Part shown: positions 1 to 54,963 of the stretch, piece after piece
Layout of the letters: every line of letters starts with the position of its first letter
Numbering within the stretch: position 1 is the stretch's first letter
Source: an uncultured Clostridia bacterium
GTDB lineage: Bacteria > Bacillota > Clostridia > Christensenellales > CAG-917
Direction: 5' to 3'
Assembly (NCBI GenBank): GCA_944360115.1
Contig: CALVTH010000006.1
Coordinates: 1-54,963 of the forward strand
DNA length: 54,963 nucleotides
The notes under the pieces: generated by a model
Database searches by the model: none
What the model was told of the DNA's origin: nothing
What the model saw: the letters and a program-made list of their open reading frames with translations, nothing else
Position numbers and translations under genes: made by a program

Positions 1-1442
1 TAGCCGCCCATATTCATCGACCCCGAATACACTTCGTCGCCGCGGTATATTCTGAGGTCCTGCTCGGCTTCGCGGTAGGAGACGGAGAAGTTGCGCAGGG
101 TCACATTTTTCACCGTGTAGGTTTTGCCGCCGTCCTTGCACCCCACGACCGCGGAGGGCAGGTCGCACCCCGTGGCGGTGATGTTGTACACCTCTATGTC
201 CGACATCTCGGAGCCGTCCTCGCGGTAGCCCAGCCATATAAGCAGGGGGGAAGTGATGTGGTACATCACGATGTCGTGCACGGACACTTCCGACACTTTC
301 GCGCCGTCCACCGATTCTATCGCAATGCCGGCGTAGCCGCCCGCTATGCCGGGCATGAAGAAATAGCAGTCGCGCACTTCGACATTCTTTATTTCGCCGC
401 AGGTCGCCGTGCCTATCTTGAAGCAGTTGGCGAGGGACATAATCTCGCAGTTTTCGACGAGCACGCCGTCCACGGAGTCGTCCTTGTCTTCCGTCTTTAT
501 GCAGATTGCGTCGTCGCCCGCCGCGATGAAACAGTTGGTCACCGTGGTGTTGACGCCGCCGACGATGTCAATGCCGTCGGTGTTGGCGACGCGGATGTTG
601 TTGTTGATTATCACGCGGTCGAACGCCAGCCCGTCGTTGTTCTCGGCGCGCACCGTCCACGAGCCCGCCTCGTACAGCTCGACATTGCGCACCACCACAT
701 TGACGCAGTCGTTGAACGCGAGCAGGTGGTCGCGTTCCATTTCGTGTTCCTTGCCCGGCATTATGCGCTTGCGGTGTTCCAGCACATACGCCTTGAGGTT
801 GAAGGTGTCGAGGGGATAGAAGAGCGAGGAGTCCTCCTGCGGGTCGCAGTAGGTCGCGCCGTTGCCCGAGATACGCCCGGGGCCTTCCACGACTATGTTG
901 CGCGCGCCTTCGGCGTATATGAAAGAATTGAGCGGGTGCTCCGAGCCGTCGACGCCGAAAGCCACATTGCACAGTTCGCTGTCCTGCGCTATGTGCAGGG
1001 TGACATCGGACAGCAGGCGCACGCTTGCGGCGGTATATTTGCCGCCGTCCACCAGCACCGTGCCGCCGCCCGCCGCGCTCGCGGCTTCGATTGCGCGGTT
1101 GATAGCGTCGCGGTTGACGGCGAAATCGGCGTCGGGCGACGCTCCGTAGTCGCGAATGTCGTACACCGTGCCGAAGGGCGCCGACGCGCTGCCGTAGACG
1201 AGATATTCAGAATAGGGGATGTTTTCGACGAACCAACCGTTTTCGTCGAGGCGGTACGGGCTGTCGAAAGGCGTGCCCGACACATCGAAAGAGGCTGCTT
1301 CGATGTACGGCACGGCGACGGCAATGCCGAACCCCGCGCCGAAAAGCACGACGACCGAAAGAATGACGATGATGGCGATTTTCCAGCCCTTTGAAAGTTT
1401 GCCCGTCCGTTTTGCGACGGCGGCGTCCGACGAGTTGTCCAT
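1..1442 (-). CDS. Membrane-anchored glycoside hydrolase family 28-like (polygalacturonase/pectin-lyase fold) protein; 3' end runs off the window
   Basis: Absent from the ORF track (no stop in window). Manual translation from ATG 1442: MDNSSDAAV...KIAIIVILSVVVLFGAGFGIAVAVP (TM), YDIRDYGA...AINRAIEAASAAGGGTVLV, NTDGIDI, GDDAICIK, FKIGT, typical GH28 motifs. Confidence 0.85.
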   Translation of the reverse strand, partial: MDNSSDAAVAKRTGKLSKGWKIAIIVILSVVVLFGAGFGIAVAVPYIEAASFDVSGTPFDSPYRLDENGWFVENIPYSEYLVYGSASAPFGTVYDIRDYGASPDADFAVNRDAINRAIEAASAAGGGTVLVDGGKYTAASVRLLSDVTLHIAQDSELCNVAFGVDGSEHPLNSFIYAEGARNIVVEGPGRISGNGATYCDPQEDSSLFYPLDTFNLKAYVLEHRKRIMPGKEHEMERDHLLAFNDCVNVVVRNVELYEAGSWTVRAENNDGLAFDRVIINNNIRVANTDGIDIVGGVNTTVTNCFIAAGDDAICIKTEDKDDSVDGVLVENCEIMSLANCFKIGTATCGEIKNVEVRDCYFFMPGIAGGYAGIAIESVDGAKVSEVSVHDIVMYHITSPLLIWLGYREDGSEMSDIEVYNITATGCDLPSAVVGCKDGGKTYTVKNVTLRNFSVSYREAEQDLRIYRGDEVYSGSMNMGG

Positions 1443-1448
1443 ACGGAA

Positions 1449-1477
1449 ATTTTAGAGTATTCCGCGCGATTAGTCAA
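1449..1477 (-). promoter_or_regulatory. sigmaA-type promoter, probably giving a leaderless mRNA for the GH28 gene
   Basis: TTGACT-N17-TAAAAT, then 6 nt to the ATG, no Shine-Dalgarno. Confidence 0.6.
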
Positions 1478-1602
1478 CGGGCAAGCGCGTCGCGCGCTGG
1501 CGCGGGACGCGGACGGCGGGGCGAGGAAAAGCCCGCGACGGTCGACGGTATGAAAAACGCCCCGCGGCGCGGGGCGTGAATGTTGTGACGATTCGGGACG
1601 GG

Positions 1603-2973
1603 TCAGGCGCGTTTGTCGAGGGGAACATAGTCCTGACGGGGAGCGACCGCCGTATAACCGGGGCGTATAATTTTGCCTTTGTTGGCGAGTTCCTCTATTC
1701 TGTGCGCGCCCCAGCCCGCTATCCTCGCCACCGAGAAGAGCGGCGTGTAAAGTTCGGTGGGGATTTTCAGCATGGTGTAGATGAGCCCCGAATAGAAGTC
1801 GACATTCGCTGACACGCCCTTGTACATCTTGCGTTTCTCGCCGATGACTTCAGGGGCAATGCGGGCGACCTTCTCGTAATATTCGTAATCAGCCTGCAGA
1901 CCTTTGGCGTCGGCGAGTTTCTCGGCGTATTCGCGGAGAATGTCGGCGCGGGGGTCGCTTATCGAATAGACGGCGTGTCCTATGCCGTACACGAGCCCCG
2001 CGCGGTCGAACGCCTGTCCGTCGAGCAGACGGACTATGTAATCGCGTATCGCCGAGTCGGTGCAGGGCGTGGTGGCCTTAAGGTCGTCGAACATCTTGGA
2101 GACCTTGACATTGGCGCCGCCGTGTCGCGGTCCTTTGAGCGAGCCGAGGGAAGCGGCGACGGCGGAATAGGTGTCCGTGCCCGAGCTGGTCACGACATGG
2201 TTGGTGAAAGTGGAGTTGTTGCCGCCGCCGTGTTCGGCGTGCAGCACCAGACACAGGTCGAGGATTTGCGCTTCGAGGTCGGTGAATTTCTTGTTGGCTC
2301 GGGTGAGGCGGAGGAAATTCTGCGCAGTGCTGAGCGCGGGGTCGGGCTTGTGGATGATGAGACTGTTGTCGGAATGGTAGTGCGCGTAGACCTGATAGCC
2401 GTAGGTGGACAGCAGGGGGAACTGCGCCACCAGTTGCAGACTCTGGCGCAGGACATTGGGGATGCTTATGTCGTCGGGATTGGCGTCGTAACTGTACAGC
2501 GTGAGCACGCTCCTTGCGATGACATTCATCATATCCGTCGACGGAGCTTTCATTATGATGTCGCGCACGAAACTCTCGGGAAGTCTGCGGTACTCGGCGA
2601 GCATGGTGGTGAAGTGCTCCAGCTGCGCGGGCGTGGGAAGCACGCCGAAGAAGAGCAGATACGCCGTCTCCTCGAACCCGAAACGCCCCTCGCTTATGAA
2701 TCCGTCGACGAGGGCGCGTATGGGTATGCCGCGGTAGAAAAGTTCGCCTTCGCGTTCGACGCGGTTGCCGTTTTCGTCGATGTAAAATGAGTTGATCTCG
2801 CTGATTTCGGTGAGCCCCGCGACGACGCCCGTGCCGTCTATGTCGCGCAATCCGCGCTTGACATTGTGTTTCTTGTAAAGGGACGGCTCGATGTGATTGT
2901 TGCGCACGCAAACCTCGCTCATCTCGTCCATCCACGGAGCGTAACGCGCAACGGTTTTTTCGAATTTCTGCAT
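1603..2973 (-). CDS. gltA: Citrate synthase
   Basis: GLRDIDGTGV, LHAEHGGGNNST, GPRHGGAN, GIGHAVY, ANVDFYSG motifs; start MQKFEK with GAGGGGG RBS. Confidence 0.93.
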   Translation of the reverse strand: MQKFEKTVARYAPWMDEMSEVCVRNNHIEPSLYKKHNVKRGLRDIDGTGVVAGLTEISEINSFYIDENGNRVEREGELFYRGIPIRALVDGFISEGRFGFEETAYLLFFGVLPTPAQLEHFTTMLAEYRRLPESFVRDIIMKAPSTDMMNVIARSVLTLYSYDANPDDISIPNVLRQSLQLVAQFPLLSTYGYQVYAHYHSDNSLIIHKPDPALSTAQNFLRLTRANKKFTDLEAQILDLCLVLHAEHGGGNNSTFTNHVVTSSGTDTYSAVAASLGSLKGPRHGGANVKVSKMFDDLKATTPCTDSAIRDYIVRLLDGQAFDRAGLVYGIGHAVYSISDPRADILREYAEKLADAKGLQADYEYYEKVARIAPEVIGEKRKMYKGVSANVDFYSGLIYTMLKIPTELYTPLFSVARIAGWGAHRIEELANKGKIIRPGYTAVAPRQDYVPLDKRA

Positions 2974-3065
2974 AGAACCCCCTCGGGTGCGACGGTCTCG
3001 GGCGGGAGCGGAACGGAGAGTCCGCAACGGGAGAAAACGCGCCCTAACGGAAATATTATTTAATG

Positions 3066-3094
3066 ATTATATCACTTTTCGTATACAAATGCAA
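3066..3094 (-). promoter_or_regulatory. sigmaA promoter of gltA with a possible GntR/FadR-type operator in the spacer
   Basis: TTGCAT-N17-TATAAT; the spacer contains the near-palindrome TTGTATACGA. Confidence 0.6.
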
Positions 3095-3201
3095 CCCGCT
3101 TCCCGCCGCGCGAACCCCCCCCCGACGGGGCGGGGGGGGGTTTGTGCGGATATGCGGATTCGTCGTCGCGGCGTGTCGCCGTTTGCGTCAGATTGCGGCG
3201 T

Positions 3202-4908
3202 TCAGTCCGCTTTCTTGTCGGAGCCGTCGGCGTCTTTCGCGGGAGCGGCGGCGGATACCACGCGACGGGGACGGCGCTTGAAGGCTTCCCTTGCGAAATA
3301 CAGCCCTATGCCGCCGCCGACGATAAGCACCACGGCTATGAGACACCATATAAGTTCCCACGGCGTTTCGGCACCCGCCTTTATGCGTTCCCACATCTGC
3401 ACGACGCGGTCGTTCGCCGAGCCGTAGTCGCGCATTATTCCGAGAGAATCGGTTATCTCGGCGTAGCGCGCCGTGTCCTCGAAGAAGAGGTTCATCGAAT
3501 CGGCGTCGACGATGTATTCGCCTTCGCCGTCCAGCCAGTAGCCCTCTTCGTCGGTTGCCGCTTCGAAGGCGGTGAGAGCGTCGGCGTCGCCGTCGAAGTC
3601 CGTTCCGTCGGCGTCGAGATAGTAAGGTTCGCCGTCGCCCCAGTCGTAGTAGAACACCAGATTGCCTTCCGAATCGGTGTAAAGTTCACATTCCTCGGAA
3701 GAGGCGTACCACAGATATTCCACATCGAGCAGGGCGGCAATGGCGTCGGGGTCGGAGCGCACCTTGTCGCGCGCCACCGCCGAGGTGTAGCAAATATAAC
3801 TGGTGTTGCGCGCCGCCGAGTCGGGACGGCACATATAATCGATGAACATCACGGCGGCGAGTTCGTTCCTCACGGTGGTGGGCACAATCCAGCCGTCGTA
3901 CCAGATGTTGGAGCCGCTCTCGGGGACATAGTAGCCGAGGGTGTAGTCTTCGGTCTCCTCGTCGTAGCTTTCCTCGATTGCCCACAGGGCGTCGCCACTC
4001 CACGCGAGGTCGACATAGACGATTTCGTTTATCATATCGTCCTTGCCGAAGTCCACTTCGTAGCCCGAAATGTGGTCGCGCTGTTCGATGAGTACCTTCT
4101 CGACGGCGTCGAGCAGGGCGTCGTCGGTGCTGTTGATGAGTTCGGCGGTGGTCATCTCGGTGTAGGGTTTGCCGAGCGAGGGGGAGTTGCCCTCGGGCAG
4201 CATACCGTAATCGCGCAGGTACATCACGGCGGCGCAATAGGTGTCGCGGATGCTGTCCTTGAGCAGGATTTCGCCCTCGAGCTCGGGATTGTTGCCGGCG
4301 TTCCACAGCACGCCCCAGCCGTATTTGTCCAGTTCTTCCTGACTGACCACGCTCTTGTTGTAGAGTATGCCCAGCGTGCCCCACATATAAGGCACCATAT
4401 AGTCCAGCATATTGCCGCTCGTGCCGTTGCCGGTCGGTATGTCGCCGAACACCGCGGAAATGGCGGTTCTGACATCGGGCTCGATGTTGCCGAGGTTGTC
4501 GAAGGTCATTCCGTATTCGTCCCCGAGGTCGTCGACGAGTTCGGTGAGGTTGCGGACATAACCGCCGCGCATGAGTTTCTCTATGGCGTATTCCGACGGG
4601 CAGATGAGGTCGACATTGGCGTCGCCTTTCTGCACCTTGGTGAGCATGGTTTCGTTGGTGTCGAAGGTGGTGTAGGTGACATCTATCGACCTGCCCGTCA
4701 CTTCCTCGTAGTACGCCGAGAATTCGTCTATGAGCGCGGTGTCGATATAGTCCTCCCAGTTGTAGATGTAGAGTTTGTCCTGTCCGCTTCCGCCCGTTAC
4801 GGTGCTTTCTCCGCCGCCGGAGCAGGCGGTGAGCAGGGGAAGGGCGACGAGCGCCACCAGCAGGACGGCGACCACGGGCAGGAATCTCTTTTTTGCGACC
4901 TTGTTCAT
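3202..4908 (-). CDS. potD: Spermidine/putrescine ABC transporter substrate-binding lipoprotein with C-terminal TM anchor
   Basis: Lipobox LLTAC, LYIYNWEDYID, PSEYAIEKL, PYMWGTLGILYN, WSGDA motifs; ATGA overlap with the potC stop. Confidence 0.88.
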   Translation of the reverse strand: MNKVAKKRFLPVVAVLLVALVALPLLTACSGGGESTVTGGSGQDKLYIYNWEDYIDTALIDEFSAYYEEVTGRSIDVTYTTFDTNETMLTKVQKGDANVDLICPSEYAIEKLMRGGYVRNLTELVDDLGDEYGMTFDNLGNIEPDVRTAISAVFGDIPTGNGTSGNMLDYMVPYMWGTLGILYNKSVVSQEELDKYGWGVLWNAGNNPELEGEILLKDSIRDTYCAAVMYLRDYGMLPEGNSPSLGKPYTEMTTAELINSTDDALLDAVEKVLIEQRDHISGYEVDFGKDDMINEIVYVDLAWSGDALWAIEESYDEETEDYTLGYYVPESGSNIWYDGWIVPTTVRNELAAVMFIDYMCRPDSAARNTSYICYTSAVARDKVRSDPDAIAALLDVEYLWYASSEECELYTDSEGNLVFYYDWGDGEPYYLDADGTDFDGDADALTAFEAATDEEGYWLDGEGEYIVDADSMNLFFEDTARYAEITDSLGIMRDYGSANDRVVQMWERIKAGAETPWELIWCLIAVVLIVGGGIGLYFAREAFKRRPRRVVSAAAPAKDADGSDKKAD

Positions 4909-5732
4909 TGCACGCCGACCTCCTTTTCCTTGGCTTTCTGTTTGCGTATTTTCCACAGGTTGACGGTGAGAAGCGCCGCCAGCACCACCACGAAGATTAT
5001 GGAGAACACGGCGTACCAGAAGGGTTCGAGACCCTGCACGCGTGCGTCCGAATAGATGTAGGTGGACAGGGTGTTGATTCCCGTTGCCGCGCCTTTGTTG
5101 ATCTGCGTGATGATGAAGTCGTCGATGGAGATGACGAACGCGAGTATGAATCCGCTGACGATACCGGGGGTGATCATCGGGAACATGACGCGGGTGAGAG
5201 CGCGGAAGGGATTTGCGCCGAGGTCGAGCGCCGCCTCGTACACATTGGGATCCATGCTCTCGAGTTTGGGCATGATGCTGAGCACCACATAGGGGGTGCA
5301 GAACGCTATGTGCGCAATGATGAGTCTGAGGTAACCCTCGGGGAAAGCGAAGGTGACGAAGAATATCATCAGCGACACCGCCATGACAATTTCGCTGTTG
5401 ATGATGGGGAACTGGTTGACATTCTCCACCACGCGGCGGGAGCGGCGTCCCATGCTGTAAATGCCTATCGCGGCGAAAGTGCCCATCACGGTGGACACCA
5501 CCGCGGCGATGACGGCAATGAGCAGGGTGTTTTCAATCGCCGACCACAACGCGGGCGACTTCTCCGAGGTGAATATGGACGCATACGCCTCGAATGTGAA
5601 GCCGTTGTCGAAATTGAAGTTGGAGCTTCCCGAGAAGCTGTAGACTATGATGAGGATTATGGGCGCGTAGAGTATCGCCAGAATGACGAAGATATACGCC
5701 TTGCCTAAGATGTCGCCTAACTTTTTCACCAC
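4905..5732 (-). CDS. potC: Spermidine/putrescine ABC transporter permease
   Basis: LYAPIILIIVYSF, EAALDLGA loop, SIDDFIIT; operon position. Confidence 0.9.
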   Translation of the reverse strand: MVKKLGDILGKAYIFVILAILYAPIILIIVYSFSGSSNFNFDNGFTFEAYASIFTSEKSPALWSAIENTLLIAVIAAVVSTVMGTFAAIGIYSMGRRSRRVVENVNQFPIINSEIVMAVSLMIFFVTFAFPEGYLRLIIAHIAFCTPYVVLSIMPKLESMDPNVYEAALDLGANPFRALTRVMFPMITPGIVSGFILAFVISIDDFIITQINKGAATGINTLSTYIYSDARVQGLEPFWYAVFSIIFVVVLAALLTVNLWKIRKQKAKEKEVGVQ

Positions 5733-6547
5733 AGAGACCTCCCCACGCCGACATTGTTATTCTTGCCTATCCTGTTCATAAGGAAGTTGGAGATGAGCAC
5801 GAACGCCAGCATCACCAGACTCATTATGGAGCCCACGCCGTACAGACCCTGGTCGAACTTGGTCTGAATGCTGTCGCCGAAGAGGAATATCTTGCCGTTG
5901 GACAGCAGTTGCGAGATGGCAAAGGTGGAAATGGTGGGAATGAACACCATCGTTATGCCGCTCATGATACCGCCGACGGAGAGGGGCAGGACGGTCTTGA
6001 GAAACACCGTCGAGCGGTCGGCGCCGAGGTCCTGCGCCGCCTCGATGTAACTCTTGTCTATGGACGAGAGCGAGGTGTGCAGGGGCAGTATCATGAAAGG
6101 CAGATAGTTGTACACCATACCGAAGAGCACCGTCCCCATTCCGAGCGTGACATCCATAGCGATGAAAATGGCTTTGGTGGCGAGGGTGCGGATGAGGAAG
6201 TTTATGCCCATCGGCAGTATGAAGAAGAGCACGAGGATTTTGCCACTGCTCATTCTGGAGAGTTTGTAGGCGACGGGATAGCCGATGAGCAGGCATATCG
6301 CCGTCGTCACCACTCCGACGAAAAGGGAGTTGCCGAGAATTATCAGACTGCTTTCCTCGGTGAAGAAGGTCTTGAAGTTTTCGACGGTGAGATTGCCGCC
6401 GTCGTCGAGGAAGGCGTTGACGAGTATCATCACCAGCGGCAAAACCACAAACAGCACCATAAACAGCACATAAAGGTATGCAAAAACCCGTTTTGTGATT
6501 TTGAACCGCTTGCGGGGCTTAGCCTGAACTGCGGTTGCGGATGTCAT
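5726..6547 (-). CDS. potB: Spermidine/putrescine ABC transporter permease
   Basis: IGYPVAY, YNYLPFMILP, EAAQDLGA; operon position. Confidence 0.9.
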   Translation of the reverse strand: MTSATAVQAKPRKRFKITKRVFAYLYVLFMVLFVVLPLVMILVNAFLDDGGNLTVENFKTFFTEESSLIILGNSLFVGVVTTAICLLIGYPVAYKLSRMSSGKILVLFFILPMGINFLIRTLATKAIFIAMDVTLGMGTVLFGMVYNYLPFMILPLHTSLSSIDKSYIEAAQDLGADRSTVFLKTVLPLSVGGIMSGITMVFIPTISTFAISQLLSNGKIFLFGDSIQTKFDQGLYGVGSIMSLVMLAFVLISNFLMNRIGKNNNVGVGRSLW

Positions 6548-6548
6548 T

Positions 6549-8144
6549 TCACACCTCCTCTGAAGAGCCTTTGCCCTCGGTTTCGGCGGGGATTTCGGCA
6601 GAGGTTTCGGCGGTCTCCGCGGCGGGGAAGTCCGCTCCGTCGGCGGCGGATTTCTCCTCTTCCGTCACGGTCTCGTCCACCACTGCGGGAGTCTCGTCCG
6701 CGGGGACTTCGGACACTTCGCGGCGCTCGATGAGGATTTTTTCGGGGGCGATGTTTATGCCCACGCGGTCGCCTTTCAGCCAGTCGTCGTCGGTGTCCAC
6801 GAAGAAGTCGTAGTAGTCGTCCGTGCGCACTATGCACTGATAGTAGCTGCCCTTGTAAATGGAACTGACCACCGTCGCGCCGATTGTGCCGTCCTCCTCG
6901 TCGTCGGTGATGATGACATCGTCGAAGTCCACCTGAACGCGCACGGGGGTGCCCGCTTCGAGGTCGGTCACGCAGTCGAATTTCGCGCCGCATATCCACA
7001 CCTGATTCTCGCCCGCGATTTCGGTGTCTATTTCGTTGATTATGCGAGCCTTGTGCATGATGTGCAGGTTGGACGGGCTGATGTACAGACCCACATTCGT
7101 GCCTTTCTCGCAGGTGACGGTGTCGTGCGCTATGAATTCGTTTTCGTTCGCGATGAGGGTGATCTGATAGTGGTCGCCCTTGAAAACGGAAGAGATAACG
7201 CGCGCGGTGAGGATGGCTTTCTTGTCGCCCGCGGGCAGGATTTCGAGGTCCTCGGGACGGATTATGACATCGATGGGCTCGTTTTTCTTGAAGCCCTTGT
7301 CCACGCACTCGAACACCGCGTCGGCAAATTCCACCTTGTAATCCTCGAGCATTACGCCCGAAAGTATGGTGGATTCGCCGATGAAGTCGGCGACGAAAGC
7401 GTTGGCGGGCTCGTCGTATATCTTTTCGGGGTCGGCAATCTGCTGAATGACGCCGTCGCGCATAACCACGATTTTGTCGCTCATAGTGAGGGCCTCTTCC
7501 TGGTCGTGTGTGACATACACGAAGGTGATGCCCAGTTCGCGGTGCATATTCATCAGTTCAAGCTGCATATCCTTGCGCATCTTGAGGTCGAGCGCGCCGA
7601 GAGGTTCGTCGAGGAGCAGCACTTCGGGCTCGTTGACAAGCGCGCGGGCGATTGCGACGCGCTGCTGTTGTCCGCCCGAGAGAGAGGACACGCCCCTGTA
7701 ACCGTAATCCTCGAGGTCGACCATTTTGAGCACGCGGTCGACTTTTTCCTTGATTTCGGCTTTGGTGTATTTGCGGTACAGCTGCACGGTCTCGCCCTTG
7801 CGGTTGACCTTGGTGCCGTTGGGTATGGTCTTGAGTTTGAGACCGAAGGCTATGTTGTTGAAAACATTGAGGTGAGGGAAAAGGGCGTAACGCTGGAACA
7901 CCGTATTCACCTTGCGCAGGTGCGGAGGGGTGTCCGTTATGTCCTTGCCGTCGAAGATAATCCTTCCCGAGGTGGGCATTTCGAAGCCCGCTATCATACG
8001 GAGCGTCGTCGTTTTGCCGCAGCCCGAAGGTCCGAGCAGGGTGACGAATTCGCCGCGCCTGATGTTGAGGCTGGCGTTCTTGACGGCGTCCTTGCCGCCG
8101 TAGGTCTTGGTCAGATTTCTGAGTTCGATGATGTTGTCTGCCAT
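6549..8144 (-). CDS. potA: Spermidine/putrescine ABC transporter ATPase with duplicated C-terminal TOBE module
   Basis: GPSGCGKT, LSGGQQQR, LLDEPLGALD; start MADNII after AAGGAG. Confidence 0.92.
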   Translation of the reverse strand: MADNIIELRNLTKTYGGKDAVKNASLNIRRGEFVTLLGPSGCGKTTTLRMIAGFEMPTSGRIIFDGKDITDTPPHLRKVNTVFQRYALFPHLNVFNNIAFGLKLKTIPNGTKVNRKGETVQLYRKYTKAEIKEKVDRVLKMVDLEDYGYRGVSSLSGGQQQRVAIARALVNEPEVLLLDEPLGALDLKMRKDMQLELMNMHRELGITFVYVTHDQEEALTMSDKIVVMRDGVIQQIADPEKIYDEPANAFVADFIGESTILSGVMLEDYKVEFADAVFECVDKGFKKNEPIDVIIRPEDLEILPAGDKKAILTARVISSVFKGDHYQITLIANENEFIAHDTVTCEKGTNVGLYISPSNLHIMHKARIINEIDTEIAGENQVWICGAKFDCVTDLEAGTPVRVQVDFDDVIITDDEEDGTIGATVVSSIYKGSYYQCIVRTDDYYDFFVDTDDDWLKGDRVGINIAPEKILIERREVSEVPADETPAVVDETVTEEEKSAADGADFPAAETAETSAEIPAETEGKGSSEEV

Positions 8145-8155
8145 TTTCTCTCTCC

Positions 8156-8689
8156 TTAAAAAGTGGGGGGTGACGCAACCCAAAGCACCACGGCGGTCTC
8201 CGCGGTGCGGTTTTCGAGGTAATGAACTTTGTTGCTTTCGTAATAGAAAGCGTCGCCTTTATGCGCGACAAACTCTTTTTTGCCGATGTGCAGTACGACG
8301 GCGCCCGCGAGTACGAAGCCGAATTCCTCGCCCTCGTGGGGCATGTCCTTGTCGAGCGCGCAGTGCGGAGCCAGCTCGAGTTTTATGGGCTCCATTTCGT
8401 TTTTCTGGCTGTTGGGCACCAGCCATGTTATGGTGTGAGTGTCGGTGACCTTCTCGAAAAAGTCGTCGGGCGAAAACACCACCTGCTCCTCTTCGTCCAC
8501 GGAGAAAAACTCCGCGGCGGTTGTGCCCAGCGCGGACAGCACATCCAGCAGAGTCTGAATGGACGGGGAAGTCAGTTCGTTTTCGAGTTGGGAAATATAA
8601 CCTTTCGTAAGTTCGCAGCGGTCGGCAAGTTCTTCCTGCGTCAGCCCGCATTGCAAGCGAAGGCGTTTTATCTTCGCGCCAAGTTCCAT
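8156..8689 (-). CDS. puuR: XRE-family HTH + cupin transcriptional regulator (PuuR-like)
   Basis: LTQEELADRCELTKGYISQLEN HTH; HEGEEFGFVL cupin; first gene of the pot operon. Confidence 0.8.
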   Translation of the reverse strand: MELGAKIKRLRLQCGLTQEELADRCELTKGYISQLENELTSPSIQTLLDVLSALGTTAAEFFSVDEEEQVVFSPDDFFEKVTDTHTITWLVPNSQKNEMEPIKLELAPHCALDKDMPHEGEEFGFVLAGAVVLHIGKKEFVAHKGDAFYYESNKVHYLENRTAETAVVLWVASPPTF

Positions 8690-8866
8690 AGCCCCTCCCG
8701 CTCCGCGCCCGTTCCCGCTCCCGCACGCCCGTGCGCCCTTAATATCGACGGGCGAGCACGCATACACGCGAGGACCTGTGCGGTTTAGCAAAAATTTACT
8801 TTCGGTTTACAAGGTTCAAAGATTGTAATCCCAAAGTTTAGAATTGCTAAACCGAAAGTGATACCA

Positions 8867-8895
8867 ATTATATAGACACAGCACCCCCGTGTCAA
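8867..8895 (-). promoter_or_regulatory. Consensus sigmaA promoter of puuR-potABCD
   Basis: TTGACA-N17-TATAAT. Confidence 0.8.
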
Positions 8896-9206
8896 CGATA
8901 TGAGCACATATTGTCCGACAAATTTCGTCACGGCAAGCGGAACGGCTTTCGGGGGATGAAAACGGGGCGATGCGGCGGGGGGAACGGGCATGGGAAAAAG
9001 GACAAACAAAAAACCTCCCCGAGGGGAGGTGACACGGCAAATTTTATATTATGTACGCCGCCTCCGTCAACAATTTTTTTGAAAAAAACGCGATTTTTTT
9101 TTGTGGAAAACCGTCGGCGATTTTTTGCGGAAAATTTTGAAAAATGCGTTGACAGCAGGGCTTGACGGTTGTATTCTGCTGCCATATTTTTTGCGGGAGG
9201 CAGGAT

Positions 9207-9785
9207 ATGTACAGGGCGTTGTTGCTCACGGAACACACAGACGAACTTGCCCGCACGCTCCGCGGCGTCGGGATAGATTGCCTCCCCCTTCAAGCGACGG
9301 CGCAAGGGGGCAGAGAGTCCGCCCCTTCGGCGGACTTCGTCGTTATTGAGGGGGCTTTCGGCGAGGACGCAGACGAACTGGCGCTGGGTTACGCCCGCGT
9401 GACCGACGCTGTCGTCGTCTTTTTGCACGACGGCAATCTTTCGGACGGCGAGAGGCGGAATCTTATGTGCGGCGGGGTTTGCCTGCTGGACGAAGCGGCG
9501 GACGAGTCCGTCAAAGCGGTGTTTTTCCGTCATCTCGTCATCATCAGGAAACATTATCTCGAACTCAAGCGGCAGAACGAACTCCTGCGCGGCAAGGTTA
9601 TGGAAGCCAACGCCGTCGGGCGCGCGAAGTGCCTGCTGGTCGAGAGACGCAGCATGAGCGAAAATTCCGCTCACCGTTTCATAGAAAAGACGGCCATGGA
9701 CAACCGTCTCACGCGTTACGCCGTGGCGAACAACATCATTTTGAACTATGCGAAGAAAGACGACACAGACAGTATTGGTGCTTGA
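9207..9785 (+). CDS. ANTAR-domain RNA-binding antiterminator with a degenerate receiver domain (AmiR/NasT/NitR-like)
   Basis: C-terminal VGRAKCLLVERRSMSENSAHRFIEKTAMDNRLTRYAVANNII is an ANTAR signature; GGAGG RBS; upstream TTGACG-N17-TATTTT. Confidence 0.88.
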   Translation: MYRALLLTEHTDELARTLRGVGIDCLPLQATAQGGRESAPSADFVVIEGAFGEDADELALGYARVTDAVVVFLHDGNLSDGERRNLMCGGVCLLDEAADESVKAVFFRHLVIIRKHYLELKRQNELLRGKVMEANAVGRAKCLLVERRSMSENSAHRFIEKTAMDNRLTRYAVANNIILNYAKKDDTDSIGA

Positions 9786-11280
9786 CTTCGGCGGGCAGTA
9801 CAAGGAACTCATCGCCCGCGCCGTAAGGCGGTGCAGGGTTCATTCCCTCGTGCTTTCGGGGTCCACTCCCGTCGAGAAAATCGCGCAATACAACCCCGTC
9901 GGCATTATCCTCACGGGCGGGCCGCACAGCGTGTATGCGCAGGGGTCGCCCCGCGTATCGGCGGAGGTGCTGTCACTCGGAGTGCCCGTCCTCGGGATAT
10001 GCTACGGTATGCAGACCATGTGCCACACGGCGGGCGGCGCGGTGTCGTCGTGCGCGGTGTCGGAGTACGGCACGACGCAGGTGCGGGCGGTCGCCGACAG
10101 CCCGCTGTTCGCGGGGGTGGCAATGCCGCTTTCCGCACTGATGAGCCACACCGACTATGTGTCGCGCGTGCCCGAGGGATTCAGGGTGACCGCAGTCACC
10201 GACGACTGTCCGGCGGCGGCGGTGGAGTGCCGCGAGCGCAACCTCTACGGCGTGCAGTTCCACCCCGAAGTGGAGCGCACCCGCGGCGGCATGAAAATAA
10301 TACGCAATTTCCTTTACGGCGTGTGCGGCGCAAAGGGCGACTACACCCTCGACGCCTACATCGAAAACGAAGTGGAGAGAATACGCGCGCAGGTCGGCGG
10401 CGGACGGGCGGTGCTCGGGCTGTCGGGCGGAGTGGACTCCGCGGTTGCCGCGGCGTTGCTCGAAAGGGCGATTCCCGACAGACTGACCTGCATTTTCGTC
10501 GACCACGGCATGATGAGAAAGAACGAGGGCGAGACGGTGCGGCGCGTGTTCGGAGCGCGTTCTCTCGACCTTGTGGCGGTGGACGCGGGCGCCAGATTCC
10601 TGGCAAGGCTGAAAGGCGTCACCGACCCCGAGTCCAAACGCAAGATAATCGGCGAGGAATTCGTCAGGGTGTTCGAGGAAGAGAGCGCGAAATTCGGCGG
10701 CAGTTTCCTTGCGCAGGGCACGATATATCCTGATGTCATCGAGAGCGGCGCGGACAACGGAGCGACCATAAAATCTCATCACAATGTGGGCGGACTGCCC
10801 AAGGACAGCAAATTCGTCGGTCTGGTGGAGCCTCTCCGCGGACTGTTCAAGGACGAGGTGCGCGGGATAGGCAGAATGCTCGGACTGCCCGAGGAAATCG
10901 TGGGCAGACAGCCTTTCCCGGGGCCGGGATTGTCGGTGAGGTGTCTCGGCGAAATCACCGAAGAGAAGCTGGACATACTCCGCGAAGCCGACGCGATATT
11001 CCGCGAGGAAGTGGACGCGCGGCGCACCCGCCCCGACCAGTATTTCGCGGTGCTCACCGACTCCCGCAGCGTGGGGGTGACGGGCGACTTCAGGACATAC
11101 GGATATGTCGTAGCGCTCCGCGCGGTCAGCACTTCGGACTTCATGACCTGCGAGTGCGTCAGACTGCCGTACACTCTTCTCGACAGGGTGGCAAAGAGGA
11201 TTATCAACGAAGTGGACGGTGTGGGCAGAGTGGTCTACGATGTCACGGGCAAGCCCCCTGCCACAATCGAATGGGAATGA
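9748..11280 (+). CDS. guaA: GMP synthase (glutamine-hydrolysing)
   Basis: VLDFGGQY, GICYGMQ, QFHPEV, LSGGVDS, IKSHHNVGG, KPPATIEWE. Confidence 0.96.
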   Translation: MRRKTTQTVLVLDFGGQYKELIARAVRRCRVHSLVLSGSTPVEKIAQYNPVGIILTGGPHSVYAQGSPRVSAEVLSLGVPVLGICYGMQTMCHTAGGAVSSCAVSEYGTTQVRAVADSPLFAGVAMPLSALMSHTDYVSRVPEGFRVTAVTDDCPAAAVECRERNLYGVQFHPEVERTRGGMKIIRNFLYGVCGAKGDYTLDAYIENEVERIRAQVGGGRAVLGLSGGVDSAVAAALLERAIPDRLTCIFVDHGMMRKNEGETVRRVFGARSLDLVAVDAGARFLARLKGVTDPESKRKIIGEEFVRVFEEESAKFGGSFLAQGTIYPDVIESGADNGATIKSHHNVGGLPKDSKFVGLVEPLRGLFKDEVRGIGRMLGLPEEIVGRQPFPGPGLSVRCLGEITEEKLDILREADAIFREEVDARRTRPDQYFAVLTDSRSVGVTGDFRTYGYVVALRAVSTSDFMTCECVRLPYTLLDRVAKRIINEVDGVGRVVYDVTGKPPATIEWE

Positions 11281-11295
11281 CCGCCCTGCGGCGCG

Positions 11296-13113
<1,818 letters not shown>

Positions 13114-13376
13114 CGGGCAATATCGGATGGGCAATCTCCGAGGGCGGCGCGGTCGAACGACGGGCGGCTCGTCGGACGGAGAAGTCCGATTGGCGGGCGG
13201 AAACCGCAAAAACAGGCAAAATTCCTTTCCGCGGAGGGTGCGCTCGGCGTAGAGCGCGGCAAGGGAGGCAGAAAGGCGCGAATAAATGCGAAAACGGGTT
13301 TTACCGCGCCTAATACGACATTAAAACGGCAGTTCAGCCGAGAAGCCCCGCACGGGGCGCAGATACGGAGTCAGTT

Positions 13377-14963
13377 ATGTGTACGGTTATGGTTTATACG
13401 GGACGGGATATGTCCGTCGACACTTTCGGAAAGGCTTTCGCCGCCACCCGCTCGCGTGGTCCCGACGGCGAGAGAATAATCACCCTGCCGCGCGGCGGCA
13501 TTATGGGGTTTCAGCGGCTGTCCATAATGGGGCTTACCGCAAGCGGTATGCAACCTTTCGAACTGGACGGCAACTATGCGGTGTGCAACGGCGAGCTGTA
13601 CGGGTTCAGACCCGTCAAAGCCGAACTCGAGCGCAAGGGTTACCGCTTCGCAAGCGACAGCGATTGCGAAATAATCCTGCCCCTCTACAAGGAATACGGC
13701 ACGGATATGTTCGCCCGTCTGGACGCCGAGTACGCCATGGTCATCTACGACGCCGAGAAGGACGATTTCGTGGCTTCGCGCGATCCGATAGGCATCCGTC
13801 CTCTTTTCTACGGTTATTCCGAAAGCGGTAAAATCGTTTTCGCCTCCGAAGCCAAAAACCTCGTCGATCTCGTCGACGAAGTCAGGGCTTTTCCGCCGGG
13901 GTGCTATTACGCCGAAGGGCAGTTCCGCCGCTACTGCGACATCGCCGCCGTGGAAAAATATTCCGACGACGGCATTGATGAGGTCACCCGTAAAATACGC
14001 GAGAAATTGGTGCGCGGCATAGAGAAAAAGCTGGATTCCGACGCACCCGTGGGATTCCTGCTGTCGGGAGGGCTGGACAGCAGTCTGGTGTGCGCGGTCT
14101 CGGCGCGGTTGCTCGGAAAGCCGATACGCACTTTCGCAATCGGAATGAACACTGACGCAATCGATCTCAAGTATGCGAAAGAAGTCGCCGATTACATCGG
14201 CAGCGAACACACCGAAGTCATCTTCGACCGCGACACCGTGATCGGCGGGCTGGAGGAAGTGATAGCCGCACTCGGCACCTACGACATAACGACCGTACGC
14301 GCCAGCATGGGGATGTATTTCGTGTGCAAATACATTCACGAGCACACCGATGTCAGGGTGTTGCTCACGGGCGAAATTTCCGACGAGCTTTTCGGCTACA
14401 AGTACACCGACTTTGCGCCCTCGCCCGAGGAATTCCAGAAGGAAGCGGCGAAGCGCGTGCGCGAGCTGTATATGTACGATGTGCTCCGCGCCGACAGGTG
14501 CATTTCCGTCAACAGCATGGAGGCGCGCGTACCGTTCGGAGACCTCGACTTCGTCAGGTATGTGATGAGCGTGAACCCCGCGCTCAAGATGAATGTTTAC
14601 GGTAAAGGCAAGTATCTTCTGCGCAAGGCGTTCGAGGGCGATCTGCTCCCCGACGACATTCTGTGGAGAGAGAAAGCGGCGTTCTCGGACGCGGTCGGGC
14701 ACTCCATGGTGGATTATCTGAAGGAATACGCCGAGAGCCTTTACACCGACGGGGAATTCGAGGAGCGGCGGGCGAAATTCGACTTTGCGCGCCCGTTCAC
14801 CAAGGAGAGCCTGCTTTACCGTGAACTGTTCGAGAAACATTATCCGCGCACGGCAAAGAGCATTGTCGGATTCTGGATGCCGAACCGCGAGTGGGAAGGG
14901 TGCAAGGACGCCAACGACCCGTCGGCGCGTGTGCTGTCCAACTACGGCGCGAGCGGCGAGTGA
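13377..14963 (+). CDS. asnB: Asparagine synthetase B (glutamine-hydrolysing)
   Basis: N-terminal Cys (MC), RGPD, CNGELY, LLSGGLDSS, TGEISDELFG, EARVPF. Confidence 0.93.
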   Translation: MCTVMVYTGRDMSVDTFGKAFAATRSRGPDGERIITLPRGGIMGFQRLSIMGLTASGMQPFELDGNYAVCNGELYGFRPVKAELERKGYRFASDSDCEIILPLYKEYGTDMFARLDAEYAMVIYDAEKDDFVASRDPIGIRPLFYGYSESGKIVFASEAKNLVDLVDEVRAFPPGCYYAEGQFRRYCDIAAVEKYSDDGIDEVTRKIREKLVRGIEKKLDSDAPVGFLLSGGLDSSLVCAVSARLLGKPIRTFAIGMNTDAIDLKYAKEVADYIGSEHTEVIFDRDTVIGGLEEVIAALGTYDITTVRASMGMYFVCKYIHEHTDVRVLLTGEISDELFGYKYTDFAPSPEEFQKEAAKRVRELYMYDVLRADRCISVNSMEARVPFGDLDFVRYVMSVNPALKMNVYGKGKYLLRKAFEGDLLPDDILWREKAAFSDAVGHSMVDYLKEYAESLYTDGEFEERRAKFDFARPFTKESLLYRELFEKHYPRTAKSIVGFWMPNREWEGCKDANDPSARVLSNYGASGE

Positions 14964-14996
14964 CGCAAAACCCGCGGGAAGCGGAAAGGAGAAATC

Positions 14997-15899
14997 ATGA
15001 AATTCGTGAAGATGAACGGTTGCGGCAACGATTATGTCTATTTCGACCTGAGGGGCGAGCGTGACCCCGAGGGCGCGGCGAACGCGGTCATACCGCACAT
15101 CGTGCGCATAAGCGACAGACACTTCGGAGTGGGCGGCGACGGCGTCGTGCTGGTCATGCCGAGCGCGGTCGCCGATGTGCGTATGCGTATGTTCAATGCC
15201 GACGGCAGCGAAGGAAAGATGTGCGGCAACGCCGTCAGGTGCGTGTGCAAAATCGTGTGCGACGGTGAGGAGGAAAAGCCCGCGGTCGTCACGGTGGAGA
15301 CGGCGAGCGGCATAAAGACGATAACTCCCGCCTACGGCGCGGACGGCAAGGTGACGGGAGCCGCCGTCAATATGGGCGCGCCCGTGCTGGCGGCGGAGCT
15401 GGTGCCCGTGGATATTGCGTACGCTTCCGCGGACGCGCTCTTCTGCGAGGGCGAAGGCGGGGAGAGGATTGCAAAGCGGTTGCCCGTCGAAACTGCGAGC
15501 GGCGGAAAGGTGTGCGGCACGGCGGTGAGCATGGGCAATCCGCACTTCGTCGTGTTCGCCGACGACGACCCCGCGGACATAGATGTGGCGGCAATCGGCG
15601 CGGAGATAGAAAATATGCCGCTTTTCCCCGAGAGGGTGAATGTGGAGTTCGTGAAACCCTGCGGGGACGGCGTGTACAAAATGCGCGTATGGGAGCGCGG
15701 CAGCGGCGAGACCTTGGCGTGCGGCACGGGCAGCTGCGCCGCGGCGGTCGCCGCGCGGATGTGCGGACTGCAACCGCGCGCGGACGGAATATACGAAATC
15801 CGTCTGCTCGGCGGCACGCTGTACATCGGCGTTACCGACGACGGCGTGATTATGACGGGCAACGCCGAAAAGAATTTCGAAGGAGAGGTGGAGATATGA
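14997..15899 (+). CDS. dapF: Diaminopimelate epimerase
   Basis: KMNGCGNDY, MCGN, SMGNPH, VWERGSGETLACGTG. Confidence 0.94.
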   Translation: MKFVKMNGCGNDYVYFDLRGERDPEGAANAVIPHIVRISDRHFGVGGDGVVLVMPSAVADVRMRMFNADGSEGKMCGNAVRCVCKIVCDGEEEKPAVVTVETASGIKTITPAYGADGKVTGAAVNMGAPVLAAELVPVDIAYASADALFCEGEGGERIAKRLPVETASGGKVCGTAVSMGNPHFVVFADDDPADIDVAAIGAEIENMPLFPERVNVEFVKPCGDGVYKMRVWERGSGETLACGTGSCAAAVAARMCGLQPRADGIYEIRLLGGTLYIGVTDDGVIMTGNAEKNFEGEVEI

Positions 15900-17083
15900 A
15901 ACTCAACGAAAATTTCGCCGCGCTGGGCGGCAGTTATCTGTTCGGAAAAATCGCCGCGCGGGTCAGGCAGTTCGCGGCGGAGAATCCCGATGCCGATGTC
16001 GTCAGCCTGGGGATAGGCGATGTCACCCGTCCGTTGACCCCCGCCGTGGTGTGCGCAATGCACGCCGCCGTCGCCGAAATGGCGTACGAGGAGACCTTCC
16101 GCGGTTACGGACCCGAACGGGGCTACGATTTTCTGAGACGGCGCATTGCGGAATATTACGCGGGGAGAGGAGTCTCGGTATCGCCTTCGGAGATTTTCGT
16201 GGGCGACGGCGCAAAGAGCGACATCGGCAATTTCCTCGACCTTTTCGGAAAGAGTCGCGTGCTTATGCCCGACCCCGTCTATCCCGCCTATTTCGATGTC
16301 AATGTGATGAGCGGCAACAAGGTGGCTTTCGCGGGAGGCAACAGGCGCAACGGTTTCCGTCCTCTTCCGCCCTCGCGCGGGGATTACGACATAATCTACA
16401 TCTGTTCGCCCAACAACCCGACGGGCGCGGTGTACACCAAGGACGAACTGAAAAGGTGGGTGGACTACGCCCGCGCGACGGGCGCGGTGATTTTCTTCGA
16501 CGCGGCGTACGAATGTTATGTGCGCGACGCGTCCCTGCCGAGGAGCATATTCGAGGTGGAGGGCGCCAGACAGTGCGCCGTGGAATTCTGCTCGCTGTCC
16601 AAGACTGCTGGATTCACGGGTCTGCGTTGCGGCTATACCGTGGTGCCCGAGGAACTGGCGGGCGGCAGGATTGCCGAGATGTGGGAAAGACGGCAGGCCA
16701 CGAAATTCAACGGAGTGTCCTATGTCGTGCAGAGAGCGGCGGAAGCCGTATTCACCCCGCAGGGACTTGCGGAAAACGCGAAAAACAACGACTATTATCT
16801 CCGCAACGCCCGCGCCATGCACGGTATGCTGGAGTCGGCGGGAGTGTGGCATACGGGCGGGGAGAACTCGCCGTATATATGGATGCAATGTCCGCGGGGC
16901 ATAACCTCGTGGGAATACTTCGACCTGTTGCTCGAAAGGGCGAATGTCGTGGGCACGCCGGGGGCGGGCTTCGGTAAAAACGGCGAGGGCTACTTCCGCC
17001 TGACGGCTTTCGGCAACGACGAAAAGACGGTGCGGGCAATGGAAAGGCTGTGCGAAGTCACCCGTGCGGCGATGAGAAAATGA
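15896..17083 (+). CDS. dapL: LL-diaminopimelate aminotransferase
   Basis: SLGIGDVTRP, GYGPERGY, DGAKSD, CSPNNPTG, SLSKTAGFTGLRCG; ATGA overlap with dapF. Confidence 0.92.
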   Translation: MKLNENFAALGGSYLFGKIAARVRQFAAENPDADVVSLGIGDVTRPLTPAVVCAMHAAVAEMAYEETFRGYGPERGYDFLRRRIAEYYAGRGVSVSPSEIFVGDGAKSDIGNFLDLFGKSRVLMPDPVYPAYFDVNVMSGNKVAFAGGNRRNGFRPLPPSRGDYDIIYICSPNNPTGAVYTKDELKRWVDYARATGAVIFFDAAYECYVRDASLPRSIFEVEGARQCAVEFCSLSKTAGFTGLRCGYTVVPEELAGGRIAEMWERRQATKFNGVSYVVQRAAEAVFTPQGLAENAKNNDYYLRNARAMHGMLESAGVWHTGGENSPYIWMQCPRGITSWEYFDLLLERANVVGTPGAGFGKNGEGYFRLTAFGNDEKTVRAMERLCEVTRAAMRK

Positions 17084-17145
17084 CCCCGACCGAAGCTCCG
17101 ACAGCAACGGAAACAAAGACCATTGCCGAAGTGCAATCATAACGC

Positions 17146-17200
17146 AAACAGCCGTTTACCGACGGATTCGTCACGGTAGACGGCTGTTTCTGTGTTTTTC
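17146..17200 (+). terminator. Intrinsic terminator between the convergent dapL and sufBD genes
   Basis: aaacagccgtttaccg...cggtagacggctgttt inverted repeat followed by a T-rich run. Confidence 0.65.
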
Positions 17201-17256
17201 CGTTTTGCCTGTCTGCGCGACGCGTCCGTCGCGCGGGCGCGCTTTGCGGGGTATGC

Positions 17257-18174
17257 TCAGTTGAGGAAACCTTTGATGACGGCGTCCTCGGCTTGCTTTT
17301 CGTCCAGTCCCAGAGACATCAGTTTGACGAGTTGTTCGCCCGCGATTTTGCCCACCGCCGCTTCGTGCACCAGACTGGCGTCGGGGTGCGCCGCGTCGAT
17401 TCTGGGCGTGGACACCACTCTCGCGCCGTCGAGCAGTATGGCGTCACATTCCACATGACCGAAACATTCGTTTGCACCGATGACATCGGAGACGAATTCC
17501 TGCACGGAGTTGTCGCGCGCGACGCTGCGGCTGACTATGTCGCAGGTGCTGTCCTTGCCGTTGAGGCGCACGGTGAATTCCGACACGGCTTTTTCGTCGC
17601 CCGCGGTCAGCAGTTTTTCCCTGACATACAGTTTTGCGCCGTCGCCCACCACGGCGGTCATCGTCCTGCGCGTGGCGGTGACTCCGCCCAGTTGCGTGGT
17701 CTCCATTTCGAGGACGGCTCCCTCGTCCAGCACGCAGTCGGTCACGGGATTGAACACGCGCTCGGAGCCCTTCGCGCCGCCCGCATAGTGGCGTTCTATG
17801 TAGCGCACGCGCGAGTTTTTCCCGAGGTGGAAGCGGTGGATGCCGTCGTGTTCGCTGGCGCCCGCTTCGGGGCAGTGTATGCCGCACCCCGCGATTATGG
17901 TGACATCGGCGCCTTCGCCGATGTGGAAATCGTTGGCGACCGCGTCGTGCACTCCCGCTTTCGTCAGCAGGACGGGAATGTGCGCGCTCTTGTTCTTCAC
18001 GCCCGCCCGCACGAAAATGTCAATGCCTTCTCCGTCCGTCTTGGGGACTATTTCGATGTCCTCGTCCGACGACGAGGCAAGGCGCTGGCCGTTCTTTCTT
18101 ATGTTGTAACTGCCTTCGGGGACGGCGTGCAGTCCCGCGATTTTTTCGAGAAGTTCGAGGTCGATTTTTTCCAT
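17257..18174 (-). CDS. SufB/SufD-family Fe-S scaffold protein (minimal SUF / SmsB-like)
   Basis: AGCGIH, GHVECDAI, LVHEAAVGKIAGEQLVKLMSLGL...IKGFL. Confidence 0.85.
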   Translation of the reverse strand: MEKIDLELLEKIAGLHAVPEGSYNIRKNGQRLASSSDEDIEIVPKTDGEGIDIFVRAGVKNKSAHIPVLLTKAGVHDAVANDFHIGEGADVTIIAGCGIHCPEAGASEHDGIHRFHLGKNSRVRYIERHYAGGAKGSERVFNPVTDCVLDEGAVLEMETTQLGGVTATRRTMTAVVGDGAKLYVREKLLTAGDEKAVSEFTVRLNGKDSTCDIVSRSVARDNSVQEFVSDVIGANECFGHVECDAILLDGARVVSTPRIDAAHPDASLVHEAAVGKIAGEQLVKLMSLGLDEKQAEDAVIKGFLN

Positions 18175-18183
18175 ACCGTCCTC

Positions 18184-18888
18184 CTATTTGCGCCCGCAGA
18201 AATAGGGCGATGTCCTGAGAGTGGGCAGAATTTCCTCTCTCGTGCCGACGCGGGGTTGCGACTCCGAATTCATCACCACGATGCGGTCGGCGTTTTCGAG
18301 TATGCGGCTCTGGTGACTGACGATGACGACGGTCCTGTCGCGCAGCGCGTCGAACACCTTGATAAGTTCGTCGAAGCTCCACAGGTCTATGCCGGCTTCC
18401 GGCTCGTCGAGCAGGAAAACCTTGCCGCCCTTTGCCAGCGCGAGCGCAAGTTCTATGCGCTTGAGTTCGCCGCCCGACAGAGTGTCGTCGACGGGGCGGT
18501 TGACATAGTTTTTGGCGCACAGCCCCACCGAAAAGAGAAATTCGCACGCCGCGCCCATGGAACAGTTGCTGCCCACCGCGAGGTCGAGCAGGTTCTTGAC
18601 CGTTATGCCCTTGAAACGCACGGGTTGCTGAAACGCCAGCGTTATGCCCATGCGCGCGCGGTCGGTGACGCTCCTTGCGGTGATGTCCTCGCCGTCGAGC
18701 AGAATTTCGCCCTTGTCGGGCTTTTCTATGCCCATAATCAGTTTTACGAGGGTGCTTTTGCCGCTGCCGTTGTGCCCCGTCACCACCGTTATGCTTTTGT
18801 CGGGGAAAAGCAGTCCGACATCGGACAGGATTTCTTTCCGTCCGTCGCCGTCCGCCACCGAGTAACTTATGTGTTTGAGTTCAAGCAT
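18184..18888 (-). CDS. SufC-like ABC ATPase (SmsC-like)
   Basis: GHNGSGKST, GITLAFQQPVRF, LSGGELKRIE, LDEPEAGID; adjacent to the SufBD gene. Confidence 0.82.
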   Translation of the reverse strand: MLELKHISYSVADGDGRKEILSDVGLLFPDKSITVVTGHNGSGKSTLVKLIMGIEKPDKGEILLDGEDITARSVTDRARMGITLAFQQPVRFKGITVKNLLDLAVGSNCSMGAACEFLFSVGLCAKNYVNRPVDDTLSGGELKRIELALALAKGGKVFLLDEPEAGIDLWSFDELIKVFDALRDRTVVIVSHQSRILENADRIVVMNSESQPRVGTREEILPTLRTSPYFCGRK

Positions 18889-18903
18889 ATTTCTCCTTAT
18901 AAC

Positions 18904-19722
18904 TCAGTCCTTGGTTCTGTAATCGTATTTCAGTTTTATTGCCGTCAGCACATAGCAGACAAAGCAGAAAACGAGCAGGATGAACATCGACATCCAGATG
19001 TTGTAGGAATACACCACGCGGTCTTCCACGGGGAAGGCTTCGCCCAGCCCCGTTATGCTGCCTATTATGGAAGTGCCGTACATCGTGGGCGTGATGAAGG
19101 TCAGCGAGCGGACGGGCGGGTCGAACTGTATCAACGCCCCCGCGAACACCACCTGCATGACTATGATGATGAGCACGGGCAATATCGCGCTTTCGGATTT
19201 CTTGAGCAGGGCGGACACCAGAAGCCCTATCGCCGCCATGGAACTGTTGGTGAGGAAGAGGGCGAGGAAATAGGCGAAAAAGCCCAGCGCGGGGCGCGCG
19301 AAATTGAAGTCGACGACAGCCAGACTGCCCAACGACAGCAACAGCGACTGCACCAACCCCACGAGAGTCAGCACGGATATTTTCGCGCCGAGGTAGGATA
19401 TGACATTCAGCCCGCCGAACACCTCGCGCGTGAGTATTTCGCGCTCCTTGCATATCTCGCGGTAACTGCCCAGCAACGACATCAGCCCCGCGGCAAACGG
19501 CAACAGGAACACCGTGCAGTTGGCGGCGGTGTTGTGCCAGCGCGGCTCGTAGAATGTCCCGTCCTCGTAGACGAAGGACACTATGAGCAACATAAAGGGC
19601 ACTTCCAGCAGAATGGGCACGAACACCCACGGATTGGTGAATGTCTGCCTGAAATAGCGCAGGAAGCAAGCCCTGTAATGTATCCTGCCGGGACGGGGAA
19701 GAAATTCGACCTGTTTTCTCAT
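18904..19722 (-). CDS. ABC-2 (ABCG-like) transporter permease
   Basis: Multiple TM segments, SYREICKEREILTRE...SYLGAK motif; ATGA overlap with the upstream ATPase. Confidence 0.82.
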   Translation of the reverse strand: MRKQVEFLPRPGRIHYRACFLRYFRQTFTNPWVFVPILLEVPFMLLIVSFVYEDGTFYEPRWHNTAANCTVFLLPFAAGLMSLLGSYREICKEREILTREVFGGLNVISYLGAKISVLTLVGLVQSLLLSLGSLAVVDFNFARPALGFFAYFLALFLTNSSMAAIGLLVSALLKKSESAILPVLIIIVMQVVFAGALIQFDPPVRSLTFITPTMYGTSIIGSITGLGEAFPVEDRVVYSYNIWMSMFILLVFCFVCYVLTAIKLKYDYRTKD

Positions 19723-21917
19723 TCTTCGTCCTCCCTCTTTTCGGCGTTGTCGTCGGGTTTTTCCGCGGCGCTCTCACCGCCGCGCGCGGCAGTCTTCCTG
19801 CGCCCGCGAGGACGGGTCTCGCGCGCCTTGTCGGAGTCGCCCTTGACCTCCGTTTCCGTGTCTGCGGTCGCCGTCTCGGCGAAATCGGCTTTGACCGTCT
19901 CCGCGGCGTCGCCGTCCGCGAAAGTGACGACGAATTCTTCGCCGCCCGCCGTGAACTCGGGTATCACATCGAATCCGAACTTGCCCGTCTTTTTGGCGCG
20001 TTTGCGCGGTGCGGGAGTCGTCGCGGCGGTTGCGTCGTCGGAAGTTTCGGGTGTGGGGCGCGCATCGTCGCGCGCTTCCGTCTGCGGCGTTTCCTGCGAC
20101 GGAGAGGGAACGGCGTTTCCCGTTTCACTCGTGTTAGTCGTCTCCGCGGATTGCGCTTCGTCCTTTGCGCAAACGCCGTCCGCCGTCTCCGCGGGCGCGT
20201 CGTCGCGCGCCTGTGCGGACTCTGCGGCGTCGTTGTCGGTCGCCGACGGCTTTTTCTTTTCGGGCTCGGGGACGGCATCCTTTCTGCGACGGCGGGGAGA
20301 GGTTGCGCCCGCCGCGTCTTTCACGGCGCGGCTTCTTTTGCCGAACAGATGTTTTGCTCCGTTTTCGGGCGTCTCCGTTTCACCGTTCTCCGCCGTCTGA
20401 CCTTCGGTTGCGCCGTTGATTTCGGCACGCGCCACGGGCGGGAGCAGAGTGTCCGTCAGCCCGCCGTATGTCGACACGAACTCGCGGTACAGTTTCTTGT
20501 AATATTCCGTGGAACGGTATTTGCGCTCGTAGAATTCGCTGTTTTTCTCGTCGGCGAGCGCGGCGAATATCCTGGAGTAGCTTCTGCGGTTGAAATAGCG
20601 GAATATGTCGGAATGTTCTCCGTAGAAACACATTCTGCCACCCTTGCCGAGGAAAGCCACCTTGTCGCATTTGTCGAGGTTCTCCATGGCGTGGGTGATG
20701 ACGACAATCGTCCTGCCTTTGCGGGAGAGGTCGCGCAGAAGTTCCATCATCTCGAGGTCGAGGTCGGGCGAAAGTCCGCTGGTCGGCTCGTCGAGGAAAA
20801 TGACCTTGGGGTCGGCGAGAAGTTCCATGGCAATGGAAGCGCGCTTGCGCTGTCCGCCCGACAGCGAGGAAATCCTGACGCCTTCGCTTCCCGTCAGGCG
20901 CACATCGGCTATCGCCTCGCGCACACGGTTTTTGACCTCGTCCTTGAGCATTGAGGTGCGCATACGCAACAACGCCGTGTAATACAAGCCTTCTGCAAGC
21001 GGCAGGTCGTCGTGCATTATGTCGCGTTGCGGCACATACCCCATAAGGTCCTTGTAGCTGCGGATGTTCTCGTAATAGTTGTTGGTGTCGTAGTAGATTT
21101 CGCCTTCGGTGGCGGGACGCAGACCGTTCATGCAGTCGAGCAGGGTGGATTTCCCCGCGCCGCTGCCGCCGACGATTGCCACGAAATCGCCCGCTTCTAT
21201 CCTGAAAGAGACATTGTTGACAATGCAGATTTTGCCTTTGCCAGCCCTGTCGGAGACCTCTTTGCGCACGCCGACGCAATCCACCTGTATGCCTGCCGCC
21301 GAGGTGGAATAGAGCAGTTTCTTTTCGTAGAAAACATAAGCCGCGGAGGGTATCGAAATGCGGTCGTAGTCCTTGAGCTCGGCGCGGCGGACTTTGCGGT
21401 TGTTGACATAAGTGCCGTTTATCGAGTGCAAATCTTCGATAAAACACCGTTTTCCGTCATAAACTATGCGGAAGTGCTTCTCCGACACCATGGGATTGTC
21501 CAGCACGAGGTCGCACGACGGATTGCGTCCCACGACGGTCATCGTCTTTTTCGTCAGGTCGAGTTTGTCGCCCGTGCGACGGCGGGAAATCTTGCGCACA
21601 GGGGTTATCCGCACCACATCGCCGCTCTTCTTGTCGCCGATTTTGCGCACGGTGATTTCGTCGTCCAGACGGACGATGGGACGCTTGAACCGCTTGCCGT
21701 TCATCAGCACTTCGGACTTGCTTCCCTCGGGGGTCATATCTTCGGCGTACCACACCCCGTCGCGCCGTATGCAGCGTATCTGTTCGGGCGTGGCAAAAGC
21801 GGCTTTCAGCACAAGGTCGCAAGACCGTTTCGTGCCTATGACGAATTCGTTCTTCGTATCGCTGTCGAAGAACCCGAAAATCTCTCCGTAGGTGACTTTG
21901 AGGATGATGTTGTCCAC
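19719..21917 (-). CDS. FHA-domain ABC transporter ATPase (Rv1747-like) with long low-complexity C-terminal tail
   Basis: FHA VGRNPSCD...VSEKH...DLHSINGTYVN, plus a degenerate N-terminal FHA; GGSGAGKST, LSGGQRKR, FLDEPTSGL; GTG start after AAGGA. Confidence 0.85.
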   Translation of the reverse strand: MDNIILKVTYGEIFGFFDSDTKNEFVIGTKRSCDLVLKAAFATPEQIRCIRRDGVWYAEDMTPEGSKSEVLMNGKRFKRPIVRLDDEITVRKIGDKKSGDVVRITPVRKISRRRTGDKLDLTKKTMTVVGRNPSCDLVLDNPMVSEKHFRIVYDGKRCFIEDLHSINGTYVNNRKVRRAELKDYDRISIPSAAYVFYEKKLLYSTSAAGIQVDCVGVRKEVSDRAGKGKICIVNNVSFRIEAGDFVAIVGGSGAGKSTLLDCMNGLRPATEGEIYYDTNNYYENIRSYKDLMGYVPQRDIMHDDLPLAEGLYYTALLRMRTSMLKDEVKNRVREAIADVRLTGSEGVRISSLSGGQRKRASIAMELLADPKVIFLDEPTSGLSPDLDLEMMELLRDLSRKGRTIVVITHAMENLDKCDKVAFLGKGGRMCFYGEHSDIFRYFNRRSYSRIFAALADEKNSEFYERKYRSTEYYKKLYREFVSTYGGLTDTLLPPVARAEINGATEGQTAENGETETPENGAKHLFGKRSRAVKDAAGATSPRRRRKDAVPEPEKKKPSATDNDAAESAQARDDAPAETADGVCAKDEAQSAETTNTSETGNAVPSPSQETPQTEARDDARPTPETSDDATAATTPAPRKRAKKTGKFGFDVIPEFTAGGEEFVVTFADGDAAETVKADFAETATADTETEVKGDSDKARETRPRGRRKTAARGGESAAEKPDDNAEKREDEE

Positions 21918-22207
21918 TTGCGTTTCCTTTTTTGCCTGTTGAAACAGTATATCCCAAGTTATACCCAAAATCAAGCGCGTTTACACCTGCGTGCGCGAAG
22001 CCCGCAAAAACGGCAGGTCGCGTGACCTGCCGTTTGCTTTTACCGTTTCGGAGAAGTGGAAACTGCGCCCGCGATAATCTCCGCCCGTCCGGATGCCGTC
22101 AGACGAGCGCCGTTTGTCGCGTGCCGTCGGTACGGGTGTCGGTTGTGCGGCGCCGTTCGACGAACGCTTTTTCGTGGGGCGGGGCAGGCGCGCGGAGCCC
22201 GCCCGCG

Positions 22208-23356
22208 TCAGCCCTCGGTCGTAGGTTTGCCCGAAGCGTCGCTTTCCGAAGCTTTTTCCGTTTCCGAGTCCGTCGCGCCGCTTTCGGACGGCGGTTGCGT
22301 TTCGGATTGCGCGGCGTCGTCCGCCGAAGCGGGTTGCGTTTCCGCTCCCGCCGTGTTATCGTCCTCGTCGTCTTCGGGTATGGGGTCGTATCTGTCTTCT
22401 ATTTCGCCCATGAGTTCTTCGAGGATGTCCTCCATTGTGACGAGTCCCGTATATTTGCCGTCGTCGAGCACTATCGCCATGTGTATGCGTGCCGTCTGCA
22501 TTGCCTTGAACAGGTGCGAAATCTTTTCGGTGCGGGTGGTGAACATCGGTTCTTTGAGCAGGGCGGCAAGGTCGCTTCTCCCGTCAAGCAACATCTCGTA
22601 GAAATCGGCGCGGTAGAGTATGCCTTCCGCCTTTTCGCCCGCCGCGTCCAGCACCGGAAGTCGCGAATAGTTGGTCTCCACGAAAATGCTCTTTATGAGT
22701 CCGAAGTCGTCGCCTATGCGCGCTTCCGTCGCATCCTCGGCAAAGCGCATGACATTCTCCACCGTCATGTCGTCGTACTTTATGGTGTTGATGATGATGT
22801 CGTGTTCGGTTTCGTTCAGCACGCCCTCGTCGGTGATTTCGCCCACCATGACCTGAAATTCCTCTTCCGTGAGGGAGGGTTGCTTTTTGTCCACGCGGAA
22901 GATTTTGTTGAGCAGTTTCTTCCACAGGTCGAATATGAGGTTGAGCGGCGTGAATATCACCGTGAAAAACCACAGCGGATACGCCGAAATCATGGCGAAT
23001 TTCTCGGGGAATTCCTTGGCGACACTCTTCGGCGAGATTTCGCCGAATATCAGCACCAGCACCGTCATGACCACCGTCGACAGCGTCGTGCCGAGGTCCT
23101 GCCCGAACCACCCCGTGAACACCAGCGTCGCCAGCGAAGCCGCCGCTATGTTGACTATGTTGTTGCCTATGAGCAGGGTGGACAGCACCCTGTTGTAATT
23201 GTCGGCGAGTTTGAGAACCAGTTTTGCCGATTTTTTCTTCTCGGCGAGCACCTTCATCCTCACCGCGTTGAAACTCGTGAACGCCGTTTCGGTGGCGGAA
23301 AAGTATGCGGAAAAGACCAGCAGTACTACGAGAGCTATGACGATACCTACGACCAT
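22208..23356 (-). CDS. CNNM/CorC-HlyC family (DUF21 + CBS) membrane protein
   Basis: SAYFSATETAF, TLLIGNNIVNI, FGEISPK, YSRLPV, GLVTMEDILEELMGEI. Confidence 0.9.
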   Translation of the reverse strand: MVVGIVIALVVLLVFSAYFSATETAFTSFNAVRMKVLAEKKKSAKLVLKLADNYNRVLSTLLIGNNIVNIAAASLATLVFTGWFGQDLGTTLSTVVMTVLVLIFGEISPKSVAKEFPEKFAMISAYPLWFFTVIFTPLNLIFDLWKKLLNKIFRVDKKQPSLTEEEFQVMVGEITDEGVLNETEHDIIINTIKYDDMTVENVMRFAEDATEARIGDDFGLIKSIFVETNYSRLPVLDAAGEKAEGILYRADFYEMLLDGRSDLAALLKEPMFTTRTEKISHLFKAMQTARIHMAIVLDDGKYTGLVTMEDILEELMGEIEDRYDPIPEDDEDDNTAGAETQPASADDAAQSETQPPSESGATDSETEKASESDASGKPTTEG

Positions 23357-23485
23357 TGTTTCCTCCGTGGGAATATGTAAAAAGACTCGGCCGCTTTGCG
23401 CGGCAGGGGATAATGCACAACCGAAAAAAGAAATCTTACACCACTGTCTCCTGTCGGGGACTGAGAATACGCTTGTCCGTCCAAC

Positions 23486-23514
23486 ATTATATCGTATGCG
23501 GCTGCGGTTGTCAA
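23486..23514 (-). promoter_or_regulatory. Consensus sigmaA promoter of the CNNM gene, about 120-nt leader
   Basis: TTGACA-N17-TATAAT. Confidence 0.75.
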
Positions 23515-23604
23515 ATCGACGCCCTTCCGCGCACGGCGGCGCGTGCGCACGCATCGAAACGCGCGTGTCGCAAATACTGTTTTCGGCATATAAATGGTCA
23601 CGCG

Positions 23605-24339
23605 ATGTATGTGAATTCCGAAGATAGCAGACCTCACCCGAACGGTGCGGGCGATTCCCCCGCGCTTATTGTCGAAGGACTCGGCAAACGCTACCGAAAA
23701 GGCGGCGGTTTCGTCGTGCGCGGATTGTCGTTCATCTGCCGCGCGGGGGAAATAGTCGCGCTTGTCGGCAAAAACGGCGCGGGCAAATCGACGACCCTGC
23801 GGTGCATTGCGGGAATATTGCCTTTCGAAGAAGGCGGCGTATCCGTGTGCGGGCGCCGCGTTTGCGGCGATGCCGTTGAGACCAAAAGGCTGACGGGCTA
23901 TGTGCCCGACGACCACGCGGTTATACCGTATCTCACGGGCAGAGAGTACCTGAAGTTCCTCGCCGATGTCCGCGGCGTGTCCTCCGCGGCGCAAAGCACC
24001 GCTACGGACGACCTCGCGGCAAGACTGGGCGTGTCGCACGCGCTCGACATCCCGCTCTTTCAATGCTCGCACGGCACCGCGCAGAAGATATGTATGCTGG
24101 GCAGTCTGGTCGGCGGTCCGCGGCTGTGGTTGCTCGACGAGCCCGTCACGGGACTGGACCCCCGCTCTCAGGAGGAAACGGTCGGCATTATGCAGGACTT
24201 CGCGGCGGGCGGCGGCACGGTGCTGTTTTCGTCGCACGACACGGCAATGGTGAAGCGCGCCTGCGCCCGCGTGCTGGAAGTGCGCGGCGGCGGAGTGCAC
24301 GAGGTCGCGATTGAGGACATTGAAAGTGAAAATACCTGA
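23605..24339 (+). CDS. ABC transporter ATP-binding protein
   Basis: GKNGAGKST, degenerate signature CSHGTAQK, LLDEPVTGLD, FSSH; start uncertain. Confidence 0.82.
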   Translation: MYVNSEDSRPHPNGAGDSPALIVEGLGKRYRKGGGFVVRGLSFICRAGEIVALVGKNGAGKSTTLRCIAGILPFEEGGVSVCGRRVCGDAVETKRLTGYVPDDHAVIPYLTGREYLKFLADVRGVSSAAQSTATDDLAARLGVSHALDIPLFQCSHGTAQKICMLGSLVGGPRLWLLDEPVTGLDPRSQEETVGIMQDFAAGGGTVLFSSHDTAMVKRACARVLEVRGGGVHEVAIEDIESENT

Positions 24340-26251
24340 ACAGATAGCGGAAAACAGAGGCAAAACCGTCGAGTGTCGCATTTCCGTTTTAGGCGCGCTG
24401 TTGCGCCACGAAACGGCGCGCCGTCGCGCTCTGGGACGGGGATGCGGCGTGTGGTCGCGGCTGTTTTCCTTCGCCGTTGCCGCCGTGCTCGCGGCGGCGG
24501 CGGGATATGTGGCGTTCCGTTTTGCCGAAATCTACACGGGACTGCGAGAGAGCGGGCGCATTGTTGCAGAACAACGCCTGTCCGAACTTCTTTCCGCAGG
24601 CATTTTCCTGTCCGTCGTGCTGTCGTTGCCGACGGCGGCGGCAGGTACGGCGCGCGCCTTTTCCGACGACGGCGAAACGGCAATACTGGCCGCCTTGCCA
24701 GTCAGACCGTCGGCGATTGCTGCGGCAAAGGTGCTGTGCGCCATCCCCCGTCAACTCGCGTGTTATGCGGCGTGTCTGCTGGTGTTTTCGGTTGCGTTCG
24801 GGCTTGCGGCGGGCAAGAACGCGGGCGACATCGTTCTTTGCGCGCTGAGTGCGCTCACGCTTTTCCCCGTTGTTCCGCTTGCAGGCGTGCTCGCGGCGCC
24901 GTTGTTGTGCGGCTGGTCGGCGCTGAAAGGACGACACGCCTTTTTGTCGGCGGTGCTGACCCTCGCCGTCGTCGGCGCGCTCTTCGTCGCGTACGCCGCG
25001 GGAATGGGCAAAATGACCGAAATTCTGTCAGAAAACAATCCTCACGCCCTGTTCAACGCCGAGCGCACCGCCGCATTGTCAGGTGTGTTTGGCAATCTTT
25101 ATCCCGCGGTTTTCGCGGCACGCGCTGCCGCGGGCGACGGAGCCGCCGCGGGCATTGCGGCGGCAGTCGGCGCGACGGGCGCTTTGCTTTGCGGGCTGTT
25201 TACGGCATTCGTGCTCCCAAAGACAATGAAAACGGGTGCCGAGTGCCTTTTGTCTGAAAAAAATGCTTTGACTTTGTCGAAACCGTCGCCGCGCCGCTCG
25301 TTTCGTCGACGCGCCCGCTGCGACGAATCGTTCGCCCCGTCCGGCGGTTGCGCCGACGAAAAAGACGGTCGTTCGTTGCGCCGTGTCGCGCGCTCCGACA
25401 AGTCGGGTTGCAGGACGGAGTTTGCCGCGTTGCTGCAAAGGGAGGTCCGCGCGGCAGTCGGCACGGGAAGGGGCTTTGCGCTGTTTTCCCCGCTCGTGCT
25501 TGCGCCCCTCGTCGCCGGGGCGTTGTCGCACATTGTGCTGGGTGCAGCGACCCGTATGCTGACTTTTGACCTTTCTTTTCCCGTAGCGTTCACCGTCGGC
25601 GCGGTGGCGGCGGTATTCTTTGGGGGAGCGGCGGCTTCGGCGGTAACGGCGGACAAGGCGTTCTTCCGTGTTCTCGGAACACTTCCCGTGTGCCCGTCGC
25701 GTATTGCGGCGGCAAAAGTCCTGCTTTACGGCGGCGTGGCGTTGTTGACGGGAATACTGTCCGGGGCGGCCGCTGCCGTGATTGCGGGGATATACGGCGC
25801 GCTTGCCGTCGAAGTGGCGGTTGCGGTCGGCGCGGTCGCGTTGTCTTCCTCGCTGTTTGCGCTGACATTCGACTTGTCGCACCCCGATATGCGGCGCGTT
25901 TTCGGCGACGAAAACGGCGCGGCGGCAGTTCTCGGCTGTGCCGCGGGACTTGCGGTCTGTCTGTTGCTCGGAGGTTCGTCGTCGGCGCTTGCGGCGTTGT
26001 CGTTTTCACCCGACGGCGAGATGTGCGGTTGGCTGTCGCGCGTCGTACCATTGTGCGGAACACTTATCGTGTTGACTATTGCCGCATCGGCTTGTGCGTT
26101 TGTCGGCGCGGGAGGAGTGCGTGGCGCTTGCCTGTCGACGATTGCGCCGTCCGAGGACGGTGCGGCAAAACGCCGCACGCACCGCTTTGACACACGAAAA
26201 GTGTTTTCTGGTGAAAGGGCGCGTGAAAGTGGAGGAGTGAATGAAGGCTAG
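24311..26251 (+). CDS. Putative ABC exporter permease (two-module, many TM segments, highly diverged)
   Basis: Ala-rich hydrophobic helices; LAALPV...AAAKVL and LGTLPV...AAAKVL repeated in the two halves; overlaps the ATPase and the next gene. Confidence 0.7.
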   Translation: MRTLKVKIPEQIAENRGKTVECRISVLGALLRHETARRRALGRGCGVWSRLFSFAVAAVLAAAAGYVAFRFAEIYTGLRESGRIVAEQRLSELLSAGIFLSVVLSLPTAAAGTARAFSDDGETAILAALPVRPSAIAAAKVLCAIPRQLACYAACLLVFSVAFGLAAGKNAGDIVLCALSALTLFPVVPLAGVLAAPLLCGWSALKGRHAFLSAVLTLAVVGALFVAYAAGMGKMTEILSENNPHALFNAERTAALSGVFGNLYPAVFAARAAAGDGAAAGIAAAVGATGALLCGLFTAFVLPKTMKTGAECLLSEKNALTLSKPSPRRSFRRRARCDESFAPSGGCADEKDGRSLRRVARSDKSGCRTEFAALLQREVRAAVGTGRGFALFSPLVLAPLVAGALSHIVLGAATRMLTFDLSFPVAFTVGAVAAVFFGGAAASAVTADKAFFRVLGTLPVCPSRIAAAKVLLYGGVALLTGILSGAAAAVIAGIYGALAVEVAVAVGAVALSSSLFALTFDLSHPDMRRVFGDENGAAAVLGCAAGLAVCLLLGGSSSALAALSFSPDGEMCGWLSRVVPLCGTLIVLTIAASACAFVGAGGVRGACLSTIAPSEDGAAKRRTHRFDTRKVFSGERARESGGVNEG

Positions 26252-29200
26252 GACGGGGCTTGCGCTTGTTTTGTTGCCGCTCGTGGCGGTGATAACGCTT
26301 TTTGCTTTCGTGGACGCGACGGTGTCCTATTACCGCTTGCCCGTCACGGGCATAGAAATCGTCACGCCGTCGGTGGACGGTATGATTGCGGTTGACCTCG
26401 CCCGATACAACAACGACACATACATCGTTGCCGAAGTGCGCCCCGCCGAGGCGGCAGACAAGGGCTATTCCCTTGCGGTGGAAGGCCTTTCGGGCACTCC
26501 GTCCGAGAGTCTGACGCTCACGGAGGACGGTCTGGTCGAGCCGCACGGCACGGGAGTATTCAGGGTGACGGCGGTATCCGACGACGGCGGTTTCCGCGAC
26601 AGCGTTACCGTCGGCGTGTATTCTTCGGCGACGCTTTCCTTTTCCGTGCGCGCGGAAAGTGCCGACGGAAGGGAGCACGACATATCGGGCGGCGACGCCG
26701 TCTTGCCGACGGGCACGGTGAAATTCTTCGCCGACACATATCCCGCCGAGGTGTGTCCCGATGTCCTGTGGAGCGTCACGGCCCTCGAAGGACAGCCCGA
26801 GGGCAGTTATTCCGTAAACGCGGCAACGGGAGAGGCGCAGTTCGCTTTTTCGGGAAAATATGCCGTCAGAACGCGGGTTTCGCCTGCCGTCGAGCAGGCG
26901 GTCGAAAATGTTTTCGTCGTCGAAGTCCGTTCTTCGGACGATTTTTCACTAAACGGCGTCGCCGTCGATTGCGTCGGACGCGTTGCCGCGGGCGCAAGCC
27001 GAAGTGTGCTGTTCGTCAGTTGCGGGGAAACGCCGTCGGTGACCGATAGGAGCGCGGGAGTGGACGGCGCAGAGATTGCGAGTGCGGGCGAGGGGCGTTA
27101 TTGCGTGACGGTGCGCGCGTGTGGCGCGCTTGCGGGAGAGTATGTCGTCCTTTCGGGGGCGGGAAAGAGCGTGAGGGTGGATTTCGAGGAGAGCACGGCG
27201 GACATAACGGGGAGATATTCACAGGGCGGAGAATTGCTTTTTGCCGTGGGAGTGGGGGCGACTTTGGTTGCCGACGGAGTTTTTGCCGAGGGAGTTTTTG
27301 CCAGCGGAAAGGGGCGGGGCTTGTCCGCGGACGAAAGCCTGTCCTTCGAGACTTCGGGAGACATTTTTCTTTCCGACGGCGGCGACGGCACCTGCACCGT
27401 TTATGCCGAGAGCGCGGGGGCGGGAGTCGTCCGACTTTATGCGGGCGAGGGCGAGGACAGGCGGCTGCTGTGCGAGCGAGCAGTGCGCGCCTGCGAGGTG
27501 TGCGCCGCGCTGTCTTTCACGGCTTCGTCGGAGGATTTCGGAATCGAGGACGAGCTCGTCGTCGGCGGGTTGCGGTATGACGGAGACGGCTTTTCGGCGG
27601 GTGGCGTGACAATGGCGCTTACCGCCGTGCGCGGCGGGAGAGTGGCGACCGTCGGCGGAGAAGAGACGACGCTTTCGCTGACGGGCGCGAAAGGCGAAGT
27701 TGCCGCGACCGAGGAGGGCGCGGAAGTGCGCGCCGTCGGCGACAGCGTCGCCGTGCTGACCGCCGAGTGGAAATACGCAAAGGCGTTTTATTGTGATATT
27801 TACGCCGATTTAACCCTGCGTTTTGTCGGCAACGCCGTCAACGCCGACGACGAAGCGTCATTGCGCGCGGCAATGGAAAGCGGGCTTCCCGCGGCGCTTG
27901 CGTGCGATATTGCGCTGGGCGAAAAGTTGCTCGACGGCAACGGTCTTCCCGTGGCGGGAGCGGCGGTCAAACAGGACGCGGCGCTCGGCACTTTGCCCAC
28001 TTCCGCGGACTGGACTTATTACAGAAACAACACGGGCGAAAGACCCGATGTGCGGTATTGTCTTGACATAACCGCCGACATATACGGCAACGGTCGGTCC
28101 GTTGACGCTGACCGTATCACGGAATTCAACGCGTCGGTGTCGTCCGAGGCGCTCTTCCGCGGGCCGCTGTACTTCGCGTCATTGTCTTCCGTGGCGTCGG
28201 TGACGGCGCAGGATAACATTGTTTTCCTGGTGCGCACTGACGGTGTGCACATAAGCAATGTCTCTCTCAAAGGGTGCGCGGACGAGGCTCTCTATGCGGC
28301 GGACGGCTCGCTGGACCTGGAGGGGTTGCGTTACCGCGGCACGGTGCTGGAGATTATGGCGGACTGCACCGTCACCGCCTCGCGCATTTCGGGCGGCAGG
28401 ACGGCGGTCAGGGTTTTCGGCAGGGACGGAACAGACTCCCTGTCAGACGCAATCGACCCCGCAGCCGAAAGGATTGTCGTCACTCTGGACAGGTGCGTCG
28501 TGGCGTGCGCGAGGGAATTTCTCGTCAAGGTGGGCACCAACCGCAAGGTGCGCGGGCACTACGACGAAAACGACCCCGCGGCGATTTCGCCTTTGCTTGC
28601 CGCGGAGGGCGTAACCTTTCTTCCGCGCGACGACTCAAACGCCGACAGTGCCGTTTTCCGCGACAATTTCCTGCTCACCGACCTGACCATAAAAGATTGC
28701 GTGCTGTACGGGGCGGGGCTGTTTGCCGTGGGCGTGGAGTGCGGCTTCGCGGGAGAACTGCTGGACGGCGCGGGCAGTCTCGGGTCGCTGGTGGCGGGAG
28801 CGGGCTGGAACGGGCTGGCGGGCACCAGTTATGCCGCCGTGTTGCATATCGCGGGCGACACTCGCTTTTACGAATGGAAAGAACTCGGCGCGGTGGACAG
28901 CTCGACGCTGATAGAGACCTACGGCGGGGGCGCGCTTTGGGATTATCTCAATCTCGACATCAAGGAAATGCTCCACAAGGTGAGGGAATACGGCGGGGAA
29001 GAGTACCGCGACATAATCGCGGTGTGCGACGGCGTGGAATATGTGCACGGCGGCATAGCCTTTTACGGCGGCGGCAAAAACTATTCCGTCATCGATTTTT
29101 CGGAGTACACGGGCGCCGCGCTGACGGAATATTCGGTCAATCTGTCAGTGCTTGCCGAGGGCGAAAAAGAGGGCAGTTCGCTGTATTTGCAGGGCACTTC

Positions 29201-29324
29201 GCTGCCGCTTGCGGCGGGCGGCGAGGATTTCCGCTTTTTCGTGGCGGACGCGGCTTCGGAGTTCGGCGTGCGCCGTCAGCGCGAGTTGTTTTCCTCGGGC
29301 AAAGCCTTCGATTGCCTGTTTTAG
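26241..29324 (+). CDS. Large secreted/membrane-anchored protein with an Ig-like (Big_2-like) domain; function unknown
   Basis: 1027 aa; N-terminal hydrophobic segment; VRPAEAADKGY...GTGVFRVTAVSDDGGFRDSVTV is Ig-like; GGAGGAG RBS. Confidence 0.7.
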   Translation: MKARTGLALVLLPLVAVITLFAFVDATVSYYRLPVTGIEIVTPSVDGMIAVDLARYNNDTYIVAEVRPAEAADKGYSLAVEGLSGTPSESLTLTEDGLVEPHGTGVFRVTAVSDDGGFRDSVTVGVYSSATLSFSVRAESADGREHDISGGDAVLPTGTVKFFADTYPAEVCPDVLWSVTALEGQPEGSYSVNAATGEAQFAFSGKYAVRTRVSPAVEQAVENVFVVEVRSSDDFSLNGVAVDCVGRVAAGASRSVLFVSCGETPSVTDRSAGVDGAEIASAGEGRYCVTVRACGALAGEYVVLSGAGKSVRVDFEESTADITGRYSQGGELLFAVGVGATLVADGVFAEGVFASGKGRGLSADESLSFETSGDIFLSDGGDGTCTVYAESAGAGVVRLYAGEGEDRRLLCERAVRACEVCAALSFTASSEDFGIEDELVVGGLRYDGDGFSAGGVTMALTAVRGGRVATVGGEETTLSLTGAKGEVAATEEGAEVRAVGDSVAVLTAEWKYAKAFYCDIYADLTLRFVGNAVNADDEASLRAAMESGLPAALACDIALGEKLLDGNGLPVAGAAVKQDAALGTLPTSADWTYYRNNTGERPDVRYCLDITADIYGNGRSVDADRITEFNASVSSEALFRGPLYFASLSSVASVTAQDNIVFLVRTDGVHISNVSLKGCADEALYAADGSLDLEGLRYRGTVLEIMADCTVTASRISGGRTAVRVFGRDGTDSLSDAIDPAAERIVVTLDRCVVACAREFLVKVGTNRKVRGHYDENDPAAISPLLAAEGVTFLPRDDSNADSAVFRDNFLLTDLTIKDCVLYGAGLFAVGVECGFAGELLDGAGSLGSLVAGAGWNGLAGTSYAAVLHIAGDTRFYEWKELGAVDSSTLIETYGGGALWDYLNLDIKEMLHKVREYGGEEYRDIIAVCDGVEYVHGGIAFYGGGKNYSVIDFSEYTGAALTEYSVNLSVLAEGEKEGSSLYLQGTSLPLAAGGEDFRFFVADAASEFGVRRQRELFSSGKAFDCLF

Positions 29325-29465
29325 TCGGTTATCCGCACCGCCGTATCTTATGCGACACAAACAATTTTGTGTTGATTATCGGCTCTCCTTAGTGTAAAAT
29401 TAAGGTATATTTTACATATCGTCACGCGCTGGAAGGGTCGCGCGAGGCGAAAGGGAGGGAACTGG

Positions 29466-30323
29466 ATGTTTCTCGGAACACTCGGCGCTTTCACCTTCAA
29501 TCCCGACAACGGGTTGATGTACGGATTGTACGGCGGAGTCATAGCCATCGTCGCGGCGATGTCGATTTATTACATAATCGTCGCAATCCGCAGGGCGAAA
29601 GCGCTCAATATGGATATGGGCAAGATAAAGAAGGTCATCTCCACTTCGGTGACATTCTCCATACTGCCCGCTATAGGAATAGGCGTGGGACTGGTCGCCC
29701 TCATAGGCTCGATAGGCGTCGCGCTCCCGGCAATCCGTCTGTCCGTCATAGGCTCGCTGCAGTACGAGACGATGATGTCCGACGGCGCGGCGAAAGCCCT
29801 CGAAGGGTCGCTTGCGGCATTCCTCAAAAGCGGCATAGTGCCCAAGGATTATGTGACGATTGCCACGGTTATGACCATACCCATAGTCACGGGTCCGTTG
29901 CTCGTGCTGCTCGGATACAAGCGTTTTCAGCCCAAAGTCGCGATGCTGTCGTCCAAGGGCGTCAAGACCACGCGCGGCGGCGTGAACATCGGCGAACTGC
30001 TTTTCCAGGTGGTTTTCATCGGTATGATACTCGGCTACCTCGCCGACGCCGTGACCATTTTCGTGTCCGACGCGCAGTACATCGACGCGTATTTCAACTT
30101 CATCGCGCTCGTCGTAGCGGCGCTTTGCATGTATGTGTTCGAACTGCTCATCAACAAGGCGAAATGGAAGTGGCTTGACAGTTTCTCCACGGCGTTCAGT
30201 ATGCTGATTGCAATGGCGGTCGTCGCCGTAATCAGCTATTTCGCCTACAAGAACGGCTGGGCGCTCGTGCCCGAAGAGACGGCGGAAGCCGCCGCGGCGG
30301 CGGTTGCCGTCATCGGTCTGTGA
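29466..30323 (+). CDS. DUF5058-like membrane protein
   Basis: RRAKALNM, FSILPAIGI, IRLSVIGSLQYE, KWLDSFSTAFSML; multiple TM; upstream TTGATT-N17-TAAAAT. Confidence 0.7.
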   Translation: MFLGTLGAFTFNPDNGLMYGLYGGVIAIVAAMSIYYIIVAIRRAKALNMDMGKIKKVISTSVTFSILPAIGIGVGLVALIGSIGVALPAIRLSVIGSLQYETMMSDGAAKALEGSLAAFLKSGIVPKDYVTIATVMTIPIVTGPLLVLLGYKRFQPKVAMLSSKGVKTTRGGVNIGELLFQVVFIGMILGYLADAVTIFVSDAQYIDAYFNFIALVVAALCMYVFELLINKAKWKWLDSFSTAFSMLIAMAVVAVISYFAYKNGWALVPEETAEAAAAAVAVIGL

Positions 30324-30334
30324 GGAGGTGCGGT

Positions 30335-31309
30335 ATGAAAAAACAACTTACTCTCGCCGAACGCAACGCCCGCCTGCATTGGATAGGCAGACTGTGGATG
30401 GGCATTTCGATGTTGTACATCTGCACGATACCTCTCTGGATGGGGGTGTATTGGAAAGTGTCCCCCGACTGGTCGGTGTTTGCCAGTGGCGCGGTCGTAT
30501 CTCCGCTCATTCTCATGGCGCTGTCGGGCATAGCCGAACCCATAGTCTACGCGCCCATGGTTGGCATAAACGGAATGTACCTGTCCTTCGTAACGGGCAA
30601 TCTGTCCAACCTCAAAATCCCCTGCGTCGTCAAGGCTCAGGAGATTGTGGGCACCAAACCCGGCACGGAGGAGAGCGAAATCGTGGCGACTCTCGCCATA
30701 GCCGTCAGTTCGCTCGTCACGATACTCATTATCGGCGTAATGGTGCTTTGCCTTGCGTTTGCCAACCTGCAGGAACTCATCGAAAGCCAGCCCTACCTGC
30801 CGCCCGCGTTCGCGACGGTGGTGTACGCGCTGTTCGGCTCGCTCGGCGGCAAATACATCGTAAAGAATCCCAAACTCGCCGCATTCCCGCTCGTTATATG
30901 CCTCGTGGTCGCGGTGGTGCTGGGCTTCATCGGTCAGAATCCCGGCTCGGCGTACCTTTTCGTCGGCATTGCGGTGACCCTCGTCTTCGCGCTCGTGCAG
31001 TTCTTCCGCGAGAAAAAGAAACTGCGTGAGAAAGAGGAGCGGCTGCACCTTGCGGCAATCGCCGCGGGTATGTCCGACGACAAGTCCGCCGCAATCGACG
31101 AAAAACTCGAGATAATGGACAAACAGGCGCTCGGGAAAAAACTGACCGAAATCGAAGTCGCCGTGCTCGAAGGCAGGGCGGACGCCGTTTCGGAAGCGGA
31201 GGGAGAAGCGGGCGAGCAACTCGCCGACCTCGAGGAAAAAATAGCCGAGGAAAAGCAAGACGAGGAAATCGCAGTCGACCTCGGTGAGGAAGAAAAGCCG
31301 TTGGATTAG
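30335..31309 (+). CDS. Membrane protein, usual partner of DUF5058 (putative transporter subunit), with acidic tail
   Basis: EPIVYAPMVG...YLSFVTGNLSNLKIPC, GTEESEIVATLAIAVSS; AGGAGG RBS. Confidence 0.7.
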   Translation: MKKQLTLAERNARLHWIGRLWMGISMLYICTIPLWMGVYWKVSPDWSVFASGAVVSPLILMALSGIAEPIVYAPMVGINGMYLSFVTGNLSNLKIPCVVKAQEIVGTKPGTEESEIVATLAIAVSSLVTILIIGVMVLCLAFANLQELIESQPYLPPAFATVVYALFGSLGGKYIVKNPKLAAFPLVICLVVAVVLGFIGQNPGSAYLFVGIAVTLVFALVQFFREKKKLREKEERLHLAAIAAGMSDDKSAAIDEKLEIMDKQALGKKLTEIEVAVLEGRADAVSEAEGEAGEQLADLEEKIAEEKQDEEIAVDLGEEEKPLD

Positions 31310-31442
31310 CAACTGAGGCTCTTTAATCGCGGACGGTCGGGCAAATTGCCGACAACTTTCACCCCCGTGCAAAAGCGCGGGGGTTTTGCTTGCCATAGGT
31401 GCGGGGGAGTGCTACAATAACGGTACGACCCCAATATTACTC

Positions 31443-31542
31443 GGAAGTAGTAGGAATCTGCGCGTCAAGTGCCGTTGAGACGGGGGGTGCTCGCGGACGA
31501 AAAGTCTGTTGACTTGCGGTGCTTATTCCACTCCCGGCTTCC
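31443..31542 (+). ncRNA. THF (tetrahydrofolate) riboswitch
   Basis: AGTAG...GCGTCAAGTG...GGGGGGT...ACGAA...GCGG... pattern matches THF-I conserved nucleotides; closing GGAAG/CTTCC; lies between promoter TTGCCA-N17-TACAAT (31390-31418) and the folate operon. Confidence 0.8.
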
Positions 31543-31571
31543 CTCCGGAAGCGCTTCACAGGAGGTGCTTT

Positions 31572-32879
31572 TTGCTTTTCGACGAGGAGTTGCGGACGGG
31601 TGCCGCATTCCCTGCGGACGCCGTGCGGTTCGGCACGGCGCGGACGCGCGCCCTTTTGGACGCGCTGGGTTCTCCCGACCTGAAATTGCGTATAGTTCAC
31701 ATCGCGGGCACCAACGGTAAGGGTTCGGTGTGCGCCGCGCTGTCGTCGGTGTTGCGCGCGGCGGGATGCCGCACGGGCGCTTTTCTTTCCCCAGCCGTGC
31801 TCGACGAGAGCGAAACCGTGACCGTGGACGGCGAGACGGTACCCGACCGCGAACGCGAAAGACTTGCCGCCGTCGTATCCGCCGCGGCGGACAAAATGTC
31901 CGACAGCCCGACGGCATTCGAGCGTGCGGTCGCGCTTGCGTTTCTGACTTTCGCGCAGGCGGGGTGCGACTATGCCGTCGTCGAATGCGGGCTGGGCGGC
32001 AGAGAGGACGCCACCAACGCCGTCCGCGGAAAGGAACTCGCCGTCATCGCGCCCGTGGCGCTCGACCACACCCGCGAACTGGGGCGTACGCTCGCGGACA
32101 TAGCGCGGGCAAAGGCGGGCATAATAGCCGGCAGGGCGGTGAGCGCGCCGCAGGCGCCCGAAGCGGCGGCGGTGATTTATCCGCTTTGTACCGCGGTCGC
32201 CCACGCTCCCGAAAATGTCAGGGTGTCGGCGACAGGCACGCGTTTCGTTTACGACGGCAAGGAGATGTTCTTCCCGCTGGTCGGCGCTCATCAGGCGGCA
32301 AACGCCGCCCTTGTGACGGAAGCCGTAAAAGCTCTGCGCGCAGGCGGCGCGGACATATCCGACGAAGCCCTCGCCGAAGGCTTGCGCAACACGGTTCATC
32401 ACGCGCGTTTCGAAGTGCTGACGGCGGATAATATCGCAAAATCGCCTTATGATATAACGATTCCGCAAGGTAAAAGCCTGATTCTTGACGGTGCGCACAA
32501 TCCGCACGGTGCAAAGGCTCTTGCCGACGCGCTGTCCGAGGTGTTCGGAGAGAGCGGTGTGGCGGCGGTGTTCGGAGTGCTCGCCGACAAGGACGCGGAA
32601 GGCATTGCCGAGGCGCTCGCGCCGAGGTTTTGCAAGGTGCTGACTGTTACGCCGCGTTCCCCGCGGGCGCTTGCGGCGGACAAAGCCGAGGAAATTTTCA
32701 ACCGCGCGGCGTCGAAGGCGGGCAAGTCGCTCGCGACGGGTACGGCGCGCGGCGTGAAAGAGGGGGCGGAGCGGTTGCTCGCGGAGTGCGACACCGTGGT
32801 CGTTTGCGGCTCGCTCACGCTGTTTTGCGAACTTGCAGGCGCAGGGCGGGAACGGACGAAACAGCGACTGCGCGACTGA
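31572..32879 (+). CDS. folC: Folylpolyglutamate synthase/dihydrofolate synthase
   Basis: HIAGTNGKGS, ECGLGGREDATN, LDHTRELG, LDGAHNP; TTG start after AGGAGG. Confidence 0.9.
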   Translation: MLFDEELRTGAAFPADAVRFGTARTRALLDALGSPDLKLRIVHIAGTNGKGSVCAALSSVLRAAGCRTGAFLSPAVLDESETVTVDGETVPDRERERLAAVVSAAADKMSDSPTAFERAVALAFLTFAQAGCDYAVVECGLGGREDATNAVRGKELAVIAPVALDHTRELGRTLADIARAKAGIIAGRAVSAPQAPEAAAVIYPLCTAVAHAPENVRVSATGTRFVYDGKEMFFPLVGAHQAANAALVTEAVKALRAGGADISDEALAEGLRNTVHHARFEVLTADNIAKSPYDITIPQGKSLILDGAHNPHGAKALADALSEVFGESGVAAVFGVLADKDAEGIAEALAPRFCKVLTVTPRSPRALAADKAEEIFNRAASKAGKSLATGTARGVKEGAERLLAECDTVVVCGSLTLFCELAGAGRERTKQRLRD

Positions 32880-32990
32880 CGGACGGGACGACGGAAGCGC
32901 GCAAGGATACGCGACGGAGCGGTCGCCATGGACGACGGCGACGGAAATACCGACGAAGGTTTGATTCGGGCTTGCCCGAAGGAGGAAGAT

Positions 32991-33560
32991 ATGGTTGACA
33001 AGGAAAGGCTTGCCGCCGCGGTAAAGGAAATCCTCGCGGCAATAGGCGAGGACGCCGACAGAGAGGGACTCAGGGACACCCCCGACAGGGTGGCGCGTAT
33101 GTTCGAGGAATTGACGGCGGGTTACGCCGACGACGCGGCGACGCACCTGGCAAAGACTTTCGGCGAGGACGGCGGCGCGCTCGTGCTGGAGAAAGACATC
33201 GCTTTCTCGTCGATGTGCGAACATCATCTCATGCCTTTCTTCGGCAAGGTGCACATCGCCTATGTGCCCGACGGCAAGGTGGTGGGGCTGTCCAAACTCG
33301 CCCGCGTCGTCGAGGTGTACGCCAGGCGGTTGCAGTTGCAGGAGCGTATGTGCGCCGAGATTGCCGACGCGGTCTTCGGGTGCCTTGCTCCCAAAGGCGT
33401 GGCGGTCGCGGTTGAAGCCGAGCACACCTGCATGACGGCGCGCGGGGTGAAGAAGTTCGGCAGCAAAACGCTGTCGGTTGCCGTGCGCGGCGACATTCCC
33501 GAGAGCGCGGTCAATATGCTGTACGCGCTCGCGGGCGCGGGAGCGGGCGCGGGCAAATGA
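32991..33560 (+). CDS. folE: GTP cyclohydrolase I
   Basis: [43 protein letters not shown]. Confidence 0.95.
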
Positions 33561-33573
33561 CGGAGAAACGGTT

Positions 33574-34365
33574 ATGAAAGACTGCGTATTCGAGGTGCGC
33601 GGAAAGGCGTTCGCGGGCGGAACTCACATTATGGCGATACTCAACGCCACGCCCGATTCCTTCTTTCCGCTGTCGCGCGTCGACGACGACGCGGCGGAGC
33701 GTGCCCTCAAAGCCGTGCGTGACGGCGCGGAGATAATCGACATCGGCGGACAGTCCACCCGCCCCGGTCACAAGGAAGTGGGCGCGCTGGAGGAAATAAC
33801 GCGGGTGGTGCCCGCGGTGCGCGCCGTGCGCGAGGTGACCGACGCCCCGATTTCCGTGGACACCTATCTCCCCGAGGTCGCCGAAGCCGCCCTCGAAGCG
33901 GGCGCGGATATGATAAACGATGTTTCCTGTATCAAAGACCCCGAACTTGCGAGGGTGGCGGCGCGTTACGGCGCGTCGCTGTGCATAATGCACGACAGGC
34001 GGCAGTCGCGCGAGCGCGACCTCATGAACGACAAACTGACGGGACTCGTCGCCGCCGCCGAATTCGCACGGCGCGCGGGCGTGCCCGAAAAGAGGATTAT
34101 CCTCGACGGCGGCATAGGATTCAACAAATCGGCGGACGAGGACAGGCAACTGCTTGCGCATTATTCCGAACTGAAACTGGCGGGCTATCCGCTGTTGCTC
34201 GGCACTTCGCGCAAGTCGTTCATGGGCGGCGAAGTCAGCGGCAGACTGTCTGCGACGCTGGAAACGACGGCGCAGGCCGTGAGGGAGGGCATACTCTTCG
34301 TGCGGGTGCACGATGTGGCGGAGAACAAATCCGTGATAGACGCCCTCTCGGGGGAGGGAAAATGA
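33574..34365 (+). CDS. folP: Dihydropteroate synthase
   Basis: ILNATPDSF, DIGGQSTRPG, ISVDT, GTSRKSF, VRVHDV. Confidence 0.95.
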   Translation: MKDCVFEVRGKAFAGGTHIMAILNATPDSFFPLSRVDDDAAERALKAVRDGAEIIDIGGQSTRPGHKEVGALEEITRVVPAVRAVREVTDAPISVDTYLPEVAEAALEAGADMINDVSCIKDPELARVAARYGASLCIMHDRRQSRERDLMNDKLTGLVAAAEFARRAGVPEKRIILDGGIGFNKSADEDRQLLAHYSELKLAGYPLLLGTSRKSFMGGEVSGRLSATLETTAQAVREGILFVRVHDVAENKSVIDALSGEGK

Positions 34366-35201
34366 AAAGCAACGCAAGCATACTCATAGAAAATTACGAG
34401 CTGACGGGATGTCACGGAGTCAATCCCGAGGAAAAGACGGAAGCGCAGAGATTTTTGTTTTCCGCCGTCCTCGACATCGACGCCACGGCGGCGGCGAACT
34501 CCGACGATGTTGACAAAACCGTGAGTTATTCCGCCGTATGCAAACTGATAAAAGCCTTTTTCTGCGAAAACAGCCGCAACCTGCTGGAGACGCTCGCGCT
34601 CGGCGCGGCGCGCAGGATAATGCTTGCGTTCCCCGCGCTTTGCCGCGCCGAGGTCACCGTGCGCAAGCCCGACGCGCCCATGAAAGGCAAGTTCGACAGC
34701 GTTGGCGTGCGCGCCGAGGTGCGTCGCTCCGTGGCGTATCTGTCCATGGGTTCCAGCGTGGGCGACAGGGCGGCGTATATGGACAAGGCGGTGTCCCTGC
34801 TCGCCGCCGACGGGTTGATTCTGTCCGTGACGGAGAGCAGCCGCACGGACACCGCGCCGTACGGCGGCGTTGCCGAAAACCGTTTTCTCAATTCCGCGCT
34901 CCGCGTGGAAACCCTGCACACTCCCGAGAGTCTGCTCGCTCTCGTCGCCGAAGTGGAGAAAAGTTGCGGACGCGTGCGCGATAAGCGTTGGGGCGACAGG
35001 ACGCTCGACCTCGACATTCTTCTTTTCGGAGACGAGGTGCGTTCGGAGGGGGCTCTCATACTGCCGCACCCCGAAATGAAAAAGAGGGAATTCGTGCTTG
35101 CGCCGCTCGCCGAAATCGCTCCTCACGCCGTGCACCCGCTGACACGCAAAACGGTGGCGGAAATGCTCGCCGACCTCTACCGCGCCGCGCCCGCCGAATG
35201 A
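34362..35201 (+). CDS. folK: Bifunctional dihydroneopterin aldolase / HPPK (FolB-FolK fusion)
   Basis: GCHGVNPEEK...TVSY...LLETLA (FolB), then YLSMGSSVG...RWGDRTLDLDILLF...LPHP (FolK). Confidence 0.9.
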   Translation: MKSNASILIENYELTGCHGVNPEEKTEAQRFLFSAVLDIDATAAANSDDVDKTVSYSAVCKLIKAFFCENSRNLLETLALGAARRIMLAFPALCRAEVTVRKPDAPMKGKFDSVGVRAEVRRSVAYLSMGSSVGDRAAYMDKAVSLLAADGLILSVTESSRTDTAPYGGVAENRFLNSALRVETLHTPESLLALVAEVEKSCGRVRDKRWGDRTLDLDILLFGDEVRSEGALILPHPEMKKREFVLAPLAEIAPHAVHPLTRKTVAEMLADLYRAAPAE

Positions 35202-35277
35202 AACCGATTTGTTGACGTTTTCCGGTATATACGGACGCCTCCGTGGGAATACTAGACGTATTCACGGAGGTGTTTTT

Positions 35278-35871
35278 ATGAAACTCAAAGAGAGCAAAAC
35301 CTATCTCAATCTCGCGAAGTCGTATGCCGGCGAATGTCAGGCGCGCACCCGTTACGAATTCATCGAATACGGCGCAAGACAGCAGGGCTTCAAGGCGCTT
35401 GCCGAACTCGTCGACAAGGTTGTGTACAACGAATTCAACCACGCGCGGATGTTCTACACATTCATCCAGCAGTCCGAAGAGAAGCAGATCGAAAACATCG
35501 ACATCTCAAGCGGTTATCCTTTCAAGGAAAAGTGGGATCTGCTCGAAAATCTCCGTCTCGCCGCCGAGGACGAACTGAACGAAGCCGAGAAAATCTATCC
35601 CGAATACGCCCGCATCGCCCGCGAGGAGGGTTTCCCCGAAATCGCGGCGCTTTACGAGAACATCATCCAGGTGGAGACCTGCCACAACAAACTTTTCACT
35701 CAGCTTTATCAGCAGATGAAAAAGGGCACGATGTACAAGAAAAAGGAAAAGGTCAAGTGGAAGTGCGGCGACTGCGGCTACGAAGCCACCGCCAAAGAGG
35801 CTTGGCAGGAGTGCCCCATCTGCAAGGCAAAGCAAGGTGCGGTAATGCTCAAAATCGAGGACGAGGGCTGA
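35278..35871 (+). CDS. rbr: Rubrerythrin
   Basis: NLAKSYAGECQARTRY, EFNH, ETCH diiron ligands; C-terminal CGDCG...CPIC rubredoxin-like site. Confidence 0.9.
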   Translation: MKLKESKTYLNLAKSYAGECQARTRYEFIEYGARQQGFKALAELVDKVVYNEFNHARMFYTFIQQSEEKQIENIDISSGYPFKEKWDLLENLRLAAEDELNEAEKIYPEYARIAREEGFPEIAALYENIIQVETCHNKLFTQLYQQMKKGTMYKKKEKVKWKCGDCGYEATAKEAWQECPICKAKQGAVMLKIEDEG

Positions 35872-35895
35872 GCGGCGTGGATCCCGACGAAAACG

Positions 35896-35927
35896 AACGC
35901 GGCGGGTTTTCCGCCGCGTTTCCTTTT
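35896..35927. terminator. Terminator between the convergent rbr and ybaK genes
   Basis: aacgcggcgg-gtttt-ccgccgcgtt hairpin with flanking A/T runs. Confidence 0.6.
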
Positions 35928-35961
35928 GTCTGATTTTGCCCCGGGTCGGCGGAGGCGGCGT

Positions 35962-36477
35962 TCACCGCGTTTTGCCCTCGGAAGAATCGGCGTGCGTGAT
36001 GTCGGCGTAGGTGAAGCGCAGGGCGCGCGGCAGGTCGGCGGGGGAGACTTCCACCTGCAAACCTATCCTGCCCGCGCTGAAAAAGATTTTGTCCTTGTCT
36101 TTCGCGCTTATGTCGACGACGGTGACCAGTTGCTTTTTCATTCCTATGGGAGAGCACCCGCCGTGCACATATCCCGTAAGGGGCAGCAGTTTTTTCTGCG
36201 GCAACATCGTCAGCGATTTTTCTCCCACCGCGGCGGCGGCTTTTTTCAGGTCGAGTTCGCTCTCCACGGGCACGACGAAAACGAAATGCGCAAGACTTTT
36301 GCCCTCGGTGACAAGCGTCTTGAAAACCGCGCTTGCGTCCAGTCCCAGCATTGCCGCCACTTCCGTGCCGGACGGCGGGCATTCCTTGTCGGCGGCGTAT
36401 TCGTGCGCAATGTAACTCACGCCGAACTTCTCGAGCGTGCGCATTGCGTTGGTTTTTTCGACAGGTTGGTTTTTCAA
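35962..36477 (-). CDS. ybaK: Cys-tRNA(Pro) deacylase YbaK/EbsC
   Basis: KTNAMRTL, VFKTLV, LDLKKAA, TGYVHGGCSPIG, SAGRIG. Confidence 0.9.
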   Translation of the reverse strand: MKNQPVEKTNAMRTLEKFGVSYIAHEYAADKECPPSGTEVAAMLGLDASAVFKTLVTEGKSLAHFVFVVPVESELDLKKAAAAVGEKSLTMLPQKKLLPLTGYVHGGCSPIGMKKQLVTVVDISAKDKDKIFFSAGRIGLQVEVSPADLPRALRFTYADITHADSSEGKTR

Positions 36478-36517
36478 CTCAGTTCTTCCTCTTTTTCGGT
36501 TCGGATTGACTTGTCGG

Positions 36518-37339
36518 CTATGCGGAAAAGTCGAAGTCGGTGGTGATGAAATCTATTCCGCCCTCGACGAGTTCCGCCGCCTGTTCCGCCGTGGTGACAT
36601 TCCACACGCTGAGCGTCACGCCCAGTCTGTGTATGCGGTCGATATACGAGGGCTTCACCTTGTCGGCGTTCAGCCCCACGGGACAGCCTCTGCGGGCGAA
36701 AAATTCCGCGGACACCTTGTTTGTGCCGAGATACATAAATCCGATTCCGTCCGCCACTTCGGACAGATGTTCGATGTTCGTGTCGACGAAGGATATGACC
36801 ATTATCCGTTCTTCGGGTAAATATTGCCTTGCGACGGCGAGAATCTCGGACACCTGCGCGGCGGTGAAGGCGGGCTTGAACTCTATGACGGCGGTCTTGC
36901 CGCCTTCGGCGCAGATTTCGAGATAGCGCTCGAAAGAGCACAGCCTTTCGTTTTCGCCCGACATATCGTAGTCGTTGCTTACCGACAGCGGCAAGGACAG
37001 GCATTGTTCGAGAGTGAGCGAGTCTATGGTCACGCTTTCGTCGGCGAAGGGATTTTCGTCGTGCGCGCACACATATTTTCCGTCCGCCGTGCGGTAGATG
37101 TCTGTCTCTATCCCGAAGAAGAAATCGCTCTCCGCCGCGGCGATGAACGCCGCTTCCGTGTTCTCGTAATATTCCGAACTCAGCCCCCTGTGGGCGATGT
37201 ATCTCACGCCTTCTCCGAAGAGGTCGGGCGCGTCGATGGGATTGGCGGCGATATATCCGAAATATCCCGCAAGCGTCGCGGCGACGGCGACGACGGCGCA
37301 CACCGCGACAATAACGACGATTTTGATTGCTTTGCTCAT
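36518..37339 (-). CDS. Membrane-anchored glycerophosphodiester phosphodiesterase
   Basis: N-terminal TM; IAHRG, ENT, IETD, HD, IEFK, ITTD motifs. Confidence 0.88.
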   Translation of the reverse strand: MSKAIKIVVIVAVCAVVAVAATLAGYFGYIAANPIDAPDLFGEGVRYIAHRGLSSEYYENTEAAFIAAAESDFFFGIETDIYRTADGKYVCAHDENPFADESVTIDSLTLEQCLSLPLSVSNDYDMSGENERLCSFERYLEICAEGGKTAVIEFKPAFTAAQVSEILAVARQYLPEERIMVISFVDTNIEHLSEVADGIGFMYLGTNKVSAEFFARRGCPVGLNADKVKPSYIDRIHRLGVTLSVWNVTTAEQAAELVEGGIDFITTDFDFSA

Positions 37340-37375
37340 AATGCACCCCTGGTCATATAATGTGCGGACGATGTT

Positions 37376-37987
37376 TCAGTTCGGCTTTTCGTCACTTGTT
37401 TTTTCCTCCAGCTCGCGGACGCGCGCTTCGAGTTCGGCAATGCGTTCGGCTTTCGAGGGCTTGCGCTTGCGTTCGGGCTTCGGCTCGGCGGGCGCAGGCT
37501 CTTTCAACGGCATATACGCGGCGACTAAGATGATCGTCACAACGAGAATAACGAGTAAAGCGATGATTATGTAGAAAGCCGAGTATGCTGCCTCGGCGGG
37601 TGTTAGTATGAACATGCGGTTGCTCGTTGAAATGGTACTGCTCGCAGCATACACGGAAAACACTGCAAGCGGAAGAGAGAGAGCAATACACCAGTTTGTT
37701 TTTTTACTAACAATTGCTCCGCAAACCGAAAGTAGGAATAAGGGGAGAGGCGTTATGAATAAGAAGTAAGAGTAGGCGACTTCTGCATTTGTTATGTCGC
37801 CACTACTTTGCAATTGTCCCCACAAGATTGATGATTGACGAATGTACAGCAACCTGACAAAATGAGATAATCCGTCAAGGCAAAACGGCGCGAAATACAG
37901 GAAAACAGCAACAGCGCAGAACGCAATGACAAAGGCAATGCGCTTCGTGTCATAGGCTTTGCGAACAGCCAACAAAAATTTCGTCAT
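37376..37987 (-). CDS. Hypothetical ~4-TM membrane protein with conserved charged/coiled-coil tail (cassette A)
   Basis: Hydrophobic core, tail AEPKPERKRKPSKAERIAELEARVRELE; own promoter TTGTAT-N17-TATAAT and GGAGG RBS. Confidence 0.75.
   Translation of the reverse strand: MTKFLLAVRKAYDTKRIAFVIAFCAVAVFLYFAPFCLDGLSHFVRLLYIRQSSILWGQLQSSGDITNAEVAYSYFLFITPLPLFLLSVCGAIVSKKTNWCIALSLPLAVFSVYAASSTISTSNRMFILTPAEAAYSAFYIIIALLVILVVTIILVAAYMPLKEPAPAEPKPERKRKPSKAERIAELEARVRELEEKTSDEKPN
37404..37496. repeat. 93-bp direct repeat, copy 1 (copy 2 at 38128-38220)
   Basis: Manual alignment, 2 mismatches; encodes the shared C-terminal tail. Confidence 0.9.
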
Positions 37988-38105
37988 AAGGCACCCTCCG
38001 TGGTGCTTTCATTATACCCCCCAAAAGGAGGAGATACAATGTTTACTTAGTTTGAGAATGGTGCAATTCTAAGCGGTAGTCAATCTCCAAAAAGGTGGAA
38101 AGGGC

Positions 38106-38636
38106 TCAGTTAGAGCCCCTTTCCTTATCCTCCAGCTCGCGGACGCGCGCTTCGAGTTCGGCAATGCGTTCGGCTTTCGAGGGCTTGCGGTTGCGTTCGG
38201 GCTTCGGCTCGGCGGACGCACGGTAGGCAATCGTTGCAATAACGGCGCACAGAAAGAAAGCGTACATAATCGACATAATGTACACGCTTGCGCTGGCTGT
38301 GGAAAACACTACCGCGACAAGGTAAATCGTGCCGAAAAAGATAACCGAAAACGGGAAAATAGCCCAAACGAAGAGGAACGGGCTTTTTTTTGAGACGAGA
38401 AACGCAACTATTTCCAACACCCATAGAACGATAAACATAAACAAAATTGCAAACGCATAACTCGCGCCAGCGTCCGAGTGCTGAATGAAAAGCCGCGTCA
38501 TTATATACGGACTATACTCCAACGGATAGCGTTCGGGCGAAGATATAGGGATAAAGAACAGCGCAAAAGAAAGCACAAACAAAACGGCGCAAATAATGCG
38601 ACTGCTGCTGCGGAAAAACGAAATAAAACGAGCCAT
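38106..38636 (-). CDS. Hypothetical ~4-TM membrane protein with the same conserved tail (cassette B)
   Basis: Start MARFISFF after GGAGG; tail AEPKPERNRKPSKAERIAELEARVRELE; own promoter TTGCAA-N17-TATAAT. Confidence 0.75.
   Translation of the reverse strand: MARFISFFRSSSRIICAVLFVLSFALFFIPISSPERYPLEYSPYIMTRLFIQHSDAGASYAFAILFMFIVLWVLEIVAFLVSKKSPFLFVWAIFPFSVIFFGTIYLVAVVFSTASASVYIMSIMYAFFLCAVIATIAYRASAEPKPERNRKPSKAERIAELEARVRELEDKERGSN
38128..38220. repeat. 93-bp direct repeat, copy 2
   Basis: Matches 37404-37496. Confidence 0.9.
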
Positions 38637-38718
38637 AAGCACCCTCCGAGGTGCCTTCATTATAGATAGAAAGCGAAATTCTTGCAAGGTTGATTTTGCT
38701 TTGCCTTGTGAAAAAACG

Positions 38719-38746
38719 AAAAGCCTCGCGTGGGGCAAGGCTTTTT
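38719..38746 (-). terminator. Terminator after glnA
   Basis: aaaagcct...aggctttt inverted repeat flanked by A/T runs. Confidence 0.55.
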
Positions 38747-38787
38747 GCATTATGGGGTGAGGCGGAAAATTCCGCGCGGCGCGCCCG

Positions 38788-40869
38788 TCAGTTGACGGAG
38801 AAGAGCAGGTCGTCGTAGGTGGGGAACGGCCAGTATTTCTTTGCGGTCAGCGTTTCCATTTCGTCGGCGACTTTGCGCAGGGCGTTCATCGCGGGGATGA
38901 CTTTGTCGCGGCAGGCTTTGCCGTAGCGTTCGACGGTCTTTTCCCTGCGCGCCTTGCCGACGGCTTCTCGGAGTGCGGCGAGTTTCGCGGCGGCGTCGGC
39001 ATAGAGGGCTTCGAGCTTTGCGAGAAGTTCGGCGTGCGACGCGGCGTCGACGCCCGCGGCGGCGAGGGCTTTCACCGTCCCCGCAATCTCCTTTTCATAG
39101 GTGGTGACGGCGGGCAGAATGTCCTTGGACGCCATATCGATCATGGTGTCCGCTTCGATCGTGATGAGTTTGCTGTAGTTCTCGATCTGGATTTCCTTGC
39201 GCGCTCTGATTTCCTCGGCGGAGTACACGCCGTGTTTCTCGAAGAGGGCGATGTTCTCGGGGGAGTCGAGGTAGGCGAGGCAGTCCATAGTGGTGGGCAG
39301 GTTGTACAGCCCGCGTTTCTTGGCTTCCCTGACCCACTCGTCGGAGTAGTTGTTGCCGTTGAAAATGATTCTGCCGTGTTCCTTCATCACGCGGCGGATG
39401 ATGTCCTGTATGCACGCCTTCTGGTCGTCGGCTTTTTCCAGTTCGTCGGCGAAATCGGAGAACTCGTCGGCGATTATGGTGTTGAGCACGGTGTTGGGGC
39501 CGGCAATGGAGAAGGCCGAGCCCAACATCCTGAACTCGAACTTGTTGCCCGTGAAAGCCAGCGGTGAAGTGCGGTTTCTGTCCGTTGTGTCCATTGGGAA
39601 CTTGGGCAGGACATGCACTCCGATTTCCACTTCGCAGTCGGCGCGTTTGGAATAGGTCCTGCCGTCGGCTATCGCTTGCAGTATGCCCGTCAGTTCGTCG
39701 CCGAGGAATATGCTGACGATTGCGGGGGGCGCTTCGTTGGCGCCGAGACGGTGGTCGTTGCCCGCGCTTGCCACGCTTATGCGCAGCAAATCCTGATGTT
39801 TGTCCACGGCGGCAATCATCGCCGCCATGATGAGCAGGAATTGCGCGTTGTCGGCGGGACTCTTGCCCGGCTCGAAGAGGTTGTGCCCGAAGTTGGTCGT
39901 CAGCGACCAGTTGTTGTGTTTGCCGCTGCCGTTGACTCCCGCGAAGGGTTTTTCGTGGAGCAGGCAGGTCATGCCGTGACGGGCGGCGACCTTTTTCATG
40001 ATCTCCATCGTCATCTGGTTCTGGTCGGTGGCGACATTGACTGTGGTGTAGATGGGGGCTATTTCATGCTGCGCGGGGGCCACTTCGTTGTGCTTGGTTT
40101 TAGCCAGCACGCCGAGTTTCCACAGTTCCTCGTCGAGGTCGCGCATGAAGGCGGCGACGCGGGGCTTGATTGCGCCGAAATAGTGGTCCTCGAGTTCCTG
40201 TCCCTTGGGGGGCTTGGCTCCGAAAAGCGTCCTGCCCGTGAAGATGAGGTCGCGGCGTTTGAGGAAAGCGCCCGTGTCGATGAGGAAATATTCCTGCTCG
40301 GGTCCGACGGAGGACAGCACCTTTTCCGTTTTTCTGCCGAAGAGTCGGAGCAGACGGACTGCCTGTTTGCTGACGGCTTCCATGGAGCGGAGAAGAGGAG
40401 TCTTTTTGTCGAGGGCGTGCCCGTTGTAACTGCAGAACGCCGTGGGGATGCACAGCGTCGCGTCCTTGATGAAGGCGTAGGAAGTGGGATCCCACGCGGT
40501 GTAGCCGCGCGCTTCGAATGTGGCGCGCAGACCGCCGCTGGGGAAGGAGCTGGCGTCGGGCTCGCCTTTGATGAGTTCCTTGCCGTTGAACTCCATGATC
40601 ACGCCGCCGTTGCCGTCGGGAGTGATGAAGGAGTCGTGCTTCTCGGCGGACAGACCCGTCATGGGCTGGAACCAGTGAGTAAAGTGAGTGACGCCTTTTT
40701 CGACTGCCCAGTCCTTCATGGCGCCGGCTATGACATTGGCGACTTCGAGGGAGAGGGGACGGTCCTTTTCGCAACACTCTTTGAACTCGTTGTAGGTGCT
40801 TTCGGGCAGGCGCTCGCGCATTACGGCGTCGTTGAAAACCATACTGCCGAAAATTTCGGACATTACCAT
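38788..40869 (-). CDS. glnA: Glutamine synthetase type III
   Basis: [74 protein letters not shown]; 693 aa. Confidence 0.95.
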
Positions 40870-40990
40870 AGGGGACTCCTTTCCGCGTGTGCGGTATAAT
40901 AATATTAAACGAATCGCGCGGACTTTGCAAGGATTTGAGTCCGTTTCGGACTCTTTTCCGCGCCGTCCGGACGCACTTTCCGCGGGCGGA

Positions 40991-41071
40991 GCAAAAGAAG
41001 AGACGCCTTCCCGCGGGAAAGCGCCTTTGCTTCTTGCGACAGATTATATGCGCGGCACCGTCGGTTGTCAA
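40991..41071 (-). promoter_or_regulatory. glnA promoter plus putative ANTAR hairpin/terminator attenuator
   Basis: TTGACA-N17-TATAAT (41071-41043); aagc-AAAGGC-gctt (41032-41019) overlaps stem gcgctttcc-cgcg-ggaaggcgt (41024-41003), followed by ctcttcttttg. Confidence 0.72.
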
Positions 41072-41081
41072 GGAAATTCGT

Positions 41082-41192
41082 TTGACAAAATGCGGCTTTT
41101 TTGTTATATTTTTCGCGTGATACAAGGAAGTGTTCGTTTGTTTTTTTTTACCGCTTCGGGCGGTGAAAAAGGAAATGGACACTTTTTGTTTT
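41082..41192 (+). promoter_or_regulatory. purB promoter plus putative ANTAR hairpin/terminator attenuator
   Basis: TTGACA-N17-TATATT (41082-41110); gatac-AAGGAA-gtgtt (41119-41134) overlaps terminator arm aagtgttcgttt (41128-41139), which pairs with aaatggacactt (41173-41184), followed by tttgtttt. Confidence 0.7.
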
Positions 41193-41202
41193 GGAGGTAG
41201 TG

Positions 41203-42633
41203 ATGGACACCTATGTTTCCCCTCTTTCCGAGCGTTACGCCGGCGAGAAAATGAAGCGCATATTCTCCCCCGACTTCAAGTTCACCACTTGGCGCAAACT
41301 GTGGGTAGCCCTCGCAGAAGCCGAACAGGAACTGGGCATCGGCATTTCCGACGAACAGCTGGACGAACTTCGTGCGCATATCGACGACATCGACTACGAC
41401 TTCGCCGCTGCACGCGAGAAAGAGGTGCGGCACGATGTCATGGCGCATGTCCTCACCTACGGGGAGAGGTGCCCCAAAGCCAAACCCATAATCCACCTCG
41501 GCGCGACCTCGTGCTATGTCGGCGACAACACCGACATCATTCAGATGAAAGAGGGGCTGTTGCAGGTGCGCTCGCTGTTGCTCGCCGCAATCAGCGCCAC
41601 CGCCGATTTCGCCGAGAAATACAAGGACCGGCCCACGCTGGCGTTCACGCACTATCAGCCCGCTCAGCCCACCACCGTCGGCAAACGCGCTTCGCTGTGG
41701 CTCAACGACCTCGTCAGCGACTTCCGCGACCTCGAGTACCGTCTTTCGTCGCTCAGACTGCTCGGGTGCAAAGGCACCACGGGTACGGCGGCGAGTTTCC
41801 TCGAACTGTTCGGGGGCGACCACGAAAAGGTCAAACGGCTGGACAAGCTCATCGCCGAAAAAATGGGATTTGCCGACACCGTGCCCGTCAGCGGTCAGAC
41901 CTATTCCCGCAAGACCGATTACAATGTGCTCACGGTGCTCTGCGGCATTGCCCAGACGGCGGCGAAATTCTCCAACGACATCCGCCTGCTGTCCAACCTC
42001 AAGGAAGCCGAAGAGCCTTTCGAGAGCAAGCAGATAGGTTCGTCCGCAATGGCGTACAAGCGCAACCCCATGAGAAGCGAAAGGATTGCGTCACTCGCGC
42101 GTTACATCATGTGCAACAGCCTCAATCCCGCGTTCACGGCGGCGACTCAGTGGTTCGAGCGCACCCTCGACGACAGCGCGAACAAACGCATTTCCGTGCC
42201 CGAGGCGTTCCTCGCCACCGACGCCATACTGTCGCTGTATGTCAACATAATCAAGGGGCTGAAAATCTATCCGAGAATCATCGAACGCGACCTCAACCGC
42301 GAGCTACCTTTCATGGCGACGGAGAACATTCTCATGTATTGCGTCAAGGAAAAGGGCGGCGACAGGCAGGAATTGCACGAGGCAATTCGCCGTCATTCCG
42401 TGGCGGCGGCGGCGGTCATAAAGGAAGAGGGTGGCGAAAATGACCTTTTCGCACGGATACTCGCCGACCCCGTTTTCGGGCTTACCCGCAAGGAACTCGA
42501 CGACATAGTCGATGTCAGGCAGTTTGTCGGCAGGGCGCCCGAGCAGACCGAGGAATTCCTCGACGAGGTGGTGCGCCCCTTGCTCGCCGCCAACAAATTC
42601 GACGCTTCCGCGCCGTCCGAAATCAAAGTCTGA
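41203..42633 (+). CDS. purB: Adenylosuccinate lyase
   Basis: SPLSERY, RHDVMAH, IHLGATSC, FTHYQPAQ, GSSAMAYKRNP. Confidence 0.96.
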   Translation: MDTYVSPLSERYAGEKMKRIFSPDFKFTTWRKLWVALAEAEQELGIGISDEQLDELRAHIDDIDYDFAAAREKEVRHDVMAHVLTYGERCPKAKPIIHLGATSCYVGDNTDIIQMKEGLLQVRSLLLAAISATADFAEKYKDRPTLAFTHYQPAQPTTVGKRASLWLNDLVSDFRDLEYRLSSLRLLGCKGTTGTAASFLELFGGDHEKVKRLDKLIAEKMGFADTVPVSGQTYSRKTDYNVLTVLCGIAQTAAKFSNDIRLLSNLKEAEEPFESKQIGSSAMAYKRNPMRSERIASLARYIMCNSLNPAFTAATQWFERTLDDSANKRISVPEAFLATDAILSLYVNIIKGLKIYPRIIERDLNRELPFMATENILMYCVKEKGGDRQELHEAIRRHSVAAAAVIKEEGGENDLFARILADPVFGLTRKELDDIVDVRQFVGRAPEQTEEFLDEVVRPLLAANKFDASAPSEIKV

Positions 42634-42667
42634 GCGCACTTGCGCCCCTGAATAAAACGGAGGTTTT

Positions 42668-43939
42668 ATGCTTACAGCAATCGTCGGTATCAACTGGGGG
42701 GACGAGGGCAAAGGTCGTATGGTCGACCTGCTCTCGGAGCGGCAGGACATAATTGTCCGCTATCAGGGCGGCAACAATGCCGGACACACCGTCATGAACG
42801 ACAACGGCAAATTCGTCCTCAACCTTTTGCCGTCCGGCATACTCCGCGCCGACAAGGTCAATGTCATGGGCGGCGGTATGGTGGTGGATGTCGAGCACCT
42901 GTATAAGGAAGTGGGCAGACTGCGCGACGCCGGCGTCTCCATAAGCCCCGACAATCTCGTCATCAGCGACCGCGCGGTGATATGCTTCCCGTTCAATGTG
43001 ATGCAGGACTGCCTCGAAGAGGACAGGCTTGGCGACAGGAAATTCGGCTCGACCCGCCGCGGCATTGCTCCCATTTACGCCGACAAGTATATGAAGAAAG
43101 CCGTCAGAATGGGCGACCTGCTCGACGAAAAATATCTCGAGGAAAGGCTCGCCGAGGTGCTGGACTGGAAAAATATGTGCCTGTCCGCATACAATGGCGC
43201 AAAGCGGTACACCGTCGCCGAGATGAAAGAGTGGCTGGACAAGTACGCGTCCGCCTTTTTGCCCTATATCAAGGACGCGGGCAGATATCTCTCGGACGCG
43301 GCGGCAAGCGGCAAACGCATTATGCTCGAAGCGCAGCTCGGCGCGCTCCGCGACATCGACTTCGGCATTTATCCCTACACATCGTCGTCCAACACGATAG
43401 CCGCGTACGCTCCCGTCGGAGCGGGCGTTCCCAACCTGAAAGTGGACAGGACGGTGGGTATCATGAAAGCCTATTCCACCTGCGTGGGCGAAGGACCTTT
43501 CACCGCCGAGATGTTCGGCGAGGCGGCTTCGCAGCTGCGCGAAGCGGGCGGAGAATACGGCGCGGCGACGGGCAGACCCAGAAGGGTGGGCGGCTTCGAC
43601 GCGGTGGCTTCCCGTTACGGTTGTCGCGTGCAGGGCGCGGACACCGTCGCCCTCACCAAACTGGATGTCCTCGACTATATGGACAAAATCCCCGTGGTGG
43701 ACGCCTACGAAATCGACGGCGAACTCGTCGGCGACTTCCCCTTCGGCGAGAGGCTCGTCAAGGCAAAGCCCCATATTGTATGGTTCGACGGCTGGAAGGC
43801 TCCCACCACCGCCTGCCGCAAATTCTCCGACCTGCCCGTCAAGGCGCAGGAGTATGTGCGGTATATAGAAAAGGTGACGGAGTGCCCCATAGGCTATGTC
43901 TCCGTCGGCGCGGAACGCGACAGCATAATCGTCATGTAA
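42668..43939 (+). CDS. purA: Adenylosuccinate synthetase
   Basis: WGDEGKG, GGNNAGHT, EYGAATGRPRRVG, LTKLDVL. Confidence 0.96.
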   Translation: MLTAIVGINWGDEGKGRMVDLLSERQDIIVRYQGGNNAGHTVMNDNGKFVLNLLPSGILRADKVNVMGGGMVVDVEHLYKEVGRLRDAGVSISPDNLVISDRAVICFPFNVMQDCLEEDRLGDRKFGSTRRGIAPIYADKYMKKAVRMGDLLDEKYLEERLAEVLDWKNMCLSAYNGAKRYTVAEMKEWLDKYASAFLPYIKDAGRYLSDAAASGKRIMLEAQLGALRDIDFGIYPYTSSSNTIAAYAPVGAGVPNLKVDRTVGIMKAYSTCVGEGPFTAEMFGEAASQLREAGGEYGAATGRPRRVGGFDAVASRYGCRVQGADTVALTKLDVLDYMDKIPVVDAYEIDGELVGDFPFGERLVKAKPHIVWFDGWKAPTTACRKFSDLPVKAQEYVRYIEKVTECPIGYVSVGAERDSIIVM

Positions 43940-43964
43940 TTGCACAAAACGCGGTTTATAATTG

Positions 43965-43991
43965 AAAAAACGCCGTTCAACGGCGTTTTTT
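43965..43991 (+). terminator. Intrinsic terminator after purA
   Basis: aaaaaacgccgtt-c-aacggcgtttttt inverted repeat. Confidence 0.8.
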
Positions 43992-44203
43992 CGTATGTTG
44001 CTGCATGGCGCGACGCCGTATGGCACGGCGGCGCGCCATGCGGCGAGCCGACAAAAATTTGTGTAAATAAGCGCACAGCGGCAATCCGTTGTTGACAAAC
44101 GGGTGCGCGCCGATTTATTATCTTTGTGTAACAGTTGTTGCCATCGTTTTCGCGTGCGTCCGCGCGCGTCTCGGGGCGACATTCGGACGAAAAGGAGGCA
44201 TAT

Positions 44204-45730
44204 ATGAGAAAGTACGATGCGGTCGTCATCGGCGCGGGCAACGGCGGTCTTGTGGCGGCAATCAGACTTTTGCAGGGCGGCGCCAAAGTGTTGCTTGTCG
44301 AAAAGCACAACCTTCCCGGCGGCTTTGCAACGAGTTTCAGGCGGGGCAGGTTCGAGTTCGAGGCGTCATTGCACGAGCTCAACGATTTCGGGACCGCAGA
44401 CAACGCCGGAGATGTCAGGGTGCTTTTCGACGAACTCGGCGTCACCGACAAAATCGATTGGATGGAGATCCCCGAGGCTTACCGCGTGATTTGCACTGCG
44501 GAAGGGCTTGACGCAACAATGCCCTTCGGCGTGGAAGCCTACATCGACAAGATGGAGAGTTATGTGCCGGGCAGCCGCGAGTCCGTGACCAAGTTCTTCG
44601 ACCTCGCCGAGGAGGTGCGTCTCGCTCAGGCGTATTCCTCGTCCGTCAACGGCAAGACCGACTCCAAGGTCATGATGAAGGAGTACGGCAACTTCGTGCG
44701 CGCGGGGTCCTATTCCGTCAACGAGGTTCTCGATGTCCTCAAGATGCCCCAGAAGGCGCGCGACATTCTCGGCGCGTACTGGTGCTATCTCGGCGCAAAC
44801 CTCAGCGACATGAGCTTCGTGCATTACGCGTCTATGGTCAACCGCTATATGAAACGCGGCGCGTCCATGCCCAAGATGCGCTCGCACGAGATTTCGCTCG
44901 CGCTCGTGGACAGAATTCTCGAGCTGGGCGGCGATGTACTCATGAACACCGAAGCCGTCAAAATCCTCACCGACGAGAGCGACGGCGGGGTCGCCGGAGT
45001 CGTGCTCGACGACGGCACCGAAATCGAGACCCGTCATGTCGTCGCCAACTGCGCGCCTCATGTCGTCTACGGCCGCATGATGGACAATGTGCCCGAGGAT
45101 GTCGTCAAGGCAACCAACACCAGAAAGTTCGCGGGCAGGGGCTTCACCATGTTCCTCGGCCTCGACAAGACCGCCGACGAACTGGGTATCGAAAATCACA
45201 ACTACTTCATCTACGACACCTCCGACACCGCCAAGCAGTACGCGCTCATGCGCACCATACGCGACAACAGCGCGCAGGCGACCGTCTGCCTCAACCGCGC
45301 ATATCCGGAGTGTTCGCCCGAAGGCACCTGCATGATGTACTTCACCACGCTCTACATGGCGGACGACTGGGGCAGGCTCAAACCGTCCGATTATTTCCGC
45401 GCAAAGGACTATGTCGCCAACAAGATGATAGACCGTTTCGAAAAGGATACCGGCGCGAAGATTCGCGGCAGCATAGAAGAGATTTCCGTCGCGACGCCCG
45501 TCACCTACGCGCGTTACTGCGGACATCCCGAAGGCGTCATCTACGGCTACGAGTCGCAGTATTGGGACGGACTCATGCCGCGTCTGCTCATGATGGGCGA
45601 AGACTACAAGGTGCGCGGTCTGCGTTTCGCGGGCGGCTATTCCATGAGGTTGTCGGGTTACTCCAGCGCCTATTTCTCGGGCGACATCTCCGGCAGACAG
45701 ACCGTCGGCGACATCAAAAAGGAGGGCTAA
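44204..45730 (+). CDS. FAD-dependent oxidoreductase, phytoene desaturase (CrtI)/retinol saturase-like family
   Basis: DAVVIGAGNGGL Rossmann fold, EKHNLPGG..TSFRRGRFEFE, ATPVTYARY, GLRFAGG. Confidence 0.82.
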   Translation: MRKYDAVVIGAGNGGLVAAIRLLQGGAKVLLVEKHNLPGGFATSFRRGRFEFEASLHELNDFGTADNAGDVRVLFDELGVTDKIDWMEIPEAYRVICTAEGLDATMPFGVEAYIDKMESYVPGSRESVTKFFDLAEEVRLAQAYSSSVNGKTDSKVMMKEYGNFVRAGSYSVNEVLDVLKMPQKARDILGAYWCYLGANLSDMSFVHYASMVNRYMKRGASMPKMRSHEISLALVDRILELGGDVLMNTEAVKILTDESDGGVAGVVLDDGTEIETRHVVANCAPHVVYGRMMDNVPEDVVKATNTRKFAGRGFTMFLGLDKTADELGIENHNYFIYDTSDTAKQYALMRTIRDNSAQATVCLNRAYPECSPEGTCMMYFTTLYMADDWGRLKPSDYFRAKDYVANKMIDRFEKDTGAKIRGSIEEISVATPVTYARYCGHPEGVIYGYESQYWDGLMPRLLMMGEDYKVRGLRFAGGYSMRLSGYSSAYFSGDISGRQTVGDIKKEG

Positions 45731-45733
45731 ACT

Positions 45734-46885
45734 ATGTCATTCGTTTTCAAAAAACAGGTTCTCGGCTTGCTTGACCTCATCCGTTTCAAGAAGCTCGTTC
45801 CCAACCGCAGAGAAAGGTTCAAGAACGGTTCCGACAGCCCCCTTCCCAAGACCTACAAGGTCAACGAAGCGGCGAAGATAATTCATCCCGGCTTCCGCAA
45901 AGCCGTGCTGACGGAAATCCGCGACGAGACCGCCGACACCAAGACTTTCTTCTTCAGGACCGACAAGCCCTTCGTCTTCAAGGCGGGGCAGTATGCTACT
46001 CTCGGCTGCAAGGTGGGCGACAGCGAAGTTTCCCGTCCCTACGCCATAGTCGGCACCGCGTCCGACGCCCTCGACGGCAAACTCGGCTTCACCGTAAAGA
46101 AAACGGGCTTCTTCAGCGGCTATCTGTTCGACGAAGCCAAAGTCGGCGACGAATTCACCGTCGGCGACCCCTCGGGCGAGTTCTACTATGAGCCGGTGAA
46201 GGACGCCGGAAAGGTGGTGGCAATCGCGGGCGGCAGCGGTATCGCGCCATTCTACACCCTCGCTTGCGCAATCGCCGACGGCACCGAGAAATTAGACCTC
46301 ACCATACTGTACGGCGCGCGCACTTCCGCGGACTTCGCGCTCAAGAAGGAGCTCGACGCCCTGGCGGCGATAGGCAAGATCAAGGTCGTCTATGTCACCA
46401 GCGACGAAAAGAAAGCCGGTTTCGAGCACGGTTTCATCGGGCGCGACCTCATCACCAAGTACGCCGACGGCGATTTCACGGTGATGATGTGCGGACCCGA
46501 CGCGATGTACGCCTTCCTCGACAAGGAACTCGCGGCGTTGAACATACCTCTGCGCCGTATCAAGAAAGAGCCCAACTGCGTGGGTACCCGCGATGTCGCC
46601 GAAAAGGAATACAAACTCACCGTGCACATCGGTTTCGACACATACGAAGTTCCCGCCAAATCCACCGAGACCCTGCTTGTGGCAATGGAACGCGCCGGAC
46701 TCAAGGTGCCGTCCAAGTGCCGCGCGGGCGGCTGCGGCTTCTGCCACAGCAGACTGGTGTCGGGCGAATATTCCATTGCGGGCGCTGACAAGCGTCGTCT
46801 TGCCGACCTCAAGTTCGGCTACATTCATCCGTGCTGCAGTTACCCCGACTCCGATATGGAGCTGGTGGTGCCCAAAGCCAAATAA
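45734..46885 (+). CDS. FAD/NAD(P)-binding ferredoxin reductase with C-terminal 2Fe-2S domain
   Basis: FKAGQY, SRPYA, GFFSGYL, AGGSGIAP, MCGP, CRAGGCGFC...C. Confidence 0.88.
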   Translation: MSFVFKKQVLGLLDLIRFKKLVPNRRERFKNGSDSPLPKTYKVNEAAKIIHPGFRKAVLTEIRDETADTKTFFFRTDKPFVFKAGQYATLGCKVGDSEVSRPYAIVGTASDALDGKLGFTVKKTGFFSGYLFDEAKVGDEFTVGDPSGEFYYEPVKDAGKVVAIAGGSGIAPFYTLACAIADGTEKLDLTILYGARTSADFALKKELDALAAIGKIKVVYVTSDEKKAGFEHGFIGRDLITKYADGDFTVMMCGPDAMYAFLDKELAALNIPLRRIKKEPNCVGTRDVAEKEYKLTVHIGFDTYEVPAKSTETLLVAMERAGLKVPSKCRAGGCGFCHSRLVSGEYSIAGADKRRLADLKFGYIHPCCSYPDSDMELVVPKAK

Positions 46886-47012
46886 GCGGACGAAATGCCG
46901 TAAAACACGCTATCTAAACGGGTAAAACCGCAAGCAAGCGGGTGTTCCCGTGTCCGCACGGCCGTGGCGGTTCGCCCTCGCGGTATGCCGCCGAAAACTC
47001 CCGTACGGTACA

Positions 47013-47043
47013 AAAAACCCTTCCTCGTCGAGGAAGGGTTTTT
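47013..47043. terminator. Bidirectional terminator between the reductase and groEL
   Basis: aaaaacccttcctc-gtc-gaggaagggttttt. Confidence 0.8.
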
Positions 47044-47155
47044 CTTTTGGATTGTCGTTCGGAGCGGCTCCGACATCCCGCGGGGCGGAGAAGCCGCACC
47101 TCGCTGTGAAGCCGCGCCTCGCAGTCGCTTTTCGCGACGCATGGGGATGTGCGCC

Positions 47156-48796
<1,641 letters not shown>

Positions 48797-49081
48797 TTAT
48801 TCGACCACGGCAAGTATGTCCGCTTGCCTGACGATGACGACTTCCTCGCCGTCGATTTTGAATTCGCTGCCGGCGTACTTGGAGTACAGCACCTTGTCGC
48901 CGACCTTGACCTGCATGACTATTTCCTTGCCGTCGATGAGTCCGCCGGGACCGACCGCGACGACCTCGGCAAGCTGCGGCTTTTCCTGAGCCGCGCCGGG
49001 GAGCACGATACCGCTTTGGGTGGTCTCGCTGGTCTCGATGGCTTTGATGACAACTTTGTCGAAGAGTGGTTTGACCTTCAT
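48797..49081 (-). CDS. groS: Co-chaperonin GroES
   Basis: KPLFDKVVI, SGIVLPG..QEKP, VKVGDKVLYSKYAG. Confidence 0.97.
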   Translation of the reverse strand: MKVKPLFDKVVIKAIETSETTQSGIVLPGAAQEKPQLAEVVAVGPGGLIDGKEIVMQVKVGDKVLYSKYAGSEFKIDGEEVVIVRQADILAVVE

Positions 49082-49116
49082 TTATTAGCCTCCTGAGTCG
49101 TTATTTCGATATATGT

Positions 49117-49143
49117 TTGGCACTCTCTGCGCCGAACTGCTAA
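49117..49143. promoter_or_regulatory. CIRCE element (HrcA operator) upstream of groES
   Basis: TTGGCACTC-N9-AACTGCTAA versus consensus TTAGCACTC-N9-GAGTGCTAA; just downstream of TTGACA-N17-TAAACT on the minus strand. Confidence 0.8.
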
Positions 49144-49533
49144 CAGTTTATAACGCTGTCTGCCAAATGTCAATACTTTAGGACGGACTTTTTCGGAGAA
49201 AATGCCGTTTTTTCTCAAACGGGTCGAAAAGTACGCCGACACCTGTTGATTTTACCTTAAACCGCACGCGACATCAACAAAAATATGACGGCGACCCCCG
49301 AAAATTACAAAATTTTTGCAACTATTCGTAAAATGCTTAGAATTGCCTTAAAACGCCCTCGGACGGGCGCGGGGGCGCCGTTCGCCGTTGCGGCGCGGGG
49401 AAGAACGGCAAAGCAAACGCGCCGTCTCGGCGCGTTGTTCGTTGTGTGTTTTGCCTACGGGCGTTGTCTGTGTTGTCCGCGTTGTCGTTGCGCTGTGCGG
49501 GCGACGCCGTGCGGTACAGTGCGGGCGTCGCCG

Positions 49534-49989
49534 TCATTCTCCGTCTTCGTATCTGACGACTTCCAGTCCCGCTTCCTTGAGCAGCTGTTGCGCGAACTCG
49601 TCGGGATAAGGATATTTGTAGACGATTCGCGAAATGCCGGAATTGATTATCATCTTCGTGCAGATCGTGCAAGGCTGGTGCGTGCAGTACAGCGTTGCGC
49701 CCTCCACGGAAACGCCGAGTTTCGCCGCCTGAATTATGGCGTTCTGCTCGGCGTGGACGGCGAAGCATTTTTCGTGTTGCGTGCCGCTGGGGATGCCAAG
49801 TCTGTCGCGCATACAATACCCTTTGTCGCGGCAGTTGAAAATGCCCGACGGTGCGCCGTTGTATCCCGTCGTGAGAATACGCTTGTTTTTCGTGATGACA
49901 GCGCCGACGGCGCGACCTTCGCGCGCGCAGCTCGTCCAGCCCGCCACCGTTTCGGCAAGTTCCATAAACCTCTTATCCCATTTATCCAT
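49534..49989 (-). CDS. dCMP deaminase (ComEB family)
   Basis: MDKWDKRFMELA, TTGYNGAP, HAEQNA, PCTIC zinc motifs. Confidence 0.9.
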   Translation of the reverse strand: MDKWDKRFMELAETVAGWTSCAREGRAVGAVITKNKRILTTGYNGAPSGIFNCRDKGYCMRDRLGIPSGTQHEKCFAVHAEQNAIIQAAKLGVSVEGATLYCTHQPCTICTKMIINSGISRIVYKYPYPDEFAQQLLKEAGLEVVRYEDGE

Positions 49990-50132
49990 AGCGACCTCCG
50001 CTTTTCTTAGGCGAATTGCAAATATGATATCACACGCGCGCTTCGAATTCAACCCCGCGTGCGAAAAACGCGCGTTTACGCCCGCGCGCTCGCGCGTGCT
50101 TCACCGTCGTGTGTTGCGACTCGCCCGCAACT

Positions 50133-50304
50133 TTTCCGCGCGACAAAGCGCGAGATTGAGATACGGCGGGCGGATATTCGCGCGGAGTTGCCTGCGGCGC
50201 TTCCGTCACCATTCTCGACATTGCCGCGGGTTTATCCTTTCCGCGCGACAAAGCGCGAGTTTAAGATACGGCGGACGGATATTCGCGCGGAGTTGCCTGC
50301 GGCG
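50133..50304. repeat. Intergenic 67-bp direct repeat (50133-50199 and 50238-50304)
   Basis: tttccgcgcgacaaagcgcgag...gagttgcctgcggcg, 3 mismatches, 105-bp period. Confidence 0.85.
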
Positions 50305-50347
50305 TTGCCGCCGTAATTTACGGACAAAGTGCGGCATAAAATTCTGT

Positions 50348-51118
50348 ATGCGGAAGTCCGCCGTAAAAAAAACCAAACAGCGTTACGACAAGAGCGACGC
50401 GCTTGCGATATGCGCCGTCGCGCTTTGTTTTCTCATAACCCTGGCAATGTGTTTTGTGCTGGGCGGCGAAGCATTCATCGCCGTCGTGCGCTCGGGAGGG
50501 AGCGACGGCACCGACTACTATCTTTTGTGCGGCGGCGCATACGAGAATATTTCACTTGCCCGCAACTACGCCGACCTTATGAAATCGCGCGGCGGCGCGG
50601 GCTATGTGCTGACGGGCGACGACAACTACGAAGTAATTCTGTCGGTGTATTCCGATTCCGCCGAAGCCGAGACGGCTCTCGGGGCAAGCGGTATGCAAGG
50701 CGCGTATCTTCTCGAATTAACTTTACTTAATCCATCCTGCAAGTGGGCGGGAGAGTACGCGGGCAAGGTGGAGAGCGCGCTCGGATATTTCGACATTGCG
50801 TACGACGAACTTAACGCGCTTGCGCGCGGAGTGGCGGAAGAAACGCTTACTCTGACCGACGCGCGCACGCGCCTCGATGTCCTCGGGGCGCGCATTGCCG
50901 AAATCAAGGCGGAGTTCTATGCGGCAACGGAGGATTGCGCGGATGGCAGATACACCGAGGTCAAGCTTGCGCTCGTCACCGCGGCGGCGCTTATTGACAA
51001 CATAGATTTTTCTTCTCCCTCGGGCGGGGAGTCCGCGGCGTACGCCTGCGCGTCTCTGCGTTATCAGCTGGTGCAACTGGTGATGTGCCGAAAAGCCCTC
51101 GGCGAAAGCCTGTCCTGA
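50348..51118 (+). CDS. Membrane-anchored hypothetical protein with SPOR-like segment
   Basis: Basic N-terminus, TM helix, YYLLCGGAYENISLARNYADLMKSRGGAGYV...YEVILSVY; helical C-terminus. Confidence 0.6.
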   Translation: MRKSAVKKTKQRYDKSDALAICAVALCFLITLAMCFVLGGEAFIAVVRSGGSDGTDYYLLCGGAYENISLARNYADLMKSRGGAGYVLTGDDNYEVILSVYSDSAEAETALGASGMQGAYLLELTLLNPSCKWAGEYAGKVESALGYFDIAYDELNALARGVAEETLTLTDARTRLDVLGARIAEIKAEFYAATEDCADGRYTEVKLALVTAAALIDNIDFSSPSGGESAAYACASLRYQLVQLVMCRKALGESLS

Positions 51119-51323
51119 ACGCGGACGGAAAATGCTCTCCGAACGCTTTTTCCCTCTGTTTGCTGTTGATACACGAAAAGTGTTGCATTATAAAACACGA
51201 TAAGTGTATCTAGTGTATCGACGGAGCATGAGAATGGAGCGGGCGCGGAGCGCTGCCGTGCGCTGCCGCGGGCGTCAAGCGCGAAAAACGGGTTTTCTGC
51301 ACGCGCGGAGTTTGCGCGCGCTC

Positions 51324-51352
51324 TTGCAATCGCGCAGCGTTTAAGATATAAT
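51324..51352 (+). promoter_or_regulatory. sigmaA promoter giving a probable leaderless dnaX mRNA
   Basis: TTGCAA-N17-TATAAT, 7 nt before the ATG, no SD. Confidence 0.7.
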
Positions 51353-51359
51353 CTTTGCT

Positions 51360-52847
51360 ATGGCATATACTTCGCTTTACCGCAGATACCGCCCCGACAC
51401 CTTCGACGGCGTCGTCGGGCAGGAACACATAGTCCGCACCCTGAGGAATCAGATCAAGTCCGGCACGGTGGGACACGCCTATCTTTTCACGGGGACGCGC
51501 GGCACGGGCAAGACTTCCGTCGCCAAGATTTTCGCGCGCGCCGTCAACTGCACGCAGCCCGTCGACGGGTCTCCGTGCGGGAAATGCGATGTCTGCCGCG
51601 CGCTTTCGTCGCCCACCAGTCTCGACATCCTCGAAATCGACGCCGCGTCCAACAACTCCGTCGACCAGATGCGCGAGCTCACCGACAAAATCAATTTCCC
51701 GCCCACCGTGGGCAGATACAAGGTCTACATCGTGGACGAAGTGCACATGCTGTCCAAGAGCGCCTACAACGCTTTGCTCAAGACGCTGGAGGAGCCACCC
51801 GCGCACGCCATTTTCATCCTCGCCACCACGGAAGTGCAACAGATACCCGCGACGGTGCTCTCGCGCTGTCTGCGGTTCGATTTTCACCTTCTCCCGCTTT
51901 CGCTCATCGAAAACAGGCTGAAGTATATCTTTGACGACATAAAGGTCGGCTACGACACGGACGCCGTCCGTCTCATCGCTTCGGCGGGGCGCGGCAGTAT
52001 GCGCGACGCGCTGTCCATTGCCGATATGTGCGTCAGTTACTGCGCGGGCAACATAACATACGACGGAGTGCTCGAAGTGCTCGGCACCGCCGACCCGTTC
52101 AAATTGCTGGGGCTTGCCGAAGCCGTGCTCGCAGGCGACGCCGACGCCGCGCTTGTCAGGCTGTCGGCGCTTTGCGATCTCGGCAAGAGCGTGCCCGTGC
52201 TGGCAAGCGACCTCGGAACGATGTTCCGCAATATGATGTACGCGGCGACCTGCAAGAACGCCCGCGAAATCCTCGCTTTGCCCGCCGACCTTTTCGGAGC
52301 AATAGCCGCCTGCGCGGCGCGTTATCCGCTGAAAAAGATATTCTCGTCCATGAAAGCGATGACGGCTCTCGAGGGGCAGTTCAGGTACGGAACGCAGCAT
52401 CGCACCTTGCTCGAAGCCGCCGTCATAGAAGCCGCCACCGACGAGCCGTCCGCCGAAAGTTTCAAGGAACTTGCCGAAAAGGTGGACAAACTGGAGCGGC
52501 AGATAAAGGCGCTGACAAAGTCGGGTTTTAATCCCGCACCTGCCAAATCGGATGCCAAGCAGGTGTGGGGCAGAGTGGCATCCGCATTGAACGCGCAGGG
52601 TTACAGGCACGCGGCGCTTGCAGTCACCGACGCCGCCGTCAGCGAAACCGACGAAGTGTTCAGCGTGAAAATCGCTTCCGCCGCGTCGATGAGTATTCTC
52701 AACGACGAGACGCGCGCGGTCATAGACAGAATCTTCGCTTCGCTCAGCAAAAAGACGCTTGTGATCGAGCAGGGCGGCGTGCTCGTGCGCGACCGCGAGG
52801 AGCCGTATCTCAGAGAGATGTTCGGCGATCGCCTGGAAGTGAAATAG
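51360..52847 (+). CDS. dnaX: DNA polymerase III subunit gamma/tau
   Basis: LYRRYRP, GTRGTGKT, EIDAASN, DEVHMLS, LLKTLEEPP, SRC. Confidence 0.96.
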   Translation: MAYTSLYRRYRPDTFDGVVGQEHIVRTLRNQIKSGTVGHAYLFTGTRGTGKTSVAKIFARAVNCTQPVDGSPCGKCDVCRALSSPTSLDILEIDAASNNSVDQMRELTDKINFPPTVGRYKVYIVDEVHMLSKSAYNALLKTLEEPPAHAIFILATTEVQQIPATVLSRCLRFDFHLLPLSLIENRLKYIFDDIKVGYDTDAVRLIASAGRGSMRDALSIADMCVSYCAGNITYDGVLEVLGTADPFKLLGLAEAVLAGDADAALVRLSALCDLGKSVPVLASDLGTMFRNMMYAATCKNAREILALPADLFGAIAACAARYPLKKIFSSMKAMTALEGQFRYGTQHRTLLEAAVIEAATDEPSAESFKELAEKVDKLERQIKALTKSGFNPAPAKSDAKQVWGRVASALNAQGYRHAALAVTDAAVSETDEVFSVKIASAASMSILNDETRAVIDRIFASLSKKTLVIEQGGVLVRDREEPYLREMFGDRLEVK

Positions 52848-53011
52848 ATGTCTTTTCGACGCAAAACGGCGTTTATATGGCGGAAAATCGCGTTCAACAC
52901 CGTTTTGTGTCGGCAAAATAAAAACGAAAAAATTTTGACGAAGTCGCGGACAGGGTCTTTCGTGGGCAAAATCCGACGCTTCGCATATAATAGTCACCAC
53001 ACGGAGGCAAT

Positions 53012-53332
53012 ATGGGATTCAACGGTTTCGGCGGCAATATGCAGCAGATTATGAAACAGGCTCAGATGATGCAGAAGAAACTGCAGGAAGCGCAGGCTCA
53101 GCTTGCGGAAGAGGAAGTCGTCGGCACGGCGGGCGGCGGTATGGTGGAAGTCACGCTCAAGGCTGACAAGACCCCCGTCGGAGTTTCCATAAAACCCGAA
53201 GCCGTCGACCCCGACGACACCGAAATGCTCGAGGATCTTTTCCTCGCCGCGCTCACCGACGCCATGGAGAAGGCCGACGGCCGCTCGCAGGAGTTGCTCG
53301 GACCTCTCGGCGGAGCGGCGGGAATGTTCTGA
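53012..53332 (+). CDS. ybaB: Nucleoid-associated protein YbaB/EbfC
   Basis: [27 protein letters not shown]; between dnaX and recR. Confidence 0.93.
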
Positions 53333-53455
53333 TAATCCGCTTCGGGCGCGGGTACGGCTCTTTGTGCCCGTCGCCCTTGCGCACGCCGCTTTGCCCGCGC
53401 TCGGGCGGGCGGTTGCGCCGTCCTGCACTCTGACGCGGATTTCCGCGTAACGATT

Positions 53456-54040
53456 ATGAAATACATCGAACCGCTTGCAAAACTCATTGCGGAACTCGGC
53501 AAACTTCCTTCCGTCGGCGAAAAGACGGCGGCACGCTATGCCTACGCGATTCTGGAGTCCACCGACGAAGATGTCGACGCTCTTGTGGAAGCAATAAAGA
53601 ATGTGCGCGAGAAAGTGCATTTCTGCTCCGTCTGCGGCAATTTCACCGAGGGCGACATCTGCGAAATCTGCGCCACCCGCAAGCCCACCACCATCTGCGT
53701 CGTCAAGGAACCCCGCGATGTCACCGCACTCGAAAAAGTCAAAGGCTACGAGGGTGTTTATCATGTGCTTCACGGGGTCATTTCGCCAATCGACAGGGTG
53801 GGCCCCGACGACATTCGCATAAAAGAACTTCTCGCCCGTCTCGACGGTGTGGAAGAGGTCATCCTCGCCACCAACCCCGATGTCGAAGGCGAAGCCACCG
53901 CCATGTACATTGCCCGACTCATCAAACCTCTCGGCATCAAAGTCACCCGCATAGCCCGCGGTCTTCCCGAGGGCAGCGTCATAGAATACGCCGACGAGGG
54001 GACTTTGATGAGGGCTTTGAATAGCCGCATCACCCTGTAA
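53456..54040 (+). CDS. recR: Recombination mediator RecR
   Basis: LPSVGEKTA, CSVC...CEIC, YHVLHG, ATNPDVEGEATA. Confidence 0.96.
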   Translation: MKYIEPLAKLIAELGKLPSVGEKTAARYAYAILESTDEDVDALVEAIKNVREKVHFCSVCGNFTEGDICEICATRKPTTICVVKEPRDVTALEKVKGYEGVYHVLHGVISPIDRVGPDDIRIKELLARLDGVEEVILATNPDVEGEATAMYIARLIKPLGIKVTRIARGLPEGSVIEYADEGTLMRALNSRITL

Positions 54041-54125
54041 AACGCCGTCATTCGGCGACCTGCTTTGTCAGCCCCGCCTGCACGACCGCTTATGTACGCC
54101 AGAGTACACCGCGCGTCCGTTCAGG

Positions 54126-54746
54126 CGGGGCTTTCGCGCATCTCATCCGAATGGCGGCGTTTTCAACCGCGCGCTGGAATTTGACAATCACCGCTTATTG
54201 TCTCATTGTTTCGACAAGCGCCCCTCCGGGGTCCCCGCAAACATCGCGCAAGCGATTTTGTGGGGCAAAGTCCGCGGGCATTTTGTTTCCTTGTCTGACG
54301 CTCTGATATCGCGGTTTTACGCTTTCCGTAATTTGTTGAGAGCAAGAACGCAAAATCCGCTCCTGTCCATAGACGGGCGCTTTCCTTGCATCTCATCCGA
54401 ATGACGGCGTTTTGCAAACCGCGCGTTTTTGCTCTGATATCGCGGTTTTACATTTCCTTTTGTTTCGACAAAGAAATATAACCTTATATTCCTGTCTCTC
54501 TAGGAGTCGGGGCTTTCGCGCATCTCATCCGAATGGCGGCGTTTTCAACCGCGCGCTGGAATTTGACAATCACCGCTTATTGTCTCATTGTTTTGGCAAG
54601 CGCCCCTCCGGGGTCCCCGCAAACATCGCGCAAGCGATTTTGTGGGGCAAATCTCGGGGTCCCCGCAAACATCGCGCAAGCGATTTTGTGTGGCAAAGTC
54701 CGTGGGCATTTTGTTTCCTTGTCTGACGCTCTGATATCGCGGTTTT
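54126..54746. repeat. Nested intergenic repeat region with REP/MITE-like palindromic units
   Basis: Copy A 54126-54318 and copy B 54508-54746; hairpin unit ggggtccccgcaaacatcgcgcaagcgattttgtgggg at 54228, 54610 and 54656. Confidence 0.85.
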
Positions 54747-54796
54747 GCCGTTTCCGTCGGTTTGATAAAAAACGCAATTTATTCGTGGTTGCAAGG

Positions 54797-54826
54797 AAAG
54801 CGGGAGCCGTTGCGGCTCCCGCTTTT
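54797..54826. terminator. Bidirectional terminator
   Basis: aaagcgggagccg-ttg-cggctcccgctttt. Confidence 0.75.
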
Positions 54827-54886
54827 CGGTATCGTTGGCGGATTTTGTCATCCGTGTCGCGCAGTTTCGCGGGCGCAAATCTTTCG

Positions 54887-54963
54887 TCAGAAGTTCACGC
54901 GGGCGAAGTACAGCACTTCGTTGTAGTTGACCTTGCCTATCTCGGCGAGCAGGTAGATGTTGC
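54887..54963 (-). CDS. 3' end of a gene entering from beyond the window (possibly the last blade of a sialidase/BNR-type propeller)
   Basis: ...NIYLLAEIGKVNYNEVLYFARVNF* with host-like codon usage; too short to assign. Confidence 0.4.
   Translation of the reverse strand, partial: NIYLLAEIGKVNYNEVLYFARVNF

Follow-up and report, generated by a model that had tools for sequence, protein, structure and literature searches.

A conserved hexaloop antiterminator as a candidate ANTAR target in the glnA and pyrG leaders of an uncultured Clostridia bacterium

The window analysed here, meaning the whole stretch of 54,963 nucleotides, carries on its forward strand an operon that starts with a gene for an ANTAR regulator (9207..9785, 192 aa), identified by Pfam, by an orthologue profile and by a PDB match. 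It is followed by guaA for the glutamine-hydrolysing GMP synthase (9748..11280), which overlaps the 3′ end of the ANTAR gene, and then by pyrG for CTP synthase (11500..13113), asnB (13377..14963), dapF (14997..15899) and dapL (15902..17083). All five were assigned by Pfam; asnB is also above the NCBIfam cut-off, and the dapL product, a class I/II aminotransferase in Pfam, is an LL-DAP aminotransferase by NCBIfam TIGR03542 (505 bits vs a cut-off of 365). These identities and the gene order bear out the earlier proposal that the ANTAR gene heads guaA-pyrG-asnB-dapF-dapL. The order pyrG-asnB-dapF-dapL (11500..17083), which lies downstream of the attenuator described below, is kept in relatives, and the operon ends with a hairpin and a T-rich tail read from the sequence (17147..17200, plus strand), part of which (17168-17183) is listed by a simple terminator scan.

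Two overlapping promoter-like sites precede the ANTAR-guaA transcript (9149..9190, plus strand), TTGACA-17-TATTCT with 10/12 matches and TTGACG-17-TATTTT with 9/12. The leader that follows, of about 20 nt, showed no hairpin and no terminator when its sequence was read, and a promoter scan of the window listed no promoter-like site between guaA and pyrG. Because guaA lies upstream of the attenuator and the promoter that it has in common with the ANTAR gene has none, guaA is not under the switch here.

The Pfam ANTAR domain covers residues 127-178 of the 9207-9785 product (E 4.4e-12, above the Pfam cut-off), and this gene gave the one ANTAR match in the whole genome, which is 95% complete. The protein consists of an N-terminal pseudo-receiver without a phospho-acceptor, a helical linker and the C-terminal ANTAR domain. 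A profile of 11 orthologues matched Rv1626 over residues 16-179 (E 5.8e-8) and also AmiR (E 5.6e-6).

The first-pass annotation had placed four hexaloop hairpins at 11296, 11363, 41019 (minus strand) and 41119, and on reading and folding the sequence we found all of them. Two are in the pyrG leader, between guaA and pyrG on the plus strand. The first, P1 (GCGCGC-AAGGAA-GCGCGC, 11296..11313, −11.1 kcal/mol), occurs only in this genome (G000) and in its nearest relative (G014), where the loop is AACGAG and loop positions A1 and G4 are kept. The second, the antiterminator hairpin P2 (AAAGCAC-AAAGGC-GCGCTTT, 11363..11382), lies 49 nt downstream; it folds with −3.3 kcal/mol and contains one A.C mismatch. 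The 3′ half of its loop and its 3′ arm double as the 5′ arm of a terminator (11374..11423) with a stem of 13-16 bp, −28 kcal/mol and the tail TTCCCGTTTTTT, an interrupted tail, and the simple terminator scan misses it. A contig of 855 nt from an RNA library covers 10837-11691 across this terminator, but it could derive from DNA.

P2 and the terminator are present in 11 of the 12 same-genus species from which the pyrG leader was recovered. In the genus alignment the terminator was 99.3% paired with four pairs changed on both sides, which was matched by 0/500 shuffles; P2 was 92% paired, and its one compensatory pair (UA to CG) changed in step with the terminator partner. In the P2 loop, G4 was found in 11/11 species and A1 in 9/11, the other two having G at position 1, and a stem mismatch was seen in 4/11 species, including G000. 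The conservation supports this hexaloop antiterminator/terminator pair as a candidate ANTAR target.

A similar element precedes glnA on the minus strand (38788..40869), which encodes a type III glutamine synthetase (GS-III), the only glutamine synthetase found in the genome. The distal glnA promoter (TTGACA-17-TATAAT, 41043..41071, 12/12 matches) is followed by an antiterminator hairpin, GAAGC-AAAGGC-GCTTT (41018..41033, −3.3 kcal/mol), which begins 9 nt past the −10 box, so that there is no room for a P1. It overlaps a terminator of 11 bp (40991..41026, −17.1 kcal/mol, tail CTTCTTTTGC) that the simple scan lists. Between the attenuator and the glnA start we read a probable proximal promoter, TTGCAA-17-TAATAT (40902..40930, minus strand), and this site is kept across the genus. 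P2 and the terminator were found in 13/14 genus species, P2 being 88% paired with three pairs changed on both sides in the genus alignment (2/500 shuffles reached an equal value), and A1, G4, C6 and the closing C-G pair were seen in 13/13. Loop positions 3 and 5 covary with their terminator partners; pairing within the terminator is a further constraint on positions 3-6. In one species (G007) the glnA P2 has 3 bp only. The glnA pair is likewise supported as a conserved candidate target.

Back to back with the distal glnA promoter lies the purB promoter (TTGACA-17-TATATT, 41082..41110, plus strand, 11/12 matches), followed by a weak hairpin, GATAC-AAGGAA-GTGTT (41119..41134, −1.5 kcal/mol), and by a long hairpin with TTTTTGTTTT (41125..41196, −31 kcal/mol) just upstream of the ribosome-binding site. 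The genes purB (41203..42633, NCBIfam PurB above cut-off) and purA (42668..43939) were both confirmed. It had been claimed that in each of the pyrG, glnA and purB leaders one hairpin overlaps the 5′ arm of a terminator, and this proved correct, all three terminator-like hairpins (−28, −17.1 and −31 kcal/mol) having U-rich tracts. None of these RNAs is the textbook dual hexaloop: a single hairpin is present in the glnA leader and in the purB leader, and P1 of pyrG is 49 nt off.

A single hexaloop hairpin carries little information. Genome-wide there are 1602 A..G.. hexaloop hairpins of at least 5 bp, 17 with AAAGGC and 17 with AAGGAA, and 72 places matched a looser search, in which an A..G.. 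hexaloop closed by C-G had to overlap a terminator-like hairpin. It is the conservation in relatives, not the count in one genome, that sets the elements of pyrG and glnA apart from chance. Hexaloops in orthologous leaders were conserved for pyrG (11/12) and glnA (13/14) and not for purB (4/14).

The ANTAR gene and the motif are also linked outside the genus. In other families GS-III is divergent to an operon in which ANTAR, in some cases preceded by the type I glutamine synthetase gene (GS-I), is followed by guaA, by pyrG, by purF with carA, or by gdhA, and the same hexaloop and terminator stand directly after the promoters of both the GS-III and the GS-I/ANTAR operons. ANTAR lies directly 3′ of the GS-I gene in 10/13 out-of-genus loci (L063, L067-L075), nine of which were scanned, the assignment of L073 following from its near-identical layout to L072. 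These gene orders back the proposed tie of glutamine synthesis to glutamine-consuming enzymes. Among out-of-genus relatives with GS-III, the motif was found near GS-III in 11/13 genomes with ANTAR vs 1/9 without. When 201 genomes of the order were scanned for exact matches to CAGCAANGRCGCTG, the pattern occurred in 43/103 genomes with ANTAR vs 18/98 without; this test is crude, a reversed control pattern matching 23/201 genomes, and the related genomes in such co-occurrence counts are non-independent samples. In 23 genomes a match to CAGCAANGRCGCTG and the ANTAR gene share a contig and are 5.5-9.2 kb apart, and of five places inspected in genomes without ANTAR four were chance matches inside coding sequence.

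We therefore consider the 192-aa protein to be probably an orphan pseudo-receiver ANTAR antiterminator of AmiR-like build, kin of the glnA-adjacent ANTAR genes of other Clostridia, that works a hexaloop switch on the glnA and pyrG leaders, and we give this reading a probability of roughly 0.7. The protein would be made together with GuaA from its own unregulated promoter. In its active form it would bind a single hexaloop hairpin in the nascent RNA, whose loop, A-A/G-N-G-R-C, is closed by a C-G pair. Such a hairpin is predicted to be weak by itself (about −3 kcal/mol), and the 3′ half of its loop and its 3′ arm would serve a second time, as the 5′ arm of a much stronger intrinsic terminator (−17 to −28 kcal/mol). 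P2 (−3.3 kcal/mol) would need help to compete with terminators of −28 and −17.1 kcal/mol, and the bound protein could provide it, blocking terminator formation so that RNA polymerase reads through. The targets would be the GS-III glnA transcript from the distal promoter, with the hairpin at the very 5′ end of the RNA, and the operon-internal guaA/pyrG leader gating pyrG-asnB-dapF-dapL. The analysis establishes the genes, the RNA anatomy with its conserved and covarying pairs, the coupling of motif and ANTAR gene in several families and the agreement with a site tested in Geobacter; that this protein binds the leaders, that transcription terminates at the U-tracts and what the signal is, we infer. 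The signal most likely reflects glutamine or nitrogen status, detected by the protein itself or via a protein partner, because the receiver has no phospho-acceptor. As CTP synthase is normally indispensable, the pyrG switch must be leaky or mostly on.

The first-pass annotation had extended one switch over GS-III, the amidotransferase and DAP genes and purB-purA. The glnA and pyrG-asnB-dapF-dapL leaders uphold this by their conservation, whereas the purB-purA part falls short, and the purB hairpin is a doubtful member of the regulon. In this genome its loop does have A1 and G4 within a closing C-G, and there is an overlap with the 5′ arm of the −31 kcal/mol hairpin, which a U-tract follows; the loop AAGGAA recurs in G014 and G011, and GAGGAA is found in G010. 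It also sits about 13 nt past the −10 box, which is where, in other families, a ‘gatgaac-AAAGGC-gttcatt’ attenuator heads an ANTAR-containing operon divergent from GS-III, and owing to this position it may descend from that attenuator. In two relatives (G010, G005) glnA3 is followed by divergent purB-purA and then by ANTAR-guaA-pyrG-asnB-dapF, so that purB-purA lies between glnA and the ANTAR gene, but in both a terminator closes purB-purA and a separate promoter precedes the ANTAR gene. Moreover, ten of the 14 genus leaders have no equivalent hexaloop, nine of these ten with a terminator-like hairpin (that element is kept in 13/14), and in most of the nine an upstream hairpin is clear of the terminator arm. 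The stem has 5 bp including two G.U pairs, and loop position 6 is A, where every conserved example has C. A full three-leader regulon, in which AMP synthesis would be switched with glnA and pyrG, therefore seems to us rather unlikely.

Somewhat less probable still is that the terminators are real and are not controlled by ANTAR, being either constitutive and partial, so as to set a guaA:pyrG ratio and damp transcription from the distal glnA promoter, or else opened by a metabolite or some other RNA-binding factor. This would suit leaders that have no dual hairpin, a P2 that is weak and in some species imperfect, and a second glnA promoter downstream of the attenuator. It would also suit G037, a 97% complete genome with the motif before asnA-glnA3 and no ANTAR match, and G007, which has kept the ANTAR gene and whose pyrG leader is without both P2 and the terminator. 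However, a constitutive terminator has no use for a conserved upstream arm that covaries with the terminator-overlapping segment. Two unlinked leaders, and those of other families, retain A1, G4 and the closing C-G; motif and ANTAR gene are physically linked in 23 genomes, and the hexaloop core matches the GnfR site. In addition, no Rfam family fits the leader elements, a search for a CsrA gene found none, and a hairpin of 16-20 nt is below the size of any known metabolite aptamer. A CTP-sensitive reiterative-transcription attenuator like that of Bacillus subtilis, where pyrG is under leader-terminator control (PMC7039003), can practically be dismissed: in sister genera of the same family the pyrG leader does come with a promoter of its own, the predicted start falls on a T-run, and the terminator arm contains an A-run, but here the lack of a promoter-like site between guaA and pyrG leaves no initially transcribed run, the terminator 5′ arm is not a pyrimidine tract, and a conserved P2 arm is found instead.

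The ANTAR-antiterminator reading can be compared with several known systems. A single-sequence search of the PDB matched the protein best to AmiR of Pseudomonas aeruginosa (1qo0); both have a pseudo-receiver, a linker (a coiled coil in AmiR) and an ANTAR domain, and alignments show an A-H motif common to their ANTAR helices. The amide sensor AmiC, whose gene belongs to the same operon, keeps AmiR inactive, whereas no AmiC-like partner gene adjoins the ANTAR gene here and the targets differ. In the glnA-nitR pair of solvent-producing clostridia a small ANTAR protein is encoded directly after the type I glutamine synthetase gene; in the present genus that GS-I gene is gone, and the ANTAR gene, with a promoter to itself, stands in front of guaA-pyrG-asnB-dapF-dapL. 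The pyrG gene of B. subtilis shares the control by a leader terminator, but its antiterminator, as described in the available text, consists of extra G residues added at the transcript start when CTP is low, unlike the templated hexaloop hairpin inside an operon seen here (PMC7039003).

GnfR, a REC-ANTAR protein of Geobacter sulfurreducens, bound in gel shifts a conserved CAGGCAANGGCGCC site, which lies upstream of and overlaps leader terminators of nitrogen genes (Ueki and Lovley 2010, PMC2995071). The core of CAGGCAANGGCGCC, C-AANGGC-G, equals the loop and closing pair found here, and an ANTAR regulator and nitrogen-assimilation targets are common to both. GnfR differs in being a true response regulator activated by the kinase GnfK, whereas the protein here, with no phospho-acceptor, implies no kinase, and the targets given in the accessible part of that paper are nif, glnK and amtB, not GS-III glnA or pyrG (PMC2995071). 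The EutV/eutP leader of Enterococcus faecalis shares the hexaloop with A1 and G4, a P2 over the terminator 5′ arm and nitrogen-related targets (PMC3369931; PMC8934654). In the available text of these sources the canonical target consists of two hexaloop hairpins joined by a linker of 5-12 nt, both hairpins being needed for antitermination, and a longer linker abolished that by EutV (Ramesh 2012, PMC3369931; Walshe 2022, PMC8934654); here, in contrast to the dual hairpin of eutP, the hairpin is single and often stands right at the 5′ end of the RNA. Table S2 of Ramesh 2012, which lists predicted targets, mentions glutamine synthetase 25 times and asparagine synthase seven times, and names no CTP synthase, pyrG, GMP synthase, adenylosuccinate, purine, pyrimidine, carbamoyl or diaminopimelate gene (PMC3369931). 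ANTAR control of glnA and asnB was thus already predicted in 2012, while pyrG and the DAP genes as a target, and the connection with glutamine amidotransferases, appear to be new, and a known nitrogen switch would extend to CTP synthase and DAP genes in an uncultured gut Clostridia bacterium.

The genome to which the window belongs (1.49 Mb, 57.7% G+C, 95% complete; the window is its contig C6) carries on the plus strand a gene for an ANTAR protein (9207-9785), whose end is overlapped by the start of guaA. After a spacer of 219 nt (11281-11499), pyrG, asnB, dapF and dapL (LL-DAP aminotransferase) follow in that order on the same strand. The gene of a type III glutamine synthetase, glnA (38788-40869, minus strand), lies 30 kb downstream, back to back with purB-purA. 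Pfam and NCBIfam searches of the window bore out the gene calls of the first-pass annotation, and all four hexaloop hairpins that it had described were found at their positions by reading and folding the sequence.

The ANTAR domain of the 9207-9785 protein (PF03861, residues 127-178) scored 46 bits against a curated cut-off of 27.3; in the whole-genome search the match reached 48.5 bits and no second ANTAR gene was found. No Pfam match to Response_reg was obtained for this protein at an E-value of 0.001 or better. Querying genome contigs with the single protein recovered no relative, an alignment query succeeded, and 11 orthologues could be aligned over their full length, with nearly invariant ANTAR helices. 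By single-sequence search the best solved relative was AmiR; the orthologue profile also matched AmiR, as well as Rv1626 over residues 16-179 (E 5.8e-8), and it is on this last match that the resemblance of the N-terminal part to a receiver fold rests. In the profile alignment, the phospho-acceptor position within the DLVIMD segment of Rv1626 corresponds to a column of valine or glutamine in the family, and a receiver with the phospho-acceptor aspartate, of the EutV, Rv1626 and GnfR type, is thus missing. Judged from this alignment the N-terminal domain is a pseudo-receiver, which makes control by a kinase unlikely.

In the spacer between guaA and pyrG, the terminator-overlapping hairpin P2 (AAAGCAC-AAAGGC-GCGCTTT, -3.3 kcal/mol) is preceded 49 nt upstream by a second hairpin, P1 (GCGCGC-AAGGAA-GCGCGC). 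The pyrG terminator, with a 5' arm GCGCGCTTTATCC, has 13-16 bp and -28 kcal/mol, ends in TTCCCGTTTTTT and uses the 3' arm of P2 together with the 3' half of its loop. The distal promoter of glnA is a perfect TTGACA-17-TATAAT, and 9 nt further on stands the hairpin GAAGC-AAAGGC-GCTTT (-3.3 kcal/mol), overlapping an 11-bp terminator (-17.1 kcal/mol) that was also called by a simple terminator scan. In both leaders the 3' arm of P2 is therefore the 5' arm of an intrinsic terminator, and both contain C-AAAGGC-G, which agrees with the core C-AANGGC-G of the GnfR-type site (CAGGCAANGGCGCC), likewise placed over a leader terminator. The hairpin of the purB leader is weak (-1.5 kcal/mol) and overlaps a long second one of -31 kcal/mol, whose U-tract ends immediately 5' of the ribosome-binding site. 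All three leaders folded better than their shuffled versions (z of -3.9, -4.1 and -4.7 for pyrG, glnA and purB). A second promoter-like site, TTGCAA-17-TAATAT, is present downstream of the glnA attenuator and upstream of the start codon (40902-40930, minus strand) and is conserved in the genus, so that glnA appears to have an attenuated distal and an unattenuated proximal promoter.

Single hairpins with an A..G.. hexaloop are not rare, as the genome contains 1602 of them. A strict descriptor scan of the genome yielded 46 rows, which fall at 24 places; owing to a mismatch and a bulge, the pyrG element escaped it. A loose version returned 197 hits and was of no use. When a C-G closing pair and overlap with a terminator were required, 72 places remained, and their inspection gave no AANGRC loop with a clean terminator beyond the three leaders; the descriptor scans thus found no further regulon member in the genome, which is a weak negative. 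With Rfam 15 at the gathering score, the only hit in the window was a THF riboswitch (RF01831, 31444-31541, plus strand, 64 bits against a gathering score of 36), in a search that included the glutamine riboswitch and the T-box, and at E-values up to 10 the two leader regions gave sub-threshold chance hits only. Because such hairpins are frequent and no Rfam family describes the leaders, the case rests on comparison with relatives.

Another leader terminator lies on the minus strand at 9070-9000, where the hairpin ACCTCCCC-TCGG-GGAGGT, with TTTTTG behind it, comes directly after a promoter-like TTGACG-18-TAAAAT. It precedes genes for a PuuR-like HTH regulator (8159-8791) and a potA-like polyamine ABC ATPase (6552-8183), and neither a hexaloop nor an antiterminator is visible there.

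The first-pass annotation had proposed one ANTAR switch for the pyrG, glnA and purB leaders, a proposal that predicts conserved hexaloops in orthologous leaders, and for glnA and pyrG this was found. The glnA hairpin and terminator are present in 13 of the 14 species of the genus whose leader was read and absent in one (G003). P2 of glnA is 88% paired across the genus, with three pairs altered on both sides; A1, G4 and C6 of the loop and the closing C-G pair are invariant in 13/13 leaders, and loop positions 3 and 5 covary with their partners in the terminator. The hairpin starts 8-35 nt past the -10 box and, where there is room for an extra hairpin upstream, this has a tetraloop; no second hexaloop was found in the glnA leaders of the genus.

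The order ANTAR-guaA-pyrG-asnB-dapF-dapL is complete in 8 of the 11 loci fetched, the other three ending at contig edges. In three members of the genus (G003, G008 and G013) neither ANTAR nor pyrG gave a hit; the locus is probably unassembled in them, and they are uninformative on co-occurrence. P2 and the terminator of pyrG are present in 11 of the 12 species with a readable leader, being absent in G007. The terminator is 99.3% paired, with four pairs altered on both sides; P2 is 92% paired, has a mismatch in 4/11 species and shows one compensatory change, in step with the partner column of the terminator. In the loop, G4 is kept in 11/11 and A1 in 9/11, with G instead in G010 and G005. A comparison of our genome with its nearest relative, G014, shows a diverged spacer with two conserved islands, P1 and P2 with the terminator; the P1 loop changed from AAGGAA to AACGAG with A1 and G4 retained. 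P1 was seen in these two pyrG leaders only, 49 and about 56 nt from P2. In regulatory spacers of three members of the genus we also noticed a repeat element with GCAGGCAATAGT(T/A)TACATATTGGCAAG, located in a pyrG leader (L033), downstream of guaA (L034 and L076) and in a glnA leader (L041); in one member several units of about 150 nt each stand in tandem.

The pyrG and glnA loci, separate in the window, form a single locus in two genus members, G010 and G005, where glnA is followed by the divergent purB-purA and then by ANTAR-guaA-pyrG-asnB-dapF. In other families the ANTAR gene is divergent to the GS-III gene, and outside the genus it stands directly 3' of a short type I glutamine synthetase gene in 10 of 13 loci (nine scanned, L073 judged by layout). 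The gene after ANTAR is there pyrG (L067), purF with carA (L063), guaA (L064-L066) or gdhA (L071, L072 and L074 scanned, L073 by layout). At the start of both the GS-III unit (in some cases asnA-glnA) and the GS-I/ANTAR unit stands TTGACA-17-TAnAnT, followed after 8-14 nt by a hairpin of 4-7 bp with an AANGRC loop that overlaps a terminator. All 15 out-of-genus hexaloops are AANGRC or AAAGGT, with A1 and G4 as in the glnA leaders and most pyrG leaders. The canonical dual-hexaloop arrangement, two hairpins in tandem joined by a short linker (eut leaders have 5-12 nt, and PMC8164766 takes 2-25 nt as its criterion), was not found in these leaders. Two tandem hexaloop/terminator attenuators per leader were seen in L124, L133 and L131, the last belonging to the second copy of GS-III in G020.

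Among the 22 out-of-genus relatives having GS-III, the element was found near this gene in 11 of 13 with ANTAR and in 1 of 9 without, the sequence examined on both strands being 95 kb and 34 kb, respectively. The exact pattern CAGCAANGRCGCTG, searched for in 201 genomes of the order, matched 43 of 103 genomes with ANTAR versus 18 of 98 without; related genomes are not independent, and hence no probability is attached to this comparison. The reversed control pattern matched 23 of the 201 genomes. A match to the exact pattern and the ANTAR gene stand on one contig, 5.5-9.2 kb apart, in 23 genomes. Five places in four genomes without ANTAR were inspected, of which four were chance matches inside coding sequence and the fifth, in G037, was a real attenuator. 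This genome (97% complete, no ANTAR match) has an asnA-glnA operon led by acagc-AAAGAC-gctgt and a terminator (L120, L139); its neighbours encode a C39-like peptidase, NAD synthase and an ABC ATPase, with no regulator among them.

Taken together, the comparison suggests that a pseudo-receiver ANTAR antiterminator acts on single hexaloop hairpins and controls two units in this genome, glnA and pyrG-asnB-dapF-dapL; we put the probability of this reading at roughly 0.7. Binding of the ANTAR protein and protein-dependent read-through of the leaders are putative and are suggested indirectly by co-occurrence and linkage.

The inclusion of purB as a third target was not supported by the comparison. 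Its hexaloop occurs in only 4 of 14 species of the genus (AAGGAA in our genome, G014 and G011; GAGGAA in G010), on a stem of -1.5 kcal/mol, and it is rather unlikely that the purB-purA leader is a weak further target of the ANTAR protein. The terminator-like hairpin itself (41125-41196 in the window) is kept in 13/14 species; its outer arms GTGTTCG and GGAC(A/G)C are conserved, the interior is variable and the U-run abuts the ribosome-binding site. The purB-purA leader has a conserved attenuator, and the purB hexaloop of our genome may be a remnant of the ANTAR-operon attenuator seen in other families. In G010 and G005, purB-purA has its own terminator and the ANTAR gene its own promoter.

For pyrG, a reiterative attenuator of the B. 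subtilis type was also considered. This type requires its own promoter, a homopolymeric run at the start of the transcript and a pyrimidine-rich 5' arm of the terminator; GCGCGCTTTATCC is not such an arm, and no promoter-like site was found at 11281-11499. Elsewhere in the family pyrG often adjoins the ANTAR gene or guaA, in some genomes with no spacer. In one sister genus a homologous terminator precedes pyrG in 3/3 readable leaders, one of them with a hexaloop. Six genomes of three further genera have a different pyrG attenuator (L096, L097, L102, L104, L105, L106), with its own promoter, a T-run CTGTTTTTTGA at the predicted start, and a terminator whose 5' arm is GGCGTTTTTCTTTTT and whose 3' arm consists of about 9 A, with CGCC and a T-run after it. 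It resembles an attenuator of the reiterative-transcription kind working on U and A runs, not on the poly-G of B. subtilis. A PII protein or a second glutamine synthetase as partner of the ANTAR protein was rejected, since neither gene was detected in the 95% complete genome, where a single glutamine synthetase was found. CsrA as the binder of the GGA-containing loops is dismissed, as PF02599 had no match in the 95% complete genome and control genomes were positive.

One search for RNA-library runs from gut samples containing DNA of the window found four. In run X1 an 855-nt contig covers 10837-11691, from guaA through the terminator into pyrG, and other contigs bridge pyrG-asnB and asnB-dapF. 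These contigs are compatible with a single transcript and read-through of the terminator; all four runs are assembled contigs, possibly derived from DNA carry-over, whose depth, ends and strand are uninformative on termination and whose gaps in cover have no meaning.

Reading ANTAR antitermination more widely, we tentatively propose, as a possibility well short of probable, that nitrogen regulation in gut Clostridia without PII depends mainly on an orphan pseudo-receiver ANTAR protein, whose regulon would amount to a 'glutamine economy'. Single 5'-proximal hexaloop antiterminators would couple glutamine supply (GS-III, and GS-I in relatives) to the levels of the large consumers of glutamine in the cell, CTP synthase and asparagine synthase in this genome and PurF, CarA and GuaA in relatives, and the regulon would extend to the synthesis of DAP and lysine for the cell wall. 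No phosphorylation would be needed to read the signal, which might be sensed through binding of glutamine synthetase or of glutamine itself, and the single-hairpin architecture would allow antitermination without the hand-over from P1 that EutV needs. If the reading of ANTAR control is right, an abundant, uncultured group of gut Clostridia sets the levels of CTP synthase, asparagine synthase and the DAP pathway through the RNA switch of glutamine synthetase, which would be a simple way of allotting scarce glutamine in a genome of 1.5 Mb where no PII and one glutamine synthetase were found. A whole clade of ANTAR targets would then be single-hairpin and escape dual-hairpin covariance models, so that ANTAR regulons of Clostridia are probably under-counted.

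According to Ramesh et al. (2012), an ANTAR target is a pair of hexaloop hairpins separated by 5-12 nt, with A1 and G4 in the loop and with P2 overlapping the terminator, and an altered linker abolishes regulation. Most of their predicted targets precede nitrogen genes, including those of glutamine synthetase and asparagine synthase; the tables contain no mention of CTP synthase, GMP synthase, purine, pyrimidine, carbamoyl-phosphate or diaminopimelate genes, and a whole-word search of a literature library found no paper pairing ANTAR with CTP synthase. Antitermination of nitrogen genes by ANTAR proteins is established, while its reach into nucleotide synthesis is not. Walshe et al. (2022; PMC8934654) described an EutV dimer that contacts one hexaloop at a time and proposed a single hexaloop as the minimal site, although antitermination by EutV still required both hairpins and correct spacing; if our reading is true, the 192-aa protein and its 16-20 nt hairpin are a compact natural system that could test this proposal. 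GnfR binds RNA with CAGGCAANGGCGCC overlapping the leader terminators of nitrogen genes (Ueki and Lovley, 2010; PMC2995071), and the pyrG and glnA hairpins described here have the core of this site as their loop and closing pair. The type of mechanism is already known, and what sets this variant apart is the single hairpin, often at the 5' end of the transcript, the operon-internal position before pyrG, the orphan pseudo-receiver and a regulator gene that recurs among genes for glutamine amidotransferases.
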